DNA of 64,000 nucleotides from Cycas panzhihuaensis (taxonomy: Eukaryota; Plantae; Cycadophyta). This document shows, piece by piece, positions 1 through 64,000 of this stretch. The translations under genes were made by a program, and so were the position numbers. Numbering within the stretch: the first letter of the stretch is position 1; each line of letters opens with the position of its first letter. The DNA lies in contig CM041465.1 in the NCBI GenBank assembly GCA_023213395.1, positions 124,875,741 through 124,939,740 of the forward strand, in the 5' to 3' direction. The notes beneath the pieces were generated by a model. It made no database searches, was not told the origin of the DNA, and saw nothing but the letters and a program-made list of their open reading frames with translations.

Positions 1-68
1 ACATTAAAGGTGAAGAAGAGGCAAAATGACTCCATGCAAGTGGAATGGAGTGAATAGATCCCCTTCTA

Positions 69-80
69 GCTCTAATACCA
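69..80 (-). promoter_or_regulatory. Primer-binding site (tRNA-iMet type) of an LTR element running off the left edge
   Basis: The reverse complement is TGGTATTAGAGC (1 mismatch to TGGTATCAGAGC), 2 nt after a CA LTR end at position 83. Confidence 0.7.
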
Positions 81-82
81 CA

Positions 83-382
83 TGAGGGAAGGATGGATCT
101 AGGGAATAAATCACTCACATACATACAATGGCAATGGGGAATGAAAAAAAATATGAAATAAGATATGAGAGCAAGCTTGGAGGTAAGAATGAATAATTAC
201 TACCTCCTTGAGATTTCACCTTTTATTATTGAGGGTGAGCATTAGGGTTAGGATTTTCCTGCCTAATGACATGAACCTGAAATTACATATAAAAACACAT
301 AAAGTGCATTTCATTAAGAGACTAATGCTAATCAATATATCCTAAGGTCATATAATTAATCTACACAAATGACCTTGATACA
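83..382 (-). repeat. Probable 5' LTR of a window-truncated LTR retrotransposon inserted in the Tat-like 3' LTR
   Basis: The minus strand reads TGTATCAAGG...CTTCCCTCA followed by the PBS. The start boundary at 382 is a best guess because the partner LTR is outside the window. Confidence 0.4.
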
Positions 383-1222
383 TTAACCTCTTTCAATTGG
401 GCTACGGGGGTCAACTGGTACTTGGGCATAACATGGAGACATGAAGGAGGGTTGTGGAGTGCCATGGGATGCATATCCCTTGATCATCATAGGCTCAAGT
501 GGTATAATACAACATGATTAATCAATGGATGCATAATAGTCACACAATGAACCAAATAATCATGTAATGTAGAAAAGACATTTCAATTTACCTTTCTTAA
601 AATTGACAAAGGCAAGGGATAGAAGTGTACCTATACTTACCTGAGTCGACTCGCCTATGTCCATTCCCGGTAGCGAAAAAACATCCCCCCATACAAAAAC
701 CTTCATCCCTCTTATCTGAATCAGACATATTTGGGTTGTGGAGGCAAAGGAAAGATGGGTGGAAAGGGACTAACTCTAAGCAGAGAGGGACTAGCTACGA
801 GCATGGGTAGGAGACAGAGGTGTCAACCTGGGAGATGACGTGAGGGTTGTAGTATTAGAGGAGTAGTTTTGAGGGATTGAGGTTCAATTAGGCAAGGTCT
901 GGAGGGAAAGGGATCGCCTATAGGATCGATTTGATTGACTGCTTGATCAGATGGCATCTCAGTCACCATGCACTCATACTCACACAACCACACTATCTCA
1001 CAATAGGGTGAGGGGCAAGGGGAGCGAGGTTAGGACCTCATAGAGATGCAGGAAGAGCCTTGGGGGAGCTTGGTCCCTAAGTGAGAGAGGAGGGTAACTC
1101 GGGAGAGACACATCGTGATGATGCTATACCCTCATGAGGCCATTGTATCATAGATTTTGATGAGAGGAAAGCTTCAGACCTCTAGGGTGATCCATACTGC
1201 CACGTATATATGATTGTACATC

Positions 1223-1225
<3 letters not shown>

Positions 1226-1283
<58 letters not shown>
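1226..1283. repeat. Compound microsatellite (TA)n(GA)n
   Basis: Directly visible in the sequence. Confidence 0.97.
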
Positions 1284-1286
<3 letters not shown>

Positions 1287-1934
1287 GGACCACATTGGTA
1301 CCCCATTTTGATACACATGGTTGATTCATTTAATTGTGGATGGATATATTGATGCAGAGATGCATGGTAGATATATTAATACATATTGGCTTTGTTTTAT
1401 TATACATACTCTTTCACATGTTCTCTTTACATGATATGACACTCACATTAGGTACACACAATCATCTTTATATACTAGGTAATCTCACGTAGTCTTAGGG
1501 TGATGGGATTACATTTCTCTCAGGAGGAAAGTAATGATCCAAATATAAAAGAAAATAAGAATAGGTACAGATATCCCAAGAGCAGTAAAAGAGGATAAGA
1601 TATATCCCAAGAAACCTTTCCCAGGTAGTAACTTATGTTTGGGAGTGGATAGAGTTACTTTCTAGAGAAAGGGCCAAATAAAAGTGTGGAGATATGCCCT
1701 TATCGTGACATGTTTACCACCACTCATAGACCAAAAGGAGGGCATTGTTCGTCAAGAAGGGATGCAATACCTTTAGAAAGGAGCGTAGCCATCCTGATAA
1801 TAAGTAGGGTCTCTAGAAGCTTAGATACATACCATACCCCTAGTGAGGGTAATGTATGCCACATTCGAGTGGTAGTTTAGGCTCATTTGGGAGTGAAGCA
1901 CAAGCTTTCTTTCTACTCAGGAGGAGAAAGAAAT

Positions 1935-4620
1935 CAACTATAGAACTTGTCCAGTTTAAGCCCCTCCAATGTGACTATCCTATAGGCGCCATTGTTGAGG
2001 CTCTTAAGAATAACAAAGTGACCCACCCATTTAGAGCCAAATTTAGATAGGCAATCATAGATATAATTTAGCTTGAGGACTTAGTCCCTGGGATTCAACA
2101 GGTAAGGATGTAGATGTTTGTTATACATCCTTTGAGCCCTGGCTTTGGATATAAGGTTAGCTTGATACAAGGCCAAGTGTTTATCACCCAAATCCTCAAG
2201 GTCAAGGAGGTAGGCCTGGCAATGCTATTTCTCATTGATGAAATCTATAAGGGATACCCTTAAAGAGGGGATCTTGACCTCTAAAGGCAAAGCCACCTTA
2301 GTTTTGTAAACTGAGGAGAAAGGTGTCACCCCTATGGTAGTGTGGATCGAGGTGCAATAAGCCCATAGTACCAAATAGAGTTAAATATGCCAATCCCTTT
2401 AGGACTAGGTGATGGTTTTCTTTAAAATATTGATAAGAGTTTTGTTGAAAGACTTAATCTAGCCAATGGCTTGGGGGCAATAGGGGGATGAGGTCATGTG
2501 GAAGATCTTAAATCTCTCAAAAAGCTTGTCCATCTCCTTATTATAAAAGGGGCTTCCATTGTCTGTAATTAGGATGTCTGGGACCCCAAATCGATAGATA
2601 ATATACTAGTATACAAAGCTAGTAGTTGTCTTATTAGTTATAGATGACAATGGAATAGCTTTATCCCATTGGGTGAAGTATTCTGTTGTAGTTAAGATAA
2701 ATTTTTGTTGGGATGAGGAAGAAGTAATAGCTCCAATGATATCTAATCCCCATTCAGAGAAAGGCCATGAGGATATGATGGCATGCGGTACCTCATAAGG
2801 TAGGCAAATCACGTTGGCATGCTCTTGGCATTTGTGACAATGCTACATATAGGCATGGGCATCCTTGAATAGGGATGGCTAATAGTAACCCATGCAAAGG
2901 ATTATTTGGTCCATGGATTGGCCTCTAAAGTGGCCTCCACAAATGCCGCTATGACATTTGTGGAGAGTATGGTCAGTCTCTTCTAGACTAAGGCAACATA
3001 GGAGAACACCATCAAAAGACTACATATATAATATGTCCTGCATGAGGAAGTATTATCGAGTAGTAGCCCTAATACATGACTTCACTTTATCACTGACATT
3101 AGGAGGGTATTATTATTGAGTGAGGTATTGTATGACATCCCTATATCATTTTCTTATTAGCTAATGGATGGGGGGATGACTATTAGAGGGCTAGGATAGG
3201 CTCATTTGGCAAGGAATTATTAACTAGAGCCCCAAGGGAGTTAGGGATAGAAGTCTCAGCCAATTACTTTGTGACTGCTATTCCTTTTTTAGATTCCCTG
3301 TTAGCAATTTAAAGGTCGTATTCTTGAAGAAGGATAGCCCATTTATCTACCTTTCCTATCAAGTTTGATCGAGTCAAAAGATATCTCAACAAATCATATT
3401 AGACGATCATATGAGTGGTATTACCTAAGCGGTAGTGCCTGAACTTCTTAGTCATGTGGACCAATGCTAGGCACTCCTATTCAGCTAGTGAATAGTTTAA
3501 TTCTACTACCACCAGCATGCAACTGATAAAATAAATAGCTCTCTTGGTTTTAGAATCATCCTCTTAGGCTAACATGGCTCCCAACGATTCTTTAATCACT
3601 AAGGTATATAAAATAAAAGGGCGATCGAAGAGGGGAGGCACCAACACAGGAATGGATACCAAGGCTTGCTTAAGCTCTTGGAATGCTTCTTGAGCCTTAA
3701 GAGACCAAATGAATAGGGCTCCCTTCTTTAATAGGTTAGTCAAAGGCTTGGCATTTATGGCGAAGTTTTCCAAAAAATGCCTCAAGAATCCTAATCTCCC
3801 CAAGAACAGCTTGATTTGTCATTGAGTTTATAGGGTAGATATATCAACAATGGCTTTAACTTTGTTAGGGTCGATCTAGATTCCTTGTTAGAAAACAAGG
3901 AAACATAAGAGCTTACTAAATATCATTACAAAAATGCATTTAAGTGAATTCAAGCTTATATAGTATTTTCAACACCTCATGAAAATCACACATAGGTCCA
4001 TAGGGTGATCAATTCTCTTATGAGAGAGGCCCATCATGTCATCTATAAAGACTTCAAGAATCTTGTTTATAAGGTTGTGAAAGATGAATTTCATTACCCT
4101 TTAGTAGGTGGCACTTATTTTCTTCAATCTAAAGGGCATGACCTTGTAGGCAATTGTCCTCCATGGGGTAGTAAAGGTCATCTTATAATGGTCCTTAGGC
4201 AATATCTAGATCTAGTTATACCCAAAAAAGTTATCCATTAAGGACATAAGTTCAAAACCTATAGTATGATCAATAAATGATAGAGGGAAGTTGTCTTTAG
4301 GACAAGCATTATTGATATCCCAAAAGTCAACACAAATCCTAATCGTCACATTCTTTTTAGCAATGGAAATGATGTTGGAGACCTACTTGGGGTAATCGAT
4401 AAAAGTGATAAGCCCTACATCTAATAGTTTCTCCACTTCCATCTTAACAGTAGCCGATAGCTTAATATGCAATGGGTGTTATTTTTGCCACATAGGATGG
4501 GTGCCTGGAATAGTAATAAGGTTATGAGTTACAATACTAGGATCTATACCCTTCATATCCAAGTAATCGCAAGCAAATACATCTCAAAATTCTTGGAATA
4601 AGAGGGTATACTTCTTTATT
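1935..4620 (-). pseudogene. pol: T1 pol remnant: RT (~3790-4620), RNase H (~3260-3790), integrase (~1935-3150)
   Basis: Motifs include MKGIDPSIV, ICVDFWDINNACPKDNFPL, VMPFRL, FIWSLKAQEAFQELKQALVSIPVLVPP, CHSGICGGHF, WPFSEWGLDIIG and SKFGSKWVGHF. Many stops and frameshifts. Confidence 0.92.
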
Positions 4621-5559
4621 TCTTAGGGGGAGGCACTCTGCCGTAACCTTAATGACCTTGCTAGGGGTAAGGATGGTGTTCTTAGTTGCCCCCGTGCACA
4701 TGGCATTCCCCTCCTCAAAATGAAGGAGGGCTTGGCCAATAGAAGGATGGACTAGGGTGTCTGGTTGATTTGGGTCAGCTAAGGGCAACCTAAGGGCCAA
4801 ACACTTCTGAAAACTAAGTTTATGGTGTCCAGAAGGTAAACTGGATGCACAACCCACTAAATGCTCTAATAAAGCCTCATCATTCTTGAAGTAATCTATC
4901 CTATGGATAGTTTTGCTTGACAAGAATAGAGGAGAAGATATGGGGGTGATAGGCCTGTAGCAGTCAACCCACCACACCTACCTCATGGAAGGGAGAGTTG
5001 GATAGGATCGAGGTCACAAACAATAGTCTTGTCATGTGAGAAGAGAGGCTCCTTGTCCTCATTATCTACAAGGGATACTGAGGCTTGGGAAGTGAGAGAT
5101 GATTGTATAGGATAAAGGTCTACACACATAACATGGTTGATAGTGCGTGGGTCCTAGAATGAGGTGGAAGAGGGATTACCCTTATCGCATAACTCAAGCT
5201 GAGGTGTAAGGCACTAAGAAAGATGAGAGGGGTGCCAACTTCACATGTTGAGAAGGGATATGGGATGGGGAGGATCCTTGTTGTCATCTTCAGACTCTTG
5301 GTCACTCATGATGACAAGGTTTCCATAACTCTTGATGCCAATATGGTGAAATGAATAAGGTTAGATGAGGAGGGAGGCATGTCCTCTCCTTCTTGGGTGT
5401 TTTAGACACTGCTAGGGTAAGGGATCAATGAAGCAAACAGATCCTCAACCTCATTAGTTGACCTAAAAATCACCTAACAAGGTTGATGAGGCAGTTGACC
5501 AAGGTGAGACTCCCAAAGGACAACCTTCATTCACCCCTCATAGACGAACTTGAGTTACC

Positions 5560-5960
5560 TCTATCTAGAGGAGTGAACGACCCCCATTTGGTTTAACCAC
5601 AAGTGTCCTAATAAGAGGTTGTAATCCACATCTATATCAAGGACCATAATGTCTATTTAGATGGTATTTTCCTCTAGGGTAAGGGGAATTGACACCATTC
5701 CTAGGGGTGTGTTCTCGCTACCATCGTAGCCTTGGCACCTCCATGCAACCAGTTTGAGGGTCCCTGTGCTTAGCTCCTCCACCATGTGAACATGCATGGC
5801 ATTAACTGAGGAACCATTATCTATAATGGTCCTCTTTAGGGTATAATCAGGGGTATCTATAGTAATGATAAAAGGGTAGTACCATTGGCACTCCCTTTTG
5901 CTAGTAGTAGGGAGGTCTCTAGAGTCAAAAGTGATAAGGAGTGCCTCAGTCGAGGTCAAG
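5560..5960 (-). pseudogene. T1 aspartic protease remnant
   Basis: ORF 5657-5959 contains RTIIDNGSSVNAM, followed by VDYNLLLGHLWLNQMG, as in Ogre/Tat proteases. Confidence 0.85.
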
Positions 5961-6899
5961 CCTACTGAATGAATAAGGGCATATTTTTGACCTAAAGCCT
6001 CTAAGAGGAGGTCTCATTGCTTAGGGAAACTCTATAAGACATCTATCATAAGCATGCCTATGGCAATAGTATGCAATTCCTCAATAATCAAAAAGGACTT
6101 CCCTTTCCCAATGGGTTGGGGAAGTGGCCTTCGAATGGGCAAATAGGAATAGTCTTGGAGACAACAAGGATCTCTGTAGGTGGATTACCCACAAGAAACT
6201 TTTGTTGGGAAGTAGAGGCATCAAAGGCCTTCTTGGTTGCTTGAGACCCTGTAATGGGATATAAGGGTGTAGTCTTAAGCATCTGAATCACCCTCTTACC
6301 CTTGTTTTTAGGTTGCAATGATGAGGGGTGTTGGGCTTTAGGGCTTAGTATAAATGATGTTTCCCATGCCCCCTTCCCATTTTCTTAGTTGAAAGAAAGG
6401 TTAGAGGACCATTCCCTATTCCTCGCCCTCCTACTTTGAGCAGGCAGATCTTATTCTCCATGGTTAGGGAAGGGATCCCTATGAACTAGTTGATCTAAAT
6501 TGGGCTTGGAAGCCCTTTTGGAGGAGTTGTCATGACATGGCACGAGCTCTAGGTGTTGTGTCCAATATTGCAAGTCTCCATGAAGATACTCCCCATGCAT
6601 GAAACACCATTTCTTTTCAGGGGGAGGTCTTACCCTATTCCCTTAAGAAGTCTAAGTGTTCCTACCTTTGGGTGGTATGGCATAGGAGGCCTGGTGAATT
6701 GGCCTATGTGACTTGAAAGAGGTTTGAAAAAGTTAGAGATTTAGGTCCTTCATCATACGTTCAAAAGAACGTATGGAAGATGTCAAGGGATCCAAGGTTC
6801 TATAAATCGTGCTAATAGAAGGCCTTAGGGGTTGTTGTTGAGTTCTTTGCTCATATGATGGAGGGGTGCCTCATGTCATTATGATTACTTGAGGGGCTT

Positions 6900-7450
6900 C
6901 TTGAGATTGGCTTGGATCTTAATAACCTCTAACTTCAAGCATTTTACTACGGTAGAATCACATGTTATTGCCCTCATATTTAGGACTTTGACATGGACTT
7001 TGGGATGAAGGGCATTCATGAAGATGTCATGCTTCAATTCCTCAAGCAACGTGGCCTTGGAGGAATGAAGTTGGTCATGAAAGCGCCTAATAAAGTCACA
7101 ATTAAGCTCTTTGTCGCCTTGTTTAATAGAGAGAAGGGCTTTGACCCTACTTTCAAATAGGTAAGTTACATCAAATTAATTGACAAACTCATCCACAAGC
7201 TATTGAAAACTATAGATAGAATTAATAGGGAGATGATAGAACTACTTAAGGGCATCTCTTTGCAAGGATCTAGGGAATAGTTTCATAAGAATGTGATCAT
7301 AGGCCCAATAGTCGATGCATGCCATGGCAAAGCCCCTAGTGTACTCAGTTGGGTTTTGTGAAGAGGTATTGTCAAACTTGGGTACCTCGGGAGGGTGAGG
7401 CGAAAGGTTGGTCTTAAGGCCCTCGACCAAAAGAGGGGTTAACCTATAGC
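6900..7450 (-). pseudogene. gag: T1 gag (retrotransposon gag domain) remnant
   Basis: ORF 7242-7430 contains PKFD...P.EY...F..AC....LMKLFPRSLQRDALK, and a downstream IKQGDKE...FIRRF segment. Confidence 0.82.
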
Positions 7451-9107
7451 CAACAAAGGGATAAGCCCCTGTTTGAACTAGAGGGTCAACTTGAGGTAAG
7501 AGAGGAGGTGAGTACGGATACCCAAGTCCACCATAAGTAGTTTGGGCATATGAAGAATAAGGATTCCCACCTATTTAATGGGAGGAGGGCATTCCCATTT
7601 GTAGGTAGGTTAGGTAAGAAGGAGGCAAGAAAGAGGCTCTCATCCCACCATAAGGATATACCCCCTATTGAGGTGGCACATGAGAATAAGGGGCATGAGG
7701 AGGAACAGATCCCCCCTGCCAAAGGGTCATGTACGATGTTATACACATTGACGATGTTGCATGATAGGGTATGGGGTTCTACCCATATGATCCCCCTATG
7801 GGAGGTGTGAAATAGGTTAATGTCACAAGGTGATTATATTAGTTGATTATTCCTAAAAGGGTCTTAAGTTAACTTTAAATTAGATCACTTAAGTGAAATG
7901 CACTTTCATGTGCATTATGTGTGATTTCATTTCACCTAACTCTAATGCTTCCTCTCCCAATATAAAAGTAAAAGTTCAATGGAGAAGGCTCATTCTTACC
8001 TCCCCATTTTATGAGAGCTACTCTTTTTCTCTTAAGTCTCTCTTGCTCCCATATTTGCCTTTGTGTTTAGTGCATGGAGATGAGGATAGATCCACTCCTT
8101 TCAAGGTTAAACTCCATAAGGATGGTAGGGATCCACCCCATAAGTAGGAAGAGGGTTAGGCCTTCCATGCCCCCAAGATTGCAATGTGTACCCTAGGGGT
8201 ATGTAGAGGGATGAGTCCTCAGATTATGGATGAGGGTGTATATGGATGGGTTCTTCATGGCCCAAAGAATAGGAATGAGGGGGTGTTCTTGGTCAAGCAA
8301 AATAAGTATTCACCATCGTGGGCTGTGGCATGGTTGTTTGGCTTAGAGGAGGTATGCTTAACCCAATCTGGGATCAGCATGCCTTGGGCCACCCCTTATG
8401 CAAAGGAAGCATCCATAGATGAGGAGACAATAGGAGGAGGTCCTGCCATCAACGAAAGAAAAGGTGGAGATGAAGTAAAAGGTGTAGATACAAAAGAAGA
8501 TGGTGTAACACTATGAAGGAGGCCCTTTAACTATTTTAGAGGTGGTCGAGCACTTATCGCTTTAAAGCATTTCCACAATGCTTCTATTGCATCTATAGGA
8601 GGAGTTCCAGCCTAGTCATATGAGGTAAATGGATCCTCAGGTTGGGAAAAACTCAGAGGTTGCTCCTAATGGACCCTCTCATTAGGGTGAGAGTAATCTA
8701 TGGGATAAGAGGCTCCTATGTTATGCGTAGGATAGGAATGAAATTTTGGATGGGCTTAATCATCTAGATAGTATATGGGATCCTTGCCTTCTTGGGGGAG
8801 ATCCTAAGGGGGATAATAGGTTTGAGGTTAGGACTCATAAACAAAAGTGTGATATGTCCAGTCTAAAGAAAACCCCTCTATCATCGATTCAAAATTAGAT
8901 AAGGGGACAAAAGAATAGAGGGGCTCTTTTGTTATCGGGGAAAGGCTATACAAATAATGAGAAAAGCATTACCCAAGAGACTATGGAAGAGGAAGGATAA
9001 ATAATTTAGAATGATATGTTAAGGTTACTCAACACACTATAAGGATGATAAGAAGAAGGAAGCTATATTCAGAAACCAAAGGTATGCCTAGGTTTCCTAA
9101 TTGGCAT

Positions 9108-9125
9108 TCCCTAGTATGGTCACTA
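9108..9125 (-). promoter_or_regulatory. Decayed tRNA-Arg-type PBS of T1
   Basis: The minus strand reads TAGTGACCATACTAGGGA, explainable as TGGCGACCATGCTGGGGA after transitions. It lies 1 nt after a CA. Confidence 0.6.
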
Positions 9126-9126
9126 G

Positions 9127-12100
9127 TGGAATTGCACTTACAGGGCTGACGCAAAGGCCTAGAGGCATAAGGTAGGTCAAGACCACCCTCGAAGGGCGTC
9201 TGCATGTCATAACACAATATTTGAGGAACGCAATGATGCATAACCTCTTTCTACTTTGAAGGGTTAGAAATGATGAAAATAATAAGAAGGGCAGCATCCT
9301 CGGGTTGTCAAATAACCTAGATGAAGCTCTCATATCCTTGGGAGGAAGGAAAGAGATAAGAGGTTTCCCTTTAGAAAGGTAATGAAAGAGAAAGTAAAGC
9401 TCCTTTTGAAAAAGGAGGCTAAAGCAATGGAATGGGATGAGGGAACAATGGTTTGGGATGGTTTATTAATGGATTAAAGGATTACCTTTAGGGGTTAGGG
9501 TTTTGGTGGTAAGTTTGCAAAAGGGAGAGAATGTCACTTCTATCTATTAAAAACTTAGTTGTAGGCTCTTCTTGGGTTACAAGAAGAGGGGTGGTGTTTA
9601 AGTTTATTATTATTTTTTTTTTGTTATAATGCAATTTAATTTTATGGTGTAATGGTTGTAAAGTTCATAAAATAAAATGAGTGTGCAACAAACATACAAT
9701 ACACTATCTCTCTCTCTCTTCTTCACTCTCCTTTCTTTTTTTATTCAAGGGTTAGAGTTGGGATGCAAGTAAGAAATAGTAAGAAAATATTACAACCAAC
9801 TATTTTGACTAGGTTTTATTTTAATACAACAAATGAAAATAAAATGCAACTATGTTTTTTATTCATGTAAAAGGGATGCCTGTAATGTCTTTCGAATTCT
9901 CCTCTACATGCAACATGCAAAGTTGGGATAAGGGAGTATACAAACTCTTCCTTTTAAGTGCAAGAGGAAAGCAATCATGGTTTGCCTATGCTATGCTTTT
10001 CTCCTACATGAGATCCATATGCATGAAAGAAAAGGGATAAATATTTTTTCTTTTATTAGATTTCTCTTTAGGAAAAGGGGAAAAAAGAGGCAAGAAAAGA
10101 GAAGGTTTGATGAAGTGCACCTGGTTCCATGACATTTAGTAACATAGTGCAACTCTTCATTGTGTGTCTCCCTTATCGAAAATGTTACTTCCTTTGTTAT
10201 TACGGATGTTATTGAAGGTGGAAAGGGGGGCTTCCTTACCTTTCCCAAATTCTAATTCAATAAATGTAAAAGATGAAAAGGAAACAAAGTGATGGAGTAA
10301 AAATAAACAACTACTATTATGAAATAGTGTTACCTTTTATAAGATGTTGCTTTGCTTGCAAGAGTGAGTCTTCCACCTACATAACAAAAGAAACAAAAAA
10401 CTTTCCACAAGTAAAGACATGTATATATATGTATGTATTTCTTTAAATAAAATGATGTTAGTAGGTTTGTTTCCAACATAGAACAATAAAACAAAAGTTG
10501 AATATTATTTTTCTCACTTACAACCTCACCATGAAACTATTGAGAGAAATGGGAGAAGAAAAAGGGAGAGTGCCTTAGAATGGTGGAGCTCCTCTATTGG
10601 GTAGTATTTCCTAATTTACAGTAGGTATCTCAGACTTAAGTGGCAATTTGGTTTGGTGTTTTGGGGTAGGATATCAAGCCACAAAGGTATGTTGTAGGTT
10701 TCACAATAAAAAAGTATTGCACTCGCTATGGTAGATGCTTTATAGCTTGGGGGAGGGATATACCCAAGTGGAAGGTGGCCTTTAGAGCTAAAACTTAGGC
10801 ATATTAGCCTTCCTACAATCTCCCTTGGCTAGTCAAGCACTTCACTTACCATTAGCTAGTGATTTTGAGGGTGAAATAATGGTTTTTATGTTAAAAGGAA
10901 GGTGTTGCCTCCAAGTTTACACAAGGAAATCTACTAAATGTCTATGAAATTGGCTCTAAATGATAGATCTAATAAAACACATAGCAAATGGTGAGATAGC
11001 CATAGTAAAATAAAGATATTAGCAAGAAAAACTAAACTAAAATGGGCTTACCCATTTGGAAGAAGAGGATGTAGGTGGAAGTTGAGAGTTTCATTGAAGA
11101 AGCAAGCTTTTAGAGAAGGAATCCTTGCTTGATGATGAAGGGGACTGTCTCTTTAGTTGTAGTAGAAGCTTGGAGATGATCTCCTACCTTTCAAGTGCTA
11201 GTTTCCTCTTGCTTGCTTGCCAAAAATGTTGTTTTTTTAGATGCCCTGTATATATAGAGAAGAGTAGTGTAGAAAGTAGCTTGGAGGAGAGCTCAAGAGT
11301 GAAGAATGATGATTGTAGATAATCCATAACGAGATTGAATTTTGGTTTTTAAGTTCTATTGGCTTCTCAGGACCACTAGGTCATGATCTAGGCTGGTACC
11401 AAGGGCAGATCTCATGTTAGGGTTGCATTAAATATAAATTTAACTATTTTTACCTATGTTTAAACTCATAATAGTTGCATTGAAAATATATTAGTAGTAT
11501 CATGATTATATTAGTGGTGCCACAAATATAAAAGTAGGGCACAATTATCAAGGCAAGGTAAACAAAAAACTAGGCAAGGCAACAACAAAACTACATAAAT
11601 TGATAAAATTTGGTAAATGATAGCAAATATCAATAAAACAGAGAGAGGGGATGATTGTTAAGGGCCTTAAATTCCTTCCTAAAGGTTAATAAATCATATC
11701 TAGGTTGTTTCATAAGTTGAATGGTGGTGGAAACATATGAGGCACCCATCGAAATGAGTTAGAAGTCAATAAACGATAGTAATCAAGGATAAACAACTAC
11801 TAACAATGTAATTTGAAAACAAGCCTCATATGAAATGAGTAACAATGGGGCATCTTTTCTCAAGAAACCTCAATAAACTATCCTTGGTAGACTAAGGGGA
11901 TAGGTGAGGCATGGAAAGGTGGAAAAGATGTTATAAGAAGGTGCAAAATGAGCCAAGAGTCACCCAAGCTAAGCTACAGAGGCATGTGAGGGACCTATTG
12001 CCAATTAGGGCTTACCACAGGAGCTCAATAATGCCATTGGACCAGAGTCTTGGTCATCATAAGTAAGAATACACACACAGGCAAGGGGATTAAGAAAGCA

Positions 12101-12237
12101 ATCGAAGCAATCAAGTAAGCATACAAGCATCACATACCACAATAACTATAAAAATATGATAGAATCTAAGGGATAACATATATACCTAATCTTACATGTG
12201 TTATGGTGCCTAGTCCATTCCTGGTTGGTGGGAAATA
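9127..12237 (-). repeat. T1 5' LTR (~3.1 kb)
   Basis: It is bounded by the PBS and by a decayed TG terminus (TATTTCCCACCAACCAGGAATGGAC) homologous to the PPT-adjacent terminus at 683. A TATA-like element lies near 11250. Confidence 0.55.
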
Positions 12238-13312
12238 AAGGCCCATTGGGATGATCTCTTAAGGTGCGATCTATGTTTAGAGGATGACTATATGATCATG
12301 AAATGGATTATTTATTTTAAATAAGTATTAATTGAAAGATTCTTTCATATGAAAGATCCCTCAATGACATGGAAGATGAAATTAACTTTCATCCTTTTCT
12401 AGATAGAGTGATTAAGGAATGGACATACTTACTTAAAGTCCTCCTCTTATATGTTCTCTTTGTGGATGATTACATCTTCTTTCCATGCAAGTTTACTTGA
12501 TCCTCTAGTCTTTCTAATTTTTGGTTAGATGTAGCTCGTCTTATCTATTTGTTATGGTAATATTTTTTCTAATGAATAGTCAGGAATTAGGTTTGTTTGG
12601 CTTGTTCTGTTATTATTTGGAGGTGGGTTTTACCCTATCCTTATCTTAACCTTAGGGTTGGTTTTAGGTTTTGTCTAAGTCAGTGATATAGATCTTCTTT
12701 GATATCAAAGTTTTGTTAAGACCTAAAGGGAGATGCTATGAGTATGTAGCCATCATATGGACCAATGTAGGTATTTTTGGATTGTATAGGCAATGTGAAT
12801 AATAGGTGGCTTCACTAGTTGTAATATTTGGGTTTGTGACCAAGGAGTAATGATGAAGGTGACATGACTTGTGGCATTTTGAAGAAAGGCACAAAACTTA
12901 TATATCTGAGCCTAAGGTGGTTATATTATAGGCAATATGGCATGTTGCCTATAGATATGAGATTTCAAGAAGCTGACTGTAGCAACAAACACAAGATTTT
13001 ATTAGTTAATTACCATTATGTTATATGATATTTTTTATAAATAAATGTGCTAGTCATGGTAGGATGTATTAATCTTTCTTAAAGAGATAGATATTAAGTA
13101 TTTATGTTGGAATATTATTTCCCTTCATGCTTTTAGAGGGCATGGAGTTGTGTTCTATTGGTTTCTCTGAAGCAAGTAGGGCCAGGTACAAGTCCTGGGT
13201 GATTTTAGTGGAATACCTCCCCCTATCATATGGTACCTTATGTTGAAGGGCCAACCCCACTTTATAAGAATTTACCTTTTAAGAAAGAGAAGTAAAGAAT
13301 TGGTTAGAAGAT

Positions 13313-13739
13313 TGTTAGGAATGTTAATATTAACTTTTTATATCGCATGTCAAAAATGTAAACTTAAGTCACTAAGGTCAGTTTGATAAAGTTTATGTTT
13401 AATTATTGTTTATTATGTAAGTTCATTGAAATGAGCAATTACCCATTTCAACAAACCTCTCACTCCTTACAAAGATCCTCCTAGAATCTAGGAGGAGGTC
13501 AGGTTGTCAAAAGTTTGTATTAAGGTTGTTCTGAAGCTATTCTCTAGTATGAAAGAGGTATATCAGTCTGGACAGGTTCTTATGTTATGTTTATATTTTC
13601 TCAGCCAATAGATCAACGTTAAGAGGTGGGTTTTCTTCCCTAGAAGGGGTTTTCCACCTGCCAATCCATGTGTATCTGTGTATATTCTATGCTTTTCATT
13701 TCATCCTAATGATATTGCATATGATACCTATCCTCAACA
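13313..13739 (+). repeat. Copia A 5' LTR
   Basis: Direct repeat of 19742-20183, followed by the PBS. Confidence 0.97.
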
Positions 13740-15440
13740 TGGTATCAAAGCGGTTGGATTAAGCTTGTTGTAGTTATGTCAACGTTTCAGCCCATGCTCT
13801 CTCTCTTCCTAATCCCAAAATCTCTGTCATCCCTTCTATCTATTAGTGTCAAATTCTTTGCATCCAAACCCTCGCTAGAGAGTTTAACCAAACCCTTCAG
13901 GACAATGAGGGTTTCTGCAGGCTTGGTCTCCACTGAAGGTTTTGAACCCCCAAGGCTCTTAGCGTTCTTCTGTAATTCAAGGAGCTTCTCTTTCATGTAT
14001 TCCCCCACCTGGGGATGTATAATGGATGCAATCGAAGGAGGCAAAGAAGGTCTATATTTGATGGCTGTAATCTTGTGCACAGAATCGTGAGCGAAACCTA
14101 GCTATGTTTTCTTTCCTGTTTTCTGTGGACCTAATTTGGTACCATCCTCTTCAGAATTGAAACTCAGCAGCTAAGGAGATTCAAACCATGAGAGTCGACA
14201 AACGAAGATGAGATAAATTGGAAAATCTATGTATGAGGAGCTTCTGCAATGGTTTGTTGGCTCCCATATTGGCTCTACCCTCACTGTTGCTCACCCGAAA
14301 AAGAGCATCCCTTAAGAACTGAAGACATAAATAAACAACAGAATCACCTATGCCATTATCGCCCCTAAGGAGTTATTAAATCACCATTCGAAGCCATCGA
14401 ATCACCGCTGAATCTCCATTGCTTAAAGCTACTCAATCTTCTCGATGTTTGAAGCCTTTTCATATTCAAATACGGTCCTTACCCGTTGAAGCTCCTCATG
14501 CAGGATTCAAAGATTAATTAAACACCATCCAACGCCATAGCTGCCACCTCAAAGAACATAACTAGGTAGGGTTTCGTAACCCAAAACGGACCCAACATTA
14601 AAATAAATTTGATATATATATATATTTTTGGTTTAATTAAAATTTCTTTTAGTTTAGTTAAAACTTAATTCGGGTCTGCCACCCCTCCTTTCCCCCTACC
14701 TTTTTTTTATTATTTTATTTTAAACTTTATAAGTAATCAAATCAAACTTAGTTAATTTTTAGGATAACTTAATTAATTAATTTAATCTTAGTAATCAATA
14801 AAAGTAAACATTTCTAAGTGCTTCCCTCCCATTTTTTATTTGAATTAATTTAAATACCCCCTCTTCTCTTAATTACTTAATTTTTATAATTTAATGTTAA
14901 TACATTATAATTCTCTAATCAATTATTTATAACACTTGATTAATTCTATTTAAATTTTCTTTATCAAAAGATAATTAAAGGGAAATCATCACTATAAAAA
15001 TTAGACTAAATAGCCCCTTTCATCACTCTAAAATAAAATCATTAGTTAGATAATTCATTAATAATGTTGTTTTGATAATTAGCACATTAAGTACCAAAAT
15101 CTTTAATCCTTCTCATTCATAACCTATAATTTGTTATAAATTAAAATTTTTCTTTTAACAACAAGGGGAGTATCTATCATTAATTTTCTTTTTTTCTAAG
15201 GGGATGATATTTACATAAAGTATCTAAATTAATAGCAATGATCCTAAGAACTTTTATTCATGTCTCTGCCTTAAACATTTGATTTAATGTCTCTGTTACT
15301 CATCAATGGCAAATTAATATATGCCTCTAATATTTAATGTTTTTTTAATAAATCAATTTTTATGACATATTCACTTCAATCACCTATATTTTTCTATCAA
15401 CTACTCAATTAGTCTCTATACATTGTCTTTAATTCCTAAT

Positions 15441-18400
15441 ATGGCACTTATGCCAGGGACAACCACTTGTATTCTAATTCCAGTTTTAAACGGCTCAAAT
15501 TATGCTCACTGGAAAAATTGAATATCCCATCATCTTAAATAACAAAAGATATGGTGATATGTTATAAGTGAATTTGTAAAACTAAAAGATGAAAAATTAG
15601 AAAGTTATATGGTCTATCTAATGAATTGTGATGGATCCCTAGGCATTATCCTATCATCTCTTTCACCTGATATTAGTTAATAATTCTTTGATTTAGACAA
15701 TCTTTCCACCGTCTAGAAAACTCTTAAAGAAAAATATGACAAGGTCGACGCACAACAATTAGCTATCATAGAACAATAATTATATGATCTCAAGTATGAT
15801 AACTTTTCTAAAGTTGAAGATTTCTTATCCAAAATTTAACTTATCAACAAAGAACTAGGAAGTTATATTAAATCTACAGTAAAAGTAGGTGATAAAGAAG
15901 AAAAAGTCATATATACCAAAGATGGCGATACACTCGTTCGTTTGGCAATAAACAAACTTCTGAAGTATTTTAATCTCTTCAAGACTGCTAGATAGCAAGT
16001 TGGTAATCCACCAGTAACCTTTAATCAGTTGACAAATCAACTAATAGAACACCAAACAATGTTGATTCAAATCAGAAAATTAAAGGATCCTTCTCAAGCT
16101 TTCTTTTCAAAATCAAAACCATAAAATAAAATTAAACATCAAATAATTACAATAGTAATCCTAAGTTTCAGAAACCTCACAGAGGTCCACCATCTACTTC
16201 TCAAAATAATATTAAATATTCTAGACCACCAAGATACCAAAATACCTTTAAATAGTTCATTCCAAATCAGAACATTGTGAATCCTTCATAGAACATCACT
16301 TATGCTTATTATCACAAAAAATGCCATACTATTGATGTCTATAGAAATAGAATAACTTCAAAAGCTTGGAAAGCCTCTAAGAGAATTTAATCTTAACTCC
16401 AATCACATAATTGTTCTTTAACTGCTTCAACTGCTGTCTTTATTTCTCCGTCTGGTATATCATTGCAATGGATTCTTAACTCTGGTGCCTCCCATCACAT
16501 GATAGGATACCATAAGTATTTAACCACTTATCAATCTGATACTAACTCTAAAGAAGAGATTTCTTTTGGAAGTGGATCTCAACTCAAAGTAAAAAGATCA
16601 AGTGATATCACTTTGAAAGATGGTTCAATCAAGGACATATTTTATGTTCCTAGTTTATTATTAAACCTTCTTTCTGCTTATCAAATCTGCCAGAAAGACC
16701 TTGTTGTCGAATTTTGGAAAGATATATTTGTTATTAAAGAACCTTTAAATAAATTCAAATCAATTACCTCTGGACCTGTTGATCATAAAACAGGTCTCTA
16801 TAACCTAGCTAGTTTATAACATACTAAATTAAATTATTTTAGTGTCTTTATAGCTAAAACTGACCCAGTCAATAAATTATGGCATGCACGGTTGGGCCAT
16901 ACTAACTATGGAAAACTTCACTATCTAAAAAGATATTATATGGTTCATGATCTTCAACCCCTAACTACTATTTATGGTGTCTGCGAAGCTTGCGTAATAG
17001 GTAAGCAACATATGGATCCCTTTCCACATCAAACTCAATTCAAAGCGAAAGTTCCACTTGAACTTATTTACTCTGATATATGTGGATGATTCTAAGTAAC
17101 TTCATACTCTGGCAGTCATTATTTTGTCACCTTTATTGACGATTTTTCAAGAAAATGTTAGGTGTACACACTCAAAACTAGAAACCAAGTGTTTGACATC
17201 TTTATTGAATTCAAAACACTTGTTAAAAATCAATCTAACTCAAAAATCAAAATTTTTAGATTAGACAATGCTAAAGAATATTTAATTTATTTCCTTTTGT
17301 AAAAAACACAGAATTCAATTTCAACATTATGTTGCTTACACTCCTCAACAAAATGGTGCTATTGAACACAAAAATCATACTCTAGTCGAAATGACTCGAT
17401 ACATGCTACATGCAAAGAGTTTTGATCTAAAGTTATGGGCAAAAGTAATTGCTTACTCTAATTATCTCCTAAATCGTCTACCTAGTAAGAGCTTAAAGAA
17501 TGTTATGCTAGAACAGAAATGGTCTAGTCGTAAACCTTCAGTTAAACATCTTAAAATCTTTGGAAGTATGCTAGAACAGAAATGGTCTAGTCGTAAACCT
17601 TCAGTTAAACATCTTAAAATCTTTGGAAGTATTATGTGGAGACATGTTCCCAAAGAAAAACACAAGAAACTAGATCCTAAAAGTCTAAAATACATCTTCA
17701 TTGGTTACAGGGAAGAAAGCAAAGCCTATAGACTTCTAGATCTAATCATGCATAAGATCTCGATATTATGTGATGTAATATTTGATGAAGAAGAATCCAC
17801 ATCAAATTCTACTTACGTAGAACTCCCAATTGAGAATTTGTTAACTAACACTTATTTGGTTGACCCTTCAGAAAAATAAACTCACTCTGAAATGATAGAA
17901 TCCTTATCTATGCAAGTTGAGAATTGGACTCTATTCGGACCAACTACCATAAATCCTTCCTCCCAGTCTATTTCTTCAAATCAACCAACTACTACAGAAA
18001 CTTTGATAAACAAACAACCTGTATGGGTAAAGAAAACTCTATCTGATGCTAAATCTGATGTAGGTAATCCTTCAGATACTAGGAGAATACGTTCTCAAAA
18101 ATTACAAACTAATTATATATTAATAGCCAAAATAATAGCTAGTAATGATCCAAAAATATTTAAATAAGCTAGCAACAATTCCATATGGTAGCAAGCCATC
18201 CAAGTTGAAATAGATACTTTAAAAAATAACTCAACTTGGGATCTTGTTACTTTACCACCATGAAAGAATTTAGTTGATTTTAAATGGGCTTATCGAACTA
18301 AATTTAATTCAATAGGAGATGTTGAAAAATATAAAGCTCGCTTAGTTGCAAAAGGTTTCTCACAAATTGATGGTATCGATTATAATGAAACCCTTGCTCC

Positions 18401-19660
18401 TATCACTAAAATAAATACTATCAAAATTGTTATTACTCTAGTAGCCAAATTTAATTGGGAAATCCATCAAATAGATGTTAAGAGCGATTTTTAAATGGTG
18501 ATCTCAAAGAAGAAATATATATGACTCAGCTTCCTGGCTTTGTTGATAATCCTAACTTGGTTTGCAAGTTAAAGAAATCATCTTATGAGTTAAAACAAGC
18601 TTCTTAAGCTTGGTACACAAAAGTAGATGATTATCTTACTCAAAATGGATACACTAGATGTATTAGTGATTTTAATCTCTATTTTAAATATGAAAATAAT
18701 AACATTACTATATTAATTCTATATGTTGATGATATTATCATCATAGGAACCTCCACCATCAACATTCATCAACTAAGATTGACCTTGATGAATAAATTTA
18801 AAATGAATGACTTAGGTCTTTTACATTATTTCCTTGGATTACAAATTTATTAAACTGATTGAAAAATAATAATATCTCAACCTAAATATATCTTAGACTT
18901 AATCAAAAGGTTTAACATGGAAAATGCTAAACCTGCTCTTAATCTCTTACAATCATGAGTTAAGTTATCTACTGATTATTCAACACCACTTTGTGATTTG
19001 ACATTATATATCCAACTCATTAGAAGCCTAATTTATTTAACACATACTTAACTGGATATATCCTATGCTGTTACTCTATGTTTTAGATATATGCAAAAAC
19101 TTCATAAATCACATTCGAAAGCCGCCAAATGAATTCTCAAATATCTTCCAGGTACTATTTTTTATGGATTAACTTATAATTTTTGCAATAATACTCTAAA
19201 ATTAATAGGATACACTGATTCAGATTAGGCATGAGACTTTGATGATCGAAAATCAATAGTTGGTTATATTTTTTTCTTAGATTCCTCACCTATTACTTGG
19301 TTCAATAAAAATATATAGGCTCTAGCACCGTCCTCAACATAAGTTGAATATCGAGCGCTTGTTGAAGCCAGTAAAGAAGCATTATAGATCAAATCTCTTT
19401 TGAGTGAAATTAGTATGTTTCTAACTCTTCTATTGAACTTAAAGTTGATAATCAATGTGCTATTGCTATTGCTACCCATCTTGTTGCTCATTCAAGAACT
19501 AAGCATATAGAATTTCATCAATATTTTATATGTAATCTTGTTACTGATAATATTATTTATTTATCTTATTGTCATACAAATCTACAAGTTACTGACATTC
19601 TTACCAAATCATTGACTTAAGTGAAGTTTTTAAAACTGTGAGATTTATTGAAGATAAAAG
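15441..19660 (+). pseudogene. gag-pol: Copia A gag-pol remnant (gag-PR-INT-RT-RH)
   Basis: Motifs include LNGSNYAHW, WILNSGASHHM, LWHARLGH, CEACVIGKQH, LELIYSDICG, TPQQNG, YKARLVAKGFSQ, LYVDDIII and RTKHIE. Numerous stops. Confidence 0.95.
17505..17630 (+). repeat. Perfect 63-bp tandem duplication in the Copia A integrase
   Basis: Two identical copies encode MLEQKWSSRKPSVKHLKIFGS, with TAT microhomology at the junctions. Confidence 0.97.
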
Positions 19661-19741
19661 AAGTCTCCATCAAAGGGGGATCAACATGATAAAGATCTTT
19701 TTTATCTTCCATATTATACAAAATCTAACATTAAAGGTGGA

Positions 19742-20183
19742 TGTTATGAATGTTAATGTTACCTTTTTATATCACATATCAAAAATGTAAACTTAAGTCA
19801 CTAAGGTTAGTTTGATAAAGTTTATGTTTAATTATTGTTTATTATGTAAGTTCATTGAAATGAGAAACTTCCCATTTCAACAAACCTCTCACTCCTTGAA
19901 AAACTCCTCCTAGAATCTAGGAGGAGGTCTGGTTATCAAAAGTTTGTATTAAGGTTGTTCTAAAGGTATTCTCTAGTATGAAAGAGGTATGTTAGTCTGG
20001 TCAGGTTCTTATGTTATGTTCATATTTTCTCAACCAATAGATCAACTTTAAGAGGTGGTTTTTCTTCTCCATAAGGGATTTTCCTCCTGTCAATCCACAT
20101 GTATATGTGCAATGTATATCTGTGTATATTCTGTGCTTTTCATTTCATCCTAATGATATTGCATATGATACATATCCTCAACA
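19742..20183 (+). repeat. Copia A 3' LTR
   Basis: Preceded by the PPT and followed by TSD AAGAT. Confidence 0.97.
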
Positions 20184-22014
20184 AAGATAATATAAGAGAT
20201 GAAGATAATTCTAAAGTAGTTTTATAAAAATAACCAGTACAAATAATTAACAATCTTAAGAATAAGGTTACTTATCACTTTACCTAGATTATAAAATTCT
20301 AAAATATTTTTTAGAGTAGCTTTAAGGTAGGGCAAGTTAAATGAACATTATAAATATTACATTCCTAAGTAATTATTTGAGAAATAATACGAAAGAAGGG
20401 ATAAATATTTATAGAGAAGGTAAAGTAAGCTTCTCAAGGCTAATTGGTTTGTTGGTGCCTATTAGACCCTATAATGGTAAATTACATGAAACCTAAGGGA
20501 GGAAGCTTAGACATTGGAAGGATCTAAGTTTTGTACCCAATCTAATTTAAAATCAAAAGACTCAAATTAATATTGATATTATAGAAAACAAGGTTATAGT
20601 GGCCGAGGGCTTAGGTATGTAACACTCAACTTAAGGAAAAATATAATAAAGGCAATCTAAACACATTAAGTCCTAGTAAAATAAATAAAGAGAGTTATAC
20701 CCAATAATTAAAGGGGAGTAAACCCAATTTTATTAATGAAAATATATTAATATATAATAGTCTTTGAAATCCTTTGACAAATGAGATATTTAACCTGTAT
20801 TCCTTATTATTTGCTCATGAGATAAATGTTAAATGGTATTGTCTCTACTCACTTAAAAAAGAAGTAACACCTTATAGTAATGACTAATGTAGCTATTTTC
20901 ACACTCATCATATAGTTCTTATAGCCTCACATTACCAAAAGAAAGGTTTGAAGAACTTAAAGAAGGTGAAGTAGGCCAACTTATAGTTAGTACTAACATA
21001 CAAGTAGCAATTTAGAGACATGGGTAGAAATGAGTTCTCTACATAGGTGGCTAACCAATTCTCAGAATTTAAATATGGCTCATGAGGTAAGGAGTTGGCT
21101 GTAGGTTCTATCATCTCTTTGGACTCTTAAACTAGGGAAAATAGAATAGGAAAAAGCCTAGGACTGCACTCTTATAGTGGTAAATTATTCAACATATAAA
21201 GGAAGATTAAGCAAACTAAATAAAAGAAAAAAATCATGCAAGTTGTTATGTACACAAACCTATATAGAGATCAGTTAATAATAGCCATTTAAAATCATAT
21301 TCACCAAGTAATTTGATTTGGTGTTCTATAAGCATGAGATATACACCACAACAATAGAGTAAAAGAAGCATGTTGAATAGCAAATATAATATAAAATAGA
21401 AGCTCAAGCAAGGTTATGTGAGTAGCAACTACCAAGAACTTGGTTGAATGATAGTTGCAAGTCTAAATAAAGGAGAACATGCTATACATTCAATAAAATT
21501 ATAGGTTATATAACAATAATAATAACTTTATATTCAACTAAAATATTGGTAGTATAATTAAGGTATTTTCTAGCAACTTCAATAAGATCTTTATTAAAGT
21601 CTCAAATAATTTAGGTAGCCACATATAGACATAGATTTCTATGAGATGTTTCATTAATAAAAATGATTTGAGGCTTAATTAAATATGAAATGATCTTAAA
21701 TTGGATCTACTTCCATAAGGATAAAATAAAGTTGAAATGAAAGCTAAATATAAGCTCTCATGAGCCAATCAGTCTAAAGATCCTAAACAAATTAACTTAT
21801 AAAAAATGATTTACAAATAAATAATAGTTCTCTATTTATAGGCATCATATTAAACCATCCTTTTAAAAATTGGCTTCTGAATAATAAAACCAACTTCTAA
21901 TAACATATCTATATCTTAATAATATTTAAGTTGGACTTCTTATAAATAATTTTATGAATTCTCATAATTATATTAGGCCACAACATGTCCCTTCCATCAA
22001 AAAATTTACTCTAC

Positions 22015-23191
22015 CCACAAAGCATAGATAATGATGGTTGATCTGAGATGAATTATTCATTTTCTCAAGTTGACTTTTGTCATAGTAGCCCTTTCTATTT
22101 AATCAAGTATTCTATACTATTTCATAATTTGAGTTTATATTGGAGGGTATCCATAATAACTTTAGGTTCCAATGTGAGCTTCCCCTCCTCATCTATCATA
22201 AGTAGTATAGTTATTATTCTTATGTGATATCCTACCTTTTTGTTAAGGTTAGACACATGGAAGACATCATGAATCCTACATCCTTTTAGAAAATTGAGAG
22301 CATAAGCTACTTCTCTAATCCTTCTTTGAATTTTGTATGGGTTGGAAAATCTTAATGCTAGTTTATACTTACTTTGTTATTTAAGGGAGGTTGCTTATAT
22401 GGTTGTAGTTTTACATAAATCCAATCTCCTTCCTTAAACTATCTTTCAAATTTCTTTTAGTATATCTATTATTTCATCTTATTCCTTGTGATATTATAGT
22501 TTTTCTTAAGTTCTTCTAAAATTCTTGTAGATTATGTTATCAATTACTCTATTACTAGGGTTTTTTTTATATTTTAAATATAGTCCACTAGTATAAGAAG
22601 TAGGTAACTATGTAATGCCATGAAGGGTATTGTCTTAATGGATGTGTTGTAATTAGTGTTATACCAATATTCAACCAAGTGAATCCATTTTACCCGTGTG
22701 GACTGATTATCTTTGATATAACAATATAGGTATGTTTCTAAAACTTTATTGACTACTTTGGTTTGTCCATCTATTTTGGAGTGGTATGTTGTACTTATGG
22801 TGAGTTAGGCCCCTAGTAATTTGAATAAATCCTTCCAAAAATGGCTTGTGAATTTATGATCCTTATTATTGATTTTTTTAGAAAACCCATGTAATATATG
22901 GATATTATCCATGAATATTTTAATTATTTGAGATTCCTTCTAAGATAATTTAATAGGAATAAAATATGTATATTTCATCGAGTGATCAATTATTACGAAT
23001 AATGTATCTTTTGTTCCTAATTTTGGAAGGCTAGTTATAAAATCCATAATTTTTTTTTTCTATTTTTGCTCAGGTCAATCTAAGGGTCATAGCATTACTA
23101 GAGTTCATATTGATTCTACTTTTTCTCTATGACAAATATCACATTTTAAAATAAACTTCTTTATATCAACCTTCATCCCCCTCTAAGAAAA
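22015..23191 (-). pseudogene. B integrase core, GPY/F module and chromodomain remnant
   Basis: Motifs include MDFITSLP, STTYHSKIDGQTKVVNKVLETYLYCY, EYWYNTNYN, IHDVFHVSNL and DEEGKLTLEP...EYLIK*KG...ST*E. Confidence 0.9.
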
Positions 23192-23196
23192 TAATC

Positions 23197-26100
23197 TATT
23201 AAAATAATATTTTATCTAGAATAGTACCTTATGTGGTATAGTTAATTATTGAGGGTTATGCGACATTCCCTCTTTATTATAAGAATGACAAATGACTTAT
23301 ATGTAATTAGTAACTAAACTTCTCTTATTCCTATAAAGATATTATCTCTCAGATAATCAATGAACGCATCTCATTCTTCGAGTGTTTTCTTCATGGTATC
23401 AAAGTAGGAGTTATGATTAGGATTACTAAGACTAAAAAAATTTTGGTGAGTTATTATTTTCTATCGTCTCGAAGAAGATTATGAAAACAGGAAAAGTTAC
23501 TAAAGAAAGAGTGTTTTATTTACTATATGATCATGTATCGACTATGTACAGAACTGCGCAAAGTTGCCCATACTTGAAGAAATTAAAGTTCTTAACTTTT
23601 TCTAAAATTTGATTAGCAAGACCATTTTGAAGAGTACATCATTTTCTTCCAAAGACCTAACTTGAAATCCCTTCATTTAGATGGTGTTTTTCTTGAAATA
23701 CATCTATATATAAGTTTGAAAGTATTTGAGCATATTTTTTTGAAATCATATATTTAATCTAAGTAAAAACTCTCTAATTTCCTTCCTTAGTCTATGATAA
23801 TCATTTTTCATATAAATTTAAAGAGTTTGAGTGGAGATTTTAAAAGTTTCAAGAATTTTTTACTAAAAATCCTAGTCACACATTTTTATTTTTGGGCCTG
23901 ATTTAAAGCAAATTAGAGAAAATCTTTAAAAAAGTCTTACATATTCAGAATCCTCATCTTAAAATCTTTCTTTTAATCTTAGTTTTAATTTATTTTATAT
24001 AATTATACTTTTGTACAAAATTTCATAGACTCATATGGCCAATCAGACTCAAAACCTATAGTACATTCTGATAACTTTATTTTCCTTCTCTTCTGAAGAT
24101 GGACTCCTTTGTTCTAGCTCTAGGTGAATGGGACAAACCTACTCTATTGAATTACCATGTCTGGAAGACCAAAGTTAATAATATTTTAAGAGTAAAAATT
24201 ACATGAGAAACAGTTACATAGAAAGAGAAGAGACCTACTAATGCTACTAACCAACCCAACTAAGACGATAAGAATAATTCTAGTTTCATAACATTAAAGC
24301 TATCCATTTTGTATTCCTAATTATTGCATGTTGGAGGGGTGAATTCTACTAAATAAATATGGAAAGCATATGCTAACCTATATAGTCAAAAGAATGAAGC
24401 TAGGATAGTAGCTTTGAAAGATGAACTATACAAAATTCATATGAGAGAAAAAGAATGTTTCTAAATTTGTTCATAAAATAACATCTATCATAAATGATTT
24501 TACTAGTGTTGGAGTAAATCTTCTTGAATCGAAACTTATCCTAATAATTATTAACAAGCTTCTAACATCATTTAATAATATGGTAAACACCATAATTAAT
24601 AATAATCAAACTATAACAATGTCTCTTAAAACTGTCACAGGTCTTCTACTAACATAGGAACAAAGAAATAGAAGATATAAGGAAGAATCTAAAATAGAGG
24701 AAGCATTCTTATCCAAACTTAGCTTTGGAACTATAGGATGAAGACAATCTTCCTTTAGAGGTTGTAATAGATTACTTGACACTAGAGATTAATCTAGAGA
24801 AAGATGGAAAGATAAGAGAGGCATAGGAAGATTAGTCTTACCAAGAGACTCTAAGGTTTATTTTAATTACAAAAAAATAGGCTATTTTTCTAGTAATTAT
24901 TAAGCACTTGATGTGTACTATTACTATAGATAAGGAGGACCTTATCCTTATTAATTTTCTTAAAGGTGAGCTAAAATTCAAAGAGGAAAATGGCTTACAA
25001 GAAATTACAATAAAGAATAAACCAATCTTGATGATGAAGAAGAAAAAGAAATAGCCTTTATAGCTATACTCACTACTTATACTAGAGATGAAGATGTCTA
25101 GTACATTGACTCAGGGGCATCCAACCATATAACTAGATGAAAAGAATGGCTTAAATCCTTGAGCCATATTCTCCTAATAAATTAGTTGAATTAGGGAATA
25201 ATATCCCCTTCACATTCAAGGTATTAGAGTAATAGTAGTGGAAATGAAAGGAAAAGTAATAAAGATTGGCAATGTTCTTTCCATACTAGGATTGAAGAAA
25301 AATTTGTTGCCTATATCTCAACTTGGTAAGAAGAAGCTAAAAACCATCTTTGATGAAAATGGATTCTATCATGTCTTGCATATGAATAGAGGAGGAATAG
25401 TAGTAGCAAATGGCATAGAACGCAATGATATTCATAAACTACTTTCTAATCACATACCTATTACCTTAAATGTTGATGTAAAGTCTTTTGTTATTTCAAA
25501 TATTGATAATAACAAACTCTAGCATTTGAAGTATGGGTGTATCTCAACTAATAGATTAGAAGTATTAAAGAATTCTAATATAGTTGATGAACTACTAGAT
25601 ATTTTATTTCATTCTTTTATTTATAAAAGTTATTTACTAGGTAAACAACATAAATTTTAATTTCAAAAAGGTATGTGCAAGTATAAAGCAATTATAATTA
25701 GTGCATTTAGATTTTTGTGGGCATATTTCTCTAAACTTACTCAATGAAGCAAGATATTTTCTCACATTTATTAATGATTTCTCTAGAAGAGTCTGGGTAT
25801 ACTTTCTCTACGATAAATTAGAAACATTCAATAAATTCAGAGAATTTAAAGCTTAAATAGAGTTAAAAAAGTAAGAGCAAAGCATTTGATTTGATAGTGG
25901 AGGAAAATATACATCAAAAAAATTTTAAGATTACTATAGAACCCATGTAATACATATATAAATAATCACTCCCGATACACCTTAATCAAATAGTGTTGTA
26001 GAATTGATAAACATAACTATCATAGAAATGGCTTGAAGATTAATTCAAGATAAGCAACTTCTTAAGGCATATTAGGTAAAAGTTGTAAACACAATAGTAT

Positions 26101-28404
26101 ACTTAATAAATAAAAGTCTAACTCAAGCTTTGAATAAACTAACTCCTGAAGAAATATGGATGGGATATAAGCCTAATGTAATTAATCTCAAAATTTTTAG
26201 ATGTGAAGCTTTTGTTCATATTCCTAATAAGAAAAGGACTAAACTCGATTATAAAAGTATAAAGTGTATAATGATAGGCTATAGTAAGTATTATAAGGTT
26301 TATAAATGCATAAATCTTAAAACAAATAAAGCCCATGTAAGTAGAGATATTGTTTTTAATAAATAAGATATTATTAAAAGTGAAGAAATTCATCAAGAAA
26401 TTGAAGTGTCACTAAAAGAAACTTCTATGACTGCTCCTACATCTAAAAAAGTCTTTGGAATAACGTTTAAGGGCACAAAAATAGAAGAAGAATATTCTAA
26501 AAGAGCTCCCTCATCCATAAGGGAAATAAGTCCTAAAGAAGAGGAAAATAGGATAACTTTGAAAAATATACCTAAATGGTATCTTAAGATAGTTGAAGAG
26601 ACAAAAGATGACATATTTGATCATAGAGCCATATCTCAAAAGCATTAGGTATTATTTTATTCAATTTAACTTTAATCGCATGAGTAAGCAAAATAACATG
26701 ATGAATGGAAATCAATAATGGATACAAAAATGATAACTATTTCCAAAAATAAAACATGGGAATTAGTTGAACCACTTATTTAAAAGCCAATTGTTAATTA
26801 TAAATGGGTGTATAAGATAGAAAAAAATTCTAATAGGAGAATAAAAAAATGCAAGACAAGATTGATAGCCAAGGGGTACACCCAAACTATAGGAATAAAC
26901 TATGACATAACCTTCTCTCTAGTAACAAAGCTAAATACTATAAGAATGGTTATCGCACTGGTAGCATAACAAAATTAGAAAATCTTCTAACTTGATATAA
27001 AGAGTGTCGCTTTAAATAGAGACCTAGAAGAAGAGGTATATATGTAACAACTAGAGGGATATATTCAAAATGGCTAAGAACATCTTATTTTCATATTAAA
27101 AAAGGCCCTTTATAGGCTAAAGCAAGCTCTAAGAGCCGAATATACTAAATTAGATAAACATCTCATATAAAATAAATTCCAATGGTGTGAATTAGATTTC
27201 ATTTTATATGTAAAGATTAGTAAATGATTGATCACTATAATTGTTATTTATGCAGATGACATGATTCTTACAAGTAGTGATATAGAGCCCATTATAGCCA
27301 TAAAAACCCAACTAGAAAAAGGATTTGAAATGACTAACTTTAAACTTCTAAGTTATTATCTTGGTATAGAAATAAAACTGAAGAAGGACTCGATCACTAT
27401 ATTACAAAACAAGTATATTAGGAATTTGTTAAGGAAATTCAAGATGGAAGACTACAACACTTATGGAACACTAATGGAGACAAGGTGTAATCTTACTTAA
27501 GACATAAAAGGAACAACAATCAATGTAACTTTACATAGATAACTAGTTGGTAGTATAATTTATCTTATTGCCACCAAACATAATATCTCATACTTAATAG
27601 GTGCAATTTCCAAATACATGTAGGATCTTAAAATGTCACACTAGAGAGCAGCAAAAAGAATACCTAGGTATCTAAAAGATACCTCTAATCTAGAACTTAC
27701 ATATATAAAAAATAATATAAAGAAGCTAGTTGGATATAGTATCTCTAATTGGGCAGAAGACAAAGAAAACAGAAAGTCAAGTATAAGATATTACTTCCTT
27801 CTTGGCTCAATAATGATGTCATAGAGAAGTAAAAAGTAATTAACTATTGTATTATCATCTATAAAGACTGAGTATAAATCAGTAGTAAGTGCATCCTTTG
27901 AAGCACTATGGTTGAGATAGTTGTTGATAAATCTGAATCAAAAGCAGAATAGACAAACAACTATTTATTGTGACAATCAAAGCATAATAAAATCAATAAA
28001 GAACTTGGTCTTTCATGCTAAAACCAAACACATTAAATTACATCATTATTTTATCTAGGAAAAAGTCTAAAATAAATAAATAGAGCTAATACATTATACC
28101 ATAAATAAACAAGTTACAAATATATTGACTAAGCCTTTTAGAAAAGACAAGTTTTAATTTCTTAGAGATAAGCTTGGTTCAAAAAAGATAAAATATTAAG
28201 AGAGGGTGTTAGAATAATATTTTATCAAGAATAGCACCTTATGTTATATAGTTAATTAATGAGGGTTATATGGCATTCCCTCTTCATTGTAAGAATGACA
28301 AGTGGTTTACATATAGTAAACCATTATTAAACTTCTCTTGTACTTATAAAGAGATTATCTCATATAATCAATAAGCATATCTCATTCTTCAAGTGTTTTC
28401 TTCA
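23197..28404 (+). mobile_element. Full-length degenerate Ty1/Copia (element C) with short LTRs, TSD T(A/G)ATC
   Basis: LTRs at 23197-23393 and 28207-28404, PBS TGGTATCAAAGT at 23394-23405, PPT TAAGAGAGGG. Removing C rejoins the B integrase (FLKTYERIRRSFS*RGMK). Confidence 0.95.
24099..28190 (+). pseudogene. gag-pol: Copia C gag-pol remnant
   Basis: Motifs include NYHVWK, YIDSGASNH, RYFLTFINDFSRRVWVY, TPEEIWMGYKP, IYADDMIL and YCDNQS...FHAKTKHI. Confidence 0.93.
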
Positions 28405-28409
28405 TGATC

Positions 28410-31400
28410 TCCTTATTCTTTCATAGGTTTTAAGGAACCTTGAGTATTTAGCTATGGGTCAATCATGATGTTCTTTGAGTACTATCTCCTTAAACTATGA
28501 TTTTTGAGGCAAATAGATCCTATTTTTATAAAGAGAGGTACTTCCCTGTTTTGTCCAAGAAGTCTCTTCTAGTTCTTCGAGACTTGTATCTATGATGGCT
28601 TTTACCTCTTTATCTTATAAGTATTCTTAGTATAATTCCTCAAGCCATATAAGCATGATTGTTTTGATTATAAAGTATTTAAGATATTCAAATTTCCTTA
28701 ATAATGTGTCTATGATAATGTTCTCTTTTGCTTTATTATATAAGATTTCAAAGTAATAGTCTTGGATCTTATTAACTTAGTTCTATTACTCCTAAGATAA
28801 GTTTTGTTGTATCAAGAAGTAATTTAGGCTATGGTTATTTATCCTAATAATAAATTTTATTCCTAATGATTATTACGTTTATTTTGCTAAGGCATGTAGA
28901 ATGGCTAACATCTCCTTATCATATGTGCTCTTGGCTCTTTCCTATAGATTTAGTCTCTAACTCTCATATGTAATAGGGTGGCCATTTTGTAGTAGAGTTG
29001 TGCCTACTCTTATGCCTGATACATCACATTCCACTATAAATGGTTAGGGGAAATTAGGCATGGCCAAGATCAGTGCAATGGTAATGACCTCTTTTAATTT
29101 CTCAAAACTTGAATTAAATCCCAGTTAAAGTTATCATTCTTAGTAAGGTCAATAAGGGGCCTAACTATATCAGTATATCCTTTAATAAACTCTTGGTAGG
29201 ATCCTATGATTCCTAGAAATTCCCTAAGTTTTGACACATTTTTTAGTATAGGCCAAATGCATGTATTTTTATAAGATCAATTTTAATTCCATTTTATGAA
29301 TTGATATATTCAAGACATTTAAGGGTCCTCTTTCCAAAATAGCACTTTGATCTCTTTATGAAAAATTGATTGTCTTGAAGGACCTAAAATATTTATTAGA
29401 AGTGTCCCAAATGTTCCTTCCAAGTCTTGCTATAGACAAGAATATCATCAAATAAGACCACAAAAAACCTTCTTAAAAAAGGTGTAAATACATAATTCAT
29501 ATTTTCTTGGAATGTTTCTAGGGCATTAGTTAGCCCAAATGGCATCACCTTAAACTCATACAACCCTTGGTATATTTGAAAAGTTATTTTCTTTATGTCC
29601 TAAGATCATATTGATATTTTATAGTATCCAAAATGTAAATCAATTTTGGAAAAATATCTAGCTCCATGCAACTCATCTGTAATATCATTCATACATAGAA
29701 TGGGGTATTTATTCTTTAGTATTATCTTATTTACGACTTTATAATTAATGCATATTTAGAAAGACTTATCCTTTTTCTTACTTAAGATAACAAGTGTTGG
29801 GTAAGGGCTCTTACTTGGTAATATGGCACCAAAATCTAATAAATCTTACATGAGTCTCTCTATTTTTATCTTTTACTAATACTTGTAGTGATATATATGA
29901 ACAATAATAGGTCCCCTCCCTAGTTCCAACTCAATGATATGCTCCATGTTTTAGCTTAGTGGTGGAGTCCTTAGTAGCTCTTAGAAGACATCTTGATAGT
30001 GACCTATGAGTTTATTTAATTCCTTCTCTTACTCTAGTGATAGTTTGCTCTTAGGGGTCTATACTTGCATGGAGTATAGCACTATAATAAACCTATCATA
30101 CCCTTTACGAAGTATTTTCCCCAATCTTTCTACAAATATTACTTTTAATTTTAGAGTATTAATACCATTTAATTGGTATTTCTTCCCCTCCTAATTAAAC
30201 CTAATAAAGTTTTTATTATGGTTTAAGGCATAAGTCACATCCTCAACCATTCAACTCCTAAGACTATATTAAAACCTTTGATGTTAGAGGTATAATAATA
30301 TGCAAAAAATTCATAATTTTCTATATGTAGTCATTGATGTTTAAGATCACCCTAGTATGTTAACACATAGTTTCCTATAAGTGACATTTTGAACTATTTT
30401 TTCTCTACACATAGCCCTAATCTTATGGTCTTTTATATATTAATAAAATTATAGGTGTTTCCTGGATTGATATAGATGGTTACCTTCTTCTTTCTAAGGT
30501 TTCTAAAAAGTTTGATGGTACTAGGTGGTGTTATGCCCAACATGATTGATAAGGAGACTATAAATTAGCCATCATCTAACTCCTCTAGTTAGTTATTTCT
30601 TTCTTCGCTTGATCTCTTTTATTCCTTCTTCTTGTTCTATTTCTTCATCTTCAATATCCACTTCAGTGCTATATAGGTTCTTATCAGCACATTTATGTCC
30701 CCTAACCTAGGGTTTTTCACAATAATGACGTATACCAAGTGTTTTTTCCTTATCTCTTTTAATCTGTTTAGCCTTTTGTGTTACTCTCATTAGCTCATAT
30801 GTATTAGAGCTACTATTCTAACATTTCTAGAATCTTTTGCTACTTGGTCCTACTAATTTACGTATCAGTTAAGGGTATGCTATTTGGAATCCCCTCTAAA
30901 TATTTTATAGACAAGATTTAGTTTATCTTGTCATTCTAATAACTAAGCTCAAGGTGCCTTAGGTGAAATGACGAATGTCCTCATGAATCTTAAGTCATAG
31001 ATTACGAATATAACATGGGAGTGCTTTCTTAGAAGTAATTTTAGCCTTTAAGTGGAGTTTTCCAAACTCATATATATACTATTTATCAAATCATCCATTT
31101 TAAGAGTAATGTGCTAATTATATAAGATAAGGATTACTCTAATTATCTTTTGTTTGTTCTTTAAAGGCTTCTTTAAAATATTTGAAATTATGGGTTTTTC
31201 TTCCATAGGCCCTTTAAGGTGGTTTATAGCAAAATTGATTTGATCTTTCATATCATTTATACATAGTGCACTGATGGCATTTTCTATTTTTACTAGCCAT
31301 TCACCTACTTCAATTATATTTTCTTATAAATAAGTTAGTATATGAAGATTATAACAAAAATTTAATTGTTGAAAGTTATCATTTCTTCTATAAACCTTTT

Positions 31401-31600
31401 GATCATTATAACGTCTTTTAGTATCTTTTTTATCCTCTTCATTTTTACTACTAGTATTGGGGTCCCCTAGATCACCATCCCTTTTGAGCCCATTGAAAGT
31501 TGTCCTTATTTCTATCAACTTAGTCAATCTAGTTATGTTAATGTTAAATTTTTATTCAGCATGGTCCACTTTTTAATGTATTATTTCCATGTTCCTCTAG
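28410..31600 (-). pseudogene. gag-pol: B gag-PR-RT-RH and integrase N-terminus remnant
   Basis: Motifs include a PR-like IYINPGNTYNFI, IKNKYPI, YEFKVMPFGLTNA, VLFDDILVYSKTWKEHL, FIVECDVSGIRVG and STYDKEMLAILHA. Confidence 0.9.
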
Positions 31601-33949
31601 GTTTCCACCTTAAGGTATCAAAATTCTAAGTCCATTCTTTTTAAATATTTAACTATCTCAAGCTTATGGTATCTTGAAGGAAGCTCCATAGTTCTTCTAT
31701 TACTTCTATAATTTCCACCTTACGTATGAATTTTCTAATATCTTAGAATATGGAATCTTAAATTGGAATTCCAATGCTTTAAATAAAATTAAAATTTAAT
31801 CCTTGTAGTGGAAGTTATGGCCCTTTTAAATTGGGTTATGATTATGCTTTAAAGGACTACAATAACACCTCTTATAAAAATATAGATAACTTTTTACTCT
31901 GATAACCATTAGATTTAAAACCACTTGTAATGGAAACTAGATGTCAAGACAAATAGATTCAAAAAATAATTTGATGTTAATTAAACACTTGTAGCCAAAT
32001 TTATAGTCATTATAAGTTATAGTAACAAATTTTAGGCCCTAGAGACAGTGATGGATAATAGGATGAAACTAAATTCCCTATGATTTTTATAATTTTACTT
32101 CAAAAATTATAGTATAACCACTTAAAATTTATAAAACAAGACTGGACAACTCAAATTCATGATTATTTTTCTAAAATTATTTTGTTTATACTTCCAAAAA
32201 TGTAACTTCTTGATACACCACAAACAAGTCTTTGATGCCACTTGAAGTGATCCTAAATTGAATCTATTTCCACAAGGATAAAAAAAAACTGAAATAAAAA
32301 TTAAAAAGAAGCTCTGAAGAGCTAAATGGTCTAAAGACCCCAAATAAATTAACTCATAAAAGATGATTTATAAATGAACACTAGTTCTCTATTTATAGGT
32401 ATCATATTTAATCATCCATAAATAAACTTGCTTCATAATAATAAAATTGATTTCCAATAAGATACTTATACCTTAATAATATCTTAGATGGATTTCTAAT
32501 AAATAATTTTATTAATTCTTATAACTATGTTAGGTCACAACAAAAGACATGACTACACCTAGTAAATTAATAAGAACATAAAGGAGAATAAAATAGCTAA
32601 CAAAAAGAAGCAATTTGATATGAAGAAAAAATATGGAGTGTTCAAAATAAATTGCTTTAGAAGTTAAAATTTTGAAAGAACAAATTGAAAATACAATTAA
32701 ATCAAGAGCTATGAGGAAGTGTGAATCTAAATGTTATTAAAATTTATGAACAACGTATATAGAAGCTTTAATATAATGTTAAAATTCTTGATTAAGTTAT
32801 TATATCATGTTAACATTTTAATAATAAATTATATAATGAAGTAGATAAATAAATATAATAACATGATTAATCAATGTGTAATAAATATAATAAAGAAATA
32901 AGAATAAGGGAAAAGGGTCAATCACACAATCATCATATGTTAAACCATGTTTATCATAAAAAATTATGAATGGAAAAAACATCTCTAAATATATATGAGA
33001 TCTCACATTAATGAAAGATAATCAATAATCCTCATGATGAGTCATCTAGCCTCACAAGGAGGAGTAGGAAATCTAATTTAACTTATAATATATATTAGTC
33101 TTATATAGTTGTCTTATCTCATCATCATCTAATAATATTTTACTACTACATCAACCAATAAAATCATGTGTGAAAACCTTTCATATTGATAAATCATGAC
33201 TTGTCAACTAATTAAATATTATATCAACTTTTATGAAATGCAATATTCTAATAAATACAACTATACATAAAGGAAAGAGGTATAATTATTGAAGTTTGAA
33301 ATACATTACTTAATAATATAGAAATGAAATACCATTTTAATACAAAAGAAATAGAAATCAACTAATAAAGCAAGTTTGAGATTAGTAGTATGACATTGAA
33401 ATTCTTGAGAAGTTAATGAAAAGAAATAAAAATTATAAGAGTTTTATTAGATAGTAACTTTAGCTCCTAAAAATAATAAGATTAGTCAACTAAATCATTA
33501 GTTAAAGGTAATTGTAAAGATAGATTGTATACCTCAAAGGTATGGACCAAAACACCAATATATAGCTAAAGTAGAGAATAAAGTCAATAAGACCTTAGGC
33601 AATATCAACACTTAAAAAATCATGGCAAAAGTTATTCAAACTATGGACCTTTATCCATCTAAATACATAAAGGTAAGAAGAGGGACAAGAAGACATATTT
33701 TCTTGAGGAACAAAGTCACACACCTTAGAACAGTAAAGAAAATATTTCGTTTTAGAGTTTTCTAAATTTGTATATATTCTTATATTTTGTAAATAGGAAA
33801 GACATCAAGAATATACAAATGGCCTACCCACAATTTATAAAAATAAATTGGCCATAGTGACAACAATACATATATCTGCATGACATAAAGCTTAGTGGAA
33901 AAAGTAAAACTTGAAAGTTTTGTACATTATATATGAAAATAATGATAAT

Positions 33950-36002
33950 ATCAATAATACACATTTAGATATAAAGCATAAGGGGATTACAAAGCTCATT
34001 GATTGTTAGCATAAATGAAAAATAAAAACTATACTATAGTAACAAGGATGGACCAACCTAAGCAAATCTTGACTTGCCCTTAGTTCCATCCATGATGGAA
34101 TCAAAAATCAAAACCCTCTCACCAATATGGAAAACATGTGATTGAAATGATTGTAAAAAGCTTTAACTCACTTATGTTTTAGTTCAAGATTATGACAAGT
34201 CAATAAATGTTGATTATGAAGTTATCCTAAATTAAAAAGGCACCATTCTAACATCTAAGAATCTAGTAAACTAATTCACAAAGTAATTCATAGGGATGGA
34301 ATCTCAATCTCAGTAAAAAATATAACTTCCATTCCATATACAAGATGAAATGGTAAATATCTAGTTATTATTTTCATCATGGTCTTGTAAGCCCATAACG
34401 CAATATAAATTTCTAAACATCAATCTCTCCTATATATATTTGTAGTTTAATGTAAGATTCAAACAAGAATCCTATTAAATGCCTTAGTTTGGCAATTAGA
34501 ATTTGAGAAATATAGAGATAATTTAGGATGCTCAATGCCAAGTTTTTAACATAATTCTTGAATCACTCTATTAACAAACTAAATATCATGATAAAAAATG
34601 AATGTATTTAGTATTTTGAATCAATACATGATTGGCTATAGAGGAATAAAATGGTTATATATTTATTTACTTTATCCATAGGCATAACTTTAGCCCATTT
34701 AATAAACTAATTTGTAGTGCCTATGATTTGGTTTGTAGATAATAAATAGTTAGAACATTATCAAACAAACTTATGTGCATCAAAAAATAGAGTTATCCAA
34801 TAATAACTAGTTTACATTATCTTCTTAGCAGTCAAATGACCTAAAGAATGGGCACCATAAATGTCAAAATGGTAATCTACTAAGATTCACTTAAATTTAG
34901 TTTCTAAAACACATCTAAATAGAATTGTATATTGTGTATAATAATTCATCACAAAGTATAATGTAATGAGAAGCAAGTTGTCAAATGTGATGATTTTCCT
35001 CCTTAGATAACCCAAGTTTATAAGATTGTTTCTAGAAGTAGGTAATGATATCACCATACCATGTAGAGTTAGTGTTAAAAGAAGGATGCATTTATCAAGA
35101 AAGGAATTATTATAGGTTTAAACAACCTCTTTCTTAGGAATTTTCATATCAATAATGTGCTCTACAATAGCCATCCTGTTTTTTACATTAGTGAGGTAGA
35201 TTTTGCAAGTAAACTCTTGGAGGAGTATAACCCATTTATCAACCATACCACACAAATTTATTTATATGAAAAAATTCTTCAAATTTTTAAACTTACCATC
35301 ACTTGGGTATGAGAAAATAGTAAGTAGTGTCAAAGATATTTTATAGCATAAACAATTACAAGATACTACCATTCAATTTTTACATAACTTAATTCAAGAT
35401 CAGAGAGAATTTTACTAATGTAATATATCACACTTTTTTTTTTTTTATTCATCAATGCAACTAACACAAAAACAAAGAAGGAAGTGGTATAACAAATGAA
35501 GCCCTTTTAAAAATTTAGGGGTGCAATAAAAGTCACTCACAATAATGCCTTCTTAAATAACTCAAATGCCTCATAACAAAGTAAATGCTAAATTGATAAA
35601 ACATTTATTTTCACATAAACATTTAAGAGTAACACCTTTGAAGCACCATTTACATAAACCTTTGTAAATAATTATTTTTTTCCAGAAAATATTTTATTTA
35701 GGTTATTGTGATCTTTAAAATGAATTTTATTTTTTCAATATTAATGTTAATGCCCAAATCACTAATAATGAATCCTAGTAATTTTTTAGTCATAACAACA
35801 AAATTACATTTACTCAAATTAAGCTAAATCGAATATTTCACATATCTTTTAAATATTAACCTAAGATATCTAATGTGATCCATATATTTCAAAGAATGGA
35901 CATTCAAATTATCTAAATATATGTGAACTAAATTTGAGAAATCATATCATAGAAAGTAATCATCATTGGTTGATGATATGTGGTGCTAACATTATGAGTT
36001 TA
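33950..36002 (-). pseudogene. pol: E RT C-terminal half, RNase H and integrase remnant
   Basis: Motifs include IYLDNL (YxDD site), LNLSKCNF...KLLGFIIS, VIYYISK, KWVILLQEF, FIKWAKVMP and ALWAYKT. Confidence 0.8.
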
Positions 36003-37809
36003 AATGATGTTGGAATATCAAATTATTAGTAATGTACATTATAGGTCATATATGATTGGTCAACATAAAGGCAAGATATGATTAGTTAATACAAAAGCCA
36101 AATGTGATTGGTTGTAAGTGAGGCACATATGATAACAATATGACTATAAGTATACCTACATGGTGAGATGTATATATGTATGAGATTTTGAGATTAGATT
36201 TGAGATATAATTATAATTTTGATATGTTGAGCTCCATTATAGTGTTAATATTATTTTGTTGATCCTAGTTATGTTATCTTGTGTGTAATTTAAATTTCTA
36301 ATATGGTATCAAAGCTTATGGTGAAGAAGAGAAGTTGAACATGAGAACTTGATGAAGATGAGAAGTTAAAACAAGGTGTTGTAATGAAATTTTGCTGAAT
36401 TGAAGATTGTCAGATATTGTTGTTACATCAAGTCTATTTCATAAGTTATAAAACTATCACTTTTTATCAATATTATACTTATTGATTATCTATTACTACT
36501 TTAAACATATTATTGAAGGGTCCATAGCCTGTTTAAAAGAAAAAATCTATCAAAGAATATATTTTATGACTAAATCCTAATTTTGTTTGTAAAAGTGGTA
36601 AATTTATTCAAGTTTATTTAAATTTGTTCTATGTATATATCCAAAATGAATGCAAAGATCATTTTAGTTATTCAAGCCTATTTCAGTTGGTTTAGCATTA
36701 TTCTTGATTCGTTCATCAATTTTATTCCAAAAATTTCCTACCTCTATTGAGCTATTGTTATATTCCATAACCTTATATGTATGGTTATCTTGATTAAGTA
36801 CATGAATTGCATAAGCCTTGGGTGTCTTCATGCATCTATTTTTTGATCAATTTGTTAGCTGCAACCCTAAAAATTATTAAGCTCATCATTAAGAGAGTTG
36901 ATATCTACGAAACCATCAAAGAGTTCTTTAACTAAATTGGACTATCTAATGACCCTATGTTGGATTTGTACCAAATCACCAGTAGCATGCTCATTACATA
37001 TTCTAAGAACATGAGAATTATCTTGTAGATTATTTGGCTCATTACAACATTCTAATAAAACTTATGTAAAGATCATCATCTGAAGAAGTAGAGTCCTACT
37101 CTAAAGCAACAACAAAGGGTCCTAATCGAATATCTTATTCATTGTCAATATTATATACCCTTTAACCCCATCTTTATTCCAAGCCACTCAGTGTAAGGAC
37201 TGCCTAGTGAAGGTCCAAAAATAAAGGTTCTAAAAGGGTGTTTTTCCCAATCTTGATGAAGTTCAGTGTTTAATAATTAGAGGTATTTCTATAAAACTGA
37301 TACAAATTTAAAGATAAAATAAAAAATAATAGACCCAATTAAGCATCCTACTAGGCCAAGTGGCCAATTTAGAGGTGTAGAGAATCCAATATATAAAAGT
37401 GCATATGTCACAGTAACAACATCATTGTCCTCATCCGTATATGTTATAATGAGCTATAGATTAAACTCATTGTGCCTTTAAAAATAAACTTGGGATACTT
37501 AGGACTGCAATTAGAAACAAGGATCATCTATTTAAAGTCATCGCCTTGAGTTTAAATAGAGAACAAGCTACCAAAAAAATGGCAAAATAAGTTGCATCTT
37601 CCTTAGAAGAATTTAAAGGAACCCTTTGATCTTTAATAGTATTTAACAATTTTTTTTGGATTTGGATCTCTTTGATGAATTTGGATAAAAATCAAACCTT
37701 AAACTATCATGTGTACCATCTTCAAATGACAAACAATGCTTGTGGAAGGAAGTGATGGTAGATTTGGTTGATTTTATTAGTAAAATAAATTCTTCATTCC
37801 TTATTTGTT

Positions 37810-39000
37810 CTTAACTTAGGGGGACAAATTATTATTGTTGGTAAAAAAGAATAAAATCTAAATTAGAAGAAAGAGGTTTATGGAAAATTCCCAATAAAGG
37901 ATATATCTCACCACCAGTTGTTGAATTAAGAGTTGGTAGTAGCAAGAGATATGAAGGCTATATTCAAATAGCAAGAGATATGAAGGCTATATTTAAATAG
38001 TAAGAGATATGAAGGCTATATTCAAAAACAAAAGGATATAATAGCACTCAATTATATCATTTTGTATTTAGAAAAGGACATAATGTTTTAGGTATAACAA
38101 TGCACTACATCAAAGGAATTATTAGATAAGTTGAAAGAGTTTTACTACAAACCACCAGAAAAGGAAGAAGTCTAAGAAGAAGAAGTAAGCCAAACACTTG
38201 AAGAAAAAGTTGTTGAATAGAAAATTGTTGAAGTTATTGAACAGAAAAATATTAAATTTGTTAAAAAAGAATCAGTTGTTGAAAATGAACCTATTATTGA
38301 ATTTGCAGAAGTTGAAAATAAACTAGTTATTGAATCTAAATTTGTAGAATCCACTGCTAAATCTATTATTGATAAGAATGTTGAGATTATTGTGTTTGAG
38401 AATGATGAAAATGAATTTGTCACCACATTTGAGAATGATGAAGATGAATCTATCATTGTCATTCAAGAAGCCATTAATAAAGAAGTTTTTATAAATTAAT
38501 CAAGTGGTGTTTCTAATTTACAAGTTGAATAAGACATAAAGATTGAAATTAAGTTGAGTCCAAACTAGGAAATAAAGAAGAAGAAAATTAAGATGAAGAA
38601 AGAGAAGTTAAATAGAAATTGAAATAGATGTTCTTGAAGCAAAAACAAAAGTTGAAGTAAACATTCCTAAAATATCTTACTTAATAAAGACACTTGAAGA
38701 ACTACAACAAACAGATTACTTAATTCCACCTACAGAGATCCAGTATATTAACCCAAAATTTAAACTTGATTTTGAAAATTCTTTACAACTAATTATGACA
38801 CTAGTATCTTCAAATATATTGAGGTATATTGATATTAACAAGAATCACTACATTAGAAAGCATCATCATTATGGTCAAGAATAACAAAGGCAAGTAGAAG
38901 AATAATAAAGTTAAGTTCAAGATCCAGATCTAGACAAAGATAAATTACCAATACTACATATCATCTTCAGGAAGTTTTCAAGAATCAAACATTGAAAATT
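37810..39000 (+). pseudogene. gag: D gag N-terminus with a long Glu/Lys-rich tail
   Basis: Reads GTNYYCW*KRIKSKLEERGLWK...CTTSKELLDKLKEFY, then acidic low-complexity sequence. Confidence 0.75.
37940..38026 (+). repeat. 3 x 29-bp tandem repeat
   Basis: The unit TAGCAAGAGATATGAAGGCTATATTCAAA starts at 37940, 37969 and 37998. Confidence 0.95.
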
Positions 39001-39366
39001 CAAATATATATTAATGTATCAAAATGTACATTAAGAGGGAGTGTTGGAATATCAAATTATTGGTGATGCGCATTCAATGCAATTGGTTAAGTTATAAGTC
39101 ATGTATAATTGGTCAACGTAAAGACCAAATATGATTGTTCAATATAAAGGCTAAATTTGATTGGTTATAAGTAAGACACATATGTCCACAGCATGATTAT
39201 AAGGATATCTACATAGTGAGATCTATATATGTGTGAGATTTTGAGATTAGATTTGAGATATGATTATGATTTTGATATGTTGAACTCCATTATGTTGTTA
39301 CTCTGATATTATTCTATTGATCCTGGTTATGCTATCTTGTGTGTGATTTATATTTCTAACAAATGA

Positions 39367-42300
39367 CATGACCCATTAACCATAAACAACCCTAAGGGAT
39401 ATGGAAGATATTTTGATTTAGCCTTTCTTAGTTAAAAGAAATTAATTATAGCTAGAGAAATCACTCATTAAATACACAACCTCAAAACTAACAATAGAAT
39501 CTTATATTCATAAATGGTAATAAAAAGTTATTTTTTAGGTAAACTTGATTTAATTACTAAAAGTTGATATAAAAATGAATAGTCCCATCCCTTTTCATGA
39601 CATGAATGGTACTTGATACCAATTCTAAATAATCAATAGGTAAACAAATTTAATCATCAATAGTTCCTAAGTTTCATTTTTAATCAACTTAAGGAGTTGG
39701 TATTTAATAGGTCTTTACTTTTTCCTAATAGGCATGTCATTAAGATGAGTAACAATATTATGGATAATAATGTTGGGAACCACCCCAAGCATATCATTAT
39801 ATAACCATGTGAATACCTCATATAATTACATAAATAAATCAATATAATTTTATTATTTACTTTACAAACATTCAACTCCTAATTTGATAATCCAAGGGGT
39901 GGATGTTATTGAAATATCAACATCAATGGTTTCCCCAACAAGAATCAATTTTCCTTCTTTGAAAGGTTCAATAGTAAGTAGTAAAATATTATTTAATCTA
40001 TAGAATTTAGATGTTAGAATAGTAGATGAAGCTTACAAGATGTTTTTCGTATCAAAAGTATTAAATTCCTCATCAAAATTGAGGAAGTTAAGTGCATCAA
40101 GCATGAGATGAAACAAATGGCCATGCTTGTGATGGTAATCATGTAAGGGGGATTCATTACTGTATAAGAATTCCAAAATGGCCTTATCATCTTGGAATAT
40201 ATTTAAGGAATAAATTGAATTAATTTCAATCATAAACACGCTATGTTTAATAGATGAAGGTGATTCAATTCCTTTAGGAGGAATAAGGTCAAAGATACCA
40301 AGTCCTATATCTTTCATACGTTGTTCATGTTCAACATCAAGAAATGGGATGATTTGGATGTTTGGGGCTTCAAGAATAATTTATGAATGAAACTTTGACA
40401 ACTTGATGACCTTAATATGGTCACCATCTAGAAATTGATCTCACTTAGAAACAAAGATGGAATGGTTGATATGGCTCAAATCCCATTCTTGACCTAGAAG
40501 GATGCTGTAATCTAGCGATAAGTCAACAATATCTATGTTAATTTATATGGTGTTTATTTTGAAAGAAACAAATTATAAGTTCTACCTATAAATGGATGTT
40601 TAGCTGCACCAAACACTTTAATCAACATGGAACTCTTATCTAACTTGTTAACTTGGAGTACTGACATAAGTGAGGTAGGTATCACATTTATGAAAGATCT
40701 ATCATTAATGATTACTTAATGAACATGGTTTCATTAATTATTTTCTAAATAATTGATGGTCCAAAATCAAGTAACATTGTAATATTGGAAGGATGTGAGG
40801 AAAAATCAAAAGATATAGCCCAAGAATAAGATTAAAATGATTTAGTTCCTAATGATAAGAGATAATTACATCTCTTCAATGGATAATGCCTTAGGGCATT
40901 ATAAAGTAATATTCTCAATAAGATGCTCTTCAAATCATTAACTAGAGAATATAAGGATAGTGCTTATATGTAATGGTGAGAGTAAGAGATTCAAGAATCT
41001 TTACTATATAAGGATTAGAGGATATAACGTGGGGATTAAATCCTCTTGATTCATCCTTAAGATCATGTTTTAATTTTGCATCTTACACATGGGTTTGAAT
41101 TGCAAAAACATTTGAGGAAGAAACTTAATTATATTCCATTAAATGGATTTGTGGCATATCATTTTTGCCTATAACTTTATTAAATTCACTAAGTTCAAAA
41201 ATGTGAATACCTAGTGAAGGTTGTGGCATGAACGGTGTAGAAGGTTGTGGAGTAATATGAGTTGGAATGAATAATAATACATATGCATTTAAAGCAAGCA
41301 TAGAAATTTGTGATCTAATCACCTATAAGGGATTATTAGAAGGAGCATGAAACATTTGTAAAATGTTTAATTATTTTTATAAGCTTTGTACCAAATCCAT
41401 GAGTTGGGTTTCAAGATTAGAATGTTCCAAACATATCATATGGATAGGCTAGTCATCGTTATCTGGCAAAGGTTTTCTATACATTCCCAACTCCTACTTA
41501 GGATTGATAGCTTGATTATAAGAAGATGGATTAAGATATGGATAGCTTTAATTTGTATGGTTATTTACAACTGGATAATGAGAACACCAAAGTCACTCAC
41601 AACAAAAAATTGCTTTATGGTTATTTTCCCTACACCTATTGTAATGCAATGATGAGTTTTCATATTTTTGTTGTCTATTTTGAGGTATGGCAAATGGATC
41701 ATTTGTTTCTCACTAGTTAAAGTGAGGGGGAGGGTTTTGCTACCCCCTCTTTTGGTTTGAATGGTTTCTAAGAGGCAAGAAACATAAAACATCTTGAACA
41801 ATGGTGTTTTAAGGTTCATTTTTTGTAACTAGATCTTGTACAAGCTAAGTTAATTATGTAATAAATGTGGAAAGTTCTAGAAGAAAGGATGGCATTATAG
41901 AGAAATTAATTTGAATAGCTTATTGAGCAAGCTAATAAGGTAATAGAAGGGGCAAACTGCCTTTAGCAATACCATCTCCATATAGATCATGAGGTTAAAC
42001 TATTTAAATAGGGATGGCATCTACAACAAATATAAGACATGACTAAATTAGAGCATGTTCATATTGATGGGCTAGTTATTCTACTTCAATATACATTTTA
42101 GGATTTTAGTGTAAAAATTCAAAATGAATGGCATTGATAAGATTGTTTATATACACTTGTTTAAGGGTGATATTTATAAAGGAAATTGTGCAATGACTCA
42201 CTAATTCATTAAAATTTTTAATATGCTAGCTTACAATCTAGCAAGGAGTCTACTTATAAGTAAATAGTATATGAAGTCCATCATCCTTGACTTTTGGAGG

Positions 42301-42500
42301 GGCAAAATTGCTAAGAAATTTTTTTAACAAATTCTTGATGTTTTAGATTAAATTAGTGGTAAGTTTTAAACACCAATATATATTGGAATCACCCTAAATT
42401 ATATGGGAGAAAAGGCATATCCACATTGTATCATAATAAACTTAAGTGATGTTAAGGAACATATCTACATATTTCTTAGGATCCTCATCAAGTTTTCCAT
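39367..42500 (-). pseudogene. gag-pol: E gag, protease and RT N-terminal half remnant
   Basis: Motifs include VIINDRSFINVI, LDYSILLGQEW, EVFTWLYNDMLG, LKNNFLLPF and FSSYN. ORF 40033-40317 (IFQDDKAILEFL...YHHK) is homologous to T1 ORF 4537-4977 (YFKNDEALLEHL...GHHK). Confidence 0.8.
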
Positions 42501-43990
42501 AAAACTTTAACAAACTAGGGGAATGGTAGGTATGTATGACATTATGGGTAGAATAACAAGTGGAGAAGTCCTAACATAATCAAGACATCAAAAATAAGAA
42601 GTGGAAGTACTAATATTGAGTTTAGATAAATAAGAAATTAGGCTTCTAGATGTATAATCCATTATGATTATGGATTTAGGTTTCGATTGAGAGGAAAAGT
42701 ATCAAATAATAGAAAATAAATAAGTAATTACAAATGTTATTGGAAGTGATTAAAATACATAAACAAACTACAAAGGGGAAGAAATGGATTTGTAGAAGTA
42801 TGGGAGATAATTGCCTCTTCTAGAATGTAGCGATAAAGAAGTGGTAAACCCCTAAGTCATCACGAAAATCTATTGGGATCAATAAGAATCCCAAAATGAT
42901 GACATAACATTTTGGCAAGTGCAAGAAGGAAATAAGTAATAAATAACTAGATACAATTTGAGTCCTTGATATGATTGTTATTTGAGTCCCTAATATGATC
43001 TCTAGAAAAATATTAGACTAAAAAATATACCCTTAATTTTTAACTTAAATTAATATATGCTTAAGTGAAGAATTAATTTACTGCCTAGCTGATAGCTTTA
43101 TAAATAAAAAATCAAATCAAATCCACTCATTGAAATACAATATGTGTGTCACCTAAATTAACTCATGAAGTATGCCTAAAGATTCTAAAAATCAAGGGTT
43201 GATTTCAAAACTCAAATGGCTACTTCTTAGCTAGTGAGGGCTCAATCCACTATAGGGGAAATACTAATAGTAGACCATCATGTTAATATTTTCTTATAGT
43301 AAGGTAAGAATGGATAATTTAAAATTTTTAAGATAACAACCCACTATGTTGATTAAGTATTATCATATGGTCTCTCTCAGTATTACAATCTTAACCCTAC
43401 TAGCATAAGCTCTCCAACCTTAGTGATGAACATTAAGGTAAACCATAAGGCTTGCAGCAACCTAGAATAGCCTAAATGGTGGCAAGATAAAAACCCTTAT
43501 AGTCTCTCTAAATAAAATTATTCAATTAGCCATGGAATTTTAACACAATCTTAAAGAACAAGTATAAAGATGATCTACTTACTATTTGGTACCATTGCAA
43601 CTACTTAAATCACTTAAAAACATAGTTTTTTATAAATAGGTTCTAACAGATATAATGCACTAATGTGTCTATACCCTTACCAAGGAATTAGTCATTATTG
43701 GTTGAGGGTGGAGCTTATTAAGGGCCCTATTTGTGTAAAGTATCTTAGTCTAGAAATATCTTAATAAGTGTAGTAGTTAAGATTTGACCTCAAGACCTAC
43801 GACCTACCATAAGTACTAGAGGGCAATAATAATCCAAAGAAAAATTATTATTTCTCTTCTAATTATATTATATTTTTCCATGCAAGAAACTCTCACTTTC
43901 AAAGTACCAATTTAATGACATAATGTTCAAAATCATACGGCAACATAAAAGATTCACCCAAAACCATGATAATAAAATATGTGAAAGTGG

Positions 43991-44048
43991 TCTATCTATC
44001 TATTTATAGATAGATAGATAGATGGATGGATGGATAGATAGATAGATA
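43991..44048. repeat. (TCTA)n/(TAGA)n/(TGGA)n microsatellite, partly palindromic
   Basis: Directly visible in the sequence. Confidence 0.9.
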
Positions 44049-46989
44049 TTTTTCTAACCCTCTAATGTTTAGTCTTTGCATTTCATTTAAAGATATACTT
44101 ACACACATGAAATGACGGTTGGGTTAGTTTGTCATTAAATAAATGCCCAATTGACAACTTACCTCCTAACCAAAAAAAGAAAAAGAAAAAATCATTGATA
44201 AAATAACATGTTAAGGGTTTAATAGATAAAAGAGAGGATTTAGGAATTAGAAACTATATGAAATATAACATAAAAGGTAGTAAATACCATAGGAAGGGCT
44301 ACTAGCCCATTATAATAAATATTACAAGGGTATAAAAACCTAAAAGAAGTACATGCATCAATAGTATTATTAACAATATGTCAAATGATTATCTAAGATT
44401 ACATAGTTGATTACTTATTTATATAAGAAGAGGATAGGGTTTAAATGGAATGAGATATACAAAGAAAGATTTTCATAAAAATAAAGAATTTACTCACTTT
44501 GCACCAATTCTCACCCTACCAAACCCACATATAAGTTATATAATATGTATAGATGCAAGTAGGAAAGGGATAGGTGACATACTTATGAAAAATGGAAGGG
44601 TAACCTCTTATGAATCATGAAAGCTAAAGGTTTATGAACAAAATTATTTTGTACATGATTTAGAACTCACTTCAGTAATACATGTCTTGGAGATATAAAG
44701 ACACTATTTATCAAGAAGAAATTTGAGCTAAGAATAGATCACAACAATTTGAAATATCATTTTATATAGCCTCAACTAAATGGAAGACAAAAGAGGTAGA
44801 TGAAATCATTAAGTTAATATGGCTTTAACATAAGATAAATCAAAGGAAAAGAGAATGAATTTGCATATAAGCTCTACCAAAGAAGATACATTGATTGTAC
44901 AAGATTCATTTAACTATGCTTTAAAATAATGTATAATATTTCAACTTATGTTAATGGAATTTGATGAGATTCTAGCATGACTCATGTTGATATCAATGGA
45001 TTAAATCCTAAATTGACCTATGTCGATGATGATCAACCAAACCTAGAGGTGATCCATATCACCTCCCTTAGCATAACTCGACTAGACCTAAAGACACTCA
45101 TTAAGGATTGATTAATGAATGAATAGCGCCATTAACAAGTAAGAAATTTTCTTAAAGAGTAACAAGGCAATAAATAGGTAAATAGTAAATTGGTGTACAA
45201 TTATGAAGGATATTAGATATCAAAGGATAGACTATTGTTCTATCAACAACATCTTTATGTGCTAAAAGAGGAGTCAATAAGGAAAACATTTATAGTAGAA
45301 GCCCATGATACCCTTGTTGGATAATGTTAGATGTAATGTTTTAATACGTTGATGTATTCCCTTGTTAATATGTATTAAAGGGTCATAGTGTATACACTTT
45401 TTCATGTATTTGGCCATTGGTTAAACAAGTGGCTCTTGGTTTATGATTGAATAAGCATAAGTTAGCATGTATATAGAAATATATATTATGTTTCCTAATA
45501 TAATTAGAGGTGATAATTTCCTATAATTATATTGAACTGTGTATTGTACATATTTACTAAATTTTTACACATATATGGCTTTATAATTTTTATATAATTA
45601 ATGTTGTATGTTTATAATATCAAATTATGATTATATAATTTTTAATATTATATTAGAGTTATTATCTAATATAAGGGTACATACAAGACTATAAGTGTAT
45701 CCATATATCTGTGTTATTCAAAACTTCTTTATATATACCTATTTGGGGCCAATGAGGGGGATTATCTTGCTAGGTAAAGTTTGTTGCAAATTGGTGGGAA
45801 GGCTATCAAGTTGCATTTTTGTAGAGTACTTGGAGCATGTTGATGCATGTTCCTAAAGAGTATGCCAACTGCCTAAGGAGCCTAGAGCATGTTGATACAT
45901 GTATCTGAATAGCATGTTGCTACTTAAGTTATTAAAATCCAATTAGAGTATAAGTGTTATAATTATTTGAATCCCATTAAGGTTTGATTCATGGTTTTAT
46001 TCATTTATTAAGTTATTTTTTATTATATGTTCAATAGCATGTACATATAGGTGTTCATTGTCAATGAATGAAACTTTGGAAGCTAGACTAATCACCTTGT
46101 TAAATCCATTTTTATGGTAGAGAGAACCACTATTTCACCTTCTATTTTATGATAAAAAGTCTAGGTTCAAAGAGGATTTTATAGTAAATATAAACATGCA
46201 TGGAGTACATATTTAGTACAATAATTATATGATGTGAAAGTATTTAAAAAGTATTATTCATTAGAAATGGTATAAGTTAGTGTTATATGATTGAAAGTAT
46301 AGACTAGTGCATATCAAAATGATCATTTTAAAAATTTTCACAATCTCTAAAGTAATTTTACTTCTTTATAGATATCATGAATCACTTTTAGACCAAAAAT
46401 ACATCGTCTGGTTGCCCAAAAATTTAGTTTAAGTTTTTTTTTTTTTTTTCTAGTTTTATAAAAAATTGTAAGTATTCACTTTTCTTAGTTATGAGAATAG
46501 TTTTACTTTATTAGAGTTTATATGGAGCATGTTGTATGTCTAACTGCGCATAGGTCAATTTTTATATGATTTGAAGTACTTTCAAAATTTTATTAAAAAT
46601 AGACTGTTTTAGATTTGGTGGCATTTTTGCTCTAAGTTTACTTAGTAGTTAGGATTTTATATATATATAAAGGCCATGAATTATTATTATTATATATTAT
46701 AAAAATACTTAATTTTTAGTTTTTAGAGTTTTAGAATAAAAAAACTAAAAATTTATAAAAGAAGTATTATTATAGGGAGTTTGGTTATATTTCTTTGATA
46801 TATATTATTCTACTCACATGTTTGTGTTACTAAAAAGATTTGGACTCCATCATTTAGTATTAAAGAATGGTTTAGTTTTGGTAGGAGAGGAAAAGAGGTT
46901 TATAAAAAATTATTGGTAAGTTTGACATTTCTTTTAAAATCTATTTAAGTATATTAGAAGTAGGTTGAAAGTGTTTATAGAAAAAGAAT

Positions 46990-48610
46990 AAATAGCTTGA
47001 GAGGGAAGATTGCTAGAGGAGGGAATGCACAACTAAATAAGAGGATGCAAAAACTTCAAAGAAGGATTGAAAAACTTGTAGAGGTGGTGTTGAGATAACA
47101 AAAGATCCTTCTAAAGAATGAACAAGGTAGAAGGAGATATGATGGTGATATAGAAATAAAAATAGAAGCTATAGTAGAACATGAAGAAGAATGACCACAA
47201 GAACCCCCATCCTATGAGGAGAGAATATTAGAAGCTATAAAAGACAAGAATAGTAGAATAAAGCTTGATGTCTTAGAGTATAGTGGTAGTTTGAAGCTTG
47301 AAAACCTAATTGATTAGTTGAATAACATGGAGAAATTTTTTGAATGAAAGGACATGACAGAAGAGAAGAAGGTGAAACTTGCATATACTAAGATAAAAGG
47401 TCATGCAATGATATTGTAGGATCACTTGTAGAAAGAGAGGGTTAGAAATAAAAAAGATAAAAGTCAAACTTAGAGTAAGATAATAAAGAATCTTAAAGAG
47501 AAATTCCTCCTAGTGGGCTACTCACAAACTTTATTTAAAAAAAAAAGAATTTAAGGCAAAGTATGATGAGTATATAAACTTATACTGATAAATTTTATAA
47601 ATTATCAATTAGGGTGGAGCATGAAGAAATAGAAGAGTAGATAACTATTACATATATAAATTACTTAAAATTTGCTATACATGATGAATTTAGCATGCTT
47701 AGAATTAATAATATGGAAGATATTTACTAATTTACTTTAAAAGCTAAGGAGAAATGGGGTAAAAACCTTGCTCAAAAATTATATATAATGAAGAAGGAAC
47801 CATTAACCCTATTTAAAGGCTAGAGTGGATTCAACTACTCCTGTGAGGAATACTCCAATCAGATGGAGTAGTAGATTTTAACTCAAGGAAAATAAGATCA
47901 TAGAGGTTTTTAGAACCAACTAAGAGGTTAATATTTCTAATAACCCAAGAGAGGAAAAAACTTTGATAGAGTGGGTAATACACCTAGGAGGCCTATTGTT
48001 TAAGGCCCGTGAATATCCTTATTATTTTGACTAATCAAGAAACCAAAGGAAACAACCGAGAGTATACTTGGTTCAAGCTAAGAAATAAGAACAACCTACA
48101 AAAGTTATAGTAAACATTGGGAAGAACCTGATGATAAAGAAAAACTTTAATTATTGTAAAACAAAGCCAGGTGCAAGACAAATAGAAATCAAAGAATAAT
48201 AATGAATCATAGTTATGTAATAATATCTTTTAAATAAGATGCACTTCAAAAAGTGAGATTTTTAAAGTTATTATTAATAATGGAAGTTGTGAAAATATGG
48301 TATCCATTAAAATAAAAAAAACTAGGATTACAACATGAAAAGTATCCTACACCTTATAAATTTCTTAGGTAAAGAAAGGGAGTGAGGTGGTAGTTAAAAA
48401 GAGATGTTTAATAAAATTTACTATTGGGCAAACATACTATAATAAAGTATGGTGTGATGTCCCCCCAATATATTCATGCCATGTACTAATAGGGAGGTCA
48501 TAACAGTATAATAAGAATGCATGTCATAATAGGAAAAAGACTACTTACATCTTCTAAAAGGATGGTGTAAAGGTTATATTACTACTTGTAAAGAAGAAGT
48601 ATAAGCAAAG
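46990..48610 (+). pseudogene. gag: G gag and protease remnant
   Basis: Motifs include EYSGSLKLENLID*L..MEKFF, EKKVKLA, KVIINNGSCENMVS and VWCDVPPI..CHVLIGRS. Confidence 0.88.
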
Positions 48611-48960
48611 TAAAATATAACCCTACTTTTCCTAAGCACTAGTAAGCGGAGGTCACCAACAGGTTAAGGGTTAATGTAGTTATTAAGATTTGTGGATGGA
48701 CTACTACGTTGTCCAATAAGATATAAGGCCGCTGGGGCCACCAATAAAATCATAACTAAGAAGACCTTCACATGTATATTTAAAAGGTTGAATATAACTT
48801 GTAATGGTTATTAAATATTATTATCTTTGAAGAGAAAGTACTTCAGTACTCCCTTAAATGATCAATTTATTTGTTATTTGCTTGCGAACTTGTGATATTT
48901 TACCTTTTACTTCTATTGGTCTACATCTACAAGGTTGATTTTTTTAGAGGAAACATTCCA
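48611..48960 (+). repeat. H left LTR (plus orientation) followed by agTGGT
   Basis: TA(=TG)...TTCCA termini; inverted copy of 51770-52119. Confidence 0.93.
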
Positions 48961-48966
48961 AGTGGT

Positions 48967-50306
48967 TGAATCCCTAAGATAACATTAGACCCAGGCATAG
49001 AAATCTGATACCAAATGGTAGGAGCTAATTTAGACTTAAAGGATTTTAATAATACCTACACAATGGAACTTTTGGTACCCTAGTAAAGAATATGTGAAGT
49101 CAGTTTTTGGTATGATATAAAGGTTAAGTTGTTAAGCTATAAAGATATTAAGGAAGCTAAGTGACATGCCACCATCAATCAAGATAGACATTAGAGTCTT
49201 GCGAAGGATGTCTCTAACTTGTAGGGGTTTGGGATAGGAGGAGATGATGATAGTGGATAGGGATATTTCAGGTGGGGTTTTAAGGTAGGGTCATCATGGG
49301 TTTTATCATTAGAATCATGTTCAATGTTAGAGTCAAAGGAATTATTTGGGGATAAAGATGGTTCAATGGAAAAAACCCTGCATTGCACCTTGCAAAAATA
49401 ACCATGCTAAGAATTCTACTTTTCTATACATTGCTTACAAAGGCCAACCCTTAGTCGGCATTATGCTTTAGCTTGGGAAATTTGGATTCTTTTTGTGGAT
49501 GAGTCATCTTTCTATCGGTCGCTAGCTAGGCGAGTGGAATCATCCTATTATGATTAAGGACGTATAAAGTCAGCTTGAGGATGAGTAGCATCATTAAATC
49601 AGGGTTGTGATTACTAGAAGTCTGAATGTTGAGTGTGTGAGAATCAAGGGTTATCCCGATAAGCAGTTGAGGGTCTATCTACGATAAATCCAGCCTCTAT
49701 TGCTCGAGCCCACTTGAATACTTCCTTGATGGAGTAGATTACCTTTGTCTTTAATCTAATTTGAATACGATCTTGGAGTCTCACCATATAAATATCAATC
49801 ATTATTTGTTAATCCAAGTTTTGGCTTTGTAGTGAGTAATTGTATAAAGCTTGAAATTTGTTAGCATAAGCCTCCACTACTATAGTTTGTTTAAGTTGAG
49901 TAAGTTATGTAAAGAAAAATTGACTCCATGTATCCTCGTATTGTTCAAAGAAACAATTGGTAAAGTGAGACCATGTTAAGTGAGAGGGATATTCTTGCTT
50001 CAACTAGTTGAACTAATGGTGGGCTCATCCATCTAAGTAGTTAGAGGCATATAACCATTGGTCCTTCTTTGACATTGGGTGGGGTGTGAAGTAGGATTCT
50101 AACTTGTTAATCCAATTTTGAGTACATTGTCTATTCACATCCATATCAAAGGTGGGAATATTGCCTTAGTGGAGAACCTCTTGTAGGTGCATGGCTTCCT
50201 TGAAAAGGGAAAGATTGGTTACTTGTCATATTAAAAGTTCCTGTGCTTTAGAGTTAAGGTTATAACAATTATTGGAGTTGAGTAAGAATCTCTTGTTTGG
50301 TGCCAT
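48967..50306 (-). pseudogene. gag: H gag plus aspartic protease, truncated at VILGIQ
   Basis: ATG at 50306. Motifs include IPTFD...NWINKLESYF, LTWSHF, LTQLKQT..VEAY..F, ILIDGG.SLSFL, LVSDFY and VILGIQ. Confidence 0.85.
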
Positions 50307-51769
50307 CAAGATCAGATTTGGTACGTATACCATCGAATCTACTACTAACCTCTTATTTGAAGTTAGATAAGTCATTGGTTAAATCAAAAATTTTCTCTCC
50401 TTGAGATTTTACCATTAGTATTGTAGAAGGATATTAGATAAGCGAAAATAAGTAGAAAAAGGGAAATGGACAAAGTAGGACAGATAAAAAAAGAATAAGA
50501 TATAAGAATAAGGGAGTTGTTATAGGGGACAAAAAGGGTAAATAGGGAAAGTGTGGGGTGTCTATAGTCTATTGACCCAGAAATTTACGTAAACAAGATA
50601 TTTGGCCCATTAAAAAGAGCACAAAAAGCCTATCTAAATGGATTATATGAAATTTCAAGTGAGTCTGAGGTGGTAGAGCCTACCGGTGATCCAGATATTA
50701 AAAAGCGTAAAAATTATTTGCATGAACTAACCTAATGCAAAATGACTAACATAATATACTAATCAAAATAAGGTATATGAGTTATAAGGATAATTTTTAA
50801 CTATGAACTTACACTATGAAGAGTGATGAAGTGGAGGTTTTTTCTTTTTCTTCTTTCTTTCTTCTTCTTTTTCTTTTTTTCTTTTTCTTCTTTTTTTTTA
50901 TGAGTCTGATTATATTGATAGTTTTTGAATTTAGGAAGTAAATAAAAATTAGTCTTTTTTTTTTTTAATATGTAGTAGATTACAATCTTAATTAAGAAAT
51001 ATAACACGTAAAGCAAGGTGTAAATGATCAAAGGTATCCTACGAATTACTAGATAATGTGTGCTTGATCTTATAAGCCTACCAATAAACTTTTGATATAG
51101 AAATTTAGGGCAAGTAGCTTTGTGGCACTAACTGCTAACCACCGCACTACAAGACTTTAGTAGCCAATAGTTTACCTATTCTAAGAAGGATTTGGGGCCT
51201 AAAAAGGTCCTCTTATATACTTAAAGATATGTGGAGTTAACGCTTTCGTAGCCAGGTTCTATCTAGGGCTTAGTTTAGAAGTGTTACCTCTAGCCCTTCA
51301 CGTAAAGGGCAAATAAGCCATAATGTGTTTATCCAAAATAACATATCCTTATTTTTTTAAAGACCCCTGATATAGGGTCTCTACCTAACTACTTGGGTAG
51401 CTACCAATCGGTGTTATCTACCTAGGAAAGAGAGGTAGGAGGAAGAAAAGGTAGATACTCAGTGGTGTTATCTACCGTTGGACTAATAATCTAATGCAAA
51501 AATTGAAATAAAGGAATGAAACCAAAAGAAGAATATAAATCAGAAAAAAAAATAGAGTAATGGCATTACCTAGGGGAAGAAATTCCCCTTCCCTTGCAAC
51601 TCCTAAGTGGTTTTAGTACTGTTCCTTAATCTCCATAAAGAGAGTACTAAGTAAAGGTCTTTCCTTGATTTCTACTTGGGTAAAGAGGGTACTCAATCTA
51701 ATAGAGAAAAAAAATAAATCAACCTATTAAGCAACTTGCCATAATTGCGATGGTGGCTTTGATACTACT

Positions 51770-52119
51770 TAGAGTGTTTCCTCTTAGAAAATCTACCTTG
51801 TAGATGCAGACTAATAGAAGTAAAAGCTAAAATAACACAAGTTCACAAATAGATCATAAATAAATTGATCACTAAAAGGAGTAGTGAAGTACTTTTTCTT
51901 CAAAAATAATACTACTCAATAACTATTACAAGTGATATTTGATCCTTTAAATACACATGTGAGGGTCTTCTTCCTTGTGATTCTATTGGTGTCCCTAGTA
52001 GCCTTACATCTTATTAGATAACTTAGTGGTCCATATATAAATCTTATTAACTACATTAATCCTTAACCTATTGGTGGCTCTCGCTTGTTAGTGTTTAGGA
52101 AAAATAGGATTATATTATA
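51770..52119 (-). repeat. H right LTR (true 5' LTR, minus orientation)
   Basis: Followed on the minus strand by ag and TAGTATCAAAGC (iMet PBS). Confidence 0.93.
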
Positions 52120-52337
52120 CAAAGACTATGTTAACCACTAAGGAATTCTTAAAGAAAGTAAGAGAGGTAGAGACTTGTTATGCCTTGGTGATAAATCAAG
52201 TTAAAAACATTGAGGAGATAGAATTAATACCACAGGAAGTGAACTGTTAGGTAATATAACAATAATGGTTGGAGGCTAATATTTTGATATGTTGGCAGTG
52301 CAGCTTCCCCCCCAAACCTTCTTTGGGGGGTTCCAAG

Positions 52338-54285
52338 TAAAAGGTGATAGAGCCACATATTTTAGCACTATCAAATTTCAAAAAGGTATTTGAAATTAGC
52401 TGTGATGCTTTTGATATAATTATTGGGGTCATGTTGAGTTAAGAAAGAAGACCAATAACCTTTTATAGTAAAAAGTTAAATGAGGTGAGAAAGGAATATT
52501 CTACCTATGATATAAAATCTTATATAATTATGTAGGCTCTAAGGTATTGGTGGAACTATCTTCTACCTAAGGAGTTTATTTTGTTTATAGACCATAAGGC
52601 ATTAAGGTATATAAACATAAAAACAAAAAGCCAAATGCTAGACATATGAAATGGGTATCATATTTATAAGGATTTACTTTTATCCTAAAGTATAAAATAA
52701 GAAAATAAAATCAAGTTGTTGATTCCTTAAGTAGAAGGTAGCATTAATAACCACTATAGTAAGTGAAGTGGTTGGGTTTCATGCATTAAAATATATATAT
52801 ATATGGTACTAGTCTTAATTTTATCAAAGTTATGGAATGTTGTAGGAACCCTTTAGATAATAGGAGTGGACTTAAGTATGATGCTTATTTTATATAGGAT
52901 GGGTATTTCTTTAAAGGTAAGACACTATGCATTCTAGTTGGGTCCATAAGGGACAACATCATAAGAGAAATGCATGGTGGAGGACTTGGAAGGTACTTTG
53001 GCCAAAATAAAACCATAGCCATGGTAGAGAAAAAAATATTTTTGACCAAAGATGAAATAAGACATTACTAAATATATGGCCAGGTATAGGATCTGTTAGG
53101 TAGCTAAAAAGCATATACAAAACCACTAGACTATACATGCCATTACTAGTTTTAAAGGGGCCATAGATAGACTCGAGTATAGGTTTCAAGTTAGAATTAC
53201 ATAACACCCAATAAGGTAATGATTCTATCTTTGTTGTTGTTGACAAGTTTTCAAAAATGGATCAACTTATTGCTTATAGTAAGACTGACAATGCAACTAG
53301 AATAATAAAATTACTTTTTAAGGAAGTCGTTAGGTTGTATGGGATATTGAAGTCCATCACTTCATATAGAGATACTAAATTTTTTAGTCACTTTTTAAAA
53401 ACCTTATGGAAAAAGTTGGGAATAAAGTTATAATTTAATAATACATACCACCCATAAACTTATGGGCAAATAAAAGTAGTGAATAGGAGTTTAGAAAACT
53501 TGTTAAGGTGTATTATTAGAGATAATCCTAAGTAGTAAGATTTGATACTAACACAGGTTAAATTTACCTATAATAATTTTGTGAATAGACCTATTTGTAA
53601 GCCACTATTCTAGATTATATATAGTAGGAATACAAAGGGAGTATTGGATTTAGCCCAATTGCCCATTAAAGATAATATCAACGATGATGTAGAAGCCTTT
53701 GTTAAACACATGCAATAGGTGTATGAAGAGGTGAAGAGAAAGTTGCAAGATGGTAATGATAAATATAAGGCCACAATAGATCTTAGTAAGAGAAATAAGA
53801 TATTTATAAAGAAAGATTTGGGGATGGTGAACTCGAGGAAGGACAAATTTCCGCAAGGAACATACAACAAATTAAAATATAAAAAATAGGTCCTTACATG
53901 ATTATGAGAAAAATTAATAATAATGCTTATGAGGTGAATCTACCCCATGAACTTAACATTTTACTTATTTTTAATATTTCTAGTATCTATTCTTTTCATA
54001 AAAGAGAATATGAGGTAGAATATGAAATAAAGGGGGTGAAATGGAGACAACAAATACCTAAAAAGAAGAGGGAAGAAATTAAGTAAGTATTAGACAAGAA
54101 AGTAATCTATACAAGACAAGGTAGATATGATAGATATCTAGTTTGATAGAATGGATTACAATAGGAGAATAATACTTGGATATCTAAAAGTGAACTAAAG
54201 AAACTCAACATGGATAAGTGGAAAGAGTTCCAGCATAACAACTCGTAGGAGTCGAGTTCTTTTCAAGTAGGGGAGGATGATACCA
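52338..54285 (+). pseudogene. pol: G RNase H, integrase and chromodomain-like C-terminus remnant
   Basis: Motifs include [43 protein letters not shown]-like [22 protein letters not shown] and RYLV..NG...NTWI. Confidence 0.9.
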
Positions 54286-54527
54286 AAGTATCTAGAAAAT
54301 ATTATTTACTACAAATGGCATAAGTTAGCGCCATGTGATTGAAAGTATGGACTATTACAAATCAAAATGACTATCTCAAAATATTGCATAAGCTCTAAAG
54401 GAGTTCCACTGCTTTATAAATATTATAAATTGATTTTGGGCCCAAAATACATCGTTTAGTTATCCAAAAATTTAGTTTACATTTTTTTAAATATTTTATA
54501 AAAAATTGTAAGTATTACTTTTCTTAG

Positions 54528-54659
54528 TTAACTAACCATGGGTTCATTTTTATGTGATTTAAGGCACTTTAAAAATTTACTAAAATAGAAAATTTAACTA
54601 ACCATGGGTTCATTTTTATGTGATTTAAAGCACTTTAAAAATTTACTAAAATAGAAAAT
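54528..54659 (+). repeat. 66-bp tandem duplication in the G 3' LTR
   Basis: Two copies with one mismatch; single-copy in the 5' LTR. Confidence 0.93.
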
Positions 54660-55491
54660 TTTAGATTTGGGGGTTTTTTCACTCTAAGTTTATGTCTTAA
54701 GTTTAGGAGATGGTAGTTAGGGTCTTTTGCATAGATAAAGGCCACAAATTTATATACTTATATATTGTAAAAATATTTAGTTTTTAGTTTTTTAAATTTT
54801 GGAATAAAAAACTAGAAATTTACAACAGAAGTGTTCTTACAAGGAGCTTGGTTCTATTTCTTTGACATATATTATTCAACCCATATATGTGTGAGTATGT
54901 AGCTTGTGTTATTGCAAGTGCAGTGGTTATTTTATTATTAAAATAAGAAGTTTCTAGCATCCCTTTATTGAGAAAATTTATAGATATACTGGTAAAAATC
55001 CTAGCATAGAAGGGTTTACTTACTTATTAAGTGGTTATGCGGCATATTGCTTAGGGTTTATTATGCTATTTTAGCTATTAGTAGGTGCACACACTAAGCC
55101 TATTCTCTTGTTGAGAGATTAAAACCCTCATTGAGGACTAATGTAAAATTGGATGGGTTTGTTAATATATGACTATTTTATCACTAGTTCTAACTTGTAT
55201 GGTCTTATTGCTTATTGGATAATTTTGCCATGATATTATAATTTCATATTATAACCTCTATTTATAAGAAAAATGATCATGGGTTTTGGTTAGGCATGAA
55301 TGAACTCAATATTTTATAGCCATTTTTCTTCATGAAAAAAGCATGTTTTCTCACATTTAATGCTTCAAGTGAGGCTACCATATAGTGGGGATCTTAGATA
55401 TGCAATTAGATTTGTATTTAGTAGTTCCTTTGATGAGATATTTTGATCATAAATAAGGGTTTTTATCATTATTTTCATGCACCTCTCCACG

Positions 55492-55496
<5 letters not shown>

Positions 55497-55538
<42 letters not shown>
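55497..55538. repeat. Poly(T) tract, 42 nt
   Basis: Directly visible in the sequence. Confidence 0.97.
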
Positions 55539-55542
<4 letters not shown>

Positions 55543-56999
55543 GCTTCTAAACTTTAGGATTATATTAAACTTGTTTGAAATATATTTTGAGGTTTGCATA
55601 ATCCCTGGAGAGGCCACACGGGCGTTTCTTATAACCAAGAGTTAATTACAAAATGGTCAAAATTTATATATTTTTATTTTGTTAAAATGTTTATGTTTAG
55701 TAAAATATCAATATCTCCTTTATATGATGTTAGAATTTAGTTATATTTATTGCATTAGAAAGATGCTTCGTATACCTTCATAAAAAATGGTCACATGTTA
55801 TATTTTAGATAATATTCATGGTAGTTTTAATAGGTTGAATTTTTAACTTTAATATGATAGGCTATTATATAAGCTAAAATTTAAGTTTGTGCTTGAAAAA
55901 AGAAGTGTTTTATTACATGTTTCTTACTTAGATAACCATTTTGTAGGTTTGTTCCATGATGTAGTAAATAGGTGTTACCCCTTAAAGGAATAATAGCATC
56001 AAAATTTTGATATAATCCAAAGAAACATGCCTTTATAAACGAAGATTTGGGTATATGCACAAAGGCACTCATAGGGATGATCATTTATGTCTTCCTTGAG
56101 TAGGATATCATCTTAGTGATAAGGATACAAAACAAAGCTAGTATATTCTAGTGAAAATGCATGACAAGTTTTTAAGAGATATTTCTTGCAGTGCATTTAC
56201 CTACATGAGGATGGTTGAAATACTTCATTAAGAAAAAGATTCTCAGCATGGAAAGTTATCATATAAGAAAAGGAGTGGAAGGGCTTTATATTCTCATGAT
56301 TTTCTATTCTCGCAACCTCAATCCCCACATCAAACGCATTTCATGCTCTAAGATGGCTTTTAAGGGTTGATGCAAGAAAGTCATTTATGGGAAGACTAAG
56401 AGATTAAGTGATGGGCCCCTCTTCCTGTGATCACTTGTGTCCCTACTAATGATGGTCCCATAAGAAATACTTAAAGGAAACATGCGGCAAAATAATTATC
56501 AAGCATGTAGTTAGAATATAGGGAAAGGAATTTCCAATAACAAACTCACATGCTATTCTCTTGTGAAATGGCTTCATTTTGAAGATAAGTCAGAGGAAGA
56601 AGCTTCTAACCAAGAAGAACTGAAGTAAGAAAATGAACAAGTAATGTAAGATCATTCCTATGAACAACTTCCTTGTAGTGAGACCTTGATATGGATTTTA
56701 TTCTGATAAATGATCATCGAATAAGAAAAGAGATATGCAAGAGAAGGAATTTTCTTATACAACCAAAATCTGATGAACATGGGAATTAATGGTCACATAT
56801 GTAAAGATTAATACCATGTATGCAAGAATACCTATAACTTGTTAATCTTTCACTTTCATTCTTACATGTAATGAGTAACATTTAGATGAAAATTAGTGCA
56901 TAATGACGATTAAAGTTTTATGGAGCAAGATTTAGATCAATAATATATCATTTCTTAGTTATTTTTGTGGTGAGATAGAAGAACATTATAAACTTTAAG

Positions 57000-59900
57000 T
57001 GCACTCACTCAATTTATTTGAGCAAATAACAGAGGCAAAATGTTAATAATCAAGGATACCAAGGTAATCCTACATCACTCAAATGTTCAGATATATCATG
57101 ATAGCTAAATTAATAATGATGTTATGTGGCACTATAGTCTAGACATGGTTGCTTTAATCCCTAAAATATTCCCATGCCTAGAATTAATAGGGAAATTATC
57201 ATTATACATAGTCTAGGATGCCATATTAGTCTTGGGACTATGTCATTAGATCATCACTTCTTTGACCGCCTAATACTTCAAAAGAAGTTTCAAACTTGTA
57301 AGGCCAAATATAGCTTATGGCATAACAAAGTTATAAAAAATGGTCAGAAATGATAAGGAAATCAAAAAGAAATGGGAGATGGGAATATTAAGAAGCCTAA
57401 GAAGGTCATGAAGAGGAAAAGGCAAAGGGTAGAGCTATTTAAAGATGATAGAAAACTCTGGAATTCACTCTTGTCCTAGGATTTCAACTTTCAACTTTCA
57501 TGATGATACCCAGTTATACATAACACAAACCTTCATCATCTCAAAATTTTTAAGGAAGATTTTTTGCTAAATGTGGTGGAGATTTTGAGTCAAACCATTA
57601 TGAAAAAACTTTGTGGTATGCACCAAGGCACTTGATTTTTCATGACCTCTTATATGATTTGTGTAATACTCAAGATAATGGATGTTCTAGCTTTTATTCC
57701 TAAGCCTAAGACAAACAAAGTTGCCAATTAGTTTCAATATACAAAATCTTAGGAATAAAAAGTACCTTCTAATCCTTATACATGGGTGAAAGACTTTTAT
57801 AAGATAGTGATCATTAATCTACATCCCCTAATCAAAATAGATGAAGATGTGAAGCTTTGTTTAAGAGGCCAAGATGATGTCACTTATGCAGATTTTTATA
57901 TGTTCAAGGATTTTATTACAATCTGGCTAAATGATTTTAAAGGATTAACTTTTTATTTGCCAATATACTTTCTCCATTGACTATTCTACATGGAAATATA
58001 TAGATAAATATCATGTATTAGAGTTGTATTACATCTAGTAGTAAGGAAATCTCCTTTATGGTCTAAGGATCTATCTATTGGATATTAGGGCATAAGTATG
58101 TAGCCTGAGATCAAATTAGAGGGGAAGTAGTTAGGAGTTGGAAATTTCAAGAGAATGACCTCAAGATATTATGACCTCAATGGAGTTATAGTAAGTTATA
58201 TGAAGGTAATTAAAATGAAACCCAAAGTTCATCAATCTGATGGCCTAGAAACTTTTACAAATCAAGATGATAAGGACAAGATGCAATTGTATAACCCCAT
58301 GTTTTATCAAGATGCTACATCATCCATTAGTTCACCAGAAGGGATAGAAACAATAGAAGTAATGGCAAGGTAAGCAAAATAATGTGGGAAAGGGAAAGCA
58401 CCTAAAGAATCAAGTAATAAAGAGATTGTTTCCAAAGAGTTAGTTACATAAAACACTTTTAATATAGAAATAAAAGACTGCGAAAGCTTTTAATATAAAT
58501 GAGACTCAAGCAATGGCAACCCTTACTATGGAGCATATAGAGGAACATCATAAAATGCCCCCAACACCTAGATTTTGATACATTTATAACTATATTTCAA
58601 CCACCAAAGTAAGACTCTTCAGCATGATAAGGAGGTACAAGGGAGGTAGAACACACAAGAGATGAATTAGGGCATGCACCCGAAATACAAGAGAAAGGTA
58701 TTGATATAATTACAACTCCAATCAATCCTATTATAGACGAGATGATAACCTATATTGAAATTTATCTCCTCAACAAGGAGATCATATAGGCTCTTAAAAT
58801 AGCCTTATCTCCTCAATAACAATTCTATGTAGTAAATATTATTAAAAGGATAGTGGAAGTTGAGGGCCTAAAAGGAGGAAAAGTTACCAGTGATATACAA
58901 TAAATGTTATAAGAGGTAGAATATTCTCTAAAGGATATTAAAATAACCATCATAAATGAGGAAGGAATTTATAAGGAGACTTATAAAGGAAAAAAAGACT
59001 CATAATCCATAGTCTGGATACTTGCCATCATCCTTGAAGTTTACCATGGAAGAAATTGATCCCAGACTCAAAACAACATAGGAAATTAATGAAACACCTT
59101 TAATTAGTCATGAGAGGGAGACATAAATAAACTCATAGATAATAGAATAAATTATGAATAGAATATTGAATCTCACTCTTAACTCATCCATAACTTTTAA
59201 TGAAGAAGATGAAGTGAGATTTTATCAATGGGATAGAAAGGAAATGAGTGTTAAGAACTATATATGGTTATTAGCCAAGTGCTGAAGGATAAGGTCTTGG
59301 AACTCTAAATTTAACTACAGTAGATGATGAAAGAAAATGCTATAATATGAGAAGTAAATTAGAAAATAGATAAAATGAAAGACACCTGATAAAATTTTAA
59401 AGGAATTATTTCAAGACCAAACAGACATTGGGACAAATAAGTGGATCAATTGGATAAAAATATTCAAGAAGTTAATGAAACTAAACTCAATGTATATAGA
59501 AAATATTTTCATGGAGAAAGACCTCTTATGACCCTATTCTTAGATATTTTTTCTAGAAAAATTATTACTTACATAATAGAGTTCAAAATTTAAAGACTTC
59601 AGTGCCTAAACTCCAAAATACATATGTCATGGAGTCATAACATAAAGGTGAATTCACTAAGTTTTAAAGGAAGGCAATATCAGGAACCACACAAGACAAA
59701 AAATATATATTAGTTCTATTCTAAAGTGGCATCATATATTAAAATCAAGAATCAATTAATGCAAGAAAATAATTCTTATTTTGGAGGGTCTTGAGAAGAT
59801 TTTGAATGACATATCAATAGAATTCTTTTCATTTCATTTCATTGGCATATCTACATTAAAACAAAGATCCATAATGGAATATGCTAGCAACCAAAGAGAT

Positions 59901-60300
59901 GGATCAAAGGAGGCAATAGTTTAATTCAATGACTATAGAGGAGACTAAATAATGGACTACAATAGTATGGGATTGCAGTAAATAATAGATTTTACTAAAA
60001 AATTTGATAGATTCCCAAGAATGCAAACCAGATGAGATTAGAGAAAAGCTTTGTATCAAAGAGGGACATCTTAAAATCGTCAACCCTTCGATTCTACAGA
60101 TCATGTACTCTCATGTTGACATTGGCACTAAAGAGACTTCTACAACTGTCGAACAATAGGATTAAATGTTATTATCACATGATGTTAATAGCTAACCATT
60201 CCTTCTATTATCTGAATATATTTTATACAACTTTACCAAGATCGAGGGTCCTTGTAACCACTACATTATTTGTATAAATGGAAAGATCGACTTATGTGCA
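57000..60300 (+). pseudogene. Decayed large ORF of unknown function inside F (retrotransposon extra-ORF-like)
   Basis: Coding-like segments PKIFPCLELI, LNVVEILSQ, FFMTSYMI, FYLPIY..LFYME and RYYDLNGVI, followed by an acidic/coiled-coil-like tail. No gag or pol motifs recognised. Confidence 0.5.
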
Positions 60301-63289
60301 ATAGTTAGAAATATATTATTACTTTAAGCTCTATAAAAGGAAACTAATCAAAAAGAGAAAGGGAGAGAGAGGATATAAAAGATAGAAGCATTAAATAAAG
60401 TGATCCTTTTGAGTATTTTTCTTATTATTTTTGTTTTTTCATTGTAAAAAATTTCAATGCAAAACTATTCCTCTTATATTATAAAGGAGAGTTCTAAATG
60501 AGGAGGATGCCTTTTTCTTCTAATAAGGGTTCATTTATAGAAAGAATTTAGGGATATAGATCAATTTACTTTTGAAGGGTTAGGGCTAATCACATCATTG
60601 CTAAAGACTTTAGCCTTAGATTATAATAGTTTTAATTCTTAATACTAAGGAAGATATATATTGAGGAGCTTTTATGGCACTTAATGTATTCTTTTCTTGT
60701 ATCTCTTTTTAATTGAATTAAAATTATCATTTCATATAGTCACATTGTTTTTCTTCTATGGATGAGATTTTTTCCCTTAAGGGTAGCAATGTTGTTATAA
60801 TGGTATGAGATGAGCATTCAACATATCCTCAAAATCATGGGAACTTTTCTTATTTTGAATTTTTAAAGTATTCATATTTAAGTGGTTGTATAATAATAAT
60901 TCCTTATTAATGAGAATAAGATACTCGTTAAGGCTTTCTAGTTATATGTTATTCTTATTTTAAATGGGTTCCCTTTATCAACATCCATAGGATTTACAGC
61001 CAACCCTTATATATTTTGCATGTCAACAGTTTCAAGAGTATTACTAAAAAAAATATCTAATAGTAGTGTTTGTTTGCTAATATTCATATATCATTCATAG
61101 ATCTATATCTTAAGGTCTGTAGACTAGGCAAAGTCAGATATAGATTCTAGGAAATACCTTCATAGAGTCCCTTATTAAGTTTAATTCCTTATATCTAGTA
61201 ATTCTTGAGAGGATTCATAGATCCAATTAAGGATTTTATCTATTTAAATATCCCTATAAGTGTTATTGTGTTATGCAACCTTAATCATATTAACCATTAA
61301 AGCACCACCAATGGGTTTACCAAATTATCACATCTAATATTTTATAAGCAAAAACAATAAGGCTATGGTTTTTTTACTTGAATTTTCTCCTCAAGTTATA
61401 AGAGGACTAGAAATGGGTAAAATGAGAGCATGTGAAAGTTGTTTTAGAGGTAAATATTAGTGAACCATATATGCAAAGACCATTCTATAAGATTAATAGC
61501 TATAACAACTAGTTACCTAAGTGCATTAATAGATGTTTAACTTTCATATAGACCCAACATTATAATTGAAATAGCTGTGTGATAAGGATTAAATATTAAG
61601 GGAGGGATATTGGAAAATGTCTAATAAAATATTTTAATAAGGTGATGTATTCCTTCTTTGATGTGTATTAAGGGGTCATAGTGCATATATTTCTTCATGT
61701 ATTTGATCATTAGTTGGCCATATGGCTTTTGGTTTATGATTAGATATCTATAAGGTGGCATGTATGTATAAATATATATGATATTTTATAATACAAGTGG
61801 AGATGATAACTTTTCATAAGTATATTGTGTTGTGTATTGTATATATTATTTATCTATTTATTACACTTATATAACTTCATAATCTTAATGTCTTTGATAT
61901 TAGCTCTATATAATATCAAATCATAAGTATAGAATTTTTAATAACCTTTTAGACAACATAACTAAGATATTAAAAGACTTATATAATATTGAAGAGGAAT
62001 TATTTTTCACTAGGAATGAAATGAGATATAGAAAAATAAGTATTTTGGTGTTTACCATGTTAAAACATAAAAATAGAGCATAAACACCCTACTAAATTGG
62101 TTCAACCATTAAAGACTCCATCACAAAAGTAGAAAATTATTTATATTGATTTTATCACCAAGTTACCTTTAAGCAAGAAGAATGATAATTAGATGATAGA
62201 GGTAATCAATGAACTCACAAAGTCTACACACTTTATTCTTGTATAATTGATGCACTAAGCAATCAATAAAGTTTTTGTCTTCATAAAGAAAGTGATACAA
62301 TTACATTCGATACCAAAAGAAATTATTATGGATAGGGATATGAGACTTGCTTCCTAATTTTGGCAAGAGTTTTTCAAGGAATTAAGCATTAAGCTAAAGT
62401 TAAATATAGCTATGACCTCAAGATAAACATACAAACAAAATTAGTAAATTGAATAGTTAAAGATATATGGTAAATGTATGTGGTATAAAAATTGACCTAA
62501 TGGGAAGAATATTTACACCTAATTAAGTTTGTCTATAATAAAAGCTACTATATCTTGATAAACATAAGTCCATTTGAAGCATTATATGGGCATAAGTGCA
62601 ATACAACAGTAAATTAGGATAATATAGAAAACCAATGTATAATTAGCTCGAAAATATTGTAGGAGATGGAGAAGCAAGTTATCAACATAAAAAAGCACTT
62701 GAAGGTAATACAAAATTAATAAAAATGATACTATGACTCATAGAGAATAACCAAAACACTTAAAACATTAAAAACCATGTGCTCCTACACATTAGGACAA
62801 AGCAAAGTTCCCTAAAATTAAGCAAATGCTAAAAGGAATAGGACCAATTACACAAACACTTGCATTACCTCCTAATATAAATATATATATTGTCTTTAAT
62901 GTTTTATTATTAAAAGAATATGTATATGATTCTAATCATATTATTCATTAGTCTGTCATTCAGATGGAATTAGGGGCATAATTTGAAGTGGAAGACACAC
63001 AAGTACTAGATTGCAAGATGAAAGTACTATAGAACTAAGCCATCGAATAAGTATAATAGAGATATATAACACCTAAAGAAGCCACTTGGGAACTTGCCAA
63101 AGCCATGTAGTAGTACTATCTTCATTTATTCACATGATAAGCTACATCAAGGATGGTGTTATCTTTAAGAGGAGGAATGTAGTAGCCCAACTTAGGCACC
63201 TTGTACACCTCGTTTACATTAGTATTATCCTCATTTATTCACATGACAATCTACATCAAAGATGATACTTTCTCTAAGGGGAGGAGGAA

Positions 63290-63580
63290 TATAATAGCCT
63301 AATTTAGGCACCTTGCACGTCTCATTTGCATATTTTATTATGACCCTCCTTATCTGCTAATTAATTATTTAATTATCAAGGAAGAGATACCTTAAATGGT
63401 TGTAACTATTTATGAAAGGACCATATTATGTACATATATATAAACCTTCAATTGTAACAATCATCATCACTTCTCTTTGATCAATTAATTGTTAATATAC
63501 TTTCAAGAATGTGTGTGCTCTCACTTACTCTTTGAAACCTAAAAATTACTTCTAGCTAATTACAAGCAAGGTTCATAACA
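63290..63580 (+). repeat. LTR flanked by a PPT upstream and an iMet PBS downstream
   Basis: AAGGGGAGGAGGAA, then TA(=TG)TAATAGCC...TAACA, then ag TGATATTAGAGC (63583-63594). Confidence 0.8.
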
Positions 63581-64000
63581 AGTGATATTAGAGCATCACT
63601 TTTGGCACTATGGGCATTCTATTATGTGTTTTCATGTAATGAATTTGATAAGCATCTAACAAATTGGGCAAGGAGATAATAAATTATTACTACATTTTTG
63701 CTTAACCTCATGTTGAATCTTACACTACCATTAAAATCATATTCTATTAACTTCATCATCCATATATCATTCACTAAAATAAGATAAACATTTTATAGTT
63801 AAGAAATAGATATATCATTTCACTTGTGCACATATATATATATATTTGATCTCTATAAACAATCAATTTGGAGATGCATATATTATTTCACTTATACACA
63901 TATATAAATATATATCTAAGCTGGACAAACATCCTCTCTCTCTCTCTCTCTATATATATATATCAATTCCTCCATGATATTATAAATCATTGCATTACAA

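Follow-up and report, generated by a model that had tools for sequence, protein, structure and literature searches.

Within the 64,000-nt stretch of Cycas panzhihuaensis DNA that was analysed (GCA_023213395.1, CM041465.1), here called the window and used for all coordinates, lies an inverted repeat with arms at 48610-48966 and 51764-52120. The arms are 357 nt each and 82.6% identical over a gapless alignment (BLASTN, E 2e-103), and no third copy of the arm sequence was found by BLASTN within the window. The element proper occupies 48611-52119 (approximately 3.5 kb) and has LTRs of 350 bp each, the outermost G/C pair (48610/52120) being a chance one-base extension of the repeat. It is nested within pol of an older Ty3/gypsy element, and between its LTRs are the remains of a gag-bearing retroelement in inverted orientation (Table 1).

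Table 1. Features of the inverted-LTR insertion and of the element that hosts it (positions within the window)
Feature	Position	Strand	Remarks
Left TSD copy, CAAAG	48606-48610	+	Read from sequence; single pentamer in host paralogues
Left LTR	48611-48960	+	U3 start adjoins TSD; U5 end (CA) points inward; inverted relative to right LTR
AG+TGGT	48961-48966	+	Follows left LTR; counterpart after right LTR is AG+TAGT, the start of the PBS
Protease-like remnant	48967-49300	-	Putative; motif-level reading of stop-free pieces
gag	50415-49665	-	Disrupted; nine in-frame stops and a single frameshift (near 50161)
Untranslated leader, 1.3 kb	50416-51755	-	Without domain matches
PBS, TAGTATCAAAGC	51767-51756	-	tRNA-iMet type, 2 mismatches; 2 nt (AG) past right LTR end
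Right LTR	52119-51770	-	5' LTR of the gag-bearing element; U3 start adjoins TSD
Right TSD copy, CAAAG	52120-52124	+	Read from sequence; host paralogues
Host pol, older Ty3/gypsy element	52125-54083	+	RNase H-like frame, then integrase

The sequence-only reading had described two 350-bp LTRs in opposite orientation with the same LTR start outermost, and had taken both outer ends to be U3 ends. The gapless inverted repeat, both termini of which are the LTR start, bears this out, and the identity of the arms as LTRs is upheld by the PBS just past the right arm together with the Ty3-type gag inside. By chance about 3.4 12-mers matching the PBS as well as this would be expected per window; the probability that one falls at the right offset and on the right strand is about 1e-4. 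LTRs in direct orientation would place a U3 end at one terminus and a U5 end at the other; this arrangement is not found here. Both arms begin with TA as opposed to the canonical TG. Integrases require TG/CA ends, so the TA start implies either that this base has decayed in parallel in the two arms or that the end is atypical. The boundary can alternatively be set so that the element ends in G...C and only AAA (3 bp) is duplicated. A palindromic artefact of assembly is excluded by the divergence of the arms at 17% of sites. Contig joints between opposite strands (for example 48906 with 51826) were considered as structural evidence and rejected, because they come from paralogues of the LTR whose matches are divided between equivalent positions of the two homologous arms.

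The gag region is the best characterised part of the interior. A phmmer search with the piece 49647-49808 (-) found a protein, P0001 (E 2e-12), which is encoded on a 3.1-kb Logan contig and possesses matches to Ty3_capsid (2e-15) and Retrotrans_gag (3e-12). Compared with the locus by tblastn (E 1e-79), it shows 71% identity to the gag over 166 aa (50162-49665, -) and 51% over a further 85 aa. A homologue search with P0001 gave only P0002, a 166-aa gag fragment, and no relatives of P0001 were found in the metagenome contig and viral contig collections. When the gag, protease and leader pieces were submitted separately to Pfam, nothing usable was returned. The protease-like remnant has an LIDGG motif near 49170 and is severed at the inner junction within ...VILGIQ, the motifs being in the right order; this piece has no Pfam match, no PDB match (phmmer) and no homologous protein candidate. 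The leader contains a purine-rich low-complexity tandem run at 50838-50899 (+ strand). It is also within the leader that hundreds of family contigs in the Logan collection lose similarity, left of 51354-51356; the leader is thus unlike most family copies left of 51354, and a rearrangement of the interior itself may be the cause. In the four public runs that supplied the Logan contigs, the sequences of LTR, leader and gag all occur at high copy number.

No domain signal for reverse transcriptase (RT), RNase H, integrase, tyrosine recombinase or transposase was detected in any stop-free interior piece, and there is no PPT, both U3 starts adjoining host DNA. Rfam gave no matches at gathering threshold over 47000-54000. 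These results agree with the sequence-only reading in that the enzymes of DIRS and Penelope elements are missing, as are RT, integrase, PPT and transposase. That reading had also limited the interior to a PBS, a leader, gag and a partial protease; of these the PBS, the leader and a broken gag were recovered, with the protease recognised by motif only.

The host of the insertion extends to both sides, also spanning approximately 47900-48605 to the left, and Logan contigs indicate it to be a high-copy repeat. Its domain matches comprise SH3_Tf2-1 (4e-9), Integrase_H2C2 (1e-3) and rve (0.07), and its pol frame 2 reads across the insertion site once the insertion is excised. Host paralogues were compared in Logan contigs from four public runs and three organisms at 80% likeness, a level at which the orthologous locus and its paralogues come out together. 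Among the matches listed, many paralogues join 48584-48593 straight to 52120-52121, leaving out approximately 3530 bases; between the two sides they carry letters matching 48585-48605, after which the pentamer occurs a single time. The 3.5-kb block is therefore a single insertion, and its target duplication is genuine. This substantiates the proposal that CAAAG is a duplicated target and that the host is continuous across it. A match at all five positions has a chance of about 0.002 at local base composition, and CAAAG on both sides is in keeping with the 4-6-bp TSD of Ty3/gypsy elements. A purine-rich run at 48590-48610 was considered as a PPT preceding the left LTR and rejected, as it belongs to the host pol and occurs in empty paralogues.

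At the inner junction (48966/48967) AG+TGGT is fused to the protease-like remnant. The match of five in six positions between the letters beyond the two LTR ends has a chance of about 0.008, estimated from base composition. Two full cDNAs with random trimming would account for a left arm ending in AG+TGGT less well than one aberrant cDNA built on an LTR copy resembling plus-strand strong-stop DNA, and a strong-stop origin of this arm is weakly suggested by the 6-nt extension with its one mismatch. AG+TGGT may instead represent microhomology with the protease sequence, or chance, and not be derived from the PBS at all. A tRNA-derived sequence beside the junction (TGGTATCAGATT, 49013-49002, -) was also entertained, the next 40 nt having seemed similar to tRNA-iMet. 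This candidate was rejected as Rfam and ARAGORN find no tRNA there, and also because such 12-mers should occur by chance about 3.4 times in each window and the stretch reads as protease frame (...WYQISMPGSNVILGIQ).

Taken together, the locus is probably the decayed remnant of a single event in which integrase inserted an abnormal Ty3/gypsy cDNA bearing two U3 ends. The inserted DNA would have had the order LTR, AG-TGGT, an inverted stretch (protease remnant, gag, leader and PBS) and inverted LTR. Its likeliest source would be an LTR copy in the virus-like particle that extended no further than the first bases of the PBS, in the manner of plus-strand strong-stop DNA, and that would have annealed the wrong way round to the sense strand of the protease region; its extension back to the 5' LTR would then give one linear molecule with inverted LTRs. 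In a close variant, two cDNA fragments would co-integrate and then be end-joined, so that the source may be either one misprimed cDNA or two joined fragments. Integrase would have joined both U3 ends to the older gypsy pol at a cut staggered by 5 bp, giving the CAAAG duplication, and could have used both ends because all it needs is a short terminal sequence that the two U3 ends share. The insert, which could not copy itself because it has no direct R repeats, PPT, RT or integrase, has decayed to its present state of 17% arm divergence and a gag full of stops.

A later origin of the arrangement, by inversion and deletion in a normal direct-LTR element or in two nested elements, with the CAAAG match inherited or coincidental, is improbable. 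Old nested plant retrotransposons are often rearranged and there is an interior break in family similarity at 51354-51356, but breakpoints would be needed exactly at the LTR/TSD boundary and at the inner edge of the LTR. Furthermore, the left arm is followed by the 5'-LTR-type letters AG+TGGT and not by a 3' LTR context, and recombination between elements would give mismatched or inverted TSDs while the TSD here is direct. Slightly less probable again is half-site autointegration of a U5 end into the protease of its own element, which would produce a three-LTR inverted molecule, followed by U3-U3 integration and later loss by LTR-LTR recombination. Retroelements are known to undergo autointegration as a side reaction (PMC2644782), and recombination of the solo-LTR type is common in plants; against this, several extra steps are required, and integrase would join a processed CA end directly to its target, whereas here CA is followed by AG+TGGT, matching the PBS context.

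The high copy number of the LTR, leader and gag sequences would also be compatible with an undescribed non-autonomous inverted-LTR family mobilised in trans by a gypsy integrase, yet such numbers are expected anyway from normal siblings, and this reading is judged unlikely. There is no second copy within the window, and the junction looks accidental, falling as it does within a conserved protease motif. The one-off insertion is favoured over a propagating family by mechanistic reasoning, because an element that lacks terminal direct R repeats and a PPT beside U3 cannot rebuild its ends by canonical reverse transcription. Equally unlikely is a reading in which the locus belongs to a lineage of gypsy derivatives that is mobile though non-autonomous, or to a class of them that recurs across the genome, integrating by two identical LTR ends, with the inward-facing promoters and the 350-bp inverted arms yielding hairpin or convergent RNA that silences the parent family; dsRNA or siRNA could be formed from convergent LTR promoters, a prediction that follows from the geometry only. 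Least likely of all is an artefact of assembly, or a DNA transposon that captured retrotransposon pieces and has terminal inverted repeats of 357 bp. Chimeric long reads can produce inverted duplications, but the 17% arm difference argues against a recent technical palindrome. Long terminal inverted repeats with a short TSD do resemble class II elements, and the alternative AAA boundary would suit one; however, a PBS and gag follow one arm in the order and on the strand correct for an LTR, there is no transposase signal, and 5 bp is a usual TSD length for LTR integrases, unlike for hAT, Mutator, CACTA or PIF transposons.

The abnormal Ty3/gypsy insertion thus preferred is a rare curiosity and not a new kind of element. 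Like plant Ty3/gypsy elements (Metaviridae), including their gag-only non-autonomous derivatives, it has 350-bp LTRs, a tRNA-iMet-type PBS 2 nt further on, a 5-bp TSD and a gag of the Ty3_capsid/Retrotrans_gag type, with a putative protease-like region after it. Unlike these, its LTRs are inverted with both outer ends being U3, and PPT, RT, RNase H and integrase are absent. Complex TSD-flanked LTR insertions arising from template switching or pre-integration recombination are known (PMC1950507; 10.1101/452573). These share with the present locus an abnormal pre-integration cDNA inserted as a unit with a single 5-bp TSD, but carry three direct LTRs and two internal regions. Inverted arrangements are not mentioned in either of these papers or in the LTRtype paper (PMC5379124), and no description of inverted TSD-flanked LTR insertions was found in the searchable literature.

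If the present reading is right, the locus would provide natural in vivo evidence of a plant gypsy integrase making a concerted, TSD-forming U3-U3 insertion, and would preserve an unusual product of reverse-transcription error with an inverted join at the U5/PBS boundary. To our knowledge, concerted integration of two U3 ends is known only from test-tube assays. Recombinant Ty1 integrase can integrate same-end donors in a concerted manner, U3 being preferred (PMC8487063), and the Cycas insertion resembles that assay in having two U3 ends joined to the target in one concerted reaction. It differs in being a chromosomal fossil in which a plant gypsy integrase is only implied, whereas the Ty1 assay was performed in vitro with short separate donors (PMC8487063). 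A survey of such inserts could reveal the frequency of same-end integration, any clustering of inner junctions and sources of silencing RNA. The Cycas insertion itself, as a single, dead and 17%-diverged copy, has no evident present function. DIRS elements possess a tyrosine recombinase and an internal complementary region and do not form a TSD. The insertion is like them in being a retroelement bounded by inverted terminal repeats, but differs from them in that no recombinase was found in its stop-free interior pieces, a TSD is present and its gag is of the Ty3 type.

A repeat search of 47500-53500 detected a single long inverted repeat, and its arms are Ty3/gypsy LTRs (48610-48966 and 51764-52120; 357 nt each, 83% complementary, spacing 2797 nt). 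By BLASTN they are 82.6% identical without gaps (E-value 2e-103), and across the window each matches only the other, with no extra copy of the arms, interior or flanks. The flanking pentamer CAAAG accounts for the outermost G/C pair of this repeat, with the G closing its left copy and the C opening its right copy, so the element proper spans 48611-52119. Both termini are U3 starts, as in the sequence-only reading, which had described two colinear inverted LTRs with the same outer ends, and both arms begin with TA, not TG. The differences between them comprise 46 transitions and 19 transversions (K2P distance 0.215). Provided that the two arms started out identical, the usual plant rate of 1.3e-8 substitutions per site per year would put the insertion at roughly 8 million years.

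CAAAG is a genuine target-site duplication. A 5/5 match of the flanks has a chance probability of about 0.002 at the local base composition; formally, the boundary could also be drawn so that AAA is a 3-bp duplication and the element has G...C ends. The region 47900-52800 was compared at 80% likeness with Logan contigs from four DNA runs of three organisms, in which host flanks and element are both high-copy, with about 20,000 matching contigs per run. In all four runs contigs join 48584-48593 straight to 52119-52121, skipping about 3530 bases. Where given in the output, the letters bridging these joints (for example 22 ending in GAAGAAGTGTGGG and 17 ending in GGCCAAG) align to 48585-48605 with mostly transition differences and then run on into sequence from 52120 onwards, while a third type of joint (48593 to 52140, 33 letters) reads through with one pentamer-like TAAAT. 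These host paralogues therefore carry one pentamer instead of two, which means that the host repeat is continuous across the site and that the 3509-bp block is one insertion duplicating 5 bp. The perfect duplication and host continuity claimed earlier are thus borne out, and the contrary case, that CAAAG is no duplicated target and host sequence is missing between the ends, was checked against these paralogues and decided in favour of the duplication. The host sequence belongs to the pol of an older, plus-strand gypsy element. Just before the left U3 start, the purine-rich run AAAGAAGAAG..AAGCAAAG (48590-48610) resembles a polypurine tract; it was rejected as such, being host pol sequence that is found in the empty paralogues too.

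Read on the minus strand, the TA at the end of the right arm is followed by AG and a primer-binding site (PBS) fitting the tRNA-iMet consensus with two mismatches. Some 3.4 matches of this kind would be expected per window; the chance of one at the correct offset and strand is about 1e-4. A 54-aa stop-free piece has one relative among 1.84 billion representatives, the 259-aa protein P0001 (E-value 2e-12, 69% identity), which is a gag protein by its matches to Ty3_capsid (2e-15) and Retrotrans_gag (3e-12). In the tblastn match of P0001 the frame shifts once, near 50161, and is interrupted by nine in-frame stops. Stop-free pieces downstream of gag resemble gypsy protease, and as Pfam and PDB searches of these gave no significant match, the protease remnant is a candidate identified by motif. 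Of the interior proposed earlier, PBS, leader and gag therefore stand and the protease does so at motif level; similarity to reverse transcriptase, RNase H, integrase, tyrosine recombinase or transposase was found in no interior piece, in agreement with that proposal. At 51354-51356, 100-260 family contigs per run in all four runs match rightwards into the PBS-side leader but diverge leftwards into a different sequence common to them, so that the leader here differs from that of most family members by an indel or a nested fragment.

Features of the inverted-LTR insertion and its surroundings
Feature	Position	Strand	Remarks
Left pentamer	48606-48610		CAAAG
Left LTR	48611-48960	+	
Inner junction	48966/48967		
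Protease-like piece	49000-48967	-	GSNVILGIQ
Second PBS-like 12-mer	49002-49013	-	TGGTATCAGATT
Protease-like piece	near 49170	-	ILIDGG
Stop-free gag piece	49647-49808	-	54 aa
gag	50415-49665	-	P0001: 71% over 166 aa, 51% over 85 aa, joint E-value 1e-79
Leader	1.3 kb between PBS and gag	-	non-coding, purine-rich low-complexity run
PBS	51767-51756	-	TAGTATCAAAGC
Right LTR	51770-52119	-	5′ LTR of gag-bearing part
Right pentamer	52120-52124		CAAAG
Host RNase H-like frame	right of insertion site	+	frame reading
Host integrase domains	right of RNase H-like frame	+	SH3_Tf2-1 4e-9, Integrase_H2C2 1e-3, rve 0.07
RNase H-like piece	44438-44617	+	RT_RNaseH_2, E-value 4.5e-6
Other PBS matches	13740-13751, 36304-36315, 23394-23405	+	tRNA-iMet type
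Other PBS match	69-80	-	tRNA-iMet type

The left LTR ends in TTCCA and is followed by AG and TGGT (48961-48966), and then by the minus-strand protease-like remnant. Since this parallels the AG and TAGT after the right LTR, where TAGT is the first four bases of the PBS, the left arm looks like a copy of the 5′ LTR ending four bases into the PBS. The resemblance is modest: the six bases past the LTR end match at 5/6 (about 1% by chance), or at 3/4 if AG is counted as an unprocessed LTR end, and AG plus TGGT could alternatively be microhomology with the protease sequence. The second PBS-like 12-mer, which falls within the protease-like frame at a distance of about 36 nt from the junction, is most likely due to chance, with 3.4 expected per window, and is a possible mispriming site.

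Because a direct 5-bp duplication encloses a unit with two U3 termini, the simplest account of the locus is that integrase acted once, on DNA whose LTRs were inverted beforehand. Recognition by integrase involves the terminal bases alone, and these are alike at either end of an LTR. In vitro, concerted integration by Ty1 integrase proceeds with donors bearing only U3 ends, and U3 is even preferred (PMC8487063). For the inverted DNA itself we propose that the left arm, which like plus-strand strong-stop DNA comprises U3-R-U5 and the start of the PBS, may derive from such a strand that primed on the sense strand in the protease region and extended to the 5′ LTR. Once the second strand was completed, the product would match the observed molecule exactly, and plus-strand start sites would define both its ends.

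The break within the first PBS bases weakly favours this strong-stop route over random trimming. Other routes that remain are co-integration of two cDNA fragments with later joining of their inner ends, one of the two options of the sequence-only reading, the joining of an unprocessed U5 end, and autointegration to a three-LTR form from which LTR-LTR recombination later removed one unit. Rearrangement after insertion fits poorly, as an inversion would need a breakpoint exactly at the LTR/duplication boundary and recombination between two inverted elements should leave mismatched or inverted duplications. With 17% divergence between them, the arms cannot be a technical palindrome from assembly. 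The other option raised earlier, a propagating non-autonomous inverted-LTR family, has a low probability, because an element with neither direct R repeats nor a polypurine tract beside U3 cannot rebuild its ends by reverse transcription. No sibling copy with flanking DNA turned up in protein and locus searches, and among the best-supported contig joints listed for the four runs none lies at the inner junction. Known complex LTR insertions flanked by target-site duplications have three direct LTRs (PMC1950507; 10.1101/452573), whereas here the LTRs are inverted; the locus is therefore filed as an LTR-retrotransposon insertion built from aberrant cDNA. Full-text literature searches for inverted LTRs with target-site duplications led only to papers on DIRS, yeast rearrangements and vectors, and the LTRtype paper makes no mention of inverted forms.

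Both LTRs point inward, and from this geometry their putative promoters would converge. If transcribed together, the arms could form a strong duplex, computed at -410 kcal/mol against -90 for shuffles; an Rfam search found nothing.

The RNase H-like piece 4 kb left of the insertion belongs to another gypsy element, since the host's own such frame lies right of the site, and the region is thus a multi-layer nest. The four other PBS matches, with 1-2 mismatches and several sharing one G-to-A change, probably mark further LTR retrotransposons in the window. The first 10 kb have a GC content of about 40% and the rest of the window 27-33%, and CpG observed/expected is 0.18 over the whole window, a profile that fits repeat DNA which has long been methylated and is heavily decayed.
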